Assembly (NCBI GenBank): GCA_934233745.1
Contig: CAKQGN010000005.1
Coordinates: forward strand, 37,257 to 101,256
Direction: 5' to 3'
DNA from: an uncultured Clostridia bacterium
GTDB taxonomy: Bacteria > Bacillota > Clostridia > Christensenellales > CAG-917
Length of the DNA stretch: 64,000 nt
A model generated the notes under the pieces. That model was given only the letters and a program-made list of their open reading frames with translations. It searched no databases and had not been told where the DNA came from. Both the position numbers and the translations under genes were made by a program. Below are positions 1-64,000 of the stretch, piece after piece. Within the stretch, counting starts at the first letter, position 1, and every line of letters starts with the position of its first letter.

Positions 1-1
1 G

Positions 2-1528
2 CTTGCCGAGCCTGCTATCAAGGCGGTGCGCTCCAAAAAGACGGAGTTTATCCCAAAGAGATTTGAAAATACCTACTTCAACTGGATGGAAAATATTCGC
101 GACTGGTGTATTTCCCGTCAACTTTGGTGGGGACACAGAATCCCTGCGTACTACTGCGATGACTGCGGCGAAATGATCGTTTCAAAAACGGCTGTGGATA
201 CTTGCCCGAAATGCGGAGGACATCGTATACATCAGGACGAAGACGTGCTTGACACCTGGTTCAGCTCGGCATTGTGGCCTTTCAGCACTCTCGGATACCC
301 CAAGAAGACAAAGAATCTGAGCTATTTCTATCCCACAAACGTGCTTGTGACGGGATACGATATCATCTTCTTCTGGGTTGCGAGAATGATTTTCAGCGGT
401 ATAGAGTTTATGGGCGAAGTGCCGTTCAGCGAAGTGCTTATTCACGGACTCGTGCGCGACGCTCAGGGTAGAAAGATGTCAAAGAGCCTCGGCAACGGCA
501 TCGACCCGCTCGAAATCATCGACAAGTACGGCGCGGACGCGCTGCGTTTCTCGCTTGCAACCGGTATTGCGCCGGGCAGCGATACGAGATTTACCGACGG
601 GAAAATCGAGAGTTGCAGAAACTTTGTCAATAAACTCTGGAATGCGTCCAGATTTGTCATCATGAACATCAAAGACGATGACGATTTGACTTTGCCGTCA
701 AGATTCAACGGTGCGGATAAATGGATTCTAACCCGTCTGAACGACGTCATAAAGGAAGTGACTATCAACCTCAACAAGTACGAAATCGGGCTTGCGGCGG
801 CAAGGCTTTACGATTTTGTGTGGAGCGAGTTCTGCGACTGGTATATCGAGATGAGCAAGACCATGCTCTATTCCGAGGATAAGAAACAGCACAACCACGC
901 AATCGCCATGCTTGCGTATGTGCTTGCGCAGATTCTCAAACTTCTGCACCCGTTTATCCCCTTTGTCACAGAGGAGATTTACTCCAAGTTTGCACCGAAG
1001 GGCAGCGTGCTGATGGTTCAGGACTGGCCGTCTTACAACAAGCACAGAGTGTTCAGAAAGGAAGAAGCGCAATTTGAGGGATTGAGAGAGATTATCTCAT
1101 CTATACGAAACCTGCGCAACGAGATGAACGTTGTTCCGTCAAAGAAGATAAACGCCTATGTCATCGCAAAAGATCCGAAATTTATTGAATCTTCAAGCGC
1201 ATATATCCAAAAACTTGCGGGAGTGGGAGATATTACTCTTGTCGAGGACAGAAACGGACTCGGCGCAAAGGTGAGCGCAATCGTTACGCACGACGCCGAA
1301 ATCCTCGTTCCGCTCGGCGAACTCATCGACGAGGACAAGGAGAGAGAACGTATCAATCAGGAAATCGAACAAATCCTTCAAATCATCAAGAAAACCGAAA
1401 CACTTTTGGCAAATACGGGATTTGTTTCAAAAGCTCCTCAAAAACTCATCGACAACGAAAAAGATAAACTTCAAAAAGCAAACGAAAAACTTGCAAAACT
1501 CAAAGACAAACTTGCAATGTTCGATTAA
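2..1528 (+). CDS. valS: valyl-tRNA synthetase, C-terminal ~509 aa (5' end lies outside window)
   Basis: Reading frame is open to the window edge. KMSKS loop seen as RKMSKSLGNGIDP, plus WWGHRIP. C-terminal coiled coil KDKLQKANEKLAKLKDKL. Confidence 0.95.
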   Translation, partial: LAEPAIKAVRSKKTEFIPKRFENTYFNWMENIRDWCISRQLWWGHRIPAYYCDDCGEMIVSKTAVDTCPKCGGHRIHQDEDVLDTWFSSALWPFSTLGYPKKTKNLSYFYPTNVLVTGYDIIFFWVARMIFSGIEFMGEVPFSEVLIHGLVRDAQGRKMSKSLGNGIDPLEIIDKYGADALRFSLATGIAPGSDTRFTDGKIESCRNFVNKLWNASRFVIMNIKDDDDLTLPSRFNGADKWILTRLNDVIKEVTINLNKYEIGLAAARLYDFVWSEFCDWYIEMSKTMLYSEDKKQHNHAIAMLAYVLAQILKLLHPFIPFVTEEIYSKFAPKGSVLMVQDWPSYNKHRVFRKEEAQFEGLREIISSIRNLRNEMNVVPSKKINAYVIAKDPKFIESSSAYIQKLAGVGDITLVEDRNGLGAKVSAIVTHDAEILVPLGELIDEDKERERINQEIEQILQIIKKTETLLANTGFVSKAPQKLIDNEKDKLQKANEKLAKLKDKLAMFD

Positions 1529-1537
1529 GGAGGCAAA

Positions 1538-2398
1538 GTGAGAGTAAAAGACAGCACAAAAAGCAATCTTTGTTTTAAGCGGACATGGAAATACTTTTTC
1601 GATAAGGGCGCGTATCTTATGCTTATGAGCGTTGCGCCGGCTCTGTTGTTGCCGTTTTTGCTTTCTCCGTCTTCGACGCTGTATTATCTTTTCGAGTATA
1701 AGACCATTGACCCGAAAAACTTTGCCGACATGTATACGAGCATGCGCGAGTTGCCGTTTTCGTATTGGTATCTGGGCGTGATAGGGCTGTTGTTGCTGGT
1801 GTTTTTTGTTGCGATAATGTACGGCGTTATCGATACGCACATGCGCATAGGCGTTTTTACCATTGCGCCCGACAGAGTGAAAACAAGGCTCAACTTCAAT
1901 TTGTTGACATCGCTCACTTTTTGTGTGCTTGCGCTTGCGTCTTTCGAAGTGTTCAACTTGCTGGGAACGGTGCTGTATTATCTATGGTGGGTGACGTTCA
2001 AAAGCAGGGTGACATGGCTTGTGTTTTCCTCGTTGACGCTTGTCATAATGCAGTTTTCCATGATTCTGATTATGTCAATCGTCATTTTATGGCCGCCATA
2101 TTGCCTGCACACGGGGCTTCCGATGAAGGGGGCGTTGCGACAAGCCGTTCGCAGTATTTCGGGGAAATTGGCAAAAACGTTCTTTACGATTCTGTTGTCG
2201 ATTATTCCCGTCGAGCTTTGCATGATAATCACGGGGGCACTGCATTGCGGCGTGGTTGCGGAAGTTTTGTTGGACGCAATCGCTTATCTGTATGTCGTGC
2301 CGTTTTATATAACGCTGATGTACAACATATTTTATGAAGTTTCGGGAACGGAACGTATGGATTTGGAGCAAGAAAAAAAGGATATTTGGTCAAAATGA
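1538..2398 (+). CDS. polytopic membrane protein, function unknown
   Basis: GTG start 4 nt after AAGGAGG (1527-1533). Several long hydrophobic segments. No catalytic motif recognised. Confidence 0.6.
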   Translation: MRVKDSTKSNLCFKRTWKYFFDKGAYLMLMSVAPALLLPFLLSPSSTLYYLFEYKTIDPKNFADMYTSMRELPFSYWYLGVIGLLLLVFFVAIMYGVIDTHMRIGVFTIAPDRVKTRLNFNLLTSLTFCVLALASFEVFNLLGTVLYYLWWVTFKSRVTWLVFSSLTLVIMQFSMILIMSIVILWPPYCLHTGLPMKGALRQAVRSISGKLAKTFFTILLSIIPVELCMIITGALHCGVVAEVLLDAIAYLYVVPFYITLMYNIFYEVSGTERMDLEQEKKDIWSK

Positions 2399-2455
2399 CA
2401 AACTACGCAGGTTTCGGCTTGCATGATGATATGAGGCTTTGCCTCGGAGAACTAT

Positions 2456-3481
2456 ATGGAATTTAAATACTCGCTATCCCTGTTGTTTTCAAACCTGGGA
2501 CATGCATTCAAAATCTTTTTGTGGATTGTATTATGTCTAGTGTTGTCACTCGCCATCGGCGCAGCGATAATACTTCCTATATGGAATGTGATTGCTTCAT
2601 CGACCGATGTCAACACCTGCGTCATGGCAATCAAAGACAGTTTAGCCACGGTATGGAACGGCACGTCGACGATACGAGCGTCCATAGGGGATATGCTGCG
2701 TTCTATAACCGATATTTTCGGCGTTTTGACGCAAAATCCGGGTATAACAACGGGACTTGTATTTGCCGCAATATTCGTATATGCCGTTTATTGCTTTGTT
2801 TTCGGACTTTCCTATTATACGAACGCCGATATTATCAACAATGTTATGGCGTCGAATATGCGTTACGGATTTGCGAGCAATATGGCTCTCAATTTCAAAA
2901 AATGCTGCAAATACTCCGCTGCGCGTCTTACGATAACACTTCCGATCGACTTGATTTTTGTCACGATTATGTTGTGCATATTGTTCGGATTGTTCGAGCA
3001 GATATCCTATTTTGTGATTCCGATCCTGATGGTTGTGGGAATTGTGATATGTTCTCTGCGCGCCACGCTCCTTGCAGGGTGGTTGCCGAGAATGATTTTC
3101 CATCCCGAAGAGAACGTGTATACGAGTTTTACGAGAAGTTTGACATATGTCAAAAGCAATGTCGGCGGATTGTTCAAGTCTTATGCCGTAACCTTCACGA
3201 TAGTCTATCTTTTTGCAACGGTTTTCGCAATCCCGACGGGCGGACTTATGTCCCTTGTGCTTCCCAGTATGTATTATTTCATGCTTCGCGCAATAGAGCT
3301 TATCGGCTATTACAAAACGAAAGGATTGAGTTTTTACACCGACGCCACAACGGTCATAAATACCGTCGAGTACGGTTTCAGAGCCGAGCAACAAACGGAG
3401 AACTTCGATTTTGAAACGCAAGACGACGCTCGGATAAAAATCGACGAATCCTTGCAAGACAACCCAAAAGACGAACAATAA
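2456..3481 (+). CDS. polytopic membrane protein, function unknown
   Basis: 341-aa ORF with repeated hydrophobic helices and an acidic C-terminal tail. Same strand and tight spacing with its neighbours. Confidence 0.6.
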   Translation: MEFKYSLSLLFSNLGHAFKIFLWIVLCLVLSLAIGAAIILPIWNVIASSTDVNTCVMAIKDSLATVWNGTSTIRASIGDMLRSITDIFGVLTQNPGITTGLVFAAIFVYAVYCFVFGLSYYTNADIINNVMASNMRYGFASNMALNFKKCCKYSAARLTITLPIDLIFVTIMLCILFGLFEQISYFVIPILMVVGIVICSLRATLLAGWLPRMIFHPEENVYTSFTRSLTYVKSNVGGLFKSYAVTFTIVYLFATVFAIPTGGLMSLVLPSMYYFMLRAIELIGYYKTKGLSFYTDATTVINTVEYGFRAEQQTENFDFETQDDARIKIDESLQDNPKDEQ

Positions 3482-3523
3482 TCGCAAAAGTGCGTGATGT
3501 AAGAGAGAATTTTAGGAGTAAAT

Positions 3524-4003
3524 ATGAAGTTTAGAATGAATTTCGGCATTGTAAAAACAGTCATTGTCACAGTGATTATTCTCGGCGCGCTTGCCGTTTG
3601 CGCGCTTGACATAGCAATGCTTGCAGGCGCAAACGGCGTTGCGACTTCGCAACCTGCGGTGGCGTGGGTTTCGATAGTTGCGGCAGCGATTATTGCCGTT
3701 GCGGCTATGCTTGTTCTTTTCAACAGCTACTATGGATTCAAAGAGGACAAAATTGTTTCCGTCCTCGGCTTTTTTGTTGACAAAATCAAGTACGACGACG
3801 TCGTGTGCATAAAGCAAAACAGCTTGACGGGTGAGATTTATCTCATTGTAAAAGGACTTAGAGAGCAGGACGGAGAGGTGAGCTTCAAAGTGAATATCGC
3901 TCCGCAAAAAACCGACGCTTTCATCCATGAAATGCGCAATCATATCGGTGAGATTATCGTTGAAGTGTTCACTCCCGAAAAAAAGAATAAAGACAAAAAG
4001 TAA
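3524..4003 (+). CDS. small membrane protein (two N-terminal TM helices plus a soluble C-terminal domain)
   Basis: AGGAG RBS precedes the ATG. Two hydrophobic helices are followed by a ~90-aa beta-rich region and a lysine tail. Confidence 0.55.
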   Translation: MKFRMNFGIVKTVIVTVIILGALAVCALDIAMLAGANGVATSQPAVAWVSIVAAAIIAVAAMLVLFNSYYGFKEDKIVSVLGFFVDKIKYDDVVCIKQNSLTGEIYLIVKGLREQDGEVSFKVNIAPQKTDAFIHEMRNHIGEIIVEVFTPEKKNKDKK

Positions 4004-4064
4004 GAAACAAACACATCGATACACATCGAAAATTTGTTTTATCCGAAAAATGTTTTGACGCAAT

Positions 4065-6272
4065 ATGATAGAAATAATCGACAAACCGACATTTTATTTG
4101 AACGGCAATCTCGTATCCGAACGCGAATTGATTGCAAAAGGCGTAAAACCGACAGGGGAAAAGGGCACGATAGCGTACTCTGTATTGTCTTGCCATAACG
4201 TTTCTCGCAACGAGCGAAAACTCAGCATATATTTCGACGCGTTGGCATCTCACGATATTACTTATGTCGGAATAATCAATTCTGCAAAAGCAAGCGGACT
4301 AAAAGAATTCCCCGTGCCGTATGTGCTTACAAACTGTCACAATTCGCTTTGCGCAGTCGGAGGCACAATAAATGAGGACGACCACGTTTTCGGCTTGTCT
4401 TGCGCAAAGAAATACGGCGGCATTTACGTTCCTGCAAACGTTGCGGTTATTCACAGTTTTATGAGAGAGATGTTTGCAGGTTGCGGAAAAATGATTTTGG
4501 GTTCGGATTCGCACACAAGATATGGCGCAATCGGAACCATGGCAATCGGCGAGGGCGGTCCCGAACTCGTCAAGCAACTTTTGCGACGTACATACGATAT
4601 AGACTATCCGCGTATAATTGCCGTCTGTCTGAAAGGCAAGGTGAGAAAAGGCGTCGGACCTCAGGACGTCGCTCTTGCTCTTATAGGCAAAGTGTTCAAG
4701 GACGGTTTTGTAAAAAACGCCGTGTTGGAATTCGTGGGCGACGGCATCAAAAATCTTTCCATGGAGTTCAGAAACGGAATAGACGTTATGACAACGGAAA
4801 GCGCATGTTTGTCATCCGTGTGGTGTACCGACGACAAGACCGAAGAATACCTCAGAACATACGGAAGAGAAAAAGATTATAAGAAACTGCAACCCGAAGA
4901 AGGCGCACAATATGACGGTGGAATCGTAATCGACCTTGAAAAGGTCGAGCCGATGATTGCTCTTCCGTTTCATCCTTCAAACGTGTACAAGCTCTCGGAT
5001 GTTATCGCTCATCCTTATGAGATATTATCGAAAGTCGAGAAGGAAGGGAACGCTTTGTTGGGACTCAAAGACGGAACGTTCAGACTGACCGACAAGATCG
5101 TCGACGGAAAAATAATCGTATCCCAAGGCGTTATCGCAGGTTGCGCGGGCGGCACGTATGACAACATTGCCGTTGCGGCGAATATTCTCAAAGGAAAGAG
5201 CGTCGGCAACGGAAGTTATTCGCTTGCGGTATATCCCGCCTCGCAACCGACAAATATCGCGCTTGTCAAAAACGGCATTGTCGCGTCTATGATGGAAAGC
5301 GGCGTGATTTTTAAGCCTTGTTTTTGCGGACCGTGTTTCGGTGCGGGAGATGTGCCGTGCAACAACGGGTTCAGCATTCGTCACACCACGAGAAATTTCG
5401 AAAGGCGAGAGGGAAGCAAGCCCGCAGACAACCAGATTGCGTCCGTTGCGCTTATGGATGCGCGCTCGATTGCGGCAACCAGTGCCAACGGAGGCGTTTT
5501 GACATCGGCACTTGATGTCGACTTCGACGATTCGATTGCCGAATTCACATACGATGACAAGGTGTATTCCTCGCGTGTGTACAACGGTTATGGCAAAGCC
5601 GATCCCGCCGTGTCGCTTGTGTACGGACCGAATATCACGGATATTCCGACACTCGAACCGCTGAAAAACAATCTCGCGCTAAAAATATGCAGCGTAATAA
5701 ACGATCCCGTCACCACGACAGACGAGCTTATACCGTCCGGGGAAACTTCGTCATACAGGAGCAACCCGCTCAGACTTGCCGAGTTTGCTTTGTCGAGGAA
5801 AGATCCGATGTATGTTGCCAAAAGCAAGGCGGTGCGCGACGGTGACAATCAAGATGTAAAAACGGCGTTGGCTTTGCTCGGTATGGATTGCAAAAACACA
5901 ACTATTGCCTCCTGTATATTTGCAACAAAACCCGGTGACGGTAGTGCCAGAGAGCAGGCGGCAAGCTGTCAGCGGTTCTTGGGCGGAGGGGCGAATATCG
6001 CAAGAGAGTATGCAACAAAACGCTATCGCTCCAATCTTATCAATTGGGGGATGTTGCCTCTTGTCGATACGAAAAACGACTATCGCAACGGAGATATTGT
6101 TGTTATTGCGAACATCGACGATGTAGTAAAACAAGGGAAAACGGAGTTTGACGCATATCTTGTGCGTGACAACTCAACAAAAAAAATCAACTTGACAATG
6201 GGCGTTCTGACCGATTCGGAAAAGCAAATTGTTCTTGACGGCTGCTTAATAAACTATTATCGGGCAAATTGA
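4065..6272 (+). CDS. aconitase-family hydratase (aconitate hydratase-like, 735 aa)
   Basis: Aconitase-family motifs GSDSHTRYG, CFCGPCFGAGD and TRNFERREG. A swivel-domain-like C-terminus is present. Confidence 0.8.
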   Translation: MIEIIDKPTFYLNGNLVSERELIAKGVKPTGEKGTIAYSVLSCHNVSRNERKLSIYFDALASHDITYVGIINSAKASGLKEFPVPYVLTNCHNSLCAVGGTINEDDHVFGLSCAKKYGGIYVPANVAVIHSFMREMFAGCGKMILGSDSHTRYGAIGTMAIGEGGPELVKQLLRRTYDIDYPRIIAVCLKGKVRKGVGPQDVALALIGKVFKDGFVKNAVLEFVGDGIKNLSMEFRNGIDVMTTESACLSSVWCTDDKTEEYLRTYGREKDYKKLQPEEGAQYDGGIVIDLEKVEPMIALPFHPSNVYKLSDVIAHPYEILSKVEKEGNALLGLKDGTFRLTDKIVDGKIIVSQGVIAGCAGGTYDNIAVAANILKGKSVGNGSYSLAVYPASQPTNIALVKNGIVASMMESGVIFKPCFCGPCFGAGDVPCNNGFSIRHTTRNFERREGSKPADNQIASVALMDARSIAATSANGGVLTSALDVDFDDSIAEFTYDDKVYSSRVYNGYGKADPAVSLVYGPNITDIPTLEPLKNNLALKICSVINDPVTTTDELIPSGETSSYRSNPLRLAEFALSRKDPMYVAKSKAVRDGDNQDVKTALALLGMDCKNTTIASCIFATKPGDGSAREQAASCQRFLGGGANIAREYATKRYRSNLINWGMLPLVDTKNDYRNGDIVVIANIDDVVKQGKTEFDAYLVRDNSTKKINLTMGVLTDSEKQIVLDGCLINYYRAN

Positions 6273-6390
6273 CTTTTGGCGGTTATACGCGCGGTTTTTC
6301 TCACCGAATATGAAAATCTGTCACCAACAGGCGATCGATTTCATAAATATTTATGCGAGGTGAGTTATAAAAATCGTCGTCAAAGTTGAT

Positions 6391-7371
6391 TTGGAAAGAA
6401 TAAAAAGAAATGTCGATTCGATAAAAAAACATGTCGGCGTCCCGATTATGATGATGGTAAAAGCCGACGGATACGGGCACGGAATTTGCAAAGTCGCGCA
6501 CTATGTCGAGTCGGCGGTCGACGCTTTCGGAGTCGAAACTCTCCAAGAGGGTTTGAAGCTAAAAAGAGCCGGGATAAAAAAGACAATCCTTGTTCTTGCA
6601 CTGAGCGGAAGCGAAATCGAAACGGCATGTAAAAACGGATTGACAATCGGATTGCATAATGAGGCTCAATTGTGCAAAATCGTCAATCTAATCGAGCAAA
6701 AACATATAAAACCAACCGATTTCGATGTTCAGTTCAAAGTCGACAGCGGCATGCACAGATTGGGTTTTGACGAATCGGCATTGAAAAGGGCACTGCAAAA
6801 AGCAGAAAGATTCAAACTGAACGTGTCGGGAGTATATTCGCACTTGCGAGATGATACAGACTATCAAAAAGGCGAGTTTGACAGACTTGCAGACATAGTC
6901 AAATCGTATTATCCGCAAGCAAAAAAACATCTTGCGTCAAGCCATTCTCTTTCAAATCCGAATTTGAGATACGATATGGTAAGACTCGGTATCAAGGCGT
7001 ACGAAGGAGCGATGAGCGCATATTCTCAAGTTATCGAATCGAGGTCGCTCAAAGCGAGCGAGCGAGTAAGTTACGGTGACTATGCGCTTGAAAAAGACAC
7101 AAACACCGCAGTGATTTTCGGCGGATATGCGGACGGAATTGCAAGGGAAAATCCTTCATCCGTATATATCCGAGGGCAAAAATGCAATGTAATCGGCAAT
7201 GTTTGCATGGATTGTTTTGTTGTCGATACAGGCGATTTTATTGCAAAATTCGGCGATGAAGTTGTGCTTTTTGACGAAAATACGATAAATAGGGTTGCGT
7301 GTGAGAGGAATACAATCGAATATACGGTTATGACGTCGCTAAGAGGCAGAATCAAACGGATATATGTTTGA
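6391..7371 (+). CDS. alr: alanine racemase (start codon uncertain, within 6364-6391)
   Basis: PLP-lysine motif VKADGYGHG, N-terminal VDLERIKRN and C-terminal VCMDCFVVD. The frame opens at 6364 with no ATG or GTG before the TTG at 6391. Confidence 0.85.
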   Translation: MERIKRNVDSIKKHVGVPIMMMVKADGYGHGICKVAHYVESAVDAFGVETLQEGLKLKRAGIKKTILVLALSGSEIETACKNGLTIGLHNEAQLCKIVNLIEQKHIKPTDFDVQFKVDSGMHRLGFDESALKRALQKAERFKLNVSGVYSHLRDDTDYQKGEFDRLADIVKSYYPQAKKHLASSHSLSNPNLRYDMVRLGIKAYEGAMSAYSQVIESRSLKASERVSYGDYALEKDTNTAVIFGGYADGIARENPSSVYIRGQKCNVIGNVCMDCFVVDTGDFIAKFGDEVVLFDENTINRVACERNTIEYTVMTSLRGRIKRIYV

Positions 7372-7397
7372 CAGCATGAGGAAAAAACAATACGGGT

Positions 7398-7973
7398 ATG
7401 GACAAACAACAAGCGAGAAAACTTGCAAAAGCTCGAGTATTAAGTTTGAGCGACGCGCAAAAAGAATGGGCGAGCGGCGCGATTGCCGACGCAATTTCTT
7501 CGATTGACGAATTTACTCGTGCGCACAAGGTTTTCGTATATCTAGGCACTCCAAACGAACCCGATACGGAAGAAATCGTCGGGCTTGCTCTTATGATGGA
7601 AAAGGTTGTTTGCGTGCCGAGAGTGTCGGGAAACGATATGCAGGCGATTGCAATCTCGCCGTTTACAAACTTCAAGACAAACAAGTGGGGTATTCTCGAA
7701 CCCGTCGGCTCGCATGAGGTCGACGACGTCGATGTGGCAGTTGTGCCTATGGTCGGATATGACGGTTTGAAACGTTTGGGACACGGCAAAGGGTTTTATG
7801 ACCGCTATCTTTCAACGCACGATTGCTTTGTTATAGGTCTTGCATTCGATTGTCAACAAGTCGAAGGTCTCGAAACGGGTGACTTTGATATTCCGCTCGA
7901 CATGCTTGTGACCGAAAAAAGAATAGTGGACGAAAACGGACAAAGAGAAAACCCGTTCTTTGCAAATATATAA
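7398..7973 (+). CDS. 5-formyltetrahydrofolate cyclo-ligase
   Basis: 191 aa carrying the family signature GHGKGFYDRYL and PMVGYD. Confidence 0.8.
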   Translation: MDKQQARKLAKARVLSLSDAQKEWASGAIADAISSIDEFTRAHKVFVYLGTPNEPDTEEIVGLALMMEKVVCVPRVSGNDMQAIAISPFTNFKTNKWGILEPVGSHEVDDVDVAVVPMVGYDGLKRLGHGKGFYDRYLSTHDCFVIGLAFDCQQVEGLETGDFDIPLDMLVTEKRIVDENGQRENPFFANI

Positions 7974-8086
7974 GCGCCTTTCTGTTTTGCAAATCGATAA
8001 GACTTTTGAGCATGACGTCGTTGTGTTTGTCGGCAAGTAATGCAAATGCAAAGATTGCATACAGCGAATGGATTTCGGAGATAAAA

Positions 8087-9097
8087 ATGAGAGTTGTGGC
8101 AGGAAAATACAGAGGCAAAAATCTTGCTTCGCCAAAGGATGACAGAGTTCGTCCTACAACGACCAGAATAAAAGAAACGCTTTTTAATGTCCTGCAAGGT
8201 TACAGTCAGGACGCAGTGGTGCTTGATTTGTTTGCCGGGAGCGGCGCGCTCGGCATCGAGTGTTTGTCGCGCGGAGCAAAAGAAGTCGTTTTTGCCGACA
8301 ACAACAAAGACAGCATAGAGCTTGTGCGCAAAAACTTGCAAGGAATTGACGGAAATTTCAAAGTCGTCAATTCGGACTTTTCCGCAGTGCTTCGCAACGC
8401 ATACGTAACGGGCAAAAAATTCGATATGATTTTTGTCGATCCGCCGTATGCAAGCGGACTGGGCGAGCTTGCGCTCGGCATGATTTTCGATATGAACTTG
8501 CTAAAAGACGACGGCGTAATCGTATTCGAACACGGGCAAGAAAAATCGTATGAAGTCAGCGACAAACGCTTTAAGCAACGCACAAAGAAGATGGGAACGG
8601 TGGTTGCCGAGTTTATCACACGCAAAAGCGTTGCGCTCATGGCAGGCAGTTTCGATCCTTTCACAAAAGGTCACGAAGCGGTGCTTGACGACGCTTTGTC
8701 ACGCTTTGACGAAGTGTGGGTTGCTTGTCTTGTCAATCCCGACAAAAAGTATTTGTTCAATTCGGCGCAACGTCTTGCCATCGTCGAGTGCGTCTGCAAA
8801 CAAAAGAAGGGAGCATATGCCGTCTATTCGGACAAATACGCCGTCGAAGTCGCCGAAGATGTCGGCGCAACCGTTCTTGTGAGAGGAATCCGCAATGACA
8901 AGGACAAAACATACGAAGAAAACATGGCAAAATTCAATCGCGAACATGGCTTTGAAACCGTATTTATCGAGCCTGACGTTTTTTCGGACATAAGCTCGAC
9001 AAAGGCTAAAGAGCAAATCGCAAACGGAGATTTTTCATCCATTCCGTCTTGCTGCGTACCGCTTATGACGTCAAAGGAATTTGCGACGCTTGATTAG
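8087..9097 (+). CDS. rsmD-coaD: fusion protein: 16S rRNA m2G966 methyltransferase RsmD domain plus phosphopantetheine adenylyltransferase CoaD domain
   Basis: GGAG RBS precedes ATG 8087. RsmD motifs LDLFAGSGALGIE and VDPPYA. There is no stop before the CoaD motif GSFDPFTKGH; its first beta-strand, SVALMAG, spans the junction. Confidence 0.8.
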   Translation: MRVVAGKYRGKNLASPKDDRVRPTTTRIKETLFNVLQGYSQDAVVLDLFAGSGALGIECLSRGAKEVVFADNNKDSIELVRKNLQGIDGNFKVVNSDFSAVLRNAYVTGKKFDMIFVDPPYASGLGELALGMIFDMNLLKDDGVIVFEHGQEKSYEVSDKRFKQRTKKMGTVVAEFITRKSVALMAGSFDPFTKGHEAVLDDALSRFDEVWVACLVNPDKKYLFNSAQRLAIVECVCKQKKGAYAVYSDKYAVEVAEDVGATVLVRGIRNDKDKTYEENMAKFNREHGFETVFIEPDVFSDISSTKAKEQIANGDFSSIPSCCVPLMTSKEFATLD

Positions 9098-9211
9098 AAT
9101 AACTGCCGATTTTACTCGGTCATACTGTTTATTGAACACGATAATGCGGGATAAATGCGTTTATCCTTGAAATTATAACGATAAATGAAAAATACACAAA
9201 AGGGGTGCTTT

Positions 9212-9661
9212 ATGGAAACCATCGATATGCTTATCAATGAAATCGAAAGTGAAGTTTTGAAAGCGAAAAAAGCGGCGTTCAGCAGCAGCGACATTGTCAT
9301 TAACAAAGCGGTTTTGCTTGACCTTATTTCACGTTTCAGAGCAAGCTATCCGCTTGTTTTGCGCGAGGCGACACAAATCAAAAAAGAGCGTGACGACATC
9401 ATAGAAAAAGCCGAAAAGTATGCAAACGAAACAATGGACAAGGCAGAGGAACAAGCCAAACGCCTTATGACCGAAACCGAAGTCTATTCACGTGCAAAAG
9501 CCGAAGCCGAAGCCATGCAACGCGAGGCGGAAGAAAACTATCACAAGATGGATTACGAAGCCCGTTCGCTTGCGTTCAACATTCTTGACAGTGCTGAAAA
9601 GAGCATGAAAGACAGCCTTGACATCATCAATGACAGAAAGAGAAAACTCGTTGAGGAATAA
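9212..9661 (+). CDS. coiled-coil protein, function unknown
   Basis: AAGGGG RBS precedes ATG 9212. Charged heptad-like sequence AEEQAKRLMTETEVYSRAKAEAEAMQREAEE. Confidence 0.5.
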   Translation: METIDMLINEIESEVLKAKKAAFSSSDIVINKAVLLDLISRFRASYPLVLREATQIKKERDDIIEKAEKYANETMDKAEEQAKRLMTETEVYSRAKAEAEAMQREAEENYHKMDYEARSLAFNILDSAEKSMKDSLDIINDRKRKLVEE

Positions 9662-9773
9662 GTAAGGCGCGTTTTTAGCAAAAAAGGAATATATCGAGTG
9701 AAAAATATATTCGCTGTGCGAATATTCTCGTCTTGCGACAAATAAATACAGACGAGTGATTTTTAGGTTGGAT

Positions 9774-10709
9774 ATGAATATAGTTGTTCTTGACGGCGCA
9801 ACGGCAAAAGGAAAGGAACTCGATTTCGATTTCCTAAATCAATTCGGCACCGTGACATATTATGACACAACAAAAGCCGAAGATGTTTTGTCGCGCGCAA
9901 AAGCCGCCGATATTCTTGTTATAAACAAAGTCGTATTGGACAGAGCCACTTTGTCCGAATGCAACAATCTCAAACTGATCACAATTCTGGCAACAGGGTA
10001 TAACATAGTCGATACAGACGCGGCAAGAGAGCTTGGCATAACGGTTTGCAATGTCCCGTATTACAGCACAAATTCCGTTGCACAACTCGTCTTTGCTTTT
10101 ATACTTGAGTTTTCGTGCAAATTGTCTTTGCACACTCAATCCGTTGCGCGAGGAGATTGGCAAAATTGCGCAGACTTTGCGTATACTCTCGATACGTTGC
10201 ATGAGCTTAACGGCAAGACGCTCGGAATTATCGGCTATGGCAGCATAGGAAGAAAAGTGGCGCAAATCGGCAAGTCATTCGGCATGAATATCCTTGTTAG
10301 TACAAGAACCCCCGTAGACGGCTGCGTGAGCAAAGAAGAAGTGTTTGAAAATGCGGATTTCATTACATTGCATTGCCCCCTGAACGAAGGCTCGAAACTG
10401 ATGATAAACGAAAAAAGTTTGTCGCTGTTTAAGCCCACGGCATATCTTATAAACACCGCGCGCGGAGGTCTTGTCGATGAAGAAGCCCTGGCAAACGCTT
10501 TGAACGAGGGAAGAATTGCGGGCGCAGGACTCGATGTGCTTACAAGCGAGCCGCCAAAAGCCGACAACCCTTTGCTTCATGCAAAAAATTGTCTTATCAC
10601 ACCGCATATGGCGTGGGCAAGCGTAGAGGCGAGAATTAGGCTTTTGCACGCAACCGAGGACAACGTGCGCGCGTTTTTGCAAAATAACCCGATAAACAAA
10701 GTCAATTGA
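9774..10709 (+). CDS. D-isomer-specific 2-hydroxyacid dehydrogenase (glycerate dehydrogenase-like)
   Basis: NAD-binding GIIGYGSIGRKVA. Catalytic-region motifs NTARGGLVDEEAL and ITPHMAW. Confidence 0.85.
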   Translation: MNIVVLDGATAKGKELDFDFLNQFGTVTYYDTTKAEDVLSRAKAADILVINKVVLDRATLSECNNLKLITILATGYNIVDTDAARELGITVCNVPYYSTNSVAQLVFAFILEFSCKLSLHTQSVARGDWQNCADFAYTLDTLHELNGKTLGIIGYGSIGRKVAQIGKSFGMNILVSTRTPVDGCVSKEEVFENADFITLHCPLNEGSKLMINEKSLSLFKPTAYLINTARGGLVDEEALANALNEGRIAGAGLDVLTSEPPKADNPLLHAKNCLITPHMAWASVEARIRLLHATEDNVRAFLQNNPINKVN

Positions 10710-10747
10710 CAAAGTATAAAGTGTTTTGATATTTATATTTTCAAAAA

Positions 10748-10780
10748 AGAAAAAACACACTTGCGATGTGTTTTTTCTTT
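10748..10780. terminator. bidirectional intrinsic terminator between convergent genes
   Basis: Hairpin GAAAAAACACA..TGTGTTTTTTC flanked by an A-run and a T-run. Confidence 0.6.
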
Positions 10781-10804
10781 TTTGCATATGTTCGATTGTT
10801 GCTT

Positions 10805-11521
10805 TTATTCGTCGGTGCGCTCGATTGCCAAAAGATGCTTTGGAAATTCACGCATAAGGGCGTTGAATTGGTTGGGGTCAAGCTCTTCCATTGTGGCGAT
10901 TTCAACAGTGGCAATAAGGCTTTCGCCAACGAGTTTTGCCTTGTAGGAACTCACTTTTTTTGCGCCGAGTTTTTGCATGATTTGGGGCAAAATCTCGTCG
11001 TTTTCCGCCCAAATTTGCATCTTTACAATGGCGATATGTCGGGTGGTGAACGCTTTGATGGGAAGGTGGAATATCAGCTGCAAAAGCAGTATCATCGCCG
11101 TTGCAACAACACCCGTCACAACAAATCCGCCACCGATTGCCATGCCGATTGCCGACGTCGCCCATACGCCTGCCGCCGTCGTAAGCCCGTGCATAACGTC
11201 GCGCCTGTACATGATTATGCCTGCGCCCAAAAAGCCGATGCCCGTGACGACTTGCGCCGCGATTCGCGTTGCGTCGCTGTTGAATGTGCCGCCCGTGATG
11301 TCACTAAAAAGCGGTACGGTGAGATATTTTGACAATATCATAAACAAACACGAGGCAAGACATACGATTGCGTGCGTGCGTATGCCTGCTTCTTTACTTC
11401 TTGATTTCCTTTCAAAGCCGATTGCAAGACCGCAAATTATCGCAATCAACATTCTCACGATAAAATGCCAGACATCCCTCGTCCAATCGACAACAGCCCA
11501 ATTATCCATATGCATCCTCAA
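10805..11521 (-). CDS. MgtC/SapB family membrane protein
   Basis: N-terminal membrane domain with ERKSRSKEAGIRTHAIV and GFLGAGII. Soluble ACT-like C-terminal domain. Confidence 0.8.
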   Translation of the reverse strand: MRMHMDNWAVVDWTRDVWHFIVRMLIAIICGLAIGFERKSRSKEAGIRTHAIVCLASCLFMILSKYLTVPLFSDITGGTFNSDATRIAAQVVTGIGFLGAGIIMYRRDVMHGLTTAAGVWATSAIGMAIGGGFVVTGVVATAMILLLQLIFHLPIKAFTTRHIAIVKMQIWAENDEILPQIMQKLGAKKVSSYKAKLVGESLIATVEIATMEELDPNQFNALMREFPKHLLAIERTDE

Positions 11522-11634
11522 AATTTGTGTTGATTAATTATACATTTCATATATTATGTATGTCAATATCAGTTTTGAATTTTTTTTTGCAACATACTTC
11601 TTTTGATTTGAAAGAGGCATATTGGCATATATTT

Positions 11635-11664
11635 TTGACAATGCGTTTTTAATGATGATATAAT
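11635..11664 (+). promoter_or_regulatory. sigma-A-type promoter for folD
   Basis: TTGACA, 18-nt spacer, then TGaTATAAT (extended -10). AAGAGGTG RBS precedes ATG 11682. Confidence 0.5.
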
Positions 11665-11681
11665 AACAAAAGAGGTGCGCT

Positions 11682-12542
11682 ATGCAAATTATTGACGGAA
11701 AACTTGTGGCAAAACTCACAAGAGAGCAAATCAAAAAAGAAGTCGAACAACTCAAATCGTTGAAGTATCCCGACGCTATCGGGCTTGCCGTAATTTTGGT
11801 CGGAGACGATCCCGCCTCGCAAGTTTATGTGAGAAACAAAATCAAAGCGTGCGACGAAGTCGGTATAAAATCCTTTCTTTGCAAACTTCCTGCCGAAAGC
11901 ACGTTTGACGAGGTTGCCGGCACGATAAGTTATCTCAACGAAAATCCCGACGTTTCGGGCATGATTTTGCAACTTCCGCTTCCGAAACATCTTGACGAAA
12001 ACTCGCTTTTGGACCTTATAGATCCAAACAAGGACGTTGACGGTTGCCATTACGTTCAAAAGGGTAGACTTTGGACGGGAAGGGACAGTCTTGTCGCTTG
12101 CACTCCGTCCGGAGTCATGAAATTGCTCGAATATTACGATATTCCGCTCGAGGGCAAAAACGCCGTTGTAATCGGTCGCTCGAACCTTGTCGGAAAACCG
12201 CTTGCGCAGCTTCTTCTCGACAAAAACTGCACCGTTACGATATGCCATTCAAAAACACGCAATCTCGGCGAGATTGTGTCGAAAGCAGACATCGTTTGTG
12301 TTGCGATAGGCAAAGCGAAGTTTCTTACGGCCGACATGGTAAAAGAGGGCGCAGTGGTTGTAGATGTGGGTATGGACAGAGATGAAAACGGCAAACTTTG
12401 CGGCGACGTGGATTTTGACGCCGTTGCGCCTAAATGCTCGTTCATAACGCCTGTACCGGGCGGCGTCGGTCCTATGACGGTGACGATGCTTTTGGCAAAC
12501 ACCGTGAAAGCATATAAAGCACAAAACGAAATCGAGGTATAA
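11682..12542 (+). CDS. folD: bifunctional methylenetetrahydrofolate dehydrogenase/methenyl-THF cyclohydrolase
   Basis: MQIIDGK start, VILVGDDPASQVYVRNK, GRSNLVGKPLAQLL, PVPGGVGPMT. Confidence 0.95.
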   Translation: MQIIDGKLVAKLTREQIKKEVEQLKSLKYPDAIGLAVILVGDDPASQVYVRNKIKACDEVGIKSFLCKLPAESTFDEVAGTISYLNENPDVSGMILQLPLPKHLDENSLLDLIDPNKDVDGCHYVQKGRLWTGRDSLVACTPSGVMKLLEYYDIPLEGKNAVVIGRSNLVGKPLAQLLLDKNCTVTICHSKTRNLGEIVSKADIVCVAIGKAKFLTADMVKEGAVVVDVGMDRDENGKLCGDVDFDAVAPKCSFITPVPGGVGPMTVTMLLANTVKAYKAQNEIEV

Positions 12543-12556
12543 CGCCTCGGTTTTTT
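12533..12556 (+). terminator. intrinsic terminator after folD
   Basis: CGAGG..CCTCG stem followed by TTTTTT, overlapping the stop codon. Confidence 0.45.
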
Positions 12557-12680
12557 GATTGTAGAAAGCGTTTTTGAATGATTAACTAGTAAATTTCTTT
12601 CTTGCATGAAAAGATATGTTATGCTACAATTGATACAGTAAAACTACAAATTGACCGCATATCGTGCGTCAGGGAGAATT

Positions 12681-14789
12681 ATGAAATACAAAATGCTGTT
12701 TTCGCCTATGAAAATAGGCAACTGCGAAATCAAAAATCGTATTGTGATGTCGCCCATGCTTATGGGCTTCGGTAAGTTTGACGGTTGCGTTACCGAGCAA
12801 CTTATGGACTATTACGAGGAGCGTGCAAAGGGCGGCACGGGACTTATCATCACCGAAATTACTCGTATAAACGACTTTCACGGTTCGGCGGCGTTTGCGC
12901 AACTCGGCGCAAGCCATGATTATCAAATCCCCGGACTTCATGAATTTGCCGAGCGCATTCACAAGCACGGTGCGAAACTGTTTGTACAACTGCATCATCC
13001 CGGTCGTCAAAACGTCGGTCTTGCAATCGGCACGGTGCCTGTTTGCATTGCCATGACAAGAATGTGCAAAAAATTCCCGAAATTTCTTTTCGGCGTTGCG
13101 CCGAAGATAGCTCCGTTTATGTCAAAATACAATATCGCGCTTTCCTCCGTATCCGCGTCAAAATGCGAGCCGAGCTACTTTGCGGGCGGAAGAGTGCGTG
13201 CGCTCAGCCACAGGGAAGTGAAAAAGGTGATTAGCCAATTTATCGACGGAGCGGTGCGCTGTCAAAAAGCGGGTATAGACGGCGTGGAACTTCACGGTAC
13301 GCACGGATACCTCATTCAGCAATTTTTGTCTCCGAATACAAATCACAGAACAGACGAATACGGCGGCAGTTTTGAAAACAGACTGCGTTTTTTGCGTGAA
13401 ATCGTCGAAGGAATCCGCAAACAGTGCGGCGATTACCCCATTATCGTTCGCCTCACCGTTGACGAATTCTATGAAAAAATCGGACAACCGGGCAAGGGTT
13501 ACGATTTTGAAACAGGCTTGAAATATGCAAAAGCGATTGCGGATATGGGGGTTGACGCAATCGATGTTTCGAGCGCGGCATACGATACCTTCAACTATTG
13601 GCTCGAACCTACCAGTTTCGATTGCGGTTGGAGAAAGTATCTTGCGGCGGCAGTCAAAAAAGAGGTCGGCATACCTGTCATTGCGGCAAACCTCATTCGC
13701 ACGCCCGAACAAGCCGAAAAACAACTCGAAGAAGGCGATCAGGACTTTGTTTCTCTTGGCAGACCGCATATTGCCGATCCGCATTGGGCAGAAAAGGCGC
13801 AAAGCGGACATGAAAACGAAATCAAACGTTGCCTTTGCTGTCTATATTGTATTGAATGCATGCAAGACAATGCGTATCACGGCGACCACGGCTATTGCGC
13901 AGTCAACCCCACTGTCGGCAGAGAAAAGGAATTTGACAATCTTCCCCATGACGGAAACGGCAGAGTAGTCGTTGTCGTCGGAGCGGGCGTTGCGGGGCTG
14001 ACTTGTGCCGAAATGCTCTCAAGAAGAGGATTCAAAGCAATCGTTCTTGAAAAAGACGACAAAATCGGCGGACAAATTCAACTTGCCGATAAGCCGCCCA
14101 AAAAAGAAAAACTCGCCTGGAGTTTTGAGGATATGCGCACAAACGCCGAAAAATTCGGAGCAGAAATCATTTTGAACACCGAGGCAACACCCGAAATCAT
14201 AGCAAGCTACAATCCTTATGCGGTTGTCATCGCAACAGGCGCATGTGCTGTCAAACCTCGCTCTATCGAGGGCGTAAACCTTGCAAACGTTTATACCACA
14301 ACGCAGATTTTGAGCGGTGAAGTTAAACTCGAAAACAAAACCGTCGCACTTATCGGTTCGGGTATGACAGGGCTGGAAACTGCCGAAATGTTGATAGAGC
14401 ATGACAACAAAGTCGCTATCGTAGACATGTCGGATACGCTCGCTCCCGGAACATGGTTTCAGCACCTTGACGACATTGTGCCGAAACTCGACGCAAAGGG
14501 AACGCAATACATTCTTTCGCACAAACTCAATTCTATTGACGAAAAAGGCATCGTAATAGAGCCTGTGAAATTCGATAAGCATCAAAAACCCGTCGGCAAG
14601 GGCAATCCGTACCACATAGACGCAGACGCGGTTGTTTTGTCGCTCGGCGCACGCTCGGTGAATTCTCTTGCAAAGGAACTCGAAGGGAAAGTGAACAATC
14701 TTTTTGTCATCGGTGACGCAAAGAAAGTGGGAAGAATTGCAGACGCAACGCGCGAAGCGTACGACGTTGCAATCCACAAACTCAAATAA
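12681..14789 (+). CDS. OYE-like NADH:flavin oxidoreductase fused to an FAD/NAD(P)-binding domain (enoate reductase / 2,4-dienoyl-CoA reductase family)
   Basis: AGGGAGA RBS precedes ATG 12681. Old-yellow-enzyme motifs HGAKLFVQLHHPGRQ and HGTHGYLIQQFLSP. Cys cluster CLCCLYCIEC. GxGxxG seen as VVGAGVAGL. Confidence 0.85.
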   Translation: MKYKMLFSPMKIGNCEIKNRIVMSPMLMGFGKFDGCVTEQLMDYYEERAKGGTGLIITEITRINDFHGSAAFAQLGASHDYQIPGLHEFAERIHKHGAKLFVQLHHPGRQNVGLAIGTVPVCIAMTRMCKKFPKFLFGVAPKIAPFMSKYNIALSSVSASKCEPSYFAGGRVRALSHREVKKVISQFIDGAVRCQKAGIDGVELHGTHGYLIQQFLSPNTNHRTDEYGGSFENRLRFLREIVEGIRKQCGDYPIIVRLTVDEFYEKIGQPGKGYDFETGLKYAKAIADMGVDAIDVSSAAYDTFNYWLEPTSFDCGWRKYLAAAVKKEVGIPVIAANLIRTPEQAEKQLEEGDQDFVSLGRPHIADPHWAEKAQSGHENEIKRCLCCLYCIECMQDNAYHGDHGYCAVNPTVGREKEFDNLPHDGNGRVVVVVGAGVAGLTCAEMLSRRGFKAIVLEKDDKIGGQIQLADKPPKKEKLAWSFEDMRTNAEKFGAEIILNTEATPEIIASYNPYAVVIATGACAVKPRSIEGVNLANVYTTTQILSGEVKLENKTVALIGSGMTGLETAEMLIEHDNKVAIVDMSDTLAPGTWFQHLDDIVPKLDAKGTQYILSHKLNSIDEKGIVIEPVKFDKHQKPVGKGNPYHIDADAVVLSLGARSVNSLAKELEGKVNNLFVIGDAKKVGRIADATREAYDVAIHKLK

Positions 14790-14817
14790 TTCAAATATTT
14801 GAAAACCTGATGAAAAT

Positions 14818-14861
14818 GTGCGATTTATGCGGTTAGATGCCGCAAAATCGCGCTTTTTTTT
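14818..14861 (+). terminator. intrinsic terminator
   Basis: Long stem GCGATTTATGCGG..CCGCAAAATCGC followed by eight T. Confidence 0.6.
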
Positions 14862-14920
14862 GTCTTGTGATAAGGCTTGCTTTATGATAAAATAAAACTA
14901 TAAAACTTGTGAGGCGAACT

Positions 14921-16024
14921 ATGCGTAAATCGATTCCCGTAAATTACGACGATTCTTTGGTGTCTTTGGCTTGTTCGGTGCTGAAACGCTTTGGCGCACC
15001 GTACGGGCATAATACGCTCAAAGACTTTGACGATTTGCTTGCGAAAGGCTATAAAAACGTCGTGGTTATGCTTTTTGACGGTATGGGCGTGAAGATTCTC
15101 GACAAGCACGAGAATTGCGCTCCGTTTTTGCGTTCGCATTTGGTGCGCCCGATATGCTCGGTTTTTCCGCCTACAACCACTGCCGCAACGACGTCAATCG
15201 AAACGGGACTTACGCCTTTGGAACACGGTTGGCTCGGTTGGGCGCTCTATTTCAAAGAAATAGACAAGAACGTGTGCCTGTTTACGAATACCGTTTTCGG
15301 CTCGGAGGAGATTGCCGCCGATTATCCCGTTGCAAAAAGCGCCATTGCATACGATAGCGTCCAGAAAAAGATAAAAAACGTCGGAAATCAGGCTTATTTC
15401 GTGTCAAAACATGCCGAAATCAAGACGGACAGCGTGCATACGACCTGCCAAATCGTAAAGGAATTGTGCCAAAAAGAAGGATATAAGTATATCTATACGT
15501 ATTGGCATCAACCCGACCACGATATGCACGATTTCGGCACTACGGACGAAAGAGTAGCAGAGCAAATCAGATTGATAAACGACGAGGTTGAGAATCTCTG
15601 CAAAGATTTGAAAGACACCATAGTTGTCGTCACGGCGGATCACGGACTAGTGGACGTTGAATGGAAGTCGCTTTGCGATTATCCCGAAATTGCCGATACG
15701 CTTGAAAGAGTGCCGTCTATCGAACCGAGGGCAATGTCGATTTTTGTCAAAAAAGGCAGAAAAAAGGACTTTGAAAACGCTTTTGAAAAGGTGTTCGGAA
15801 ATGATTATATCCTTTTCACACACGAGGAAGTCGTCAAAAACGGGTTGTTCGGGGAGGGGAAACCGAATCCTCGTTTTGAAGATTTTGTCGGCGATTACGT
15901 TGCCGTGGCAACGGGGAAAGTGTGCGTCAATTCGTTTGAACTATCCGACGAAGAGTTTGTCGGTATGCACGCAGGGGCGTGCATCGACGAAATTCTCGTG
16001 CCGTTTATCGTCGTTGAAACTTGA
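14921..16024 (+). CDS. alkaline phosphatase superfamily protein (type I phosphodiesterase / nucleotide pyrophosphatase-like)
   Basis: Metal-site and nucleophile region FPPTTTAATTSIETGL. Distal metal-ligand-like motifs DHDMH and ADHG. Confidence 0.65.
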   Translation: MRKSIPVNYDDSLVSLACSVLKRFGAPYGHNTLKDFDDLLAKGYKNVVVMLFDGMGVKILDKHENCAPFLRSHLVRPICSVFPPTTTAATTSIETGLTPLEHGWLGWALYFKEIDKNVCLFTNTVFGSEEIAADYPVAKSAIAYDSVQKKIKNVGNQAYFVSKHAEIKTDSVHTTCQIVKELCQKEGYKYIYTYWHQPDHDMHDFGTTDERVAEQIRLINDEVENLCKDLKDTIVVVTADHGLVDVEWKSLCDYPEIADTLERVPSIEPRAMSIFVKKGRKKDFENAFEKVFGNDYILFTHEEVVKNGLFGEGKPNPRFEDFVGDYVAVATGKVCVNSFELSDEEFVGMHAGACIDEILVPFIVVET

Positions 16025-16045
16025 CTTTGTCAAAAACAGATACTT

Positions 16046-16089
16046 AGCCTCCTCGCAAGCGATTTAACGATTTTGCGCGGAGGCTTTTG
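16046..16089 (+). terminator. intrinsic terminator
   Basis: Stem AGCCTCCTCGCAA..TTGCGCGGAGGCT followed by TTTT. Confidence 0.55.
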
Positions 16090-16135
16090 AATTTTCGGAG
16101 TTTTTTCGCATAAAATTTTCTTACAAACGTTAAAT

Positions 16136-16165
16136 TTGCTATTGATATTTTTATATCAATATAGT
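16136..16165 (+). promoter_or_regulatory. candidate promoter with an embedded perfect inverted-repeat operator (ATTGATAT-TTTT-ATATCAAT, 16141-16160)
   Basis: TTGCTA, 18-nt spacer, TATAGT. The 8+4+8 palindrome fills the spacer, as in classical repressor operators. Confidence 0.45.
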
Positions 16166-16231
16166 AAAATTTGTTTGTAAGAACGATAAAGTTTGCGCAA
16201 TACGGAAAGTAATGCGCCAAGAGGGATAAAT

Positions 16232-17518
16232 ATGAAATACAACATGCAACTCACTCCCGAACAAGCCGACATTCTCAACGGCAAAAAGGGAGAAACGATG
16301 GCAAAAGTCATGGAAACACTCGTTATGTTCGGCGATATTTTCGGAGCAAAACGTATGGTTGAAGTGACGCACAAAGAGGGACACCTCGTCACGAGCTTCG
16401 GCATAGGTCTTTTGAAGCCTCTTTATAAGACGATGGACAGACTTATTGCCGACGGAATAAAAACCCAAGGTGCTTTTACGGTGGATCCTCGTCCGCTCGA
16501 CAGAAAAAACGTCAAATATTCCTTGCTCGATCGCCTTGTCAATGAGAAAATCATGTATTCTCAACAAGAGCATTATGAGCAGCAGTTGAAAGCGGTCGGT
16601 TTGAAGGACGCCAACGCATTTACTTGCGCTTGCTATCTCGACGAAGTGGGCAATGTCCCGAAGAAGGGCGATATACTTTCCTGGGCGGAATCGAGCGCGG
16701 TCGTTTATGCAAACTCCGTTCTCGGCGCACGCTGCAACAGAAACAGCGGTATGCTCGATTTGTTCGGCTCGATTGTGGGTTGCGTTCCCGAATTCGGGCT
16801 TCTGACCGATGAGGGAAGAAAAGCGACGTGGATTGTCAAAGTCGAAACGACAAAAATCCCCGAAGCACAAATTCTCGGAAGCGCAATCGGCATGAAAGTT
16901 GTCGAAGACGTGCCGTATGTTTTCGGCCTTGACAAGTGGATCGGATCCGAACTCACCGACGAAGCGAAAGGCTACCTCAAAGATTTCGGCGCGGCGACAG
17001 CATCAAACGGTGCGGTCGGACTCTATCATATCGACAACCTTACCCCCGAAGCAAAGGAACTCGGTCAAAAACTCATCGTCGAAAATCCGAAAGTGTACGT
17101 CATCGACGACGCGGAACTCGAAAGAGTGTACAAGAGCTATCCGAATATGTGGAAAAAGCCCGACAGCAAAGCTACCATGGCATTTGTGGGCTGTCCGCAT
17201 CTGACGTTCACTCAACTCAACGAATGGACGGATATGATTGAAAAAGCACTCAAAGAAAGCGGAAAGAAGAAAGTTGCGTTGCAGACAATCGTTTGCTCTG
17301 CACCCGACGTGGTGGAAAAATTCAAAAATACGCCTGCATACAACCGTCTTATCGCGACGGGCGCAAAGCTCACGAGCATTTGTCCGCTTATGTATACCAA
17401 CAATCCGCTCACAAAGGGTAAATCCATTGCGACTTGCTCAAACAAACTCCGCACTTACAGCATCGCAAGATACTACAAGACGGCAGATCTTCTCAATATC
17501 ATCGCAGGAAAGGAGTGA
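16232..17518 (+). CDS. aconitase X catalytic (large) subunit, DUF521 family
   Basis: AGAGGG RBS. N-terminus MQLTPEQADILNGKKGETMAKVMETLV is typical of DUF521. Translationally coupled to the next ORF. Confidence 0.8.
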   Translation: MKYNMQLTPEQADILNGKKGETMAKVMETLVMFGDIFGAKRMVEVTHKEGHLVTSFGIGLLKPLYKTMDRLIADGIKTQGAFTVDPRPLDRKNVKYSLLDRLVNEKIMYSQQEHYEQQLKAVGLKDANAFTCACYLDEVGNVPKKGDILSWAESSAVVYANSVLGARCNRNSGMLDLFGSIVGCVPEFGLLTDEGRKATWIVKVETTKIPEAQILGSAIGMKVVEDVPYVFGLDKWIGSELTDEAKGYLKDFGAATASNGAVGLYHIDNLTPEAKELGQKLIVENPKVYVIDDAELERVYKSYPNMWKKPDSKATMAFVGCPHLTFTQLNEWTDMIEKALKESGKKKVALQTIVCSAPDVVEKFKNTPAYNRLIATGAKLTSICPLMYTNNPLTKGKSIATCSNKLRTYSIARYYKTADLLNIIAGKE

Positions 17519-17523
17519 AGACT

Positions 17524-17964
17524 ATGAAATCATTTAAGGGTAGAGTTATAGCCGCAGGCAACTTCAAAGGCGAAGCCGTTGTGTCAAGACAAGGCGTAAA
17601 CACGCTTGCGACTTTTCAAAAAAGCGCTCTGACAAATGCAAAACAAGTTATTGTCAGCGACCAAAACAACAAAGATATTTTCGGACTCAACATTACGGGC
17701 AAGGCTCTTTGCCTTCCGCAAACAATCGGTTCGACGACGGGCGGTCTTGTTATTCAAACCGTATGTTCGATGGGCATCAACCCCGCGGCATTCCTTTTTT
17801 CGGAGCATATCGACTCGCTTGCGGCAAGCGGAATCGTGCTTGCAAAGATTTGGGAAGATTCAAACGTCATTGCAATCGACGAGCTTGGCGACGAGTTTTT
17901 GAAAACCGTCAACACGGGCGATACAATAACGATAAAAGAGGACGGCACCGTCACGATAGGTTGA
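17524..17964 (+). CDS. aconitase X swivel (small) subunit, DUF126 family
   Basis: AAGGAG RBS lies inside the end of the upstream gene. GEAVVSRQGVNTLA and GKALCLPQTIGSTTGG are typical of DUF126. Confidence 0.75.
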   Translation: MKSFKGRVIAAGNFKGEAVVSRQGVNTLATFQKSALTNAKQVIVSDQNNKDIFGLNITGKALCLPQTIGSTTGGLVIQTVCSMGINPAAFLFSEHIDSLAASGIVLAKIWEDSNVIAIDELGDEFLKTVNTGDTITIKEDGTVTIG

Positions 17965-17984
17965 TTTTTTACAACAATATATAT

Positions 17985-18011
17985 AAAAGCGCACGCATTG
18001 CGTGCGCTTTT
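17985..18011. terminator. bidirectional intrinsic terminator
   Basis: Perfect 12-bp stem AAAAGCGCACGC-ATT-GCGTGCGCTTTT. Confidence 0.7.
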
Positions 18012-18031
18012 ATATATGTCGCAATATGCGG

Positions 18032-19210
18032 TCATTTGTTTTTCAAAAATTCCTCGATCAGATCCAAGGCGCGTTTTATTATATCCATTGAATAAGCGTA
18101 ACTTATGCGTACAAAATCTTTGCCGCTTTGACCGAATGCACCGCCCGGAACAACGGCAACGTTCTTTGCGTCGAGAAGGGCATATGCAAATTTTTCACCG
18201 TCCATTCCCGTCGATTTTACGCACGGAAACACATAGAATGCGCCTCTTGGTTCAAAACAAGAAAGTCCCATTGCATTGAGACGGTCAACAAGATAGCGTC
18301 TGCGCTTATCGTATTCGTCACGCATCATATGCACCTCTTTGAAATCGTCCTTAAAAGAAGAATTTAGTGCTTCTAACGCCACGTATTGCGCTGCGGTCGA
18401 TGCGCACATAATAGCGTATTGATGGATTTTGTATATAACGTCGATGATTTCTTTGGGGGCGCAAACATATCCGAGTCGCCAACCGGTCATTGCAAAATAT
18501 TTTGAAAATCCGCTTATGACGATTGTGCGCTCGCGCATGCCGTCAAACGACGCGATGGAAGTGAATTTCAGACCGTTGTAAGACAATTCGCCGTAAATCT
18601 CGTCACTGAATACAATAAGATTGTGTTTTTTGACGATAGGCACAAGTTTTTCAAGGTCGGATTTTTCCATAACCGCACCCGTGGGGTTGTTGGGGTATGC
18701 AAGCAACAGTCCCTTTGTTTTGGGCGTTATTGCGCTCTCGAGTTCATCGGGCATGAGCTTGAATTCGTTTTCGATTTTGCATTGAATAGGCACCGCAGTT
18801 CCGCCGCAAAGGGACACAAGGGGAGCGTAACACACAAAACAAGGCTCGGGAATGAGTATCTCGTCGCCTGGCGCAACGATTGCACGGAATGCCGCATCTA
18901 TGCCTTCGCTGGCACCGACGGTTATGATTATCTCATCGTGCGGATTGTATCTGACGCCGATAAACTGCTCGGTATATCGTGAAATTGCCTCACGCAGTTC
19001 AAAAAGTCCTGCGTTTGCGGTGTATTGGGTTTTGCCTGCGATTATACTGTTTATGCCCGCTTGCGAAAAAACCGACGGCGTGGAAAAATCCGGCTCGCCT
19101 ACGCCCAAAGAAAGACAATCTTTTCTGGTTGCCGCAATGCCGAAAAATTCTCGGATTCCCGATGGTTTCAAGTCGCGTGCGATAGGGTTCAAAATTTGCG
19201 AGTAATCCAT
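18032..19210 (-). CDS. class I/II pyridoxal-phosphate aminotransferase (aspartate aminotransferase-like)
   Basis: PLP-lysine motif SGFSKYFAMTGWRLGY, plus NPTGAV and GVGEPDF. Confidence 0.85.
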   Translation of the reverse strand: MDYSQILNPIARDLKPSGIREFFGIAATRKDCLSLGVGEPDFSTPSVFSQAGINSIIAGKTQYTANAGLFELREAISRYTEQFIGVRYNPHDEIIITVGASEGIDAAFRAIVAPGDEILIPEPCFVCYAPLVSLCGGTAVPIQCKIENEFKLMPDELESAITPKTKGLLLAYPNNPTGAVMEKSDLEKLVPIVKKHNLIVFSDEIYGELSYNGLKFTSIASFDGMRERTIVISGFSKYFAMTGWRLGYVCAPKEIIDVIYKIHQYAIMCASTAAQYVALEALNSSFKDDFKEVHMMRDEYDKRRRYLVDRLNAMGLSCFEPRGAFYVFPCVKSTGMDGEKFAYALLDAKNVAVVPGGAFGQSGKDFVRISYAYSMDIIKRALDLIEEFLKNK

Positions 19211-19368
19211 ATATCCCTCTTCATTCGTTTATAATATGAGAAATATAAAAAAAGTTTATCATGTCGGGTGCAAAATTTCAACAAAATCAACCGCTTTTTT
19301 GTATGTGAAAAGCAAATTGAAGAGAATAAAGCTGTTTTGTATGAAAACGGGTAATTGTTGTTTGCCAA

Positions 19369-20676
19369 TCATATCAAAAGCATGATTTCAAGCCCGCCTA
19401 TTGCGCATAGAAGGGACGGAATTCCCACAATCATGCCGCGCTTTACAAAGTCAAGAAAAGAAAATGCGACATTTTGAGTTTTTAGTATCGAACTCCACAT
19501 TATTGCCGCAAGCGCGCCTATGGGGGTGAGCAACGCTCCGAGATTCGAGCCTATTATCGAGGCGTATATTGCGCCTTCGACATTTTGCGTTGCAACGTTT
19601 TGAAGAATTTGCGAGTACAAAACAGACATAGGAATGTTGTTCATAAGATTTGCAAACAATGCGCTTGTAGTGCCGAACGTGAGGGCGCAATCGGCGCGTT
19701 GCAAAGACTTTGCAAGATACTCTGTTACGCCGCATTGGTTGAGGGAAAGCACAATGACAAACATCGACAGCAAAAACGGTACAAGTTGCCACGGAAGTCT
19801 TGAAATCGTTTTGCCGACGGGCTTCATCGATTTGCGGCGAGCAAGAGTCGCAACGGAACAAGCAACAAGCAACAAGCAGCATGCAGCCAAAGATACCGTC
19901 CACATTTCAATCCCTATGTAAGAAGATATCGCAAGCAAAATCGTAGCAATACACAATATCGTTATTCCTATGATTAAGCAGGGTTTGTTGTCTATTGCGA
20001 TTTCTTGTTCGTGCAAGTCGATAGGAGATTTAAGTTTTTTTCGGAACATCAGATACAGTATCGAAAGAGAGCAAAGTCCGGCAAAAATCGTCGGTATCGC
20101 CATCATGGCGATATACTTGCCAAAAGTTATACCCATCGACGTTGCCAGATAGATGTTTGTCGGATTTCCTATTATCAAAAACATGCTCCATGTGTTTGCC
20201 GCAACAAATTCGGTGAATATAAAAGGTACGGGGTCTATGTTGCAGTTTCGCGCAAAATAGCAGATAAAGGGTGTAAAAGTGAGGATAATCACGTCGTTTG
20301 ATGTGAAAACCGTCAATATCGACACCGTGATATACAAGAGGAAAAACAACTTTGTCTGACTTGCGCCGGCTTTTTTCATCACGGCATTTGCAAGCCATTT
20401 GAAAAAACCGATTTCGTCAAGGTAAATGCTCAGCGCGCTCATAGATAAAAACAGCACGAGAATTTTGAGGGGGTTTACTTCGTCGTTCGACGTAAAAGAT
20501 TGCCATACGGCTTTTGCGTCAACGCCGCCGCTTGCCAAAAGAATTACGGCGCATACCAAAGGAATGAGCCAGTACAAACCAAAGCCGACTTTTCCTATCC
20601 TCAATCGGAGATTGAAGAGCGTCGAAACGAGTATGCCCAACGCACAAATTATAAAGACAGAAAGTTGAAGTGCCAT
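19369..20676 (-). CDS. ArsB/NhaD-superfamily anion permease
   Basis: 435 aa, about 10-12 TM segments. Internally duplicated hydrophobic architecture with GSNLGALLTPIGALA. Confidence 0.65.
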   Translation of the reverse strand: MALQLSVFIICALGILVSTLFNLRLRIGKVGFGLYWLIPLVCAVILLASGGVDAKAVWQSFTSNDEVNPLKILVLFLSMSALSIYLDEIGFFKWLANAVMKKAGASQTKLFFLLYITVSILTVFTSNDVIILTFTPFICYFARNCNIDPVPFIFTEFVAANTWSMFLIIGNPTNIYLATSMGITFGKYIAMMAIPTIFAGLCSLSILYLMFRKKLKSPIDLHEQEIAIDNKPCLIIGITILCIATILLAISSYIGIEMWTVSLAACCLLLVACSVATLARRKSMKPVGKTISRLPWQLVPFLLSMFVIVLSLNQCGVTEYLAKSLQRADCALTFGTTSALFANLMNNIPMSVLYSQILQNVATQNVEGAIYASIIGSNLGALLTPIGALAAIMWSSILKTQNVAFSFLDFVKRGMIVGIPSLLCAIGGLEIMLLI

Positions 20677-20847
20677 ATTTCCTCTTTTGCAACGTGCATA
20701 TTATGCTCGCATAAAAAACAAAAGGCAAGTAAATCTACACTTTTTGCCACAAATGTGAATCTTCTAAAAAATTTTTGATTCCTTACAATCGGTACTATGG
20801 ACAAATCGAAACCCTTGTGATAAGATAACTATATTAAGGAGTAAATT

Positions 20848-21708
20848 ATGTTTGAAATCGTAACAGACAACACTGCCGACCTTTTTGAAGGTTATTACGA
20901 ACAAAATCCGACACGTCGCCTTCCGTTTTCATTTACGCTCGAAGATCGTTTTTATGAAAAAGACGACGAGTATCCGATCGAGCTTTTTTATGAAAAGCTG
21001 AAAGCGGGCAAACTTGTCAAGACATCGCAAATCAATCCGCACGATGCGCAAGTCATGTTCGAGCAGGTTTTGCAAGAGGGCAAAGACGTGCTTTATATCG
21101 GCTTTTCGTCGGGTATGAGCGGAAGTTTCGACAACATTTCGTATATAGCAAAAGGGTTGCGTATCAAATATCCCGATCGCAAAGTAATCGTCATCGACAC
21201 TCTTGCAGGCGCAGGCGGTGAAGGCTTGCTTGTCTACTATGCAAAAAAGATGCAGCAAGAGGGCAAGAGCATGGAAGAAATCGCCGAATGGGTTGAAACT
21301 CACAAACTCGACGCGCATCATTGTTTTATCGTAAGCGACCTTATAAATCTGCGCAACAGCGGTCGTATCTCGACTCTTGCCGCCCTTTTCGGAATGATTG
21401 TGCATATCAATCCCGTTTTGCAACTTACCACCGAGGGCAGAATCGGTATCGTGACAAAAGCAATAGGAAGGAAAAAATCCGTTTCCGAAATGGTCAAGTT
21501 TTTCAAAAACAACTATATAAAGGACGACAACGACTTTATTCTCATCGGACATACCAATTGCCCCGAGGAAGCACATGCTTTCGGAGCGCAGATAGAGCAA
21601 ATATCGGGCGGCGTTCCTGTCAAATACGGGTATATAAACCGCTTGGTATCCGGTTGCGCAGGCTACAATGCTTTGGCAGTATTCTTTATGGGCAAAACGC
21701 GTACCTGA
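20848..21708 (+). CDS. DegV family fatty-acid-binding protein
   Basis: AGGAG RBS. N-terminal IVTDNTADL; SSGMSGSF; ~286 aa is typical of DegV. Confidence 0.85.
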   Translation: MFEIVTDNTADLFEGYYEQNPTRRLPFSFTLEDRFYEKDDEYPIELFYEKLKAGKLVKTSQINPHDAQVMFEQVLQEGKDVLYIGFSSGMSGSFDNISYIAKGLRIKYPDRKVIVIDTLAGAGGEGLLVYYAKKMQQEGKSMEEIAEWVETHKLDAHHCFIVSDLINLRNSGRISTLAALFGMIVHINPVLQLTTEGRIGIVTKAIGRKKSVSEMVKFFKNNYIKDDNDFILIGHTNCPEEAHAFGAQIEQISGGVPVKYGYINRLVSGCAGYNALAVFFMGKTRT

Positions 21709-21720
21709 ATAAAACTTATA

Positions 21721-21753
21721 AAAAAACTCGCGTCGAAGAACGCGAGTTTTTTT
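21721..21753. terminator. bidirectional intrinsic terminator
   Basis: AAAAAACTCGCG..CGCGAGTTTTTTT. Confidence 0.7.
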
Positions 21754-21767
21754 ATGCTTATTAAGTT

Positions 21768-24173
21768 TCAGATACGTTTCGTAACAGAGTCTTTTTTCTC
21801 TTTGTTGCCGTTTTTGCGAGTGAGATAAATCGAGGCGAAGATCGCGCTTCCTGCAAGAGCAACGATGATAGCAAGCACTATTGCCACGATTTGAACCGTT
21901 GTCAGACCATCGATTTTGATATGCTCTTTTTCGACATAACCGACATAATCGTCAAACCTGACAAGATAAAAAGCGTCTAAAACTTCAAGCACTTCTACCT
22001 TGCTTCCGTCCACAATTTGCGTGACGAGTTGGGAATTTTTGTCGGGGGAGGCGTAGACATTGACAAGTCCGCCGATTCTGTCTGCATTTGCTTTTCCGTA
22101 AACTTTGTCTTTTTCGGGAACGATGAGGGTGTATTCTTCTATGTCGGACGATTTGACAAAATAAGTTTTTTCGCCCTTTTTAACTATTGTCCATTGCGAG
22201 TTGTCGTATCCCGCAGTATCGCTGATTCTTGTGACGATTTCGCCTTCTTTGAGCGGTGCGGAAGAAGATTCGAGATATGGCAAAGAATAAAGTATTGTGT
22301 CTTGAACCGCAACGTAATCGCCGCTTAGAAGCGTCGTTTCGACTCTGTTAAAGTCCGATTTGATAATTTTGACAAGTTTTTTGCCGACATAGGCGTAGCG
22401 ATAGTTTTCTGTTTCGTCGCCTTCGATGACAGAATCGAGAACAAGATATGTGTCGCCGGATGCAGCCGAAATATTTTCGATTCTTCCGTCGGCAGAGTAG
22501 TTGAGCGCGTCGTCGTTTGCGGTTGCGAAATAGTATGCGGAAATTGTCGGTTGGGGTTGAGCCGGCGAGAAGTTTTGTTTTGTGGTTGCATTAAGATTCA
22601 TCGATCCGACAAAACTCTCTTTGGCGGTAAAGACAAGATTTTCGCCGTCAAGACATGCGCTTGTCAAGGTTGCTTTCATTGATGCCGAAGTCGGGTAAAT
22701 GTTTTGGATATCATCGCCTGTTATCGTCGTGATTTTGCCCTCAAACACAACATAGGCTTTGCCTTGATAATCGATTGCAAGGTCGATTGCCTCTTGGAAA
22801 TCGCCGTTTGCGAGTAGGGCAAGTTTTTTGCCGTTGCGATCTATGGATATTACCGATGTGTCGGTGAGCAAATATACGTTTGCGCCGTCTTTTGCAACGG
22901 TTATGCGTTTTGCGTTTTCTACGTCGAAGATTTTTATAAGAGAGTTGCCGATTGCTGCGTATACGCCGTCTTTTGCAAGCACGTAAAGTTTGTCAAGATA
23001 AGCTATATCGGTTACGTTTTCGACGTCGTATGTTTTGGATACGGTAACGTCGTTGATTTTTGCGACTTTGTTTTGGAATGCGCAATAGATATCGCGCTCT
23101 GAATTTGCGATTGCTATCGGTGTTTCTTCAAAAACCTGCTGTGTCATCACGCCGTATTTGTCGATATGCGCTATGCGCTTGTTGCCGCTGTCTACAACGC
23201 TTATACCTTTGTCGCTCGCGCACAAGTCGGTGGGGCGGTCGAGGTGAAAAGCGTCGTTGCCCGTCATTGTTATCGACGTCGTTCGCGTCAGAGTCGATTT
23301 GTCGGCTGAAAGCGTGTAGACGACGACGCAGTTGTTTTCGATTGTGAAAAGTTTGTTGCGGTGAGCAAAGAAGTTTTCCGTTGTGATGTCCGAATCGAAA
23401 AGTTTTTCGCCGCTGTTTTTGTCGATGCCCACTATGTGGTTTTGTTGCGCTGCGACATTGCCGTCAAGCGCGTAAATTACATCTCCCACAAATGCCTTCT
23501 GAGCATAGACGGTGAGCGGTTTCGACGTGTGTTGTTTTGTCTTTAAGTCAAAAATCGTGATAAAGGGATTGCCAATGGTGTAGGTGAATCCGTAAAAGTT
23601 TTCGTTTTCGCCCGCTATGACTATATCGCTCGATATTTCATCCGAAAGGATGTTGTCTATATCAAACGCAACGTCCAATTTGCTGTCGAATACACTTATA
23701 TAGCCTGCTCTGTTGTATGCATAGAGATAGTTGCCGTCGCTTGCCAACGAAGTGATTTTTTGCGGCGAGGGCAGAGTGCGCTCGGTTGCCACCGCCGATT
23801 TGTCGGTGAGGTCGATTGTAAAATATTTGCCGCCCGCTTGCAAAAACGCAACGTCTGTGAGAATAAACAGATGCGTCACATTTTCAAAATCTACCGAATA
23901 TATATATGTATCCGACGCGTCGTTGGGGCGCACAAAAAGCGTTTTTGCGTCTTTATCGTAGATGATGAGATAGTTGTCGTTTGCACTTACAAGAGTGGGG
24001 TTTGCGGATTGAAAATAATTGCTTGTCGGGAATAATCTGACAAAATTGTCACCCTGCGCGTTTGCGATTTTCGTTTCGGCAAGTGCCGTCGCAAAGGAAA
24101 ATGCCGCTATTAAAACGGCGAGCAGAAGAATAAACGTCAATGATTTTTTTGTGATTTCAACCGACTTTTTCAT
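21768..24173 (-). CDS. large exported protein with signal peptide, repeat-rich beta region, two SH3-like modules and a C-terminal TM anchor
   Basis: N-terminus MKKSVEITKKSLTFILLLAVLIAAFSFATALA. SH3b-like segment VNVYASPDKNSQLVTQIVDGSKVEVLEVLDAFYLVRFDDYVGYVEKEHI. Terminal helix IVAIVLAIIVALAGSAIFASIYL. Confidence 0.6.
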   Translation of the reverse strand: MKKSVEITKKSLTFILLLAVLIAAFSFATALAETKIANAQGDNFVRLFPTSNYFQSANPTLVSANDNYLIIYDKDAKTLFVRPNDASDTYIYSVDFENVTHLFILTDVAFLQAGGKYFTIDLTDKSAVATERTLPSPQKITSLASDGNYLYAYNRAGYISVFDSKLDVAFDIDNILSDEISSDIVIAGENENFYGFTYTIGNPFITIFDLKTKQHTSKPLTVYAQKAFVGDVIYALDGNVAAQQNHIVGIDKNSGEKLFDSDITTENFFAHRNKLFTIENNCVVVYTLSADKSTLTRTTSITMTGNDAFHLDRPTDLCASDKGISVVDSGNKRIAHIDKYGVMTQQVFEETPIAIANSERDIYCAFQNKVAKINDVTVSKTYDVENVTDIAYLDKLYVLAKDGVYAAIGNSLIKIFDVENAKRITVAKDGANVYLLTDTSVISIDRNGKKLALLANGDFQEAIDLAIDYQGKAYVVFEGKITTITGDDIQNIYPTSASMKATLTSACLDGENLVFTAKESFVGSMNLNATTKQNFSPAQPQPTISAYYFATANDDALNYSADGRIENISAASGDTYLVLDSVIEGDETENYRYAYVGKKLVKIIKSDFNRVETTLLSGDYVAVQDTILYSLPYLESSSAPLKEGEIVTRISDTAGYDNSQWTIVKKGEKTYFVKSSDIEEYTLIVPEKDKVYGKANADRIGGLVNVYASPDKNSQLVTQIVDGSKVEVLEVLDAFYLVRFDDYVGYVEKEHIKIDGLTTVQIVAIVLAIIVALAGSAIFASIYLTRKNGNKEKKDSVTKRI

Positions 24174-24273
24174 AAATATTAGTATAATCAAATTGAAACT
24201 TTAAGTCAAGATAATAACTTTATTGCTTGAAATATTCGTGCGCGTGTGATAATATCTTCTAAAAGGTATATAT

Positions 24274-25251
24274 ATGGCAAATAAAAAACGTTATTACAAA
24301 AACCGCTCTCAGAAATCAAATCAGGAGAGCATAAATCAACAGACCGCAAGATTCTCGCAAGAGCAACTCGCTCTTTCGACCGAGGATTTGGGACTCAGCG
24401 TAGCGACGAGAGAGTTGCTCGCCAAAAACCGCATACAAACCGCCGCCGACCTCGTAAAACGCACCGAAAAGGATATGTACAAGGTGCAAGGACTGAACAA
24501 AAAAATACTTTTCGAGGTTGTCGACGCACTTAAATCGAAAGATATGTGCTTGCGCAAGGAACCGCCAAAAGTGCAGAATCCCGGCAACACGCAAGGCGGC
24601 GCTGCACAGCAAAACGCTAAAAACGAGCAATCCGTCGATGCGTCTTTTAGCGAGCAAAAGCGCAGAAACGACAAAAAAGTAAAAGTGCAAAAAGACGATA
24701 AAGCGGATGCCAAATCCTATGTCGCCGACAAAAACGTCAGAAACGAGCGTTCGTCCAAATTCGGACTTTCGGACAGAGCGACTGCAAAACCTCAAAACAA
24801 GCAAAGTCAAAATCCGAAACAAAACGAAAAAAAATCCCAAAAACAAGAAAAACTCACCGAACCCTTGAAGCCGGGGCAATGGCGCAAAGTGCTTAAAGGC
24901 GGCAAATGGGGGTATTCCGACGGATTCAAAATCGTCATACCTACCATGTATGATGAAATTTTTGCTTTCAAAGAAGGGCTTGCCAGTGTCGAACTCGATG
25001 AAAAGTGCGGATATATCGACGAAGAAAACAATGTTGTTATTCCTCTTGACTATGACACTGCCATGAGTTTTTCCGAAGGGCTTGCAATGGCATGCAAAGG
25101 CGAAAAGTGTGGCTATATAAACAAAAACAACGAGGTTGTCATCCCGTTTGAGTACGATGCGGCAACGCCGTTTGAAAACGGTGAAGCCAAAGTGAAAAAA
25201 GACGGAAAATGGGGAACTATTACCACCGACGGTAAGATAACCTGGATTTGA
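24274..25251 (+). CDS. RpoA alpha-CTD-like helix-hairpin-helix domain, K/Q-rich linker and WG (KWG) repeats
   Basis: LGLSVATRELLAKNRIQTAADLVKRTEKDMYKVQGLNKKILFEVVDALK resembles the RNAP alpha C-terminal domain. The C-terminus has repeated GKWGYSD / KCGYID / KCGYIN / GKWGTI units. Confidence 0.6.
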   Translation: MANKKRYYKNRSQKSNQESINQQTARFSQEQLALSTEDLGLSVATRELLAKNRIQTAADLVKRTEKDMYKVQGLNKKILFEVVDALKSKDMCLRKEPPKVQNPGNTQGGAAQQNAKNEQSVDASFSEQKRRNDKKVKVQKDDKADAKSYVADKNVRNERSSKFGLSDRATAKPQNKQSQNPKQNEKKSQKQEKLTEPLKPGQWRKVLKGGKWGYSDGFKIVIPTMYDEIFAFKEGLASVELDEKCGYIDEENNVVIPLDYDTAMSFSEGLAMACKGEKCGYINKNNEVVIPFEYDAATPFENGEAKVKKDGKWGTITTDGKITWI

Positions 25252-25280
25252 GTTTCCCTTTGCTCGTTGCGTTGGGGAAA

Positions 25281-27170
25281 ATGAGAAACAAATTTGACAA
25301 ATCTTTATATGCGAGGTCATCCGCATTGCGATTTTTTGCATCGGCGGTTGTCCTCGTTTTGCTTTTATGCGCAATTTTTGCGCCGAGTACGGCAAGCGCG
25401 GTTTGCCCCGACGGTTATGTAAGTCAAATCAAAGACAAGAATCTCGACTGGCAAACAAGCAAAGACAACCTGAATCTCGACTATGTCAAGTCTGCCGTTG
25501 CAGAATGGATGTCGAGTAAAGACTACAATTTTTCCGAACTCGAAAAAAATCCGTTGGTGATAGCCGTTATAGACACGGGCATAAATTTCAGCCATGAGGT
25601 TTTCACAGGGAAATACGATGAAAACGGAGTCAAAACCGACGCGCATGGAATAGGAAAATACGACGTCTTATACCGCGATAAAGACGGGCACGTCATCTCA
25701 AAAAACACTGACGATTCGTCAAAGGACGCAAGCGACGCTTCTCCCAACAGACACGGCACGCACGTTGCGGGCATCATTGCGACGCTTATACACGAGCTGA
25801 ACCTCGAAAAATATGTAAAAATCATGCCGATAAAGGCATCGAAAGGCTCAAAAAACGATTTTGAAAGCGATTCCTTGAGAGAGGCTATCGACTTTGCGCT
25901 GCAAAACGGCGCCGATGTCGTAAATATGTCAATCAGCGACAAGGGCGTTACGCCGGGAGAAACGACAGAATACGACTTGGTTTCAAACGAGGACGCACAA
26001 AAAGCCGTATTCGTTGCGGCAGCAGGCAACAATTCGCAATCGACCGCAGATAAGTTTTTGTCAAAAGGTAGGCGGTATTTTCCCGCTGCAAGCAAAAACG
26101 TTGTCGGGGTTATGAATTACGAATCGTCAAACGGCAAAAAATCGCTTGCTGCTTCTTCAAATTACGGTTCGGCATATGATATATGTGCGCCGGGTGTGTC
26201 TATTTGGAGCGCGGACGGCACGAGCAACGAAGCATACAAATCAATGAACGGTACGAGCATGGCAACGCCCGTTATATCGTTTGCATGCGCTCTTGCAATG
26301 CTGAAAGACAGAGCTTTTTGCAGCGTCGTACAGTCACAGACAAAGTCTTATTCCGAGATTGCCCAAAGCGTTAAAAACGCCTATTCTCAGACGATTAAAA
26401 AGGATAATTTTGATCTCGGGGTATTCAGTTTCGAGCAGCTTCTTTCGGGCGAAGTAAAAGTTCGCATCGTTGTAGACGGCGAGGGCGGAGAGCTTACGCA
26501 ATATATCAATTCCGTCCGACCTATCGCATTGCGACTTGAAGTTTTGCCGCCCGTTTACGATAAATCGGGCGAGATACAATGGTTTGTCGACGATCAACCG
26601 GTACAAAACGACTCCGCGGACGCGTTCGAGTTTGTGTATACTCCGCAAAATGTCGTATCGAAAACAAACATCGTTGCCAAGTGGACAAATGCCGAGTTGA
26701 ATGTGCAATTGACTGCCTCTTGCGACGTAAAAGTGGGCTACTATGAATTTTCCGAAAAAGAAACAGGTCGTATCGTTATAAACACCAAACAAAACGATAA
26801 AATCTCGGATTTCGACAGCGTGACAAACTCGATTGCGATAGATGAACGCGGCGTAGTCGAATTTTACCTTCCCGATGAGATATTTGAGAATTTAGCGCCG
26901 TCGACGTATGTAAAATGGTATGTCGACGACAAGTTTTATGCGACAGGGAAAAGTTTTGCTTTTGATTTCAAAAATGTCGGGGAGTATAAGGTAAAAGCAA
27001 AAATCGACAACTACTATACGTCCGAAACAACCGTCATCGTCAAAAAAGCGAATGAAGAGGAATCAAAAGTGGCGGAGTATGTCACGCTTGCAATTTCATG
27101 CGCTCTTTTTGCAGGTTTGATTGCGGTTGCGGCAACGATTTTGGTGCGTAAGAAAAAAGCTCTGAAATGA
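25281..27170 (+). CDS. S8 (subtilisin-family) serine peptidase, secreted, with a C-terminal membrane anchor
   Basis: Catalytic triad contexts VIDTGIN (Asp), HGTHVAGII (His) and NGTSMATPV (Ser). Signal peptide ends STASA. Terminal TM segment followed by RKKKALK. Confidence 0.85.
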   Translation: MRNKFDKSLYARSSALRFFASAVVLVLLLCAIFAPSTASAVCPDGYVSQIKDKNLDWQTSKDNLNLDYVKSAVAEWMSSKDYNFSELEKNPLVIAVIDTGINFSHEVFTGKYDENGVKTDAHGIGKYDVLYRDKDGHVISKNTDDSSKDASDASPNRHGTHVAGIIATLIHELNLEKYVKIMPIKASKGSKNDFESDSLREAIDFALQNGADVVNMSISDKGVTPGETTEYDLVSNEDAQKAVFVAAAGNNSQSTADKFLSKGRRYFPAASKNVVGVMNYESSNGKKSLAASSNYGSAYDICAPGVSIWSADGTSNEAYKSMNGTSMATPVISFACALAMLKDRAFCSVVQSQTKSYSEIAQSVKNAYSQTIKKDNFDLGVFSFEQLLSGEVKVRIVVDGEGGELTQYINSVRPIALRLEVLPPVYDKSGEIQWFVDDQPVQNDSADAFEFVYTPQNVVSKTNIVAKWTNAELNVQLTASCDVKVGYYEFSEKETGRIVINTKQNDKISDFDSVTNSIAIDERGVVEFYLPDEIFENLAPSTYVKWYVDDKFYATGKSFAFDFKNVGEYKVKAKIDNYYTSETTVIVKKANEEESKVAEYVTLAISCALFAGLIAVAATILVRKKKALK

Positions 27171-27196
27171 CCAAAAACAATATTTTCGTTCTACGA

Positions 27197-27225
27197 AAAA
27201 AAGACTGTTTTCAAACAGTCTTTTA
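27197..27225. terminator. bidirectional intrinsic terminator
   Basis: AAAAAAGACTGT..ACAGTCTTTT. Confidence 0.6.
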
Positions 27226-27247
27226 GAATTTGACGATAAATTGTTGC

Positions 27248-27520
27248 TTACTTGTTTGCTTTAAGGGTGTCCAAAGCGCGGCAGAGAGTGGATTTCTTTC
27301 TTGCAACCGTGTTCTTCTTGTAGATACCGTCTTTGAATGCGCAATCGATGACGGAAACGGTTTCGGGAAGGAGTTGTTCTGCAAGAGCAACGTCGCCTGC
27401 TTCGATAGCTGCGTTGTATTTTTTGATTGCGGTTTTAACGCGCGCTTTCTTTGCGGTGTTGATTTCGTTTCTCTTATCCGAAGTGATAACTCTCTTTTTT
27501 GCTGACTTAATATTTGGCAT
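27248..27520 (-). CDS. rpsT: 30S ribosomal protein S20
   Basis: MPNIKSAKKRV N-terminus; 90 aa, basic. Confidence 0.95.
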   Translation of the reverse strand: MPNIKSAKKRVITSDKRNEINTAKKARVKTAIKKYNAAIEAGDVALAEQLLPETVSVIDCAFKDGIYKKNTVARKKSTLCRALDTLKANK

Positions 27521-27562
27521 ATTTTTCTCCTCGTACTTTTGTACTGACTAAATATCTTTGAC

Positions 27563-27591
27563 ATATTAGCATATTAAGAAGAAACTTGCAA
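27563..27591 (-). promoter_or_regulatory. sigma-A-type promoter for rpsT
   Basis: On the minus strand: TTGCAA, 17 nt, TAATAT. Confidence 0.5.
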
Positions 27592-27632
27592 CCGTTTTGA
27601 ATGGATTTTTTGCGAATATACACAATATTGTT

Positions 27633-28505
27633 ATGGATATTTCAAAAAACTACCGTTTTGTCACTGATATGGCAATCGAAAGCGCAGATGCGCTCGGACT
27701 TGACAAAAACATCGATTGCGTGCAACTTTTGTATGATATTCAAAAACGCACTCTGAGAGTCAAAACCGAAAACGATTCGAAACGTATAGGCAGAGAAAGG
27801 GGCGTTTATATCACTTTTGACTGCACAAAGTATGTTTTTTCAAACGCAACCGCCGCTAAATATCTTACTCGACAGATTGCGCAATCTCTTGCAGAACTTG
27901 TCGGTATGTTGAAAAAAACATCGCCCGTTCTCGTTGTCGGGCTTGGAAATCGGCACATCGTTGCGGATTCGCTCGGTCAAAGAAGCGTCGAAAAAATAAA
28001 AGTCACAAGATACGTCCATGCGGGATTGCAAAAACAAAGCGTATGCGCGTTTTCGACCGGCGTTCTCGGTATGACGGGAATACAATCGTCAGAGCTTGTT
28101 GCGGGAGCGGTGGGGAAAATCAAACCCTCTTGCGTGATATTGATAGATTCGCTTGCGACGGGGGCAGTTTCGCGACTTGGCAAATCCTTTCAGATTTCGA
28201 GTTGCGGAATATCGCCGGGAAGCGGTGTGGGACAAGACAAAGAGAGAATTGACAAATCGCTTTTATCGGTTCCGACATTTTCGATAGGTGTGCCGTTGTT
28301 GCTTTCTTTACGCACGGGAATCTATGCGTTTGTAAAGGAGTTTGCAAAAGACGAAAATATGCAAATAAACGAATACGGTTTGCGCCAAAAACTTGCTGAT
28401 AGTCTGCTTTCTGATTTGATTGTCGCACCGAGAGATATCGACCTTGCGGTGAATGTGGCGTCAAATATAGTTTCGGGTGCTATAAACGATGCGTTTAAGC
28501 TGTAA
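27633..28505 (+). CDS. gpr: GPR spore germination endopeptidase
   Basis: TDMAIES near the N-terminus and VVGLGNRHIVADSLG match the GPR family. Adjacency to rpsT matches Bacillus. The start may be TTG 27597 rather than ATG 27633. Confidence 0.8.
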   Translation: MDISKNYRFVTDMAIESADALGLDKNIDCVQLLYDIQKRTLRVKTENDSKRIGRERGVYITFDCTKYVFSNATAAKYLTRQIAQSLAELVGMLKKTSPVLVVGLGNRHIVADSLGQRSVEKIKVTRYVHAGLQKQSVCAFSTGVLGMTGIQSSELVAGAVGKIKPSCVILIDSLATGAVSRLGKSFQISSCGISPGSGVGQDKERIDKSLLSVPTFSIGVPLLLSLRTGIYAFVKEFAKDENMQINEYGLRQKLADSLLSDLIVAPRDIDLAVNVASNIVSGAINDAFKL

Positions 28506-28533
28506 AACGGCATTCTAATGCGGTTTTTTATTT

Positions 28534-29223
28534 TCAAACGCGAAGCAAAGAAAGTATTTTTTTATATTTGTTTTCTTCGTTTCCGCCCGTAAACTTAAAC
28601 GTAACGTTGCTTTTTGCCGCCGTCGGAGCAACAAATTTTTCAAGTTCGCCAACAAGGCAATCGTTGCCATCGCAAAAGTCGACGTCACCCAGAATCGTCG
28701 AAATTTCTTTTTTGCAATACGGGTAGTGGGAGCAACCCAGTATTACTTTTTTGACTCCTTTGAATTTGAATAGTTTGCAAGCCAAATACGGAAGCAATGC
28801 GTTCATACTCAAAGAATCCTTTTTGCAGTTTATAGACGCCTGGACTTCTATCATGGAAGCAAGATCTCTCGTGTCTGCCGTTTCGATTTTGCCTGTGTCG
28901 GTATGCTCGAGTGTAAACTCGGTTGCAAGCAACAAACAATATGCAGTGTCGTGCGGAATTTTTGGCAGCAGCTTAAACACGTCTTTTTCTTTGTACACAG
29001 TTGAGGCGGTGTTGCACGCCAAAACCACATAGTCGGAGTTGTTTTTTAGTTTGCAAACGCCATCGTAGACAATGTTTTCAAGCTGTTTTTCGTCTTTGTT
29101 CCCAAACGGATGAGAGGCGTTGTCTGCAAGGTAATAAAAATCGTTGCCCGCAAATTTTTCAAGCAGAATTTTGAGGGTAGTAAGTCCGCCTATGCCGCTG
29201 TCATACACTCCGATTGTTGCCAT
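28534..29223 (-). CDS. murI: glutamate racemase
   Basis: GVYDSGIGGLT, LACNTAS and GCSHYP. The ORF-track N-terminal extension was discarded in favour of the Met preceding ATIGVYDSG. Confidence 0.9.
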   Translation of the reverse strand: MATIGVYDSGIGGLTTLKILLEKFAGNDFYYLADNASHPFGNKDEKQLENIVYDGVCKLKNNSDYVVLACNTASTVYKEKDVFKLLPKIPHDTAYCLLLATEFTLEHTDTGKIETADTRDLASMIEVQASINCKKDSLSMNALLPYLACKLFKFKGVKKVILGCSHYPYCKKEISTILGDVDFCDGNDCLVGELEKFVAPTAAKSNVTFKFTGGNEENKYKKILSLLRV

Positions 29224-29426
29224 ACCGATTATATATGACAAAACGCCGATTTTTGTTCTTTTATAAAGATAAATGCTTTTTCTCAATTGAGCAAATCGGC
29301 AATCTAAACGGGTTAATTTGAGGCGATAGCAAACGACGACTTTTAACATCAAAAAATTTTTCCGTATTCTAATCGACTTTATCGTCCAATATGGTTTTTA
29401 TTGCGCTATCTGGGGAAAAAATTTAG

Positions 29427-38705: not shown

Positions 38706-39422
38706 ATGACTTACAAAGATCTCAGAATCGTATACGAAGACAATCACATTCTGGTTGTTGTCAAACCCTATGACGTGCCTGTACAGGCAGACGAAAGCGG
38801 AGATGCGGACATGCTCACAATGCTCAAACAGTATCTTGTGGAGAAGTATGACAAACCGGGCGATGCGTATCTCGGACTCGTGCATAGACTGGATCGTCCG
38901 ACGGGCGGAGTGATGGTATTTGCAAAAACTTCAAAAGCGGCGTCAAGACTTTGCGAAGCAATCCGTGACGGAGGCGTTGAAAAAAGATATCTTGCGATTG
39001 TCGACGGTGCGCCGAGATACAGCGCAGACAAACTTACGTGCTATCTCAAAAAGTTTCCCGACACAAACACGGTTAAGGTTGTTCCAGCGCTTTCCGAAGG
39101 CGCAAAGTATGCCGAGCTCGATTACAAAGTTTTGTCCAAAAAGACGGATGTCAGCTTGTTGATGGTCAATCTTATCACAGGGCGCGGTCATCAAATCAGA
39201 GTCCAGCTTGCCAATATGGGCAACCCCATTGTCGGCGACAAAAAATACGGAAACGGCGCGCAAACCAAATATCCGCTCTGTCTTTGGGCAACCGAACTTC
39301 GCTTTGTTCACCCCGTCAGCGCAAAAGAAATGGTGTTTAGGGTATATCCTCCCGAAGTTGCGCCCTGGACGCTCTTTGACATGGACGCTTTTTTGAATAT
39401 AACCATAAAGAACTGCTATTGA
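38706..39422 (+). CDS. RluA-family pseudouridine synthase (no S4 domain)
   Basis: Catalytic motif HRLDRPTGGVMVFAKT. GRGHQIRVQLA. Confidence 0.85.
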   Translation: MTYKDLRIVYEDNHILVVVKPYDVPVQADESGDADMLTMLKQYLVEKYDKPGDAYLGLVHRLDRPTGGVMVFAKTSKAASRLCEAIRDGGVEKRYLAIVDGAPRYSADKLTCYLKKFPDTNTVKVVPALSEGAKYAELDYKVLSKKTDVSLLMVNLITGRGHQIRVQLANMGNPIVGDKKYGNGAQTKYPLCLWATELRFVHPVSAKEMVFRVYPPEVAPWTLFDMDAFLNITIKNCY

Positions 39423-39689
39423 TAGCGTAGATTCGATTCGTTCGCATATAAAACGCCGCCGAAAACGAAGCTTGACACGAAATTTTTGCCTTTGCGCAAA
39501 ACATTTCGGTTGCTTCAAAATCGACGGCGTTTTTAGTGAAAAAATATATTGAACATTGAATTATTTTTGAACAATTATTGATGTTTTGCCGTTCTAAGCG
39601 ACTTTTTGCCGTGTTTTTTTCGTTTTTGCGTATGCTTAAAAGTCCGATGCGGTCGGATGGTTTTTTCGACTTAAATTGTATTTGGGATT

Positions 39690-40178
39690 TTACATATTTT
39701 TTGCGACAAAATATTTATCGTTTTGTATTCTTTTATATACAGAGCCTACGTACTTGTCGTTTGAAAATTCTTCTTGCAGTTTTCTTTCTCCGTAACCCAG
39801 AGCGGATAATGCTTTGGCAAATTCGTCTTCGGCAATTTCAAGCCGTCGGAACGTTGTTCGCATTGCGATTTTTCTTGACTCGGAGATTTCGCCGAAAGTT
39901 TTTTTGTTTATCATTCGGTCTATCAAGATATCTCTGGATTTTTCCTTCATGTTTTTCAAAGCGTTGCAAACTGCGTATCGCAAGTTTACGATTTTGCGCT
40001 TTTCCTCGGTCATTTCGATGATTTCACCAATTAATTGTTCGTTGCTTACACCGATTTTCAAATGTTTGCTTTGATAACTTGATTTTACGCGGTTTGCGAT
40101 GCCGAAATCGAGTTCTTTTACGATTTTTGGCAAAAGGACATACGCAACAAGCGCAGTGTTGCTCCAACTTTTTTTCAT
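39690..40178 (-). CDS. small protein with a sigma-70 region-4-like helix-turn-helix
   Basis: GGAGGGA RBS precedes ATG 40178. ILIDRMINKKTFGEISESRKIAMRTTFRRLEIA resembles sigma region 4. No region 2 was recognised. Confidence 0.45.
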   Translation of the reverse strand: MKKSWSNTALVAYVLLPKIVKELDFGIANRVKSSYQSKHLKIGVSNEQLIGEIIEMTEEKRKIVNLRYAVCNALKNMKEKSRDILIDRMINKKTFGEISESRKIAMRTTFRRLEIAEDEFAKALSALGYGERKLQEEFSNDKYVGSVYKRIQNDKYFVAKNM

Positions 40179-40286
40179 TTTTCCCTCCGATTTGCGGAAA
40201 TATAACAAATTCCTTGGCTACACAATACAAGACAAAATTATGATAAGTCAATATTTTATGTCATTTTTTTTACTATTTTTTTTCAT

Positions 40287-41312
40287 CTATAATGTCAATA
40301 TGCCAAAAATGAATGCAAAAACCATGCTTAAAGCGCATTGCGTAAGTTTTTTCAATATAAGTTCGAAGAAGCGAATGTTGCACTTTGACAAAAAGGTGTA
40401 ACTTTGAAGCGTAACCGACAATCCTCCAAAAGACACCGCACCCGCACACAGCATGGTTGCAAGTCGGATGTTTGCGCATTTTGAACACTCGATGCTTGCT
40501 CTTGTCATTTCGATAAAGGAATAGATTACGGCAAGTACAGGTTGTGACGCGTCAGTGAAGTTTGCAACGACATTCCTTATGCCGACAAGTTCGAGCGTGT
40601 CGACAATCATTCCGCAAATCACGATATATCCGCCCACGTAAAGCATATTTATCGTTGCTTTGGATATTGCGCAAGACAATATGTCGTCTATATCGGTTTT
40701 TGAAGAAAATGCGGTTGCCGTATCATCGGACTTTCTTTTTCTGTATAATAGTCCGTTGGCAATCGCTCCGAGGTAGTGTGCCGCAAGCACAATCATACCG
40801 ACTTTCGTATTGTCGAATATTGCCCCGCCAATCGTGCCGATCATAAAAACAGGTCCTGAAGTCGAGCAAAACGAGCAAATTCTTTTTGCGTCGTTTTGTG
40901 AGATTGCACCTGCGTTGTAAAGTTCGTATATCGTGCTTGCGCCGACAGGGTAGCCGCAAAGCATGCTCAAAAACAACACGTACGCGCTTTCCTTTGGCGC
41001 ATTGAACAACAGCTTTACGCCTTTTGCGCCCGCTCTCGATATCGCGCCCACAGCCCCCATGTATGTCAGTAGCAGCGAGCAAAAATAGAAAGGAAACAAC
41101 GAGGGAAGTACGCTCGACGCAAAAAGACTCAACCCGCGTCTTGCAGAATCCAGATAGTATTGCGGTTTTGCAAGCAAAAACCCCATAAAAGCGACAATAG
41201 CAAGACAAGCAAACGTTTTTGCCGCATGTGCGTGACAAATAGTTTTTTCGGCAGAAGTTTTGATGTATGATTTTTTTCTTGATTTTCGATTTGCCGCAAC
41301 GGTATCGGACAT
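40287..41312 (-). CDS. ylbJ: YlbJ-like sporulation integral membrane protein (nucleoside-recognition Gate domains)
   Basis: Polytopic. N-terminal GLSLFASSVLPSLFPFYF is typical of YlbJ. Adjacent to the ylbM homolog, as in Bacillus. Confidence 0.65.
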   Translation of the reverse strand: MSDTVAANRKSRKKSYIKTSAEKTICHAHAAKTFACLAIVAFMGFLLAKPQYYLDSARRGLSLFASSVLPSLFPFYFCSLLLTYMGAVGAISRAGAKGVKLLFNAPKESAYVLFLSMLCGYPVGASTIYELYNAGAISQNDAKRICSFCSTSGPVFMIGTIGGAIFDNTKVGMIVLAAHYLGAIANGLLYRKRKSDDTATAFSSKTDIDDILSCAISKATINMLYVGGYIVICGMIVDTLELVGIRNVVANFTDASQPVLAVIYSFIEMTRASIECSKCANIRLATMLCAGAVSFGGLSVTLQSYTFLSKCNIRFFELILKKLTQCALSMVFAFIFGILTL

Positions 41313-41389
41313 ATAAAAAGCATATTCGCTTTTTTTTCGAATATGCTCTTAAATCGAATTGAAAATAGCAAATTGCTATGTCGTTGAGT

Positions 41390-42484
41390 TTAATAGCAGA
41401 GTTTTTGGATTTTTGCCGCCTTTTCGTCAAGATCCACAAGAGGACGGACGGGGCAGTCCTTTTCACAGTCGCTGTGTTTGAAGAAGAAATATCCGTCCGA
41501 TTGGGCAAGCAGAGCGAACAAAGCTTTTTTCTTTGACGGTTTGCAAGCCAAAACCGTGCAGTACGGGCGCTCTTGACTTGCAAGATTAACCAAATCTTTT
41601 GTCACACCCAGTGTAGCGCAGGCGGCGATTCGCTTTATCGTCGAACGGGTGTAGCGTTTGCTTGTAAGTCCCAAAAATTCATCCATGTTATTGAACGACG
41701 ATTGAGAAATACGGTTTTCCATACCTTCGCTGATGTTTGCGATTTCTTTTAGCTCGGATGCGCTCATAGCCTTCATGGCATAGGTCGAGATGACGTTGTA
41801 TTTGTCGATATTTGCATGATTCGACAAGTCGACAAACGGCGGAACATATGCCGATATATCTTCGTTTTGTGCGATTAGATTGCGGATTTTTGTCGATGAG
41901 AGATACTTTTTGCCGTCATCGGGTTTTCGCTCGACAGAGTGATATTGCACTTTGCCTTCGTACGCCGCGCCGGCTTTCATATACTCGACCGCCAGGATGT
42001 TGTTGGGCGATTTGAGCATATTTGATACATCGGGACGGATTTTGTCAAGCGCAAGGGTGCGGGATTTTGCAACCGAAAAGCCTTCCGACAAATAGCCTTT
42101 GAGCAGATTGCTCACGTCTTTCGATTCGCTTCTCATAAATTCGGCAGCCATATTCAAATCCTCGATTTCATCGCTTTCCGTGCCGAAAGAGAGTGTGAAT
42201 TCGCCAAGCATCGACAAAGTTTTAAGTGCGCCTTCCGCAAATCCTTTTGCGGTTGAGAGAGAGTAAACGGTGGGAAGTTCCAGCACCAAATCCGCACCTG
42301 CCGAAATAGCCCAATTTGCGCGCGTGTAGCGGTCTTGAATACACAAATCGCCGTGTTGAGTGAAGGATGAACTCATCACGACGACAAGTGCGTCGGCATC
42401 GGTTTCCTTTTTGGCTTTTTTGAGTTGTTTCAGATGCCCGTTGTGAAAGGGGTTATATTCTGCAATTATAGCGGTTATTTTCAA
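41390..42484 (-). CDS. tmcAL: tRNA(Met) cytidine acetate ligase (YlbM/TmcAL nucleotidyltransferase)
   Basis: N-terminus MKITAIIAEYNPFHNGHLKQL (HxGH nucleotidyltransferase signature of the UPF0348 family). Confidence 0.8.
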   Translation of the reverse strand: MKITAIIAEYNPFHNGHLKQLKKAKKETDADALVVVMSSSFTQHGDLCIQDRYTRANWAISAGADLVLELPTVYSLSTAKGFAEGALKTLSMLGEFTLSFGTESDEIEDLNMAAEFMRSESKDVSNLLKGYLSEGFSVAKSRTLALDKIRPDVSNMLKSPNNILAVEYMKAGAAYEGKVQYHSVERKPDDGKKYLSSTKIRNLIAQNEDISAYVPPFVDLSNHANIDKYNVISTYAMKAMSASELKEIANISEGMENRISQSSFNNMDEFLGLTSKRYTRSTIKRIAACATLGVTKDLVNLASQERPYCTVLACKPSKKKALFALLAQSDGYFFFKHSDCEKDCPVRPLVDLDEKAAKIQKLCY

Positions 42485-42584
42485 AATACATCCTCATATT
42501 GTTGATTTTTATTTTTTAAGTAACTATAATTATATCTAAAAATAAAACATTTGCAATAAATGTGCAACATTTTAGGAGTTTTAT

Positions 42585-43586
42585 ATGACGCAATTTGTTG
42601 AAAACCTCATGATCAGAGCAAGCAAACTCTCAAAAACGATCGCGCTTGCAGAAGGTACGGATGTACGAGCGGCAAAAGCAGCCGAGATTCTCACTCAAAA
42701 GAAAGTGTGCAAGGTCGTTCTCATCGGCAATGAAGACGAGATCAAGTCCAAATTTCCCGAAATCGATTTTAGCGGCGTTTCTTTTGACGATCCCAAGACA
42801 AGCGAACACAGAGCGGAATATGCAAACACTCTTTATGAGCTTCGCAAAGCAAAAGGCATGACAGAGGAGCAAGCATTTAACATTGTCACGACAAACAATA
42901 TGTTTTACGCTTGCGTGGCACTCAAACGCGGCGATGTCGACGGTGTTGTAGGTGGGGCGGTGTTCAGCTCCGCAGACGTATCAAGAGCGGCATTCCAGGT
43001 CATCAAGGCGGCCCCCGGCATTAGTTCGGTTTCGAGTTGTTTTGTTATGGTGCCTCCCGAGGATTTCAAATACAAAAAATATCCCGCATACATTTTCTCC
43101 GATTGCGCAGTCATTCCCTATCCTACAAGCGACCAACTTGCCGACATCGTCGTTGCGGCAGCGGACAGCTCAAAGAAAATTTGCCAGACGGATGCTAAAA
43201 TCGCAATGCTCTCCTTCTCGACAAAAGGCAGTGCAAATCATGAATCTGTCGAAAAAGTGCGCGTCGCATATCAAAAAGTCAAACAAGAGCATCCCGAAAT
43301 CGTTGTTGACGGCGAACTTCAACTCGATGCGTCTTTGGTTGACAGCGTAGCAAATCAGAAAGCTCCCGGCAGCCCAGTCGCAGGTCAAGCGAACGTCCTC
43401 GTTTTCCCGAATCTTGACGCGGGCAACATCGGCTACAAGATTGCTCAACGTTTCGGCAACTGCATGGCAATCGGACCTATCATGCAAGGGCTTGCTCTCC
43501 CTGTAAACGATTTGAGCAGAGGTTGCGTTGCCGAGGACATTGCGGCAGTTGCGGCAATCACCGTGCTTCAATCGGTAAAAGACTAA
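42585..43586 (+). CDS. pta: phosphate acetyltransferase
   Basis: 333 aa; FSTKGSA, GELQLDA, ANVLVFPNLDAGNIGYK. Immediately upstream of ackA. Confidence 0.9.
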   Translation: MTQFVENLMIRASKLSKTIALAEGTDVRAAKAAEILTQKKVCKVVLIGNEDEIKSKFPEIDFSGVSFDDPKTSEHRAEYANTLYELRKAKGMTEEQAFNIVTTNNMFYACVALKRGDVDGVVGGAVFSSADVSRAAFQVIKAAPGISSVSSCFVMVPPEDFKYKKYPAYIFSDCAVIPYPTSDQLADIVVAAADSSKKICQTDAKIAMLSFSTKGSANHESVEKVRVAYQKVKQEHPEIVVDGELQLDASLVDSVANQKAPGSPVAGQANVLVFPNLDAGNIGYKIAQRFGNCMAIGPIMQGLALPVNDLSRGCVAEDIAAVAAITVLQSVKD

Positions 43587-43599
43587 TAGGAGATAAAAC

Positions 43600-44790
43600 A
43601 TGAAAATTCTCGTTATCAATGCAGGCAGTTCTTCGCTCAAATATCAACTCATCGATATGTCCACAGAGCAGGCAATCATCAAAGGACTTTGCGAACGTAT
43701 CACGTTCAAGGGCGGTGAGCTTACCCAAAAGACCGCCGACGGCAGAGTTCTGAATATCAAACACGATATGAAGGATCACACCGAGGCAATCGAGCTTGTT
43801 CTCAAAGCAATGGTCGATCCCGAGTTCGGAGCAATCAAATCCACCGATGAAATCAGTGCGGTAGGACACAGAGTTCTTCACAGCGGTGAAGACTTCGATT
43901 CGTCCGTTGTTATAGATGACGACGTTATCCGTATTTGCGAGAAAAACGCAGAGCTTGGACCTCTCCATATGCCGGGCAACATCGCTTGTATCAAAAGTTG
44001 CAGAGAAGTTATGCCGGGTGTTCCGATGGTTGCGGTGTTCGATACCACATTCCACAGCACAATGCCTGCAAAAGCGTATATGTACGGCATTCCTTATTCC
44101 GTATACGACCAATACAAAGTCAGAAAATACGGTTTTCACGGCACTTCTCACAAATTTGTCAGTGAAGAAACCATCAAACTTCTCGGCAAAAAGAACAGCA
44201 AAATTATTGTATGCCACCTTGGCAACGGTTCGTCGATTTCCGCAGTCAAAGACGGCAAGTGCATGGACACTTCCATGGGCTTTACGCCCCTTGAAGGTCT
44301 TGTGATGGGCACAAGATCGGGCGATATCGATCCGGCGGCAAGCGAATATATACGCGCAAAACTCGGTCTGACTCCCGAAGAACTCGTGCAGTATCTCAAC
44401 AAAAAATGCGGTATGCTCGGCGTGAGCGAGCTTAGCTCGGATATGCGCGATCTCGAAAAGGGCATAAACGAAGGCAATTTTAAGGCAAAACTTGCCGTTG
44501 AAGTTGCCGCCTATCGCATCAAAAAATACATCGGCGCGTATGCCGCAACGCTCAACGGAGTCGACGCAATCGTATTTACGGGCGGCATCGGTGAACATAG
44601 CGATCTTATGCGCAGACTCGTCATGGAAGATATGGAATATCTCGGCGTCGATTTCGACTTTGAGGCAAACAAGGTCTTTGAAGACGGTGTGAGAGTTATT
44701 TCAAAACCCGACAGCAAGGTCAAGGTTATCATTCTTCCCACAAACGAAGAGCTTTCAATCGCAAGAGAAACCAAAGCGCTTGCGCTTTAA
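43600..44790 (+). CDS. ackA: acetate kinase
   Basis: MKILVINAGSSSLKYQL, HRVLHSGE, VCHLGNGSS, FTGGIGEHS. Confidence 0.95.
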   Translation: MKILVINAGSSSLKYQLIDMSTEQAIIKGLCERITFKGGELTQKTADGRVLNIKHDMKDHTEAIELVLKAMVDPEFGAIKSTDEISAVGHRVLHSGEDFDSSVVIDDDVIRICEKNAELGPLHMPGNIACIKSCREVMPGVPMVAVFDTTFHSTMPAKAYMYGIPYSVYDQYKVRKYGFHGTSHKFVSEETIKLLGKKNSKIIVCHLGNGSSISAVKDGKCMDTSMGFTPLEGLVMGTRSGDIDPAASEYIRAKLGLTPEELVQYLNKKCGMLGVSELSSDMRDLEKGINEGNFKAKLAVEVAAYRIKKYIGAYAATLNGVDAIVFTGGIGEHSDLMRRLVMEDMEYLGVDFDFEANKVFEDGVRVISKPDSKVKVIILPTNEELSIARETKALAL

Positions 44791-44895
44791 TGTTCAAATG
44801 CGATGCTTTTTCGATGATTTTGCAGATTAAAATGCGAAATTGTCATGAAATGCAAAAATAATATCGTCAAATCAACGCAACTTTGATAAAAGCGT

Positions 44896-44924
44896 TTGAC
44901 AACTTTTGTTGGATTTTATATAAT
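44896..44924 (+). promoter_or_regulatory. sigma-A-type promoter for rpmF
   Basis: TTGACA, 17 nt, TATAAT (consensus in both hexamers). Confidence 0.6.
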
Positions 44925-44971
44925 CAAAAAGCTGTATAAGCAAATGTTGCGAAAATATCGGAGGTAAGAAG

Positions 44972-45157
44972 ATGGCAGTACCTAAAAATAAAGTGTCGAA
45001 ATCCAAAACGAATTCTCGTTTTGCAAACTGGAAACTCAAAACACCCGGTCTCACCGAGTGCCCCCAATGCCACGAATTGATCAAGAGCCACCAAGTATGT
45101 CCCAAATGCGGATATTATGACGGTGAGCAGGTTGTTCAAAAAAAGAGCGAAAAATAA
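44972..45157 (+). CDS. rpmF: 50S ribosomal protein L32
   Basis: MAVPKNKVSKSK N-terminus. Zinc ribbon CPQC..CPKC. Confidence 0.9.
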   Translation: MAVPKNKVSKSKTNSRFANWKLKTPGLTECPQCHELIKSHQVCPKCGYYDGEQVVQKKSEK

Positions 45158-45162
45158 TTTAA

Positions 45163-45272
45163 CCGCACTATTTGGCAAATTACATCGTAAGAGCCACTTT
45201 CCCAAACAGTCACGTACAAAGAGTACGCTTCTGCTTGTGAAAGCGGCTCTTTCTTGTGCTTTATCAAAGTGT
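45163..45272 (+). repeat. long-hairpin 3'-end element, copy 3
   Basis: Same architecture as 31677-31797. Stem AGAGCCACTTTCCCAAACAG..CTGCTTGTGAAAGCGGCTCT. Shared apex CAGTCACGTAC..AGTACGCT. Confidence 0.6.
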
Positions 45273-45324
45273 TGATTCATTGCGAGGAGCAACGAGAGTT
45301 GCGATAAGGCGTACTTATAAACGA

Positions 45325-45359
45325 TATGTGCAACTTCAAAGACGGAACACGAGCCGCAA
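45325..45359 (+). repeat. 35-nt direct repeat, copy 1
   Basis: TATGTGCAACTTCAAAGACGGAACACGAGCCGCAA, identical to 45519-45553. Confidence 0.85.
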
Positions 45360-45370
45360 CGGCAATGTAA

Positions 45371-45459
45371 GTGATATGCACGAATTCGTGCGTGATATTG
45401 TTGCTTTTTGCAACAATGATATTTGCGCTTTGCGCAAGTGATATTGCAACTTCGTTGCA
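45371..45459 (+). repeat. array of four [R]TGATAT-anchored mini-hairpins with four different perfect stems
   Basis: Four units: GTGATAT+GCACGAATTCGTGC, GTGATAT+TGTTGC-TTTTT-GCAACA, ATGATAT+TTGCGC-TTT-GCGCAA, GTGATAT+TGCAAC-TTC-GTTGCA. Confidence 0.85.
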
Positions 45460-45518
45460 GTTGTAGGTGGGACACTCACACCCGAACGGACACTTATTTA
45501 GGGCGTTCTTATACACGG

Positions 45519-45553
45519 TATGTGCAACTTCAAAGACGGAACACGAGCCGCAA
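45519..45553 (+). repeat. 35-nt direct repeat, copy 2
   Basis: Identical 35-mer, 194 bp downstream of copy 1. Confidence 0.85.
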
Positions 45554-45903
45554 GGCGGCGAGCAAGCGAACGCCGAGCTTGACGGATAGTACAAGCGACT
45601 GCGCCGTATTGTTGCGAAGCTGGCGCAAAAAGCGCAGTGGCATAATGAGGGAAATGTCCCTATCTATGCGAGTGCTGAGTGTTGTCCCCCGCTACGCGGT
45701 CACCGTGGGTGCCCTCAAGGTCACGCAGAGGGGGAACGGTGATAGGGAAAACACGTGAGGAAAGGGGACATAGTATTCAGAGTTCTAAACATTAACAATT
45801 TGTAGATGAAGAACAAAAGCACGTTTTGGGTTGTTAAATACTTCTTGTATTATTCTTTTGTTTTTGGTATAATTTGAAATAATAAAATACAATATGGTGA
45901 TTT

Positions 45904-46938
45904 ATGAAAATTATAGTTGACGCAATGGGGGGCGATAACGCTCCGTTGCAAATCGTGCTTGGCGCTGTTGAGGCATTGAAACAGGACAAACAGCTCAAAG
46001 TCGCTCTTGTGGGCGATGAATGCGCAATAAATCAATCGCTTGCCGAGTGCAAAGATTATGACAAGGGCAGATTGGATATAATCGACGCCAAGGACGTCAT
46101 CACAAACGATGACACGCCAACCACAGCGATAAGAACAAAAAAGGAAAGTTCGCTTGTCAAGGCTTTTGACGCGCTCAATCACGATGAGGAGGCGGGCGGT
46201 TTTGTGTCGGCAGGCTCAACCGGTGCCGTTTTGGTGGGAGCATACCTCAAAGTCGGGCGTATAAAAGGCGTAACTCGTCCTGCTCTTGCCCCTGTGCTTC
46301 CGACTCTCAAAGGCAACGGCGTTGTGCTTTGCGATTGCGGCGCAAACGTGGACTGCAAAAGCATAAACCTTGTTCATTTTGCTATTATGGCAAGTGCATA
46401 TGCCTCTGCAATGCTCGGTGCGAAAAATCCGCGCGTGGGACTTCTCAACAACGGTGTAGAGGAGCATAAAGGCAATGAACTTACACAAGAAGCACACAAG
46501 TTGCTTGCAAAAACCGAGGGTATAAATTTTGTCGGCAATTGTGAGGCAAGAGATATTCTGAGCGGTGATTTCGATGTGGTGGTGTGCGACGGCTTCAACG
46601 GCAATATCGCTCTCAAATCCGCAGAAGGCACGGCAAACACCATGCTTTCGCTCATAAAAGAGGGTGTCTACGGCGGAGGACTCAAATCAAAACTCGGCGC
46701 GCTTATGCTCAAACCCGTTTTTGCGGGCGTAAAAAAGAAAATGGACTACAACGCACACGGAGGCGCATGTTTCCTCGGCGTTAAAAAGGTTGTTGTCAAA
46801 TCACACGGAGCATCAAAAGCAAAATCAATCACCGCAAGTATCTTGCAGGCAAAATCTCTTGCGGACAGCCGAATTTGCGAGAAAATAGCAGAGGGTATGA
46901 GCGTTCTCGAAAAGCCCGAAACGCAAGCCAACGATTGA
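45904..46938 (+). CDS. plsX: phosphate acyltransferase
   Basis: MKIIVDAMGGDNAP N-terminus; VSAGSTGA; 344 aa. Confidence 0.95.
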   Translation: MKIIVDAMGGDNAPLQIVLGAVEALKQDKQLKVALVGDECAINQSLAECKDYDKGRLDIIDAKDVITNDDTPTTAIRTKKESSLVKAFDALNHDEEAGGFVSAGSTGAVLVGAYLKVGRIKGVTRPALAPVLPTLKGNGVVLCDCGANVDCKSINLVHFAIMASAYASAMLGAKNPRVGLLNNGVEEHKGNELTQEAHKLLAKTEGINFVGNCEARDILSGDFDVVVCDGFNGNIALKSAEGTANTMLSLIKEGVYGGGLKSKLGALMLKPVFAGVKKKMDYNAHGGACFLGVKKVVVKSHGASKAKSITASILQAKSLADSRICEKIAEGMSVLEKPETQAND

Positions 46939-46943
46939 CGCAG

Positions 46944-47630
46944 ATGGAAGAAAAAGACATTAAAAAAATCGAAAAAACAATCGGATACACATTCAAGGAC
47001 AAATCGCTCTTAAAGCGAGCTTTAACGCATGGTTCGGCATCGAAAAGCGCACTCGAAAACTATCAATCTTTGGAGTTTTTGGGGGATAGTATCCTTGATT
47101 TTATCATTGCAAAACGCCTTATGGAAATAAATCCCAACGCTCACGAAGGTGCATTGACGAGAATCCGCGCCACAATCGTATCAAGAGAACCGCTTGCCGA
47201 AGAAGTGAAAAAGTTGGGGCTTGAAAACTATCTTATCGTCGGCAAAGGCGAAAACGTTGCATACATTTCCTCTCAACCGAAAATCATGTCCGATTTATTT
47301 GAGTCCATGATTGCGGCAATTTATTTGGACAGTAAAAGCATCGATGTTGCCGAAAAGTTTATTCTCTCAAAACTTGCCGATTTGTTGAACGGAAAATGCA
47401 AACATTTCGGAGAGGAAGACTACAAAAGCAAACTCAACGAATTTGCATCGAGGAACGATGTTTCGGTTTCATACGAAGAAATCGAGCGCACAGGCCCCGC
47501 GCACAATCCGACTTTTGTCGTTGAGGTAAAAATCAACACGTTTACGGCAGGGGTAGGCAAAGGAAAAACAAAGAGGGAAGCCGAACAAAACGCCGCAAAA
47601 ATCGCACTTGACGGTATAATGAAAAAGTGA
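46944..47630 (+). CDS. rnc: ribonuclease III
   Basis: Signature LEFLGDSILD. C-terminal dsRBD with GKGKTKREAEQNAAK. Confidence 0.95.
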   Translation: MEEKDIKKIEKTIGYTFKDKSLLKRALTHGSASKSALENYQSLEFLGDSILDFIIAKRLMEINPNAHEGALTRIRATIVSREPLAEEVKKLGLENYLIVGKGENVAYISSQPKIMSDLFESMIAAIYLDSKSIDVAEKFILSKLADLLNGKCKHFGEEDYKSKLNEFASRNDVSVSYEEIERTGPAHNPTFVVEVKINTFTAGVGKGKTKREAEQNAAKIALDGIMKK

Positions 47631-47654
47631 TTGCCAAAGCAAAACGTGCGCACC

Positions 47655-47681
47655 TGCCGCAAAAAAGAGCGGCATGATTTT
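47655..47681 (+). terminator. candidate intrinsic terminator after rnc
   Basis: TGCCGC-AAAAAAGA-GCGGCA followed by TGATTTT. Confidence 0.4.
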
Positions 47682-47715
47682 GAAAATACCGTAAATTATA
47701 TTAAAATTTCAAGAA

Positions 47716-47836
47716 TGTTTCACAAAAGTCGCAAATGAACAATTGCGACTTTTTCAATATTCTAACGCATTAAAATATTAACATCTGTCAAATTTCTTGT
47801 AATGTTTCACAATGCTTGTGAAACTTGTGTGAAACA
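47716..47836. promoter_or_regulatory. cluster of four parS half-site-like motifs (TGTTTCAC / GTGAAACA) upstream of smc
   Basis: TGTTTCAC at 47716-47723 and 47803-47810. (T)GTGAAAC at 47818-47824. GTGAAACA at 47829-47836. No two halves are contiguous. Confidence 0.4.
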
Positions 47837-47849
47837 TCAAAAAAACCGC

Positions 47850-47878
47850 TTGAAAAATGCGTATCGGTATGTTATTAT
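47850..47878 (+). promoter_or_regulatory. sigma-A-type promoter for smc
   Basis: TTGAAA, 17 nt, TATTAT. Confidence 0.5.
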
Positions 47879-47912
47879 GTATAAGTATTAAAATAAGGTC
47901 AGGTATACGATT

Positions 47913-50900
47913 TTGTTAAATTTCGTCAAAATCGAGGCGAGGGGCTTCAAGTCTTTTGCGGATAAAATCGAAATCCCTTTTCAAGAGGGTGTAACGGCGA
48001 TTATCGGCCCGAACGGGTGCGGTAAATCCAACGTTGCCGACGCAATCCGCTGGACGCTGGGTGAGCAAAGCGCAAAATCTCTGCGCGGCAAAAACATGCA
48101 AGATGTCATTTTTGCAGGCACCGAGAAACGCAAAAGCATGTCTTATTGCGAAGTTTCCCTTGTTTTCAACAACTCCGATCAACACATCTTCCCGACAATG
48201 CCGTTTGAAGAAGTGGTTATTACAAGAAAGCTTGACAGAAGCGGTTTGAGTGAGTACTACATAAACCACAATCGTGTTCGCATGCGCGACATTATTTCGC
48301 TTTTTCACGACACAGGCATCGGCAAAGAGGGCTATTCCATCATCGGACAGGGCAGAGTTGCCGAAATCATGTCGGCAAAACCGGGCGACCGTCGTCAGAT
48401 ATTCGAGGAAGCGGCGGGTATTTCCAAATTTCGCGCCCAACGCACCGAGGCGGAAAGAAAGCTTGAAAAAACGGCTGTCAATCTCGAAACGGCAAATCAG
48501 GTTATAGACGAAATTCAAAAACAAATTAACCCCCTCAAAAAACAAGCGGAAACCGCCGAAAAATATTTTGCTTTGAAAGACGACCTCAAAAAGAACGAGG
48601 TCAACTTGTATATTTACAATTACGAGAACAATCAAAGCATCAAACAAAAGATTTACGATCGCCTTGCCGTAAGCGAAAAAGATCTCAAAGTCAAAGAAAT
48701 GCAACTTGCCGAATGCATCAAAAAGTATGACGATTGCATAAGAGAGTCGGCAGGCATCGACCGCCTTTACGACGAAAGCAACAGCGAACTTATTGCACTT
48801 AAAGTCGACGCTGCCAAACTTGAAGGCGCAGCGGGCATTCTGCAAGAAAAAATCAAACACATAAACGGTGAAATCGCTCGTTTGAACAGCGAGCTTCAAT
48901 CGATCGACAACCAACTTGTCGTTTCCGCACAACTCATTCAAAAGGCGGAAGAGAAAAAAGAAGCCGAGTTTGAAATTTATCTTCAAACCAACCGCGAAGC
49001 AGAGGCATTGCAACAAAAATACGCGTCGCTGTCAAAGTCGTTGGCGGGTGCCGAAACCGATCTTGAAGCACGCAATATCGACTATGTAAAAGCGATTGAA
49101 GACCTTGGCGCACTCAAATCGAATTTGTCGGGATTCATTGCCGAAAAGGGCATAAACGACGAGAGAGCAAAAACTCTTTTATCGCTTGTCAATCAACAAA
49201 AAGCACGTCTTGACGAAGAACTTACGAATTTGTCCATTTATGACGGAAAAGTCAAGTCCACAAAGGAACGTATGCGCCAACTTATGAGCGAGTACAACGA
49301 GGCTCTTTCCGCAAAAATGGAAAATCAGGAGGCAATCCAAAGCTATGCGGAGGATATAGTCAGTTTGAATTCCAAACTCGGTCTTGCGCAGGGCAACCTC
49401 AATTTGTTGACGTCTATTAAAAACGAATATTCCGGATATCAGGAAGCCGTCAAACGTCTTATGCAAGACAGCAAACACGACCCCGTGTTGGCATCGAAGA
49501 TATGGGGCGTTTTGGCAGAAGTCATCACTGTTCCGAGCGATTTCGAAGCCGCAATCGAATATGCTTTGGGCGGTGCGATGCAAAACGTGCTTGTCGAAAC
49601 CGAGCGTGACGCAAGCGACCTCATCAACTATCTGAAACAAAAGGGTTACGGCCGTGTCACGTTCAGACCGCTAACATCCTGCCGTCCTCGTCCGCTTACG
49701 GGCGAAAACAGAGGCGTTCTCACGGAACCGGGGTGCTACGGGCTTGCGAGCGATCTTATAAAATACGACAAGAGATTTGACGGATTTGTGCAAACACTGT
49801 TGGGCGGTACTGTCGTCGTCAACAACATAGACAACGCAATCCGCATTTTCAAGAAGTACAACCAATCCATAAAAATCGTCACTTTGGACGGCGAAATTTT
49901 CTCACGCGGCGGTGAAATCACCGGTGGTTCGAGAAGATCTCAGACGCAAGGTTTGCTCGCCCAAGAGAAGAAAATCGAACAAGCACAAGCCAATCTCGAA
50001 AAAATCAAGAACAATATCGCGCTCATCAACAATCAGCGTGCCGAGCGCGAGCAGGAAATCAAGGATTTGTCCGACAAAATAGAGGAGTTAAACCGTGAAA
50101 TCAGTGAGTTGCGCATAGAAAACGGACTCAATGAGGACAAGTCGAAACAATCATATTCCGTCACACAATCTCTGCAAGAGGAAATCACCAAAAACGCCGA
50201 GGAATACGAAATCGTTAAGGCGAGAATCAAAGAGCTTGAAGAAAAGATGAGTTCTATCGATGAGCTTGAAAAAGTCGTTGCCGAAAAGAAAGAAGAGTAT
50301 ACCTCGATGCTCGAAAGCTCAAAGAGCGCAAGCTCCGAGCAGAAGAGCGAGAGAGAGGTCATGGCAGAGGAAGTGACTGAAATCAGGGTCAAACTTGCAG
50401 GACATAAGAGTATTTTGGACTCCTGCGATCAAGAGTTGTTCCGTTACAAACGAGAGAGAGAAAGCCTCGAAGACGAAAAACTCGACATAATTGCGTCCTT
50501 GAAGCTCGAACAGCAAAATCTCGACAATATAACCAACGCTCCCGAAAAGACCACGTTCTCCAAAGAGGATGAGGCTCGTATCGCCGCACTTGAAAAGCAA
50601 ATCGCCGATCTCAATGTCAGAAAGCGTACCATATCGGATGAAATAGTCGCTCTCGACCAGGATAAATCGCGTATTGCGGATGAGAGAATGGCAATAAACG
50701 AAAAGAAAGTGCGAGACGAAAATATGCTCGAAAATGTTGATATCGATATGCGCGCGCAACAACAGCACATTCTCGAAGATTACGATTTGACGTATTCCAG
50801 CGCACTTGAATTCAAGGATCCGGAATTTAAGGCATACGGCTCGCAAACGGTTATAAGCGAACTCAAAAAGTCCATTAACCGCCTCGGCGACGTCAACCCG

Positions 50901-51503
50901 CTTGCACTTCAAACCCTCAAAGAAACAGAGGAAAGATTGCAAGAGCAAACGACTTATCGCGATGACATCCAAAAGGCATATGACGATATCGTCACAATCA
51001 TAAACGAGCTTACGGGCGAAATGCAAACCAAGTTTTCGGACGCTTTCGACCAGATCAGCGAGAATTTCAAGGACGTGTTTCAACAACTCTTCGGCGGTGG
51101 CAAGGGTGAACTTCGCCTCAACATGCAAGACACTGAGGACGTGCTTGAAGCGGGCATCGACATCTATGCCCAACCCCCTGGAAAGAAACTGCAAAATATC
51201 AGCCTTTTGAGCGGTGGCGAGCAAGCATTGACGGCAATTTCAATCCTGTTTGCAATCCTCAAACTCAAACCGATGCCTTTCTGCGTCCTGGATGAAATCG
51301 AGGCGGCTCTCGACGATGCAAACGTCAACTTGTTTGCCGAATTCCTCAAAAAATTCAGCGATTATACGCAGTTTATCGTCATCACGCACAGAAAACCGAC
51401 CATGCGCCACGCAGACACGATTTTCGGTGTCACGATGGAAGAAAAGGGCGTTACAAAGATTGTTTCAATCGAGTTTGAAGAGGCGGCGAAACACGCAAAA
51501 TAA
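47913..51503 (+). CDS. smc: chromosome segregation protein SMC
   Basis: TTG start. Walker A GPNGCGKSN, long coiled coils, hinge, signature LSGGEQALTAI, Walker B FCVLDEIEAALD. Confidence 0.95.
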   Translation: MLNFVKIEARGFKSFADKIEIPFQEGVTAIIGPNGCGKSNVADAIRWTLGEQSAKSLRGKNMQDVIFAGTEKRKSMSYCEVSLVFNNSDQHIFPTMPFEEVVITRKLDRSGLSEYYINHNRVRMRDIISLFHDTGIGKEGYSIIGQGRVAEIMSAKPGDRRQIFEEAAGISKFRAQRTEAERKLEKTAVNLETANQVIDEIQKQINPLKKQAETAEKYFALKDDLKKNEVNLYIYNYENNQSIKQKIYDRLAVSEKDLKVKEMQLAECIKKYDDCIRESAGIDRLYDESNSELIALKVDAAKLEGAAGILQEKIKHINGEIARLNSELQSIDNQLVVSAQLIQKAEEKKEAEFEIYLQTNREAEALQQKYASLSKSLAGAETDLEARNIDYVKAIEDLGALKSNLSGFIAEKGINDERAKTLLSLVNQQKARLDEELTNLSIYDGKVKSTKERMRQLMSEYNEALSAKMENQEAIQSYAEDIVSLNSKLGLAQGNLNLLTSIKNEYSGYQEAVKRLMQDSKHDPVLASKIWGVLAEVITVPSDFEAAIEYALGGAMQNVLVETERDASDLINYLKQKGYGRVTFRPLTSCRPRPLTGENRGVLTEPGCYGLASDLIKYDKRFDGFVQTLLGGTVVVNNIDNAIRIFKKYNQSIKIVTLDGEIFSRGGEITGGSRRSQTQGLLAQEKKIEQAQANLEKIKNNIALINNQRAEREQEIKDLSDKIEELNREISELRIENGLNEDKSKQSYSVTQSLQEEITKNAEEYEIVKARIKELEEKMSSIDELEKVVAEKKEEYTSMLESSKSASSEQKSEREVMAEEVTEIRVKLAGHKSILDSCDQELFRYKRERESLEDEKLDIIASLKLEQQNLDNITNAPEKTTFSKEDEARIAALEKQIADLNVRKRTISDEIVALDQDKSRIADERMAINEKKVRDENMLENVDIDMRAQQQHILEDYDLTYSSALEFKDPEFKAYGSQTVISELKKSINRLGDVNPLALQTLKETEERLQEQTTYRDDIQKAYDDIVTIINELTGEMQTKFSDAFDQISENFKDVFQQLFGGGKGELRLNMQDTEDVLEAGIDIYAQPPGKKLQNISLLSGGEQALTAISILFAILKLKPMPFCVLDEIEAALDDANVNLFAEFLKKFSDYTQFIVITHRKPTMRHADTIFGVTMEEKGVTKIVSIEFEEAAKHAK

Positions 51504-51521
51504 TCGTCGCCAAGGCAACGG

Positions 51522-51770
51522 CATTGCTCAAACGGCGTTGCGGTTATGGCAACCGCCCAAATGTCATTCCGAGGAGCAAAGCGACGTGGGAACCCCCTAA
51601 ACAGAAACGCGACACAGTGGCGATTGCCATTGACCGCACTTGCTCTCGCAATTACTACCGCGCAGAAAATCTTTGCTATCAGTTCGAGCATGGATAAAAA
51701 CTCCTGCCACAGTTCCGCAAGATTGTCTGCTTGGTGGGTGCGCCTTTGGCGCAAGTGGAATATCCAAATC
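51522..51770 (+). repeat. ~250-bp direct repeat, copy 1
   Basis: From CATTGCTCAAACGGCGTTGCGGTTATGGCAACCGCC through GTGCGCCTTTGGCGCAAG. A near-identical copy starts 444 bp downstream. Confidence 0.85.
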
Positions 51771-51965
51771 TTCCTTTTGTCATTGCGAGGAGTAACGGAT
51801 GTTGCGACGTGGCAATCAAGCGGAGCGAAATGCGCCTGATGGCTGGATTCCCACGCTTACGCTCTGAATGACACGGGTGGGACACCCACACCCGATTGTC
51901 ATGTTGAGTGTAGTCGAAACATCTCCTGGAAAGGAAATGATGTAAATTGTCACAAGTATAGCGCA

Positions 51966-52216
51966 CATTGCTCAAACGGCGTTGCGGTTATTGCAACCGC
52001 CCGAATGTCATTCCGAGGAGCAAAGCGACGTGGGAATCCCCTAAATAGAAATGCGACACAGTGGCGATTGCCATTGACCGCACTTGTTCTCGCAATCACT
52101 ACCGCGCAGAAAATCTTTGCTATCGGTTCTAGCAGGGGCAAAACTCCTGCCGCAGTTTCGCAAGATTGTCTGCTTGGTGTGTGCGCCTTTGGCGCAAGCT
52201 GAATATTCCACAATCC
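51966..52216 (+). repeat. ~250-bp direct repeat, copy 2
   Basis: Collinear with 51522-51770. Differs by scattered substitutions and one divergent short patch. Confidence 0.85.
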
Positions 52217-52228
52217 AAACAATGTTTG

Positions 52229-52311
52229 GATATCATCTCACAAAGTGCGATATCACCGTGCAAAGCACGATATCATCTCAAAGTGATATCACCGCCGCAG
52301 GCGATATATCA
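52229..52311 (+). repeat. array of five GATATCA / GATATATCA motifs interleaved with mini-hairpins
   Basis: GATATCA at 52229, 52249, 52269 and 52285; GATATATCA at 52303. CGTGC-AAA-GCACG and CAC-AAA-GTG lie between units. Confidence 0.8.
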
Positions 52312-52342
52312 TTACGCAACGTATATAAATATGGAGTACACT

Positions 52343-53236
52343 ATGGGATTTTTTCAAAAAATCGTTCAAGGTATAAAGAAAACCAAAGACGCGTTTTCAA
52401 AAAAACTGTTTTTTGCATTTTCTGCAAGAGAACTCAATGATGAGTTTTACGAGAATCTCGAAGAAGCGTTGCTCACCGCCGACGTCGGCATAACCGCAAC
52501 CGAAAACCTCATCGATGAACTTAAAGACGAGATTTTTAAGCGTAAAATCAAAAAGCCCGAGGACGCAAAAAGCGTGCTTGCCGAGCTTATGGTTGAGGAT
52601 ATCGACTATGATATTCCCGAATATGAGTATCCGCTTGTCATATTGCTTTCGGGCGTGAACGGTGTTGGCAAAACCACCGCAATAGGCAAACTCGCGCATA
52701 TGTTCAAAGAGCAAGGACGTTCGGTAGTCGTTGCCGCCGCGGATACGTTCAGAGCCGCCGCAAGCGAACAACTCGAAGTGTGGGGTGAGCGTGCCGGGGT
52801 GCGCGTGATTCGTCACAGCGAGGGCGCAGATCCTGCTGCCGTCGTGTTTGACGCTATATCGTCGGCAAAGGCAAAAGGCAATGACGTCGTGCTTGTTGAC
52901 ACCGCCGGAAGACTCCATAACAAGAAAAATCTTATGGCGGAACTTCAAAAGATTTGTCGCGTTGTCGAGCGAGAATTGCCAAATGCGGACTTCCGCAAAT
53001 ATCTCGTTCTTGACGCCACAACCGGTCAAAACGCCGTATCCCAAGCCGAGATTTTCAGCGAGGATATCGACACCGACGGTATAATTCTCACCAAACTTGA
53101 CGGAACGGCAAAGGGCGGCGTGGTGCTTGCCATCAGCGAGGAGCTTGGACTTCCGGTCGTTTACGTCGGTGTTGGCGAAAAAATCGACGATTTGATTCCT
53201 TTCGACGCGAAAGATTTTATTAACGCATTGCTTTGA
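52343..53236 (+). CDS. ftsY: signal recognition particle receptor FtsY (NG domain only)
   Basis: GGAG RBS precedes ATG 52343. GVNGVGKTT, DTAGRLH, TKLDGTAKGG. The ORF-track N-terminal extension lies in repeat DNA and was discarded. Confidence 0.9.
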   Translation: MGFFQKIVQGIKKTKDAFSKKLFFAFSARELNDEFYENLEEALLTADVGITATENLIDELKDEIFKRKIKKPEDAKSVLAELMVEDIDYDIPEYEYPLVILLSGVNGVGKTTAIGKLAHMFKEQGRSVVVAAADTFRAAASEQLEVWGERAGVRVIRHSEGADPAAVVFDAISSAKAKGNDVVLVDTAGRLHNKKNLMAELQKICRVVERELPNADFRKYLVLDATTGQNAVSQAEIFSEDIDTDGIILTKLDGTAKGGVVLAISEELGLPVVYVGVGEKIDDLIPFDAKDFINALL

Positions 53237-53354
53237 GCGCACTATTGAGCGAATAACTGCGTCAGAGTCTGCCCCATAAACAGTCACGTACGCAAAGTAC
53301 GCTCCTGTCTATGTTGACAGGCTCTTTCTTGTTCTTCATCTCAATATTGCGCTC
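53235..53354 (+). repeat. long-hairpin 3'-end element, copy 4
   Basis: 15-nt inverted termini GAGCGCACTATTGAG / CTCAATATTGCGCTC (14/15), the left one overlapping the ftsY stop. Boxes GAGCGAATAACT and TTCTTCATCT. Stem CAGAGTCTGCCCCATAAACAG..CTGTCTATGTTGACAGGCTCT. Confidence 0.75.
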
Positions 53355-53506
53355 AAAATAGCAGTTGAAACTTGTGGAATAGTGCTTAAACCAACATCAG
53401 ACGTTTTAGATATGCGGAATTTTGATTTTTTACAAGTTATTGTTTATCATTTTAATATCATTTGAAAAATTATATATTAAATAATTTATATGTAATGTTA
53501 AAATGC

Positions 53507-53535
53507 TTGACACCTATTTTTATTTGAAGTATTAT
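53507..53535 (+). promoter_or_regulatory. sigma-A-type promoter for ylxM-ffh
   Basis: TTGACA, 17 nt, TATTAT, preceded by a very AT-rich tract. Confidence 0.55.
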
Positions 53536-53566
53536 AGTGTCAAGTTGAAATGCTTGATAGGGTGAT

Positions 53567-53881
53567 ATGGATAGATTTGAGATTTCCACGCTCAGGAGCT
53601 ACTACGGTGCGCTGCTGACTCAAAGACAAAACGATATGCTCGTTATGCACTATGACGAGGATTTGTCTTTTGGTGAAATCGCAAACAGTGTCGGCATATC
53701 ACGTCAGGCGGTTCTCGACGGCATAAACAAGGGTGAGAAGCATCTTTGCGAGTATGAGCAAAAGCTCCGCCTTGTCGAGAAAGACAGAAAAATGCACGCC
53801 GTTATCGATTCGCTTGAAAAGGTTGACGATGACGTGGCAAAACATTGCGCAAAGCAACTTCGGTTGTTATTGGAGGAATAA
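53567..53881 (+). CDS. ylxM: YlxM (UPF0122) putative DNA-binding protein
   Basis: YYGALLTQRQNDMLVMHYDEDLSFGEIANSVGISRQAV. Conserved position immediately upstream of ffh. Confidence 0.8.
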   Translation: MDRFEISTLRSYYGALLTQRQNDMLVMHYDEDLSFGEIANSVGISRQAVLDGINKGEKHLCEYEQKLRLVEKDRKMHAVIDSLEKVDDDVAKHCAKQLRLLLEE

Positions 53882-55213
53882 ATGGCACTTTTTGAAAGCT
53901 TGTCGGACAGAATGAACCATATATTCTCAAAACTCCGCAACAAAGGCAAGTTGACGGAACTTGAGATTAAGCAAGCTATGCGTGAAATTCGCGTTGCTTT
54001 GCTCGAAGCGGACGTAAACTACAACGTCGTGAAGGATTTTACGGCGAAAGTGAGCGAAAAAGCACTGGGCGAGGATATCCTCAAATCCTTGACGCCTGCG
54101 CAACAAATCGTCAAAATCGTCAATGAGGAGCTTTGTGCGCTTATGGGCAGCACGCACCAAAAGCTCGCCGTCAGCGACAAACAACCCACAATCTATATGA
54201 TGTGCGGCTTGCAAGGCGCGGGCAAAACGACGATGTGCGGCAAACTTGCAACCTACCTCAAAAAGCAAAACAAAAAAGTGCTTTTGGTGGCAGGGGATAT
54301 ATACAGACCGGCTGCAATTCAACAACTTCATGTTGTTGCGAAAAAGGCTAATACCGAATGTTTCGATATGGGACAGGTAGATCCCGTCAAGATTGCAAAA
54401 GCAGGCGTTGAATATGCTTTGAAAAACGGTTACGATACGATGATTATCGACACCGCAGGCCGTTTACATATCGACGAAGATCTCATGCAAGAGCTTATCA
54501 ATGTCAAGAATGCCGTCAAACCCACAGAGATTTTGCTTGTTGTCGACAGTATGACGGGACAAGACGCCGTGACGGTTGCCGAAACTTTCAATGCAAAACT
54601 CGACATCACAGGCGTAATTATGACAAAACTTGACGGTGATACGAGGGGCGGTGCGGCACTTTCCATAAAAGCGGTGACGGGCAAACCTATCAAGTTCAAC
54701 GGCACGGGCGAAAAGATGGAAGACTTGGAGCCTTTCCACCCGGAGCGCATGGCGTCGAGAATTCTCGGTATGGGCGATGTGCTTACGCTCATCGAAAAGG
54801 CGGAGTCGGCTATTTCGCAAGAAGAGGCACTCAAACTTCAAAAGAAGCTCAAAGAGAATTCTTTTGACCTCGAGGACTATTTGCAACAGCTTGACAGCAT
54901 GAAAAAAATGGGCAATCTTCAAGATATGATGTCCATGATCCCGGGCTTTTCGGGCAAGCTCAAACAGGGTGCGCAAATCGACGAAAAGCAAATTGCAAAG
55001 ACAAAAGCCATCATTCAATCGATGACTCCCAAAGAAAGACGCAACCCCGACATCATCAAAGCGTCGCAAAAAAAGCGCATCTCGAAGGGTAGCGGAACAA
55101 GTATACAAGAAGTCAATCAGCTGCTCAAACAGTTTGAAATGACAAAAGATATGATGGCAAGAATGCAAAAGGGAGGTCTGAAAGGACTCCGCGGTTTGAA
55201 AGGACTTTTCTGA
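53882..55213 (+). CDS. ffh: signal recognition particle protein Ffh
   Basis: GLQGAGKTT, DTAGRLH, TKLDGDTRGG. Met-rich M domain MKKMGNLQDMMSMIPG. Confidence 0.95.
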   Translation: MALFESLSDRMNHIFSKLRNKGKLTELEIKQAMREIRVALLEADVNYNVVKDFTAKVSEKALGEDILKSLTPAQQIVKIVNEELCALMGSTHQKLAVSDKQPTIYMMCGLQGAGKTTMCGKLATYLKKQNKKVLLVAGDIYRPAAIQQLHVVAKKANTECFDMGQVDPVKIAKAGVEYALKNGYDTMIIDTAGRLHIDEDLMQELINVKNAVKPTEILLVVDSMTGQDAVTVAETFNAKLDITGVIMTKLDGDTRGGAALSIKAVTGKPIKFNGTGEKMEDLEPFHPERMASRILGMGDVLTLIEKAESAISQEEALKLQKKLKENSFDLEDYLQQLDSMKKMGNLQDMMSMIPGFSGKLKQGAQIDEKQIAKTKAIIQSMTPKERRNPDIIKASQKKRISKGSGTSIQEVNQLLKQFEMTKDMMARMQKGGLKGLRGLKGLF

Positions 55214-55222
55214 TAAAAACAG

Positions 55223-55263
55223 CAAAAGTATTCTAAAAAACCGCCAAAAGTATTCTACAAAAC
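55223..55263 (+). repeat. 22-bp-period tandem duplication (two 19-mers, 18/19 identical)
   Basis: CAAAAGTATTCTAAAAAAC and CAAAAGTATTCTACAAAAC. Confidence 0.8.
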
Positions 55264-55321
55264 GCAGAAATATAGAAATATATCAAATAAAATCTTAATC
55301 ACAAATGGAGGATTAACTATT

Positions 55322-55570
55322 ATGGTTAAACTTAGACTCACCAGAATGGGCGCAACAAAAGCTCCTTTCTATCGTATCGTTGCAATGGATTCTCGCAAGG
55401 CAAGAGACGGCAAGTACATCGATCAAATCGGTTTCTACAATCCCGTTTCCGAACCCAAGCAAATCGTTATTGACGCCGACAAAGCAAAAGAATGGCTCGC
55501 AAAAGGCGCACAACCCACCGATACTGTTATGGGCTTGCTCATCTCTCAAGGCATCGTCGAGAAAAAGTAA
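55322..55570 (+). CDS. rpsP: 30S ribosomal protein S16
   Basis: [20 protein letters not shown]. Confidence 0.95.
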
Positions 55571-55582
55571 TTGGTGACGACA

Positions 55583-55822
55583 ATGATTGAATTGGTCGAA
55601 TATCTTGTTTCCTCTCTCGTTCCCGACGGAGATTATACCGTCGAGCAAAGAGATGCAGGCAATGCAAACGACATCGTTATCACTATTGCGAAAAAGGACA
55701 TCGGCAAGATTATCGGCAAGCAGGGCAGAATTGCAAAAGCAATCCGCACTCTCGTCAAATCCGCAAGTTCGAAGAGCAACGTGAGATACAACGTTGTCAT
55801 CGAAGAAAAAGATGAAATCTGA
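55583..55822 (+). CDS. khpA: KH-domain RNA-binding protein KhpA (YlqC)
   Basis: GGTGA RBS. KH GXXG loop IGKIIGKQGRIAKAIR. Conserved position between rpsP and rimM. Confidence 0.75.
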   Translation: MIELVEYLVSSLVPDGDYTVEQRDAGNANDIVITIAKKDIGKIIGKQGRIAKAIRTLVKSASSKSNVRYNVVIEEKDEI

Positions 55823-56315
55823 ATTGACAATCGGCAAGGTGCTTAAACCGCGCGGACTTAAAGGAGAAATTAAAATCGAGATTTACTCCTCCGATTCCGC
55901 ACGGTTTTGTCACCTTAAAAAACTAAAAATCGATTCTGTCGAGTATGATGTAAAACATATATCCCCCGAAGGAAATGTCGGATATGTGACTTTGTGCGGA
56001 ATCGATTCGGTTGAAAAAGCCGAACTTTTGCGTGGAAAACTCATCACGGCAAGTCGAAACGACCTTCCCAAACTCCCCGACGGAAAGTACTATATCGTCG
56101 ATATGATAGGGCTTGACGTCGTGGTGGCAGGCGATGTTATAGGCGAAGTTTGCGATGTTTTGCAATATGGCTCTTGCGATGTTTACGTCGTCAAAAACAG
56201 CGACAGTTCGCTATCCTTTCCCGCAATTGACAACCTTATTAAAGAAGTCGATTTGCAAAACGGAAAAATGATTCTCGACGACAGGATTTTTCCGCGCGTG
56301 GTGGTGTACAACTGA
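55812..56315 (+). CDS. rimM: 16S rRNA processing protein RimM
   Basis: IGKVLKPRGLKGEIKI N-terminal PRC-barrel family motif. The start overlaps the khpA stop. Confidence 0.85.
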   Translation: MKSELTIGKVLKPRGLKGEIKIEIYSSDSARFCHLKKLKIDSVEYDVKHISPEGNVGYVTLCGIDSVEKAELLRGKLITASRNDLPKLPDGKYYIVDMIGLDVVVAGDVIGEVCDVLQYGSCDVYVVKNSDSSLSFPAIDNLIKEVDLQNGKMILDDRIFPRVVVYN

Positions 56316-56316
56316 T

Positions 56317-57036
56317 ATGAAGTTCGATGTATTGACAATATTTCCCGATTATTTCGATATCCTGAATCAAAGTCTGCTCGGCAAGGCAATCGACTCGGGA
56401 AAATTCGACGTGGAAATAACCAATATTCGCGACTTTTCAAAGGATAAACACCTCAAAACCGACGACACGCCTTACGGTGGCGGCGCGGGGATGGTTATGA
56501 CTCCCGATCCGATTGTGAGCGCGATCGAGGCGGTTGATCCGAATCATGAGGCGTGGCGTGTTTACATGTCCCCACGCGGCACCAAACTGTGCCAAAACAA
56601 AGTGGAAAACCTTGCAAAAGAGCAGAGAATACTCATTTTGTGCGGCGACTACGAGGGCGTTGACCAACGCGCGCTGGACATCTGTATAGACGAGGAGTTG
56701 TCGATCGGAGATTATGTGCTTACCGGCGGAGAACTGCCCGCACTTGTTGTCATCAACTCCGTTGCAAGATACCTTGACGGCGTTTTGGGATGTGACGAAT
56801 CGACAAAAGAGGAGAGTTTTTCAAACGGGCTTTTGGAATATCCTCACTACACTCGCCCCGAAGTTTACAGGGGACGGAGTGTGCCCGAAGTATTGCTTGG
56901 CGGCAATCACAAGGACATTGCAAAGTGGAGGGAAGAAAAATCTCTTGAAATCACAATGAAAAATCGCCCCGACTTGTTTAAGGACGCCGATTTGAAATTG
57001 TATCTGCCGAAAAAGAAGAAAAAACACCGTCGCTAA
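56317..57036 (+). CDS. trmD: tRNA (guanine37-N1)-methyltransferase
   Basis: MKFDVLTIFP, YGGGAGMVM, GDYVLTGGELPA. Confidence 0.95.
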   Translation: MKFDVLTIFPDYFDILNQSLLGKAIDSGKFDVEITNIRDFSKDKHLKTDDTPYGGGAGMVMTPDPIVSAIEAVDPNHEAWRVYMSPRGTKLCQNKVENLAKEQRILILCGDYEGVDQRALDICIDEELSIGDYVLTGGELPALVVINSVARYLDGVLGCDESTKEESFSNGLLEYPHYTRPEVYRGRSVPEVLLGGNHKDIAKWREEKSLEITMKNRPDLFKDADLKLYLPKKKKKHRR

Positions 57037-57049
57037 CCGACGGTTTTTT
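57026..57049 (+). terminator. intrinsic terminator overlapping the trmD stop
   Basis: ACCGTCG-CTAAC-CGACGGT followed by a T-run. Confidence 0.55.
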
Positions 57050-57178
57050 GAACAATTGCGGACTTTGAATAGTTTGCAAAAAACTTGCACGGGAATTTTT
57101 GCGCCAAAGGGTATTTGACTTGCGGCAAAAATCAAAAATATACCGTGTTAGAATATCGAAAACTACTTACGAGGCTCT

Positions 57179-58036
57179 ATGAACATTCAATGGTTTCCCG
57201 GTCATATGACAAAGGCGATTCGCATGATGGAGGACAACCTCAAACTTGTGGACGCGCTCATCTACGTCATCGACGCAAGAGCGGTCTATTCGTGCGACAA
57301 TCCGCTTTTCAACAAACTTTTGCAGGGCAAGAGGGTGCTTTACGTATTCAACAAGTGCGACCTTGTTGAAAAAAGCGACCTCGATTTGTGGTGCAAAGAG
57401 TTCGATAGACAGGGGAAACTGTATGTGAAAGCAATCGGTACGTCCGGCGATTGCTCGCAAATCGTGGCAGGACTTAAAAAAGTCGTTGCCGACAAAATCG
57501 AAAAATACGCTCAAAAGGGCGCGAATATATCCGTTCGAGCAATGGTTGTGGGTGTACCCAATAGCGGAAAATCCACAATTATCAACTCGATGGTGAAAAA
57601 AGCAAAAGCGGTGACGGGGGACAGACCCGGCGTGACGCGCGGAAAGCAATGGTTATCTATTGACAACGTTGACTTTTTGGACACTCCGGGCACGCTGTGG
57701 GGCAAGTTTGACGACCAAAAGGTTGCGCACCATCTTGCGTATATCGGCTCGATACGAGAGGATATACTCGATGTCGGCGAGCTTTGTTTCGACTTTATCG
57801 ACGAGATGAAAGCGTTATATCCCGATTCCATCAGAAACCGCTATAATATCGAAGAACTCGCAGAGGAAACTCTCGATGTTTTCGAGCAAATCGCAACGGC
57901 GAGAGGATTTAAGCTCAAAGGCAATCAACCCGATTACGAGCGGACGGCAAAGACGGTTATCGACGATTTCAGAAAGGGGAAACTGGGCAAAATTATGCTC
58001 GAAAAACCAAAAAAAACCATGCTTTCTGACAAATAA
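57179..58036 (+). CDS. rbgA: ribosome biogenesis GTPase A (YlqF/RbgA, circularly permuted GTPase)
   Basis: MNIQWFPGHMTKA, NKCDL before GVPNSGKST (permuted order), DTPG. Confidence 0.9.
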   Translation: MNIQWFPGHMTKAIRMMEDNLKLVDALIYVIDARAVYSCDNPLFNKLLQGKRVLYVFNKCDLVEKSDLDLWCKEFDRQGKLYVKAIGTSGDCSQIVAGLKKVVADKIEKYAQKGANISVRAMVVGVPNSGKSTIINSMVKKAKAVTGDRPGVTRGKQWLSIDNVDFLDTPGTLWGKFDDQKVAHHLAYIGSIREDILDVGELCFDFIDEMKALYPDSIRNRYNIEELAEETLDVFEQIATARGFKLKGNQPDYERTAKTVIDDFRKGKLGKIMLEKPKKTMLSDK

Positions 58037-58206
58037 TCTCTATCGAACAAACAAAAGCGAATTGTAGTAAATATTCGATTAGAATACCGAAAATATAACT
58101 TGAGCAATGCAAATCGATTGTTTAAGTAAGACAATCCGATTTGAAATGTCGAAGAATACGATATATCAAAACGGCTTGTTGCGCCAATCGCACAAAGGAT
58201 AAAATT

Positions 58207-58815
58207 ATGTTTGATCCGAAAGAATTGATGACATATGAAACCCGGCTCCGTGAAAAAGGCTATCGCTATATTTGCGGCGTTGACGAGGTGGGCAGAGGTC
58301 CGCTTGCCGGTCCCGTCACATGTACGGCGGTGATTATGGACCTTGACGATCTTATCGTTGGGGTAAACGATAGCAAAAAAGTGAGCAAAGGCAAGCGCGA
58401 AAAACTTTTCGATGTCATTTTGTCAAAAGCCGTTGCCGTATCCACCGTATCCTATTCACCCGAAAAAATCGACGAAATGAATATTTTGAACGCAACAAAG
58501 GCTTGCATGCGTGACGCAATCATGTCGCTTTCGGTAAATCCCGATATTGTTATTGTCGACGCACTGCAACTTGATATTCCTTATAAAACATTCGGAATAA
58601 TTCACGGCGACGCGCTCTCGTATTCCATAGCGTCCGCTTCTATTGTCGCAAAAGTGACGAGGGACAGATATATGGAAAACATGGCAAAAACATATCCGCA
58701 ATACGATTTCGAGCATAACATGGGCTATGGCACCGCAAAACATATTGCCGCGCTCAAAGAGTTTGGCGCAACCCCCATTCATCGCAGGTCTTTTATAGGA
58801 AACTTTGTGAAATGA
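58207..58815 (+). CDS. rnhB: ribonuclease HII
   Basis: GVDEVGRGPLAGPV, DSKK, catalytic-region motifs. Confidence 0.9.
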   Translation: MFDPKELMTYETRLREKGYRYICGVDEVGRGPLAGPVTCTAVIMDLDDLIVGVNDSKKVSKGKREKLFDVILSKAVAVSTVSYSPEKIDEMNILNATKACMRDAIMSLSVNPDIVIVDALQLDIPYKTFGIIHGDALSYSIASASIVAKVTRDRYMENMAKTYPQYDFEHNMGYGTAKHIAALKEFGATPIHRRSFIGNFVK

Positions 58816-59279
58816 ATACGAGACTTGCAGGTGACATAGGCGAAAAAATCGCCGTCGATTATCTTGAAAAAGAAGGGTATAGAATTCTCGAGCGCAACGC
58901 AACGTATTGCGATTGCGAAGTCGATGTCATTTGCGAATGTTATATCGATGAAAACGGCAATCTAATCAAACAAAATGCGTATAACCGATTTGTTTTGTTT
59001 GTGCATAGACTTCTTAAGATTCAACCGCTTGAAAAAGGTGAGAGAACGATTGTTTTCGTAGAAGTCAAAACAAGATGCGACTTAGGGTTCGGAACACCCG
59101 AAGAAGCCGTTACGCCTTATAAGGCAGGACGTTATGTTACGGCGGCAAAGTCATATCTGTCGCAAAAACACATCTGCGGCGCGAATGTACGATTCGACAT
59201 AATCGCAATAGACGACGAAGGCATACGCCATATCGAGAACGCTTTTAACGAAAACGACGCAAAATACGCGAGAAAATAG
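58812..59279 (+). CDS. yraN: YraN-family (UPF0102) endonuclease-like protein with an internal insertion
   Basis: GEKIAVDYLEKEGYRILERN, EVDVICE, VFVEVKTR, RFDIIAI. About 35 extra residues lie between the second and third motifs. Confidence 0.8.
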   Translation: MNTRLAGDIGEKIAVDYLEKEGYRILERNATYCDCEVDVICECYIDENGNLIKQNAYNRFVLFVHRLLKIQPLEKGERTIVFVEVKTRCDLGFGTPEEAVTPYKAGRYVTAAKSYLSQKHICGANVRFDIIAIDDEGIRHIENAFNENDAKYARK

Positions 59280-59371
59280 TGCAAAAATCGAGGAAAACAT
59301 TAAAAAGTCAGATTTTTCCGATTTTATTTGAAATTTTGCTTGTTTAATATTTTTATTTATGATAATATAAC

Positions 59372-59436
59372 ACGCGTGACTCGGATGTTCCGCCGAACAA
59401 GAGACGCTTGTCGTGAACATCGCGCAAATACAGGAG
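59372..59436 (+). promoter_or_regulatory. structured 5' leader of rplS (candidate L19 autoregulatory leader)
   Basis: Extended -10 TGATAATAT at 59360-59368. Nested stems CGCG/CGCG, GATGTTC/GAACATC and ACAAG/CTTGT end just before the AGGAGG RBS. Confidence 0.35.
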
Positions 59437-59443
59437 GTCAAAA

Positions 59444-59782
59444 ATGAACATTATCGACACAATCGAAAGAGAAGGCATGAAACAAAACTTGCCTGCAATC
59501 GCAATCGGCGACACCGTCAACGTAAACGTCAAAGTCGTTGAAGGAACGAGAGAGCGTATCCAAACCTACACGGGCATCGTTATCGCAAAGAAGAACGGCG
59601 GCATCCGTGAAACCATTGTCGTTCGTCGTATCGCATGCGGCGTCGGCGTTGAAAGAACGTTCCCGCTTCATTCACCGAAGATTGACAGCATTCAGGTTGT
59701 CCGTCACGGCAAAGTCAGACGCGCAAAACTCTATTACTTGAAAGAAAGAACCGGTAAAGCTGCAAAACTCAAAGAAGTTTAA
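59444..59782 (+). CDS. rplS: 50S ribosomal protein L19
   Basis: [52 protein letters not shown]. Confidence 0.95.
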
Positions 59783-59813
59783 TTGCCGAATCCGATTTTT
59801 TTAGAGGAACACA

Positions 59814-61958
59814 ATGAAAAGAAAAACATTTTTCATAGGTGCATTAGTGCTGGTATTCGTACTGGCACTTTTCGCATTTACGGCATGTAACAATGCAGAG
59901 AGCGAAGAAGGTGTAAACCTCGTCACAAACGGCGATTTTTCATCCTTTACGTCCGAAAACAAGTTTGAAGGCTGGTCAACGTCCTCATCGAGCACTACTT
60001 TTGCAAAGGTGCAACGTTCCGACTCCGAAACGGGGGACAACGTTCTCAAAATCGAGAATAAGTCGGCAGGTTACAACTATCTCAAACAGACGGTAAAAGT
60101 CGAAGTCAACAAGATATACAAAGTGACCGTCGACATGAAGATTGACGCAGAACTTTCAAACAAACAAGGCGCATATGTGTCGTTTTTGGAAAACGTGGAA
60201 TACAAGTTTGTCGCCCGTTCGCAGAAAACCAACGGTTTTGTAAAAAGCACATTCTATGTCAAGCCGAAAAACACCGACTATCTCACCGTTGCGTTGTGCA
60301 TCGGCTCAACCGAGAACAACTGCAAAGGCACGGTTTATTTTGACAACGTCAACGTGTCAAGAGTGAGTTCGGTTCCCGATGGGTTCGAACTTGTCAATTT
60401 CAGAAAGGCAAAAACCGTCAACACCAGTGCCGACGTCAACGGCATATGTTTCACGGTGCTTATGAGCTTGTTCTCAGTTGCATTGCTTGCTTTCGCGTAT
60501 GTGCTTATTAGACGCTTGTATGCAAGAAAAGACGCTTTTACCGATTTCGGCAAAACAACGGTTTTTGACAAAAAGACAACGACTTTCACTGCAAAGTGGT
60601 ATCAGTCCGACGCGTTTATCGTTTCTATGATATTGCTCGGCGCGGCTGCGATTCGCCTCGTGATTTTGCTCACTATGTACGGCATGGGAAGCGAAATGAC
60701 AAACGTTCTTTCCGTTGCGAGAAAGTACCTCGGAGTGAACAACGGCGTTTTCGACTTTGCAAAGAAGATGACGTCTGCAGGCAATACGGTGACATATTCG
60801 CCAGGGGTGATTTACATCTTGTCCGTTCTCGGCTTCATCGGTCAGGGCTTGGACGACGCATCGCTTTCGATACTTCTTCGTCTTATCAACGTCGTTGCGG
60901 ATTTGGCAGTGATCGTCATGATATACTTCTATGGCAAAAAGCAGGTTGGAAACAAACTTGCGACAATTTATGCAAGCGTATACGCAATGCTCCCGTTTGC
61001 TCTTATGATGAGCGGACACACCGCAACTTTTGAAAGCCTTTTGGTTGCTCTTATAGTCGGTGCGCTCATTCTTATGATCAACAAGAAGTATATTTCGACC
61101 TATTTTGTGATGACGCTTGCCGCCGTACTCGATTTGAGAGCGTTGGCAATCGCACCGATTGTCGTTGCATACTTCGTGTACATGTACATCAAAGACAACG
61201 ATGACAAGAAGAAGTTTACATCCAACAGAGCCAAAATCGTATTCGGTTTGCCGGCATGCTTCGTGCTTGCTTATGCGCTTACCATTCCTTGCGCGATTCA
61301 GCAAATAGCGGCAGGCGACGCATTTTTCGGCTTCAAGTTGATGATGGGACAGATGACCAACGTCAACTATTTTGTCAAGGACGCTTTCAACCTCTACGGC
61401 ATGGTGGGTATGAACGGAAAGTCCTCTCAACAAAGCGTCAACATCCTCAACCTTATCTTCCTCTTGGTGCTTGAAGCGTATGTCATATCGTTGTATTTCA
61501 AGAATCGCAACAAGCAAGAACTCTTGCTTCTTGCTTCATTCACGCTTGCGGTGATTGCGGTGTTCACAATCAAGGTGACATACACCTATTTGTTCCTTGC
61601 GATCGCGCTTGCGTTCATCTTCACGATGGTGAGCGGCGACAAGAGAATGTACTTTGTCACAAGCGGAATGTCCTTGCTCGGATTCCTCAACTACGCACAG
61701 CTTATGAACCAAAGCGGTTTTGTCAAGAGCGGTGTGATTTCGAGCGCAATAACGAGCTTCGAAACCACGGGTGCATTCTATATCACGTTCTGCGTGCTTA
61801 GCGTGATACTTATCGGCTACTATGCGTACGTAAGCTATTCGATTACGAACAATTCCAAGATTGTCGACATAAAAGCTATGCCGGAATCTTTTGGAGCGAC
61901 TCTGAAAAGTTTCTTCAAAGGCGTCGGCGCAAAACTTAAAAAAGAAGATGTTGAATAA
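59814..61958 (+). CDS. predicted lipoprotein with a CBM-like ectodomain fused to a polytopic GT-C-like membrane domain
   Basis: Lipobox LALFAFTAC. Beta-rich domain NLVTNGDFS..EGWS..VLKIEN..TVYFDNVNVSRV resembles carbohydrate-binding modules. At least 12 hydrophobic helices follow. Confidence 0.55.
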   Translation: MKRKTFFIGALVLVFVLALFAFTACNNAESEEGVNLVTNGDFSSFTSENKFEGWSTSSSSTTFAKVQRSDSETGDNVLKIENKSAGYNYLKQTVKVEVNKIYKVTVDMKIDAELSNKQGAYVSFLENVEYKFVARSQKTNGFVKSTFYVKPKNTDYLTVALCIGSTENNCKGTVYFDNVNVSRVSSVPDGFELVNFRKAKTVNTSADVNGICFTVLMSLFSVALLAFAYVLIRRLYARKDAFTDFGKTTVFDKKTTTFTAKWYQSDAFIVSMILLGAAAIRLVILLTMYGMGSEMTNVLSVARKYLGVNNGVFDFAKKMTSAGNTVTYSPGVIYILSVLGFIGQGLDDASLSILLRLINVVADLAVIVMIYFYGKKQVGNKLATIYASVYAMLPFALMMSGHTATFESLLVALIVGALILMINKKYISTYFVMTLAAVLDLRALAIAPIVVAYFVYMYIKDNDDKKKFTSNRAKIVFGLPACFVLAYALTIPCAIQQIAAGDAFFGFKLMMGQMTNVNYFVKDAFNLYGMVGMNGKSSQQSVNILNLIFLLVLEAYVISLYFKNRNKQELLLLASFTLAVIAVFTIKVTYTYLFLAIALAFIFTMVSGDKRMYFVTSGMSLLGFLNYAQLMNQSGFVKSGVISSAITSFETTGAFYITFCVLSVILIGYYAYVSYSITNNSKIVDIKAMPESFGATLKSFFKGVGAKLKKEDVE

Positions 61959-61976
61959 GAAATTACACATTACATC

Positions 61977-62006
61977 AAAAAGGACACTCTGCGGAGTGTC
62001 CTTTTT
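61977..62006. terminator. bidirectional intrinsic terminator
   Basis: AAAAAGGACACTC-TGCG-GAGTGTCCTTTTT. Confidence 0.7.
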
Positions 62007-62090
62007 GATGTTGTTTAACAAATTATATACGCAAATCGGTGTTGACCAAAGATATGTTTGTCAAAATATTTTTTAGATAAAAAATATCGG

Positions 62091-62906
62091 TCAACGATTT
62101 GAAGGTAGATTCTTTTCAGGACATCTGAACGGCATAAATCTGCCTGCGAGGCTGTCCATGAGGGCAATGTCCATATCCTCGAAAATAACGTTGTTTGCGT
62201 ATTCCGTGGCGTCGTCGAGAGTTTCTTGCGATTTGACCGTCCAAGTGAGAATGGGCAGTTTTTTGCTCCATTTTATCAGCCACTTGTTTTTTGGAAGAGT
62301 TTTGTTGAGGGCGCGCACGTCGTATGCGATAAAATCCGGGCGTGTGATTCTTGCTATCCAAAGTTTGCCCATGAAGTCTGTTGCCCACCATCTGTTGTGT
62401 TTTCCGTCGGGGGAGCACCATGTGCAGAGTTCTCCAACCGCGTAGTCCGAATGGCGTTTTGCGTAAAGTACCGCTCCGAAATCGAAGGATTGAAGGGCGA
62501 TGTTGCCTTTGTAGCCAACTTCATTCAAAACTTTTATTGTTTCTCTGGCGATACGGTGATTGAAAGGATTGACGCCTTTAATCTCGCAAAGTATGCCGAC
62601 TTTTCCGTCCACGAGAGCGAGAAACTCTTTGAGGGTGGGTATCGTAAATTCGGTGTTTGCGAGAGGGTAGGATTTGAGTTCCTTTACGGTGCAGTCTTTG
62701 ACAAGTTTGTCCACTCCGCAAACTCTTTTCAAATTATCGTCGTGAAAGACAACCACTTCGCCGTCTTTTGTGACGTGCACATCGATTTCGATGTTGAAGT
62801 TGTGCGCTATCGCTTGTTCGTAAGCGGGCATGCTGTTTTCCGGATATTGATCGTCATGCAAACCGCGATGTGCGATAGGTCTGTCGAAAAGCCATTGAAA
62901 ATTCAT
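62091..62906 (-). CDS. glycerophosphodiester phosphodiesterase family protein
   Basis: IAHRGLHD, ENSMPAYEQA, EIDVHVTKDGEVVVFHDDNLKR. GGGGG-containing RBS precedes ATG 62906. Confidence 0.85.
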   Translation of the reverse strand: MNFQWLFDRPIAHRGLHDDQYPENSMPAYEQAIAHNFNIEIDVHVTKDGEVVVFHDDNLKRVCGVDKLVKDCTVKELKSYPLANTEFTIPTLKEFLALVDGKVGILCEIKGVNPFNHRIARETIKVLNEVGYKGNIALQSFDFGAVLYAKRHSDYAVGELCTWCSPDGKHNRWWATDFMGKLWIARITRPDFIAYDVRALNKTLPKNKWLIKWSKKLPILTWTVKSQETLDDATEYANNVIFEDMDIALMDSLAGRFMPFRCPEKNLPSNR

Positions 62907-62989
62907 GCTTAACCCCCGTATTTTCATAACATTTTGTTGATAAAATTTTATTATTCAATTATAATAAAGTCAATAGTTTTCAAAATTTA

Positions 62990-63023
62990 TTGCATTTTTT
63001 TGCGAATTTTCAAAAAAATGCAA
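62990..63023. repeat. 12-bp A/T-rich perfect inverted repeat just upstream of lepA
   Basis: TTGCATTTTTTT-GCGAATTTTC-AAAAAAATGCAA. Confidence 0.8.
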
Positions 63024-63037
63024 GCTACGAGGGTAAA

Positions 63038-64000
63038 TTGAGCAAGAAACATATACGCAATTTTTCCATAATCGCGCACATCGACCACGGCAAAAGTACT
63101 CTTGCCGACAGGCTCATCGAAAAGACGGGTACTGTTTCCGCACGTGAAATGAGCGAGCAACTTCTCGACAATATGGAAATCGAGAAAGAGAGAGGAATAA
63201 CCATCAAGTTGCAAACGTGCAGACTGTATTATCAATACAACGGCGAGGAATATATTTTCAACCTTATCGATACTCCCGGTCACGTCGATTTTACATACGA
63301 AGTTTCGCGCTCTTTGGCAGCGTGCGAGGGCGCATTGCTTGTTGTTGACGCAACCCAGGGCGTAGAGGCTCAAACGCTGTCCAACGTCTATCTTGCCCTT
63401 GAAAACGACCTTGAAATTTTGCCTGTTATCAACAAAATAGATCTCGCATCTGCCGATGTAGATGCCGTAAAACTCGAAATCGAAGACATCATCGGTCTGG
63501 ATACCGACGGCTGTCCGCTGGTATCGGCAAAAGAGGGCATAGGCATAGACAACCTTATAGAGCAAATCATTGAGAAACTTCCTGCTCCCGGCGGTGAGGA
63601 CAACGCTCCGTTAAAAGCACTCATTTTCGACAGTTTTTACGACAATTATCGTGGCGCAATATCCATGGTTCGCATCATGGACGGCACGGTAAGAGTGGGC
63701 GATACGATAAAAATGATGTCGTCAGGCAAAACGTTCGAAGTCGTCGAAGTAGGATATTTTTCACCCGGAATGCGTCCTTGCGACGTTTTAAGCTCCGGCG
63801 AGGTCGGATATATTGCCGCAAGCATAAAAAATGTCAGCGACACGGCTGTGGGCGACACTATAACCAATGCGCAAAATCCCGCAAAAGAGGCGCTTCCCGG
63901 ATATAAAAAAGCAACCCCGATGGTTTATACGGGCGTTTTCCCTGCGGACGGCGCAAGATACGATGACCTCAAAGAAGCTCTTTTGAAATTGCAACTCAAC
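63038..64000 (+). CDS. lepA: translation elongation factor 4 (LepA), N-terminal 321 aa; continues beyond the window
   Basis: Absent from the ORF track because there is no stop in the window. TTG start after [41 protein letters not shown]. Confidence 0.9.

Follow-up and report, generated by a model that had tools for sequence, protein, structure and literature searches.

Within the window, by which we mean the whole 64,000-nucleotide stretch of DNA analyzed here, the region between rpmF and plsX contains an array (array 1, 45371-45459, forward strand) that reads directly as four consecutive units, each made of the heptamer [R]TGATAT (the anchor) and a short hairpin (cf. Table 1). The array lies in the sense orientation, 445 nt from plsX. 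Its units are 21, 24, 22, and 22 nt long, and all of its stems are perfect 6-bp palindromes, the first of which is more realistically taken as 5 bp with an AATT loop. The preliminary description of the locus, which gave four units of 21 to 24 nt with a constant anchor and perfect stems of differing sequence, matches the sequence exactly. Tails comparable to the degenerate, anchor-like one that follows array 1 were found after other single arrays, namely GTTGTGGA in locus L095 and GTTGAGGA in loci L037 and L072. A second array (array 2) lies on the reverse strand upstream of ftsY, the start codon of which at 52343 agrees with the recorded protein, whereas that at 52331 is not on record. Array 2 and the 55-nt direct repeat bracketing array 1 were absent from the preliminary description; the GC-rich module of about 290 nt that is opened by the right copy of this repeat is present in inverted orientation in the smc-ftsY spacer of another strain (L145).

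Table 1 Coordinates of array 1, array 2, and neighboring features in the window
Feature	Position	Strand	Basis or remark
Long hairpin with T-rich tail, likely rpmF terminator	45189..45251	+	Inverted repeat; 120 nt upstream of array 1
55-nt direct repeat, left copy, bracketing array 1	45305..45359	+	93% identity between copies
Anchor 1, GTGATAT	45371..45377	+	Sequence, regex; aligned to GUGAAAU linker of Rfam Gut-1 model
Hairpin 1, GCACG-AATT-CGTGC, perfect palindrome GCACGAATTCGTGC	45378..45391	+	Sequence, regex
Anchor 2, GTGATAT	45392..45398	+	Sequence, regex, Gut-1 model alignment
Hairpin 2, TGTTGC-TTTTT-GCAACA (TGTTGCTTTTTGCAACA)	45399..45415	+	Sequence, regex
Anchor 3, ATGATAT; GTGATAT in strains L134 and L140	45416..45422	+	Sequence, strain comparison
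Hairpin 3, TTGCGC-TTT-GCGCAA (TTGCGCTTTGCGCAA)	45423..45437	+	Sequence, regex
Anchor 4, GTGATAT	45438..45444	+	Sequence, regex
Hairpin 4, TGCAAC-TTC-GTTGCA (TGCAACTTCGTTGCA)	45445..45459	+	Sequence, regex
Degenerate anchor-like tail GTTGTAGG	45460..45467	+	Comparison with other single arrays
55-nt direct repeat, right copy	45499..45553	+	Opens GC-rich repeat module of ~290 nt, to ~45790
Array 2, five [AG]TGATAT anchors	52215..52312	-	Rfam Gut-1 match; ends ~20 nt upstream of ftsY
Array 2 hairpins CGCC-TGC-GGCG, CACTTTGAG (degenerate), CGTGC-TTT-GCACG, CGCAC-TTT-GTGAG, CCAAAC-ATT-GTTTGG; tail ATTGTGGAATATTC			

A regular expression for TGATAT followed by a perfect 6-bp stem with a loop of 0 to 7 nt, applied to both strands of the 64-kb window, matched the four units of array 1 and a single site at 52235 (reverse strand), with no other matches. 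First-order Markov simulations of the window yielded a mean of 0.155 single units and a maximum of 2 (both strands), so that the four adjacent, in-register units of array 1 are far beyond chance. This enrichment over simulated sequence, which the preliminary description had named as a check, together with the recurrence of the pattern in relatives, indicates that the array is neither a chance-frequency pattern nor a lone, unconserved instance. However, array 1 itself is not kept in every conspecific strain.

Several other readings of the units were considered and rejected. The only match of a terminator scan in array 1 (45375-45394) is an artefact spanning an anchor. If the units were mini-ORFs, starting at RTG and stopping at the TGA of the next anchor, their lengths (21, 24, and 22 nt) would put them out of frame, and an extended -10 promoter as well as parS, Rex, Fur, and DnaA boxes were discarded by inspection, being inconsistent across the units.

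Relationship of the window arrays to the Gut-1 RNA motif

The Rfam covariance model of Gut-1 (RF01706) matched array 1 at 45369-45449 on the forward strand with 48.7 bits (E-value of 2e-8 in a local search and 1.5e-6 in that of the whole window) and array 2 at 52245-52314 on the reverse strand with 44.5 bits (1.8e-5 for the whole window), both matches covering the model end to end. The two scores fall just under the Rfam gathering cut-off of 50 bits, which is a curated value and not a structural feature. At least three hairpins with GUGAWAU linkers, as expected of Gut-1, are present in both cases (array 1 with four anchors and as many hairpins, array 2 with five anchors), and throughout the family the stems are kept as pairing, not as sequence. 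Furthermore, a BLAST comparison revealed that array 1 shares 81% identity over 59 nt with an array in locus L051, which scores 52.0 bits on the Gut-1 model, above the cut-off, and 77% with arrays in L057 and L078; L057 contains an above-cut-off match (54.4 bits) at coordinates neighboring the BLAST-matched array. Judged by their sequences, both window arrays are thus very likely divergent Gut-1 homologues just below the cut-off. The preliminary description had recognized no described element class in array 1; this has to be revised in favor of the Gut-1 RNA motif, the seed of which includes GUGAUAU variants.

Gut-1, earlier named gt-1, was described by Weinberg et al. (2010, Genome Biol 11:R31; PMC2864571), who rated it, based on covariation at 18 positions, as certainly RNA and probably not cis-regulatory. 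Its seed (RF01706) holds both the GUGAUAU variants and a convergent arrangement of forward and reverse arrays, and in Rfam it is labelled as an sRNA gene, with neither a function nor a context. A literature search yielded nothing usable on its function beyond the 2010 description, which assigns none. The window copies share with it the three to four short covarying hairpins, the GUGAAAU/GUGAUAU linkers, and the human-gut Clostridia-type sequence, but they are single rather than double arrays and have no adjoining tRNA or PF05635 gene.

Distribution, stems, and genomic context of the family

Scanning 185,579 species genomes for the pattern yielded at least 120 loci. Among the matches listed, about 70 were true arrays, nearly all of them in gut or rumen Clostridia MAGs, with a few copies in Akkermansia and Bacteroidales, and the element was multi-copy, its arrays being frequently placed at contig ends. 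The Rfam cut-off was passed by 16 of 18 tested arrays (52-88 bits). Intergenic and strand biases had both been proposed as checks in the preliminary description: the former is evident, as 66 of 74 arrays among the matches listed are intergenic, while no bias in orientation relative to neighboring genes was seen, the upstream gene being co-directional with the array in 23 cases and opposite in 23, and the downstream gene in 19 and 20, respectively. Terminators were equally frequent on both sides of single arrays. Family-wide, units measure 18 to 26 nt, all eight close pairs of arrays are convergent, and arrays are about 13-fold enriched beside tRNA genes. Clustering of 270 neighboring ORFs from 61 array loci revealed a 115- to 140-aa four-helix-bundle protein as the sole enriched neighbor, with no recurrent transposase, HUH nuclease, or integrase family, and no target-site duplications were seen at the arrays. 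A phage origin was rejected, since only two to three of 120 pattern matches in viral contigs were true arrays.

Because a MAFFT alignment of four-unit arrays put the repeat units out of register, pairs were counted per unit by script and no covariance model was built. In 205 unique units, oriented by the anchor, 1181 of 1210 pairs (97.6%) were Watson-Crick and 29 were not, with 6 G.U against 11 A.C; terminator-like hairpins from the same loci, serving as a control, were less perfect and had a G.U count of 34 vs. 22, and since the arrays give no anchor-oriented wobble signal and the control only a modest excess, the wobble test alone cannot separate RNA from DNA. The loop bias turns round with the orientation of the anchor, from T(T/G)C to G(A/C)A, and the loops on the strand reading hairpin-ATWTCAC are GAA, GCA, GTAA, and GCAA. 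These counts uphold the initial view of a constant linear heptamer beside stems with conserved pairing and differing sequence, and its contrast to the logic of REP and CRISPR elements is a fair one. The CRISPR class is defined by identical repeats, unique spacers of about 30 nt or more, and cas genes, whereas in array 1 the constant part is 7 nt, the units are 21-24 nt long, and the variable part is palindromic; no CRISPR family model reached threshold in the window. The idea of a templated production of the array fared worse: the stem words are inherited, 70 of the 495 words between anchors occurring in at least two loci, including two of the four array 1 stems (hairpin 2 in L032/L087 and hairpin 3 in L095), and among conspecific strains they change by ordinary, often uncompensated point mutations.

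Complete copies form a cassette in the order tRNA-CCA, palindromic terminator, double array, sigma-70 promoter, and PF05635 gene, the last belonging to the 23S-rRNA-IVS/Avd-like four-helix-bundle family (TIGR02436). The double array is about 160 nt long, and its forward and reverse-complement halves face one another. The terminator starts from the tRNA's CCA end, and its T-tract leads directly into the forward array. A PF05635 gene adjoins the arrays in 9-10 of 61 genome loci, and in metagenomes the double array lies immediately upstream of a PF05635 homologue in 54 of 57 loci compared with 0 of 54 control windows, which demonstrates the physical association of array and gene. Of 47 loci, 25 have the end of a tRNA gene no more than 420 nt upstream; these tRNA genes are co-oriented without exception and represent 19 different anticodons. 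Neither this context nor the strain variability documented below is part of the 2010 Gut-1 description, and our literature search found no earlier account of the tRNA/PF05635 context. The closest solved relative of the cassette protein is 2RLD (E-value of 3.5e-37), an entry with five chains. Arrays with T-type anchors (L033, L036, L079) accompany one clade of the protein and those with A-type anchors (L023, L059, L080, L115) another, a match that is confounded by phylogeny; both types coexist in single arrays at L013, L028, and L035.

A long-range helix, [GAAAU+X]:[X'+AUUUC], is paired to 98.6% in complete units, and 6 of its 11 pairs vary on both sides. It contains G.U pairs and no A.C (anchor pair: GC 9, GU 6, UA 4, UG 1), and its covariation score of 0.626 compares with 0.181 for shuffles, none of 500 of which reached it, and with at most 0.18 for slid controls. 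On the sense strand, 19 of 110 proximal hairpins had tandem G.A/A.G pairs, against 1 of 56 for the mirror image; the G.U excess on this strand was small (about 10 vs. 4), and position-specific compensatory stem changes were observed. The covarying helix and the strand-specific tandem G.A pairs indicate that a complete unit probably folds from one strand alone. Of the anchor-anchor pairings conceivable between the two arrays, that of the outermost pair (d0 with the centre) alone has support; a ladder of such junctions was rejected, as position-specific G/A variants mismatch the nested partners.

The window arrays differ from this arrangement. No ATATCAC anchors that could supply a reverse partner, and thus the closing helix of a double array, are present within 45158-45903, the only tRNA gene of the window lies at 34362-34432, and tblastn with eight family proteins revealed no PF05635 gene either in the window or in the strain loci retrieved; any reader of these arrays must therefore act in trans or be absent.

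Strain variation of the two arrays

The rpmF-plsX spacer is 746 nt long in the window and ranges from 234 to 868 nt among sequences with identical AckA. Array 1 was found in 7 of 11 conspecific sequences. It is cleanly missing from strain L135, where one hybrid copy of the 55-nt repeat is left, replaced by another repeat module in L132 and L133, and missing with its whole block in L137. Hairpin 1 has its loop changed to CAAG with an unchanged stem in L134, L136, L139, and L141. Three stem SNPs were found among the strains, all of them uncompensated: L134-type strains carry TATTGC..GCAACA in hairpin 2 (an A.C) and GTTTCA in hairpin 4 (a mismatch), and L138 carries TTGTGC..GCGCAA in hairpin 3 (a U.G). 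Array 2 was present in 9 of 9 strains, with two or five hairpins depending on the strain. Ten loci with identical L32 belong to a sister species and have a 295-nt spacer with no array; because this spacer is unalignable, they say little about the conservation of array 1. An identical PlsX was found on one short contig, which ends inside the spacer at window position 45744.

Owing to its presence/absence pattern and its uncompensated stem SNPs, array 1 looks like a solo copy that the organism can very probably dispense with. We read it as an orphan, largely neutral copy and not as a regulator of rpmF or plsX, and we infer that it was spread or reshuffled via recombination among the repeat modules that fill the enlarged spacers.

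Possible function and competing explanations

The best explanation, to which we assign a probability of roughly 0.5, is that array 1 is a divergent solo copy of Gut-1, a modular family in gut and rumen Clostridia with units made of [R]TGAWAT and a short, perfectly paired hairpin, and that such arrays act as a scaffold offering heptamers to a multimeric reader. According to this scheme, the strand running in the direction of the tRNA and protein genes would fold alone, and the hairpins, as clamps and spacers free of sequence demand, would fix the geometry of the repeated heptamers (GUGAWAU or AUWUCAC) so that a multimeric nucleic-acid-binding factor could read them. The suggestion in the preliminary description of a reader for the constant motif beside any hairpin is plausible and lies at the center of this scheme. 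The foremost candidate for such a reader would be the four-helix-bundle protein encoded beside complete copies, an assignment that sequence and gene neighborhood make possible and that we regard as tentative. Counting against the scaffold explanation, besides the lack of a PF05635 gene in the window, the small G.U excess on the sense strand, and the confounding of anchor type by phylogeny, are the following points: a strong promoter separates the arrays from the gene and a terminator precedes them, although arrays of complete units could be transcribed through terminator read-through or divergent transcription; the near lack of G.U in anchor orientation and the flipping loop bias fit a DNA element as well; and with units of 18 to 26 nt, a rigid multimeric reader must tolerate variable spacing. 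As a more specific and speculative version, Gut-1 might be no free-standing sRNA but the cis-acting nucleic-acid half of an undescribed two-part cassette of gut Clostridia, which would have placed itself exactly at the CCA ends of at least 19 different tRNA genes. The Avd-like, probably pentameric PF05635 protein would then bind the heptamers of a folded single strand as a predicted four-helix-bundle multimer, and solo arrays, as in the window, would be orphan sites left by cassettes or recombined from them.

Two known systems resemble parts of this cassette. The intervening sequences of 23S rRNA in Leptospira, Coxiella, and others carry an ORF of the same protein family (PF05635/TIGR02436), likewise in a stable-RNA operon context and beside long perfect stems. 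However, the cassette follows tRNA genes and does not interrupt 23S rRNA helices, its arrays precede the promoter of the gene and do not enclose the ORF in a single stem, and nothing like a 23S intervening sequence is present in the window. Type III toxin-antitoxin systems (ToxI/ToxN, CptIN) also have short structured repeats directly upstream of a small protein gene, and the RNA of these repeats presumably binds a multimeric protein. In ToxI, though, the direct repeats of 34-45 nt are identical, and a terminator and an endoribonuclease gene come after them, whereas Gut-1 has differing units in two opposed sets and a promoter, not a terminator, before a protein that is not nuclease-like; in array 1 the units differ too, and the downstream gene is plsX, 445 nt off.

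A selfish or recombinogenic DNA repeat of the REP/BIME or MITE type, with no role as RNA, is the foremost alternative, which we consider rather doubtful. Here the hairpins would form in single-stranded DNA of either strand, and the heptamer at their foot would serve as the site that a DNA enzyme acting in trans recognizes or cleaves. Like REPs and BIMEs, the arrays are extragenic, multi-copy palindromes; they have a short conserved oligonucleotide at the hairpin foot, often come in inverted pairs (the convergence of all eight close pairs recalls BIMEs and REPINs), are indifferent to gene orientation and to terminators, and typically flank one protein gene. Their location at contig ends, the polymorphism of presence and unit number within a species with clean empty sites, and the abutment of the cassette on the CCA ends of 19 different tRNAs, which resembles targeted insertion, also suit such a DNA repeat. 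So do the stems, which are more perfect than terminator-like hairpins and show no excess of G.U over A.C, and the GNA-type loops (GAA, GCA) on the hairpin-ATWTCAC strand, c-GNA-g triloops being unusually stable DNA mini-hairpins. On the other hand, REP palindromes of Enterobacteria and Pseudomonas are conserved within a genome, whereas here only the heptamer is, each of the four array 1 stems having its own sequence, distinct also from the array 2 stems. The associated protein is a four-helix bundle with no known catalytic role instead of an HUH (Y1) RAYT transposase, and no transposase-like family recurs among the 270 ORFs. The missing target-site duplications and the rarity of true arrays in viral contigs also speak against this alternative, as do the strand-specific non-Watson-Crick features of complete units, i.e. 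tandem G.A on one strand (19/110 vs. 1/56) and helix G.U with no A.C, which would be unselected in duplex DNA.

That Gut-1 is a free-standing, trans-acting sRNA gene with its own promoter, acting on RNAs or sponging a global RNA-binding protein, appears unlikely to us. It would accord with the rating given by Weinberg et al. (2010, PMC2864571). Several single arrays (L113, L094, L037, and L047) have an intrinsic terminator behind them on the anchor strand. Repeated single-stranded motifs between hairpins are also reminiscent of CsrB/RsmZ-type sponges, which likewise present a short constant motif many times over on a hairpin scaffold of drifting sequence; the GGA motifs of CsrB, however, lie mostly in hairpin loops, whereas the constant motif of Gut-1, an RNA by prediction, is the linker, and no CsrA-type partner is implicated. 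A consensus scan revealed no promoter upstream of array 1, the T-tract adjoining the forward array of complete units leaves no space for one, and terminators are no commoner downstream than upstream. The loss or replacement of array 1 in conspecific strains and its uncompensated stem changes argue in the same direction, and the 54 of 57 loci that link the arrays with one protein family speak against an independent gene.

It is very improbable that the arrays are cis-acting parts of local transcripts, i.e. a multi-hairpin terminator, a stabilizer of the rpmF 3' end, or a plsX/ftsY leader or operator. The sense orientation of array 1 between rpmF and plsX would allow this, array 2 has the same geometry relative to ftsY as arrays upstream of PF05635 genes and is kept in all nine strains, and some relatives (L094, L072) begin right after a stop codon and finish with a terminator. 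Yet none of the four hairpins of array 1 is followed by the T-run (U-tract) of an intrinsic terminator, rpmF already has a separate strong terminator-like hairpin, plsX is 445 nt away, the array is missing from strains with identical flanking genes and from the sister species, and the family has no orientation preference relative to genes. Finally, a chance cluster, an ordinary tandem repeat, or palindromes templated de novo by snap-back synthesis, for which one could invoke template-switch correction of quasi-palindromes (in principle able to yield perfect stems of differing sequence) and slippage at the 7-nt microhomology between units whose number varies by strain, is already largely refuted by the simulations (0.155 units per window) and the Rfam E-value of 1.5e-6, by homologous arrays with position-specific stems in dozens of genomes, by inherited stem words common to several loci, and by strain SNPs that were not restored to perfect palindromes.

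Array 1 is thus largely explained as a sub-threshold copy of a catalogued orphan motif and should be taken neither for a new class nor for a regulator of rpmF or plsX. Gut-1, which has had no function, host, or context since 2010, can now be placed in gut and rumen Clostridia, where it is multi-copy, strain-variable, and associated almost one-to-one with a PF05635 gene at tRNA 3' ends. PF05635, which includes the ORF of 23S rRNA intervening sequences and the DGR accessory protein Avd, has likewise long been an orphan family, for which our literature search yielded nothing usable on function outside DGRs; with a defined nucleic-acid partner, its function could be tested directly.

Gut-1 identity and distribution

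Array 1 consists of four units, each a constant heptamer (the anchor) followed by a hairpin: GTGATAT-GCACGAATTCGTGC, GTGATAT-TGTTGCTTTTTGCAACA, ATGATAT-TTGCGCTTTGCGCAA and GTGATAT-TGCAACTTCGTTGCA, then the tail GTTGTAGG. A regular-expression search of the whole window for TGATAT with a perfect 6-bp stem returned these four matches in register and a single other one (52235, minus strand), as against 0.155 single matches expected on average from Markov-1 simulations of the window, which bears out the four-unit array of the preliminary description. The element had also been taken for an unrecognised class; this was not borne out, as a sensitive Rfam scan gave a full-length match to the Gut-1 RNA model, RF01706 (48.7 bits, with the gathering cut-off at 50; E = 2e-8 in the local search and 1.5e-6 over the whole window). 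Array 1 is Gut-1, slightly under the cut-off, solo (a single array) and strain-variable. The model consensus consists of GUGAAAU-linked hairpins, and its seed alignment already contains GUGAUAU variants and a forward array followed by a reverse-complement one (hairpin-AUAUCAC) (Weinberg et al. 2010, PMC2864571). There, Gut-1 was rated as certainly RNA and probably not cis-regulatory, and human-gut metagenome sequence was its sole source; the literature searched gave no further mention of it. On one contig of that seed list, BAAZ01000130.1, four Gut-1 seed hits are spaced by exactly 240 nt, which implies a tandem multi-copy arrangement of the whole element.

When 185,579 species, one genome each, were scanned with the pattern GTGAWAT-N12-20-GTGAWAT-N12-20-TGAWAT, at least 120 loci were obtained. 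About 70 of the matches listed are true arrays with three to four anchors and a hairpin after each, almost all of them in gut or rumen Clostridia MAGs (Oscillospiraceae, Acutalibacteraceae, Christensenellaceae, Eubacteriales) and a few in Akkermansia or Bacteroidaceae. Since 16 of 18 loci tested exceeded the Gut-1 cut-off (52-88 bits), the pattern family is RF01706; array 1 shares 77-81% identity with arrays at three comparison loci (L051, L057 and L078). Viral contigs searched with this pattern yielded no more than two to three real arrays among 120 matches listed. The family is independent of neighbouring genes. Among the matches listed, the intergenic bias that had been proposed for checking was found (66 of 74 arrays) and a strand bias was not, neighbouring genes being randomly oriented (upstream 23:23, downstream 19:20) and terminators equally frequent on either side. 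Close array pairs in the same set were convergent in 8/8 cases, and a tRNA gene lay within 400 nt of the array in 14 of 61 loci, about 13 times the chance expectation.

Strain variation at the two array loci

The spacer that separates rpmF (encoding L32) from plsX is 746 nt long and contains array 1; the gene order is pta-ackA-rpmF-plsX-rnc-smc-ftsY (cf. the table). ORFs overlapping the array are short and overlap each other, and indels among strains rule them out as genes; the 63-nt hairpin is likely the rpmF terminator. In ten contigs with identical AckA, all from human-gut metagenomes or MAGs and evidently of the same species as the window, this spacer measures 234, 555, 671, 691 or 868 nt, and array 1 is carried by the window and six of the ten. 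It is cleanly absent from strain contig L135, where one hybrid copy of the 55-nt repeat is left; L132 and L133 have a different repeat module between its flanks; and L137 has lost the whole block of about 500 nt (spacer 234 vs. 746 nt). A sister species with an identical L32 protein has a 295-nt spacer and no array. The TGATAT cores are invariant among carriers, and three uncompensated stem substitutions (A.C, C.U and U.G) occur. Array 1 is variable and probably dispensable.

Array 2, matched to Gut-1 in the whole-window search (44.5 bits, E 1.8e-5), is antisense to smc-ftsY, and its end lies some 20 nt before the ftsY start. The smc-ftsY spacer varies in the manner of the rpmF-plsX spacer: its length ranges from 127 to 839 nt among strains, array 2 comes with two hairpins (five strains) or five (four strains), the window counted, and one unit can be followed across strains from perfect pairing through G.U to G.A. 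Each of the two spacers is a mosaic of other dispersed repeats.

Several further elements were seen in these spacers. The motif GTCATT[CG]NGAG..(short hairpin)..CGTGG[CG]AATC recurs in the vicinity of Gut-1 arrays, both in the window and in unrelated genomes, one of them a Bacteroidaceae MAG, and a pair of such motifs stands in place of array 1 in L132 and L133. In most strains, the module GGTGGGACAC[TC]CACACCCGA forms the 5-bp hairpin GTGGG-ACA-CCCAC. A longer module, of about 290 nt, is GC-rich, folds strongly and has no Rfam match; the right-hand copy of the 55-nt repeat forms its beginning. This module is found inverted in the smc-ftsY spacer beside array 2 in strain contig L145, and is therefore itself a dispersed repeat. 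Most of the window's 839-nt smc-ftsY spacer is occupied by a direct repeat of about 245 nt, which is missing from the much shorter spacers (127-154 nt) of strains with identical FtsY. Downstream of ftsY, contigs L146 and L149 carry a gene for an Mrr-type restriction endonuclease (PF04471) where other strains have ylxM-ffh, making this site a further strain-variable point. Elsewhere in the window, a sub-threshold Thr operon leader match (36.2 bits vs. a cut-off of 55, E 0.005) is probably due to chance.

Features of the window and related motif copies
Feature	Position	Strand	Remark
Thr operon leader match	21686-21756	+	sub-threshold
Large bacterial SRP RNA	31884-32147	-	151 bits; ordinary, not array-adjacent
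tRNA gene	34362-34432	-	ordinary, not array-adjacent
rpmF	44972-45157		
Hairpin, 63 nt	45189-45251		T-rich tail; rpmF terminator candidate
55-nt direct repeat	45305-45359 and 45499-45553		brackets array 1; copies 93% identical
Array 1	45371-45459	+	Gut-1 match 45369-45449 (+)
GGTGGGACAC[TC]CACACCCGA module	45466-45485		after array 1
Second copy	51876-51895		smc-ftsY spacer
GC-rich module, ~290 nt	45499-45790		
plsX	45904-46938		
~245-nt direct repeat	51522-51763 and 51966-52206		93% identical, 444 nt apart
Array 2, Gut-1-type	52215-52312	-	five [AG]TGATAT anchors (by eye), tail ATTGTGGAATATTC; Gut-1 match 52245-52314 (-)
GTCATT[CG]NGAG motif	45277-45306, 51563-51595, 51779-51820, 52007-52040	+	
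GTCATT[CG]NGAG motif	51845-51874	reverse	
GTCATT[CG]NGAG motif, comparison loci	~1511-1533 (L014); ~6500-6534 (L095)		

Linkage of Gut-1 to PF05635 genes and tRNA 3' ends

We clustered the 270 ORFs near arrays at 61 array loci among the matches listed. The sole recurrent family was present at eight loci, at seven of them within 54 nt of the array, and tblastn added L109 and L045, giving 9-10 of the 61 loci. The protein (115-140 aa) matches PF05635, the 23S rRNA intervening-sequence protein family (E 1e-27), and TIGR02436 (four helix bundle protein). Among solved structures, its nearest relative is 2RLD (E 3.5e-37), whose entry comprises five chains. The reverse test was stronger: among 57 metagenome loci that encode a PF05635 homologue with at least 300 nt upstream, 54 had three or more reverse anchors in the 160 nt before the start and two or more forward anchors beyond them, an arrangement found in 0/54 control windows after the gene.

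The layout of this cassette is nearly invariant: (i) a tRNA gene with its CCA end; (ii) directly after it, a long A-tract/palindrome/T-tract hairpin, whose loop is often TTGTCTACCAGACAA; (iii) [A/G]CGAAAT or GTGAAAT with a hairpin X-loop-X'; (iv) three GTGAAAT-hairpin units; (v) the centre X'-ATTTCAT; (vi) three or four hairpin-ATTTCAC units; (vii) a near-consensus sigma-70 promoter, often with an extended -10; and (viii) a ribosome-binding site and the PF05635 gene, then a terminator. It is carried by the metagenome loci L150-L229 and by L023, L033, L036, L059, L079, L080, L109 and L115. In 25 of 47 loci, a tRNA gene of the same orientation has its end no more than 420 nt upstream; 19 different anticodons are represented. 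The 2010 paper on Gut-1 makes no mention of the cassette, and we found no earlier report of it. T-type anchors (GTGATAT) go with the proteins of L033, L036 and L079 and A-type anchors (GTGAAAT) with those of L023, L059, L080 and L115, so anchor type tracks protein clade, a suggestive association that is confounded by phylogeny. In an Akkermansia MAG (L018, ~5850-6800), a PF05635 gene lies between near-identical hairpin arrays with the anchor GTTATAT / ATATAAC, which suggests sister families with other heptamers. The window has no PF05635 gene, and no tRNA near its arrays, which are solo copies; we infer that both are orphan, near-neutral sites.

Stem perfection, strand-specific features and a possible reader

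The 205 unique units contain 1181 Watson-Crick pairs, 6 G.U, 11 A.C and 12 other mismatches, against 2014, 34, 22 and 55, respectively, in terminator-like hairpins collected from the same loci by the same rules; array stems are therefore unusually perfect and, oriented by their anchor, show no wobble tolerance. Nor are stem sequences arbitrary: among the matches listed, 70 of 495 inter-anchor words occur in more than one locus (ACGCCTGCGGCGT in 11), and two of the four stems of array 1 recur in other genomes. Loops on the anchor strand are biased (TTC 34, TGC 22, TTAC 11, TTGC 10, TTT 10), and the bias flips with anchor orientation, the opposite strand reading GAA, GCA, GTAA and GCAA. Perfect stems and a flipping loop bias, like the convergent array pairs and the apparent targeting of tRNA ends, speak for the main rival explanation, a DNA-level, REP/BIME-like selfish repeat; however, no nuclease or recombinase was associated with arrays among the 270 clustered ORFs, and features of the sense strand point the other way.

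These features emerged when complete units (forward and reverse-complement arrays facing each other) were oriented by tRNA and gene direction. A tandem G.A/A.G pair in a covarying Watson-Crick context occurs on the sense strand in 19 of 110 unique proximal hairpins, its mirror image C.T/T.C in 1 of 56 distal ones, and G.T exceeds A.C by roughly 10 to 4. The hairpin adjoining the centre often combines tandem G.A/A.G with a GAA or GCA triloop on the gene-sense strand (L157, L174, L202 and L223), as in ATC-GA-AC GAA GT-GA-GAT, where flanking pairs covary. For 20 complete units, RNAalifold predicted a long-range helix of 11 bp, formed by the first anchor and X with X' and the anchor of the centre; it is 98.6% paired, both sides change in 6 of 11 pairs, and one anchor-internal pair occurs as GC 9, GU 6, UA 4 and UG 1. 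This closing helix covaries (0.626 vs. 0.181 in shuffles, 0/500 of which reach 0.626; slid registers ≤0.18); the X part is not independent, since X' at the centre is a second copy of the first hairpin's own 3' arm, and the anchor pair is. We therefore favour folding of the sense strand of complete units as a single strand, most simply RNA, although single-stranded DNA might adopt the same fold. With a terminator before the arrays and a promoter after them, transcription could occur by terminator read-through or divergently from a symmetric -10 region. The hairpins may act as sequence-free clamps that show the repeated heptamer to a multimeric reader, which would be the adjacent four-helix-bundle protein. 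The almost obligatory cassette of tRNA, double array and PF05635 gene deserves follow-up, as it gives an orphan RNA motif and an orphan protein family each a partner that can be tested.

Follow-up and report, generated by a model that had tools for sequence, protein, structure and literature searches.

The smc–ftsY spacer of a human-gut Clostridia lineage: a strain-variable mosaic of short, self-folding and probably selfish hairpin modules

Introduction

In the genome considered here the genes smc and ftsY lie 839 bp apart (smc ends at 51503 and ftsY starts at 52343; all positions are those of the window, the whole 64-kb stretch of DNA that was analysed), and the gap between them holds the same sequence unit twice. 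What are these two copies, and how did they come to lie within a single spacer? A first-pass annotation, made from the sequence of the window alone, described the unit and listed a duplicated small RNA gene and a nested pair of MITEs among the possible explanations. The evidence set out below points elsewhere, and brings in three features that went unremarked at first pass: helices formed over long distances, a mosaic that differs from strain to strain, and a GIY-YIG nuclease cassette lacking its ORF in the segment between the copies. We think it likely, if well short of certain, that the spacer is a strain-variable mosaic, or nest, of short, self-folding, non-coding and selfish hairpin modules that are dispersed in one gut Clostridia lineage. 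The host is an uncultured human-gut lineage near ‘Firmicutes bacterium CAG:475’.

Two copies of a non-coding unit between smc and ftsY

The left flank of the spacer is smc (47913..51503, + strand; Pfam SMC_N, E 5e-67, and SMC_hinge, E 6e-28) and the right flank is ftsY, which encodes a protein of 297 amino acids (52343..53236, + strand; Pfam SRP54, E 5e-78, with SRP54_N also matched). The same 1196 amino acid smc gene was called in the strain contigs, and an identical FtsY protein is encoded on 20 contigs. Set against the spacers of 127, 154, 154, 528, 600 and 645 bp seen in a set of seven contigs that share this FtsY, 839 bp is oversized for this species, as the first-pass annotation had noted.

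Two collinear copies of ~250 bp with a 444-bp period had been described, differing by scattered substitutions and one short divergent patch, and both observations proved sound. A repeat search found direct copies at 51522-51699/51966-52143 and 51697-51763/52140-52206, each 93% identical and offset by 444/443 bp, and a blastn alignment of copy A with copy B spans 242 nt (92.6% identity, E 3e-99). The copies are set apart by scattered substitutions, a single 1-nt indel and a divergent patch that lies in the 5′ arm of an inner hairpin. An HMM of the repeat family places the copies at 51522-51757 and 51966-52200, ~236 nt each, and found no further copy in the 64-kb window.

Copy A (51522..51758, + strand; nhmmer with the family HMM, E 9e-78) is made up of domain 1 (51523-51652), in which the stem P0/P1 closes on an apical hairpin, domain 2 (helix P2, 51662-51730) and a terminal hairpin, P3 (51739-51753). 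The corresponding parts of copy B (51966..52201, + strand; nhmmer E 2e-75) lie at 51967-52096, 52106-52173 and 52182-52196, its apical hairpin at 52007-52039. The apical hairpin of copy A (51563..51595, + strand) resembles the published GUCCY-hairpin discussed below; it reads GTC-ATTCC-(18 nt with a GCAAAGC mini-hairpin)-GGAAC-CC, with a T replaced by C, and is of the same sequence type as hpA (51779-51817), a hairpin lying between the copies. Adjoining ftsY is a segment, here called T (52290..52342, + strand), that contains the GGAG ribosome-binding site (52333-52336) and is present in every spacer allele.

The open reading frames called across the spacer had been regarded as artefacts, and we agree. 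They have no Pfam match, the frames over the unit are broken or shifted by indels between copies, and only six database ORFs resemble the unit’s frame, so that we rejected a coding role for the unit; in all strain contigs the ftsY call starts at the ATG at 52343, with GGAG before it. No convincing sigma-70-like promoter precedes copy A or copy B, and no terminator-like site was found after either, P3 being without a trailing T run. Since smc is not followed by a terminator either, the spacer is probably transcribed together with it.

Spacer alleles in other strains

Alleles from other strains were gathered by exact look-up of the FtsY protein in contigs from human-gut assemblies, and a module library was mapped onto 17 smc–ftsY alleles (U, unit; R, a recurrent module of ~300 nt; G, an array of hairpins resembling the Gut-1 motif; T, the conserved ftsY-side segment). 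Comparison of spacer length among relatives, a check proposed at first pass, reveals strong strain variation: with FtsY identical, the spacer ranges from 127 to at least 968 bp and contains modules in differing combinations and orders. The window allele is U-hpA-hpB-hpCD-U-G-T, the short alleles are S-T, and others read U-R-S3′-T (L003) and hpCD-U-G-T (L006); L045 and L051 likewise hold two units each. One allele (L085) is a short allele plus a clean composite insert of 725 nt (half-unit, hpCD, U, R) that, compared with the empty allele L001, sits between ...GCTACTGA and ACAATATC... with no target-site duplication. Otherwise, alleles differ by block replacement, not by simple insertion.

Where other strains have a single unit it lies on the smc side in some and on the ftsY side in others. 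Copy B shares 96.3% identity with the L006 copy and 95.8% with the L003 copy, and copy A shares 94.9% with the L085 copy; both therefore have closer relatives in other strains than in each other, and the pair is not a recent duplication in place. The window pair looks like the smc-proximal and ftsY-proximal copies of other strains joined in one allele. Judged by these sequence comparisons, the two copies arrived separately or through recombination between alleles, rather than by recent tandem duplication.

A dispersed repeat family in one lineage

Is the unit confined to this spacer? A 20-mer from its 3′ arm gave one real match in a genome collection, in ‘Firmicutes bacterium CAG:475’, together with ten chance matches in GC-rich genomes; the CAG:475 copy, at 78.5% identity, has another gene context. 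A 21-mer from the apical hairpin matched 93 stretches of metagenome contigs, all from human gut. In one sample there were 11 copy-bearing contigs at ~5x coverage and in another at least seven copies on four contigs; per genome the estimate is roughly ten or more unit copies. An HMM built from 58 non-redundant copies and run on the collected loci gave 150 matches, whole or fragmentary, of which 87 are full length. Collection with an exact 21-mer makes that stretch invariant by construction, biases the host range and misses divergent relatives.

The unit is found in ~44 distinct upstream-gene contexts. Its neighbours are core genes, including those for PEPCK, SHMT, aldolase, PGK, tRNA synthetases, GyrB, DnaN, Spo0A and YidC, and no Pfam family occurs at the unit’s flanks in more than two of 76 flank clusters. 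Truncated copies are common, and half-units consisting of domain 2 alone occur 14 times. Head-to-tail clusters are also common elsewhere, with spacings of 241, 307, 349 and 410 nt; since spacings vary across the family, the 444-bp ‘period’ of the window is one value among many. In 46 of 94 copies the unit is followed by module R, and hpB or hpCD often lie beside it.

Searches for known families gave little. The unit had no match in viral contigs, and in the literature its hairpin sequence matched only unrelated primers. Over the smc–ftsY and rpmF–plsX spacers in E-value mode, Rfam returned nothing for the unit (E up to 10) or module R, its only matches being to Gut-1 and below threshold; in gathering mode, the window and 16 related loci yielded only SRP RNA and tRNAs. 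The first-pass suspicion of a non-coding, stem-rich repeat that recurs beyond this spacer was nonetheless well founded, as the copies in CAG:475 and in human-gut contigs attest. The opposite outcome, a unit absent elsewhere, recently duplicated on the spot and lacking conservation, is not what was found in the parts checked: copies are dispersed, the fold is conserved and copies A and B are only 92.6% identical.

A fold maintained by compensatory change

Conservation of the fold was assessed on a 63-sequence alignment (A2), with partner-slid and shuffled controls. The unit consists of three hairpin domains in which pairing is kept by compensatory changes: the long-range stem P0/P1 closing on the apical hairpin, the stem P2 and the terminal hairpin P3. 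For the 45 pairs tested, pairing is intact in 90.5% of cells; sliding the partners lowers this to 26-44%. Both sides have changed in 23 pairs and compensated cells number 179 (59 in shuffles), with 0 of 500 shuffles reaching the observed values; drawn as it is from a handful of subfamilies, this covariation reflects few independent events. At columns 30/139, for example, 34 sequences have UA and 24 have CG; at columns 33/137 the counts are 34 CG and 24 AU, and at columns 167/254 they are 41 GC and 18 AU. P3 retains its 6-bp stem and 3-nt loop with three different stem sequences. Certain unpaired stretches, such as GGGACAAAAACTC and ACCGCGCA, are also conserved across subfamilies. In a MAFFT alignment the columns support P0, P1 and P2, domain 2 having two architectures; RNAalifold on that alignment recovered P0/P1 only, because the subfamilies are misaligned in domain 2, and was uninformative on module R.

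Of the stems picked out at first pass, GCGCC-TTT-GGCGC is a real covarying hairpin and GTCATTCC...GGGAAT a real hairpin. The remaining one, GCGGTT-ATGGC-AACCGC, is not a conserved pairing. Its GCGGTT and AACCGC halves pair instead with partners ~100 nt away, and a C-to-A change present in 28 sequences is uncompensated in the local stem but compensated by the distant partner.

Could such a fold mean that the unit is a functional structured RNA? It might be a multi-copy gene for a small or medium-sized RNA, or it might act in cis, as a domain within read-through or operon transcripts, to stabilise, process or insulate the mRNA beside it; on this view selection on RNA function would keep the fold and the mosaic would be secondary. 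We consider this rather unlikely. In its favour are the strong compensatory support for all three domains, the single-stranded motifs conserved across subfamilies, the co-orientation of the unit with the upstream gene in 33 cases to 11, and the co-orientation of modules with each other around the 94 unit copies. Against it, no strand is picked out by wobble pairing (63 G.U cells for the + strand, 126 for the −, slightly favouring minus) or by folding (both strands fold better than shuffles, with equal z-scores of about −3). The spacer is probably co-transcribed, but the unit has neither promoter nor terminator of its own, and in the rpmF–plsX spacer the modules sit between a terminator-like element and the downstream promoter. 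Gut-1-like arrays lie adjacent, and Gut-1 itself was rated a likely RNA (Weinberg et al. 2010, Genome Biol 11:R31); against this, the unit is present or absent among strains with identical flanking genes, is often halved or truncated, and has unrelated housekeeping genes for neighbours. The duplicated small RNA gene suggested at first pass is in particular not supported, with promoter and terminator lacking, neither strand decisively favoured and the copies shuffled with other modules.

Ends and insertion sites

The homology between copies has a sharp left boundary, at (C)ATTGCTCAAACGG, and ends on the right after the terminal hairpin. A sharp left boundary in a small (236 nt), non-coding, hairpin-rich element that is multi-copy (150 HMM matches, 11 contigs in one sample) and polymorphic in its presence would suit a classical MITE or an IS200/IS605-type palindrome-associated element, cut or peeled out and re-inserted by a transposase encoded elsewhere. 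On balance we hold this to be improbable. The ends of the unit, CATTGCTCAAACGG... and ...GCGCAAGCGGATAAAC, are not inverted copies of each other, the inverted arms being internal, within the first 130 nt, and the L085 insertion has no target-site duplication. Absence of terminal inverted repeats and of a target duplication is compatible with single-strand (HUH) transposition, but no conserved target sequence is present on the unit’s left flank, alleles differ by block replacement, no transposase recurs among the 25 top families listed for the 76 flank clusters, and Rfam, with E allowed up to 10, matched neither IS605-orfB nor HEARO RNAs. Set against GC skew, the unit’s orientation splits only 44:31, which is no stronger than the gene-orientation bias and counts against an IS200/IS605-type element. 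The same split led us to reject a replication-linked orientation. As for a nested MITE pair, terminal inverted repeats and target-site duplication are missing and neither copy lies within the other: the two are arranged head to tail, with other modules in between.

That the pair is a recent, local and meaningless tandem duplication by replication slippage in one strain is hardly credible: the copies do lie in the same orientation 444 bp apart, but each has its nearest relatives in other strains, the 207 bp between them consist of other known modules, single copies occupy either position elsewhere and the family extends to ~44 other contexts.

The segment between the copies and a GIY-YIG nuclease cassette

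Within these 207 bp, the 94 nt at 51779..51872 (+ strand) are colinear with locus L114, minus a 290-nt insert, and with ORF-less modules in L052 and L120. They comprise hpA (51779-51817), a central AAGCGGAGCGAAA followed by TGCGCCTGATGGCT (51818-51844) and hpB (51845-51872), an inverted hairpin ending GAATGAC, giving the hpA-hpB module inverted hairpin ends. In L114 the 290-nt insert, a ribosome-binding site plus ORF, lies exactly between AGCGTAGCGAAA and TGCGGCTTGCGCC and is followed by the inverted hairpin, and in two paralogous loci (protein 84-99% identical) the hairpin and AGCGTAGCGAAA come immediately before a GIY-YIG ORF. The junction is uninterrupted in the window, in L052 and in L120; the ORF is present or absent at one precise junction. 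L052 also holds a GIY-YIG ORF of 90 amino acids (L052 positions 1174-1443; PF01541, E 3.5e-17) flanked by the same hairpins, in a sample that carries many unit copies. By sequence, then, the 94 nt between the copies correspond to a small putative GIY-YIG nuclease cassette minus its ORF.

GIY-YIG genes are found near the hairpins in related loci L052 and L114-L125, where the spacers beside them run from ~100 to 555 nt according to the number of hpA, hpB and hpC modules. At an orthologous DUF4364 locus the gene is absent in L044 and L068. Distant GIY-YIG homologues in Anaerocaecibacter muris and Planktothrix have similar flanks. Of the remaining modules between the copies, hpC, a GGGTGGGACACCCACACCC hairpin (51875..51893, strand not given), accompanies GUCCY-type hairpins beside GIY-YIG genes in related loci. 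Another copy of hpC is present in the window at 45466-45485. A second GUCCY-like hairpin, hpD (51898..51926, + strand; GTC-ATGTT-GAGTGTAGTCGAA-AACAT-CT), forms with the ~35 nt after it a module that precedes copy B in several strains, and the hpCD module lies upstream of nine unit copies.

A loose sequence-pattern scan of the window in six frames gave no candidate GIY-YIG gene, and such a gene lies nearby in only one of the ~44 unit contexts. The link between unit and nuclease rests, for this reason, on the shared hairpin type and on co-occurrence within mosaics. That one module resembles the shell of a GIY-YIG cassette without its gene argues that the modules are probably selfish DNA and not a duplicated RNA gene.

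Relationship to the GUCCY-hairpin and Gut-1 motifs

The GUCCY-hairpin is a candidate motif with the pattern GUC + hairpin + CY, and a possible excess of COG2827 (URI/GIY-YIG) genes near such hairpins was reported with it (Weinberg et al. 2010, Genome Biol 11:R31). We found no later literature on this association. The unit’s apical hairpin appears by pattern to be of the same type as the hairpins that flank the putative nuclease gene in related loci. GUC, a hairpin starting AUUC(C/U) and CY fit that hairpin as well as hpB and hpD, whilst hpA, hpB and hpD, all between the copies, resemble the candidate motif. In the unit module, GTC-ATTCC...GGAAT-CC, the flanks and first 5 bp agree with published examples (GUC.AUUCC...GGAAU), the interior being a large loop rather than a continuous stem; the GUCCY alignment file is rich in GUCAUUCC (104 occurrences). 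COG2827 adjacency, moreover, is seen directly in loci related to the window. There are differences. The published hairpins are short and fully paired, whereas those here have a 5-bp stem and an 11-24-nt interior with a mini-hairpin; the host here belongs to the Clostridia, the published ones to the Bacteroidetes and Proteobacteria; and a 130-nt long-range stem encloses the hairpin of the unit. The motif is absent from Rfam.

Between copy B and ftsY lies an array of four or five short hairpins separated by GTGATAT (GATATCA on the + strand) at 52229..52314 (− strand). It was recognised through a sub-threshold match to the Gut-1 family, RF01706, at 52245-52314 (−; E 3e-7, 44.5 bits where the gathering score is 50), and a second sub-threshold match lies at 45369-45449 (+; 48.7 bits). 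No match at the gathering score was obtained in 16 related loci. Strains differ in the number of hairpins, and the arrays may run in either direction with respect to the modules beside them. Like Gut-1, they consist of sequence-variable hairpins with a conserved heptamer spacer and are known from human-gut sequence only, and P3 of the unit followed by AAG(C/T)GGA(A/T) is the same kind of building block. The heptamer differs, however, being GTGATAT here and GUGAAAU in Gut-1, and both scores fall below gathering.

A model for the mosaic

As a kind of object, the interspersed hairpin-repeat mosaic is already known: the BIME/REP elements of Escherichia coli, the BOX elements of the pneumococcus and the bcr repeats of Bacillus cereus are all interspersed, modular intergenic repeats. 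They too are intergenic, multi-copy, hairpin-forming and strain-variable, combine modules variably, keep their structure through compensatory changes and often lie downstream of co-oriented genes. The modules described here share these traits, forming arrays of variable order and number (17 alleles; neighbours of 94 copies) and folding as hairpins whose structure is conserved across copies. They have no sequence similarity to the older elements and are larger (236 nt and three domains for the unit, ~300 nt for R), and copy number per genome appears low, in the tens. The candidate partner is also different from that of BIME/REP, being a catalytic-domain-only GIY-YIG nuclease and not a RAYT (HUH) transposase.

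The mosaic account that we favour would run as follows. The modules are probably selfish DNA that persists in dispensable intergenic space, where it would be copied and shuffled by recombination or gene conversion. A hairpin-associated GIY-YIG nuclease is a plausible trigger of the shuffling, so that the modules might spread by nuclease-stimulated recombination. Conservation of the fold would follow if the modules depend on it to propagate, or to be tolerated in read-through transcripts. More tentatively, and with considerable doubt, we suggest that GUCCY-type hairpins and catalytic-domain-only, COG2827-like GIY-YIG nucleases may make up a new mobile system, in which the nuclease, acting on hairpin DNA, would copy and shuffle ORF-less modules including the 236-nt unit, R and Gut-1-like arrays. 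Such a system would be comparable in logic to REP elements with their RAYT transposases. The cassette also recalls free-standing GIY-YIG homing endonuclease genes, such as the Seg genes of phage T4, in that its small GIY-YIG ORF comes and goes at one exact junction inside a conserved site and neighbouring DNA varies as if co-converted. The putative nuclease here is only ~90 amino acids long, however, a catalytic domain without a DNA-binding extension, and its sites are repeated hairpin modules in intergenic bacterial chromosome rather than one unique phage-gene site. To judge by the searches made here, earlier work has described neither the unit family and its three-domain architecture, nor the way it mixes with Gut-1-like arrays, nor its candidate GIY-YIG partner.

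Concluding remarks

Should the modules be selfish, the spurious ORFs and ‘novel sRNAs’ predicted where gut MAGs of this lineage have oversized spacers are best read as repeat mosaics, and spacer length could serve as a sensitive strain marker. Should the unit prove instead to be a functional RNA, a structured, multi-copy RNA of ~240 nt would be added to those known, its covariation good enough for a family model to be built. If the GIY-YIG link is true, driving the mobility of hairpin repeats would become a function for the widespread small GIY-YIG proteins, and two orphan motifs of 2010, GUCCY-hairpin and Gut-1, would gain an explanation of their origin.

Repeats accompanying the unit

The unit, a dispersed non-coding hairpin repeat of ~236 nt with two window copies between smc and ftsY, is frequently accompanied by a second element of ~300 nt, module R, which lies directly downstream of it in 46 of 94 copies. 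The first ~55 nt of module R are often found upstream of the unit as well. Module R is itself recurrent, with 112 HMM matches in the related loci, and no match to it was found in Rfam. In the window, the rpmF-plsX spacer holds one full copy (45485-45790) together with a 5' fragment (45305-45361).

A third repeat family of ~100 nt is represented at 53248-53347, 31690-31788 and 45158-45265, with two of the copies being 90% identical to each other. These sites lie just 3' of ftsY, after rpmF and close to the SRP RNA, and at other loci the unit directly adjoins this repeat. The repeat forms a long hairpin with a T-rich tail behind it, and resembles a terminator element present in several copies. 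Self-comparison of the window also revealed five near-perfect palindromes of 34-44 nt (17979-18017, 61972-62011, 10742-10784, 62990-63023 and 21718-21755), which are probably terminators.

Two further arrays resemble Gut-1 (Rfam RF01706), an orphan RNA motif. Both score just below the gathering score of 50, that at 45369-45449 on the forward strand at 48.7 bits and that at 52245-52314 on the reverse strand at 44.5 bits, and both comprise variable hairpins separated by GTGATAT. Because the two arrays are oppositely oriented and hairpin number varies from strain to strain, Gut-1-like arrays may be repeat modules rather than a discrete sRNA.

The best-conserved stretch of the unit itself, GAGGAG-N9-GTG GGA ATC CCC TAA (51589-51603 and 52033-52047), has the form of a Shine-Dalgarno-like site followed by GTG and a four-codon frame. 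This may be coincidence; the invariance of the stretch is partly a product of the search pattern used.

Variation between strains and loci

Beyond smc-ftsY, the ftsY-ylxM spacer differs among strains whose FtsY is identical: in some of them it contains an inserted gene for an Mrr-like restriction endonuclease (L004 7228-8613, L007 1423-2883) that is not present in the window. In loci L114-L119 (2180-2735), the csoR-copA spacer beside a GIY-YIG paralog, a small nuclease gene, ranges from ~100 to 555 nt because the short hairpin modules hpA, hpB and hpC vary in number from one to nine copies.

In Firmicutes bacterium CAG:475, a 299-amino acid ORF (L013 360-1284, reverse strand) that, judged by eye, may be a truncated RqcH/NFACT-type gene starts immediately downstream of a fusion between a 50-nt 5' fragment of the unit and part of module R. 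The position of this start suggests that the gene has been disrupted by the repeats or has recombined with them.
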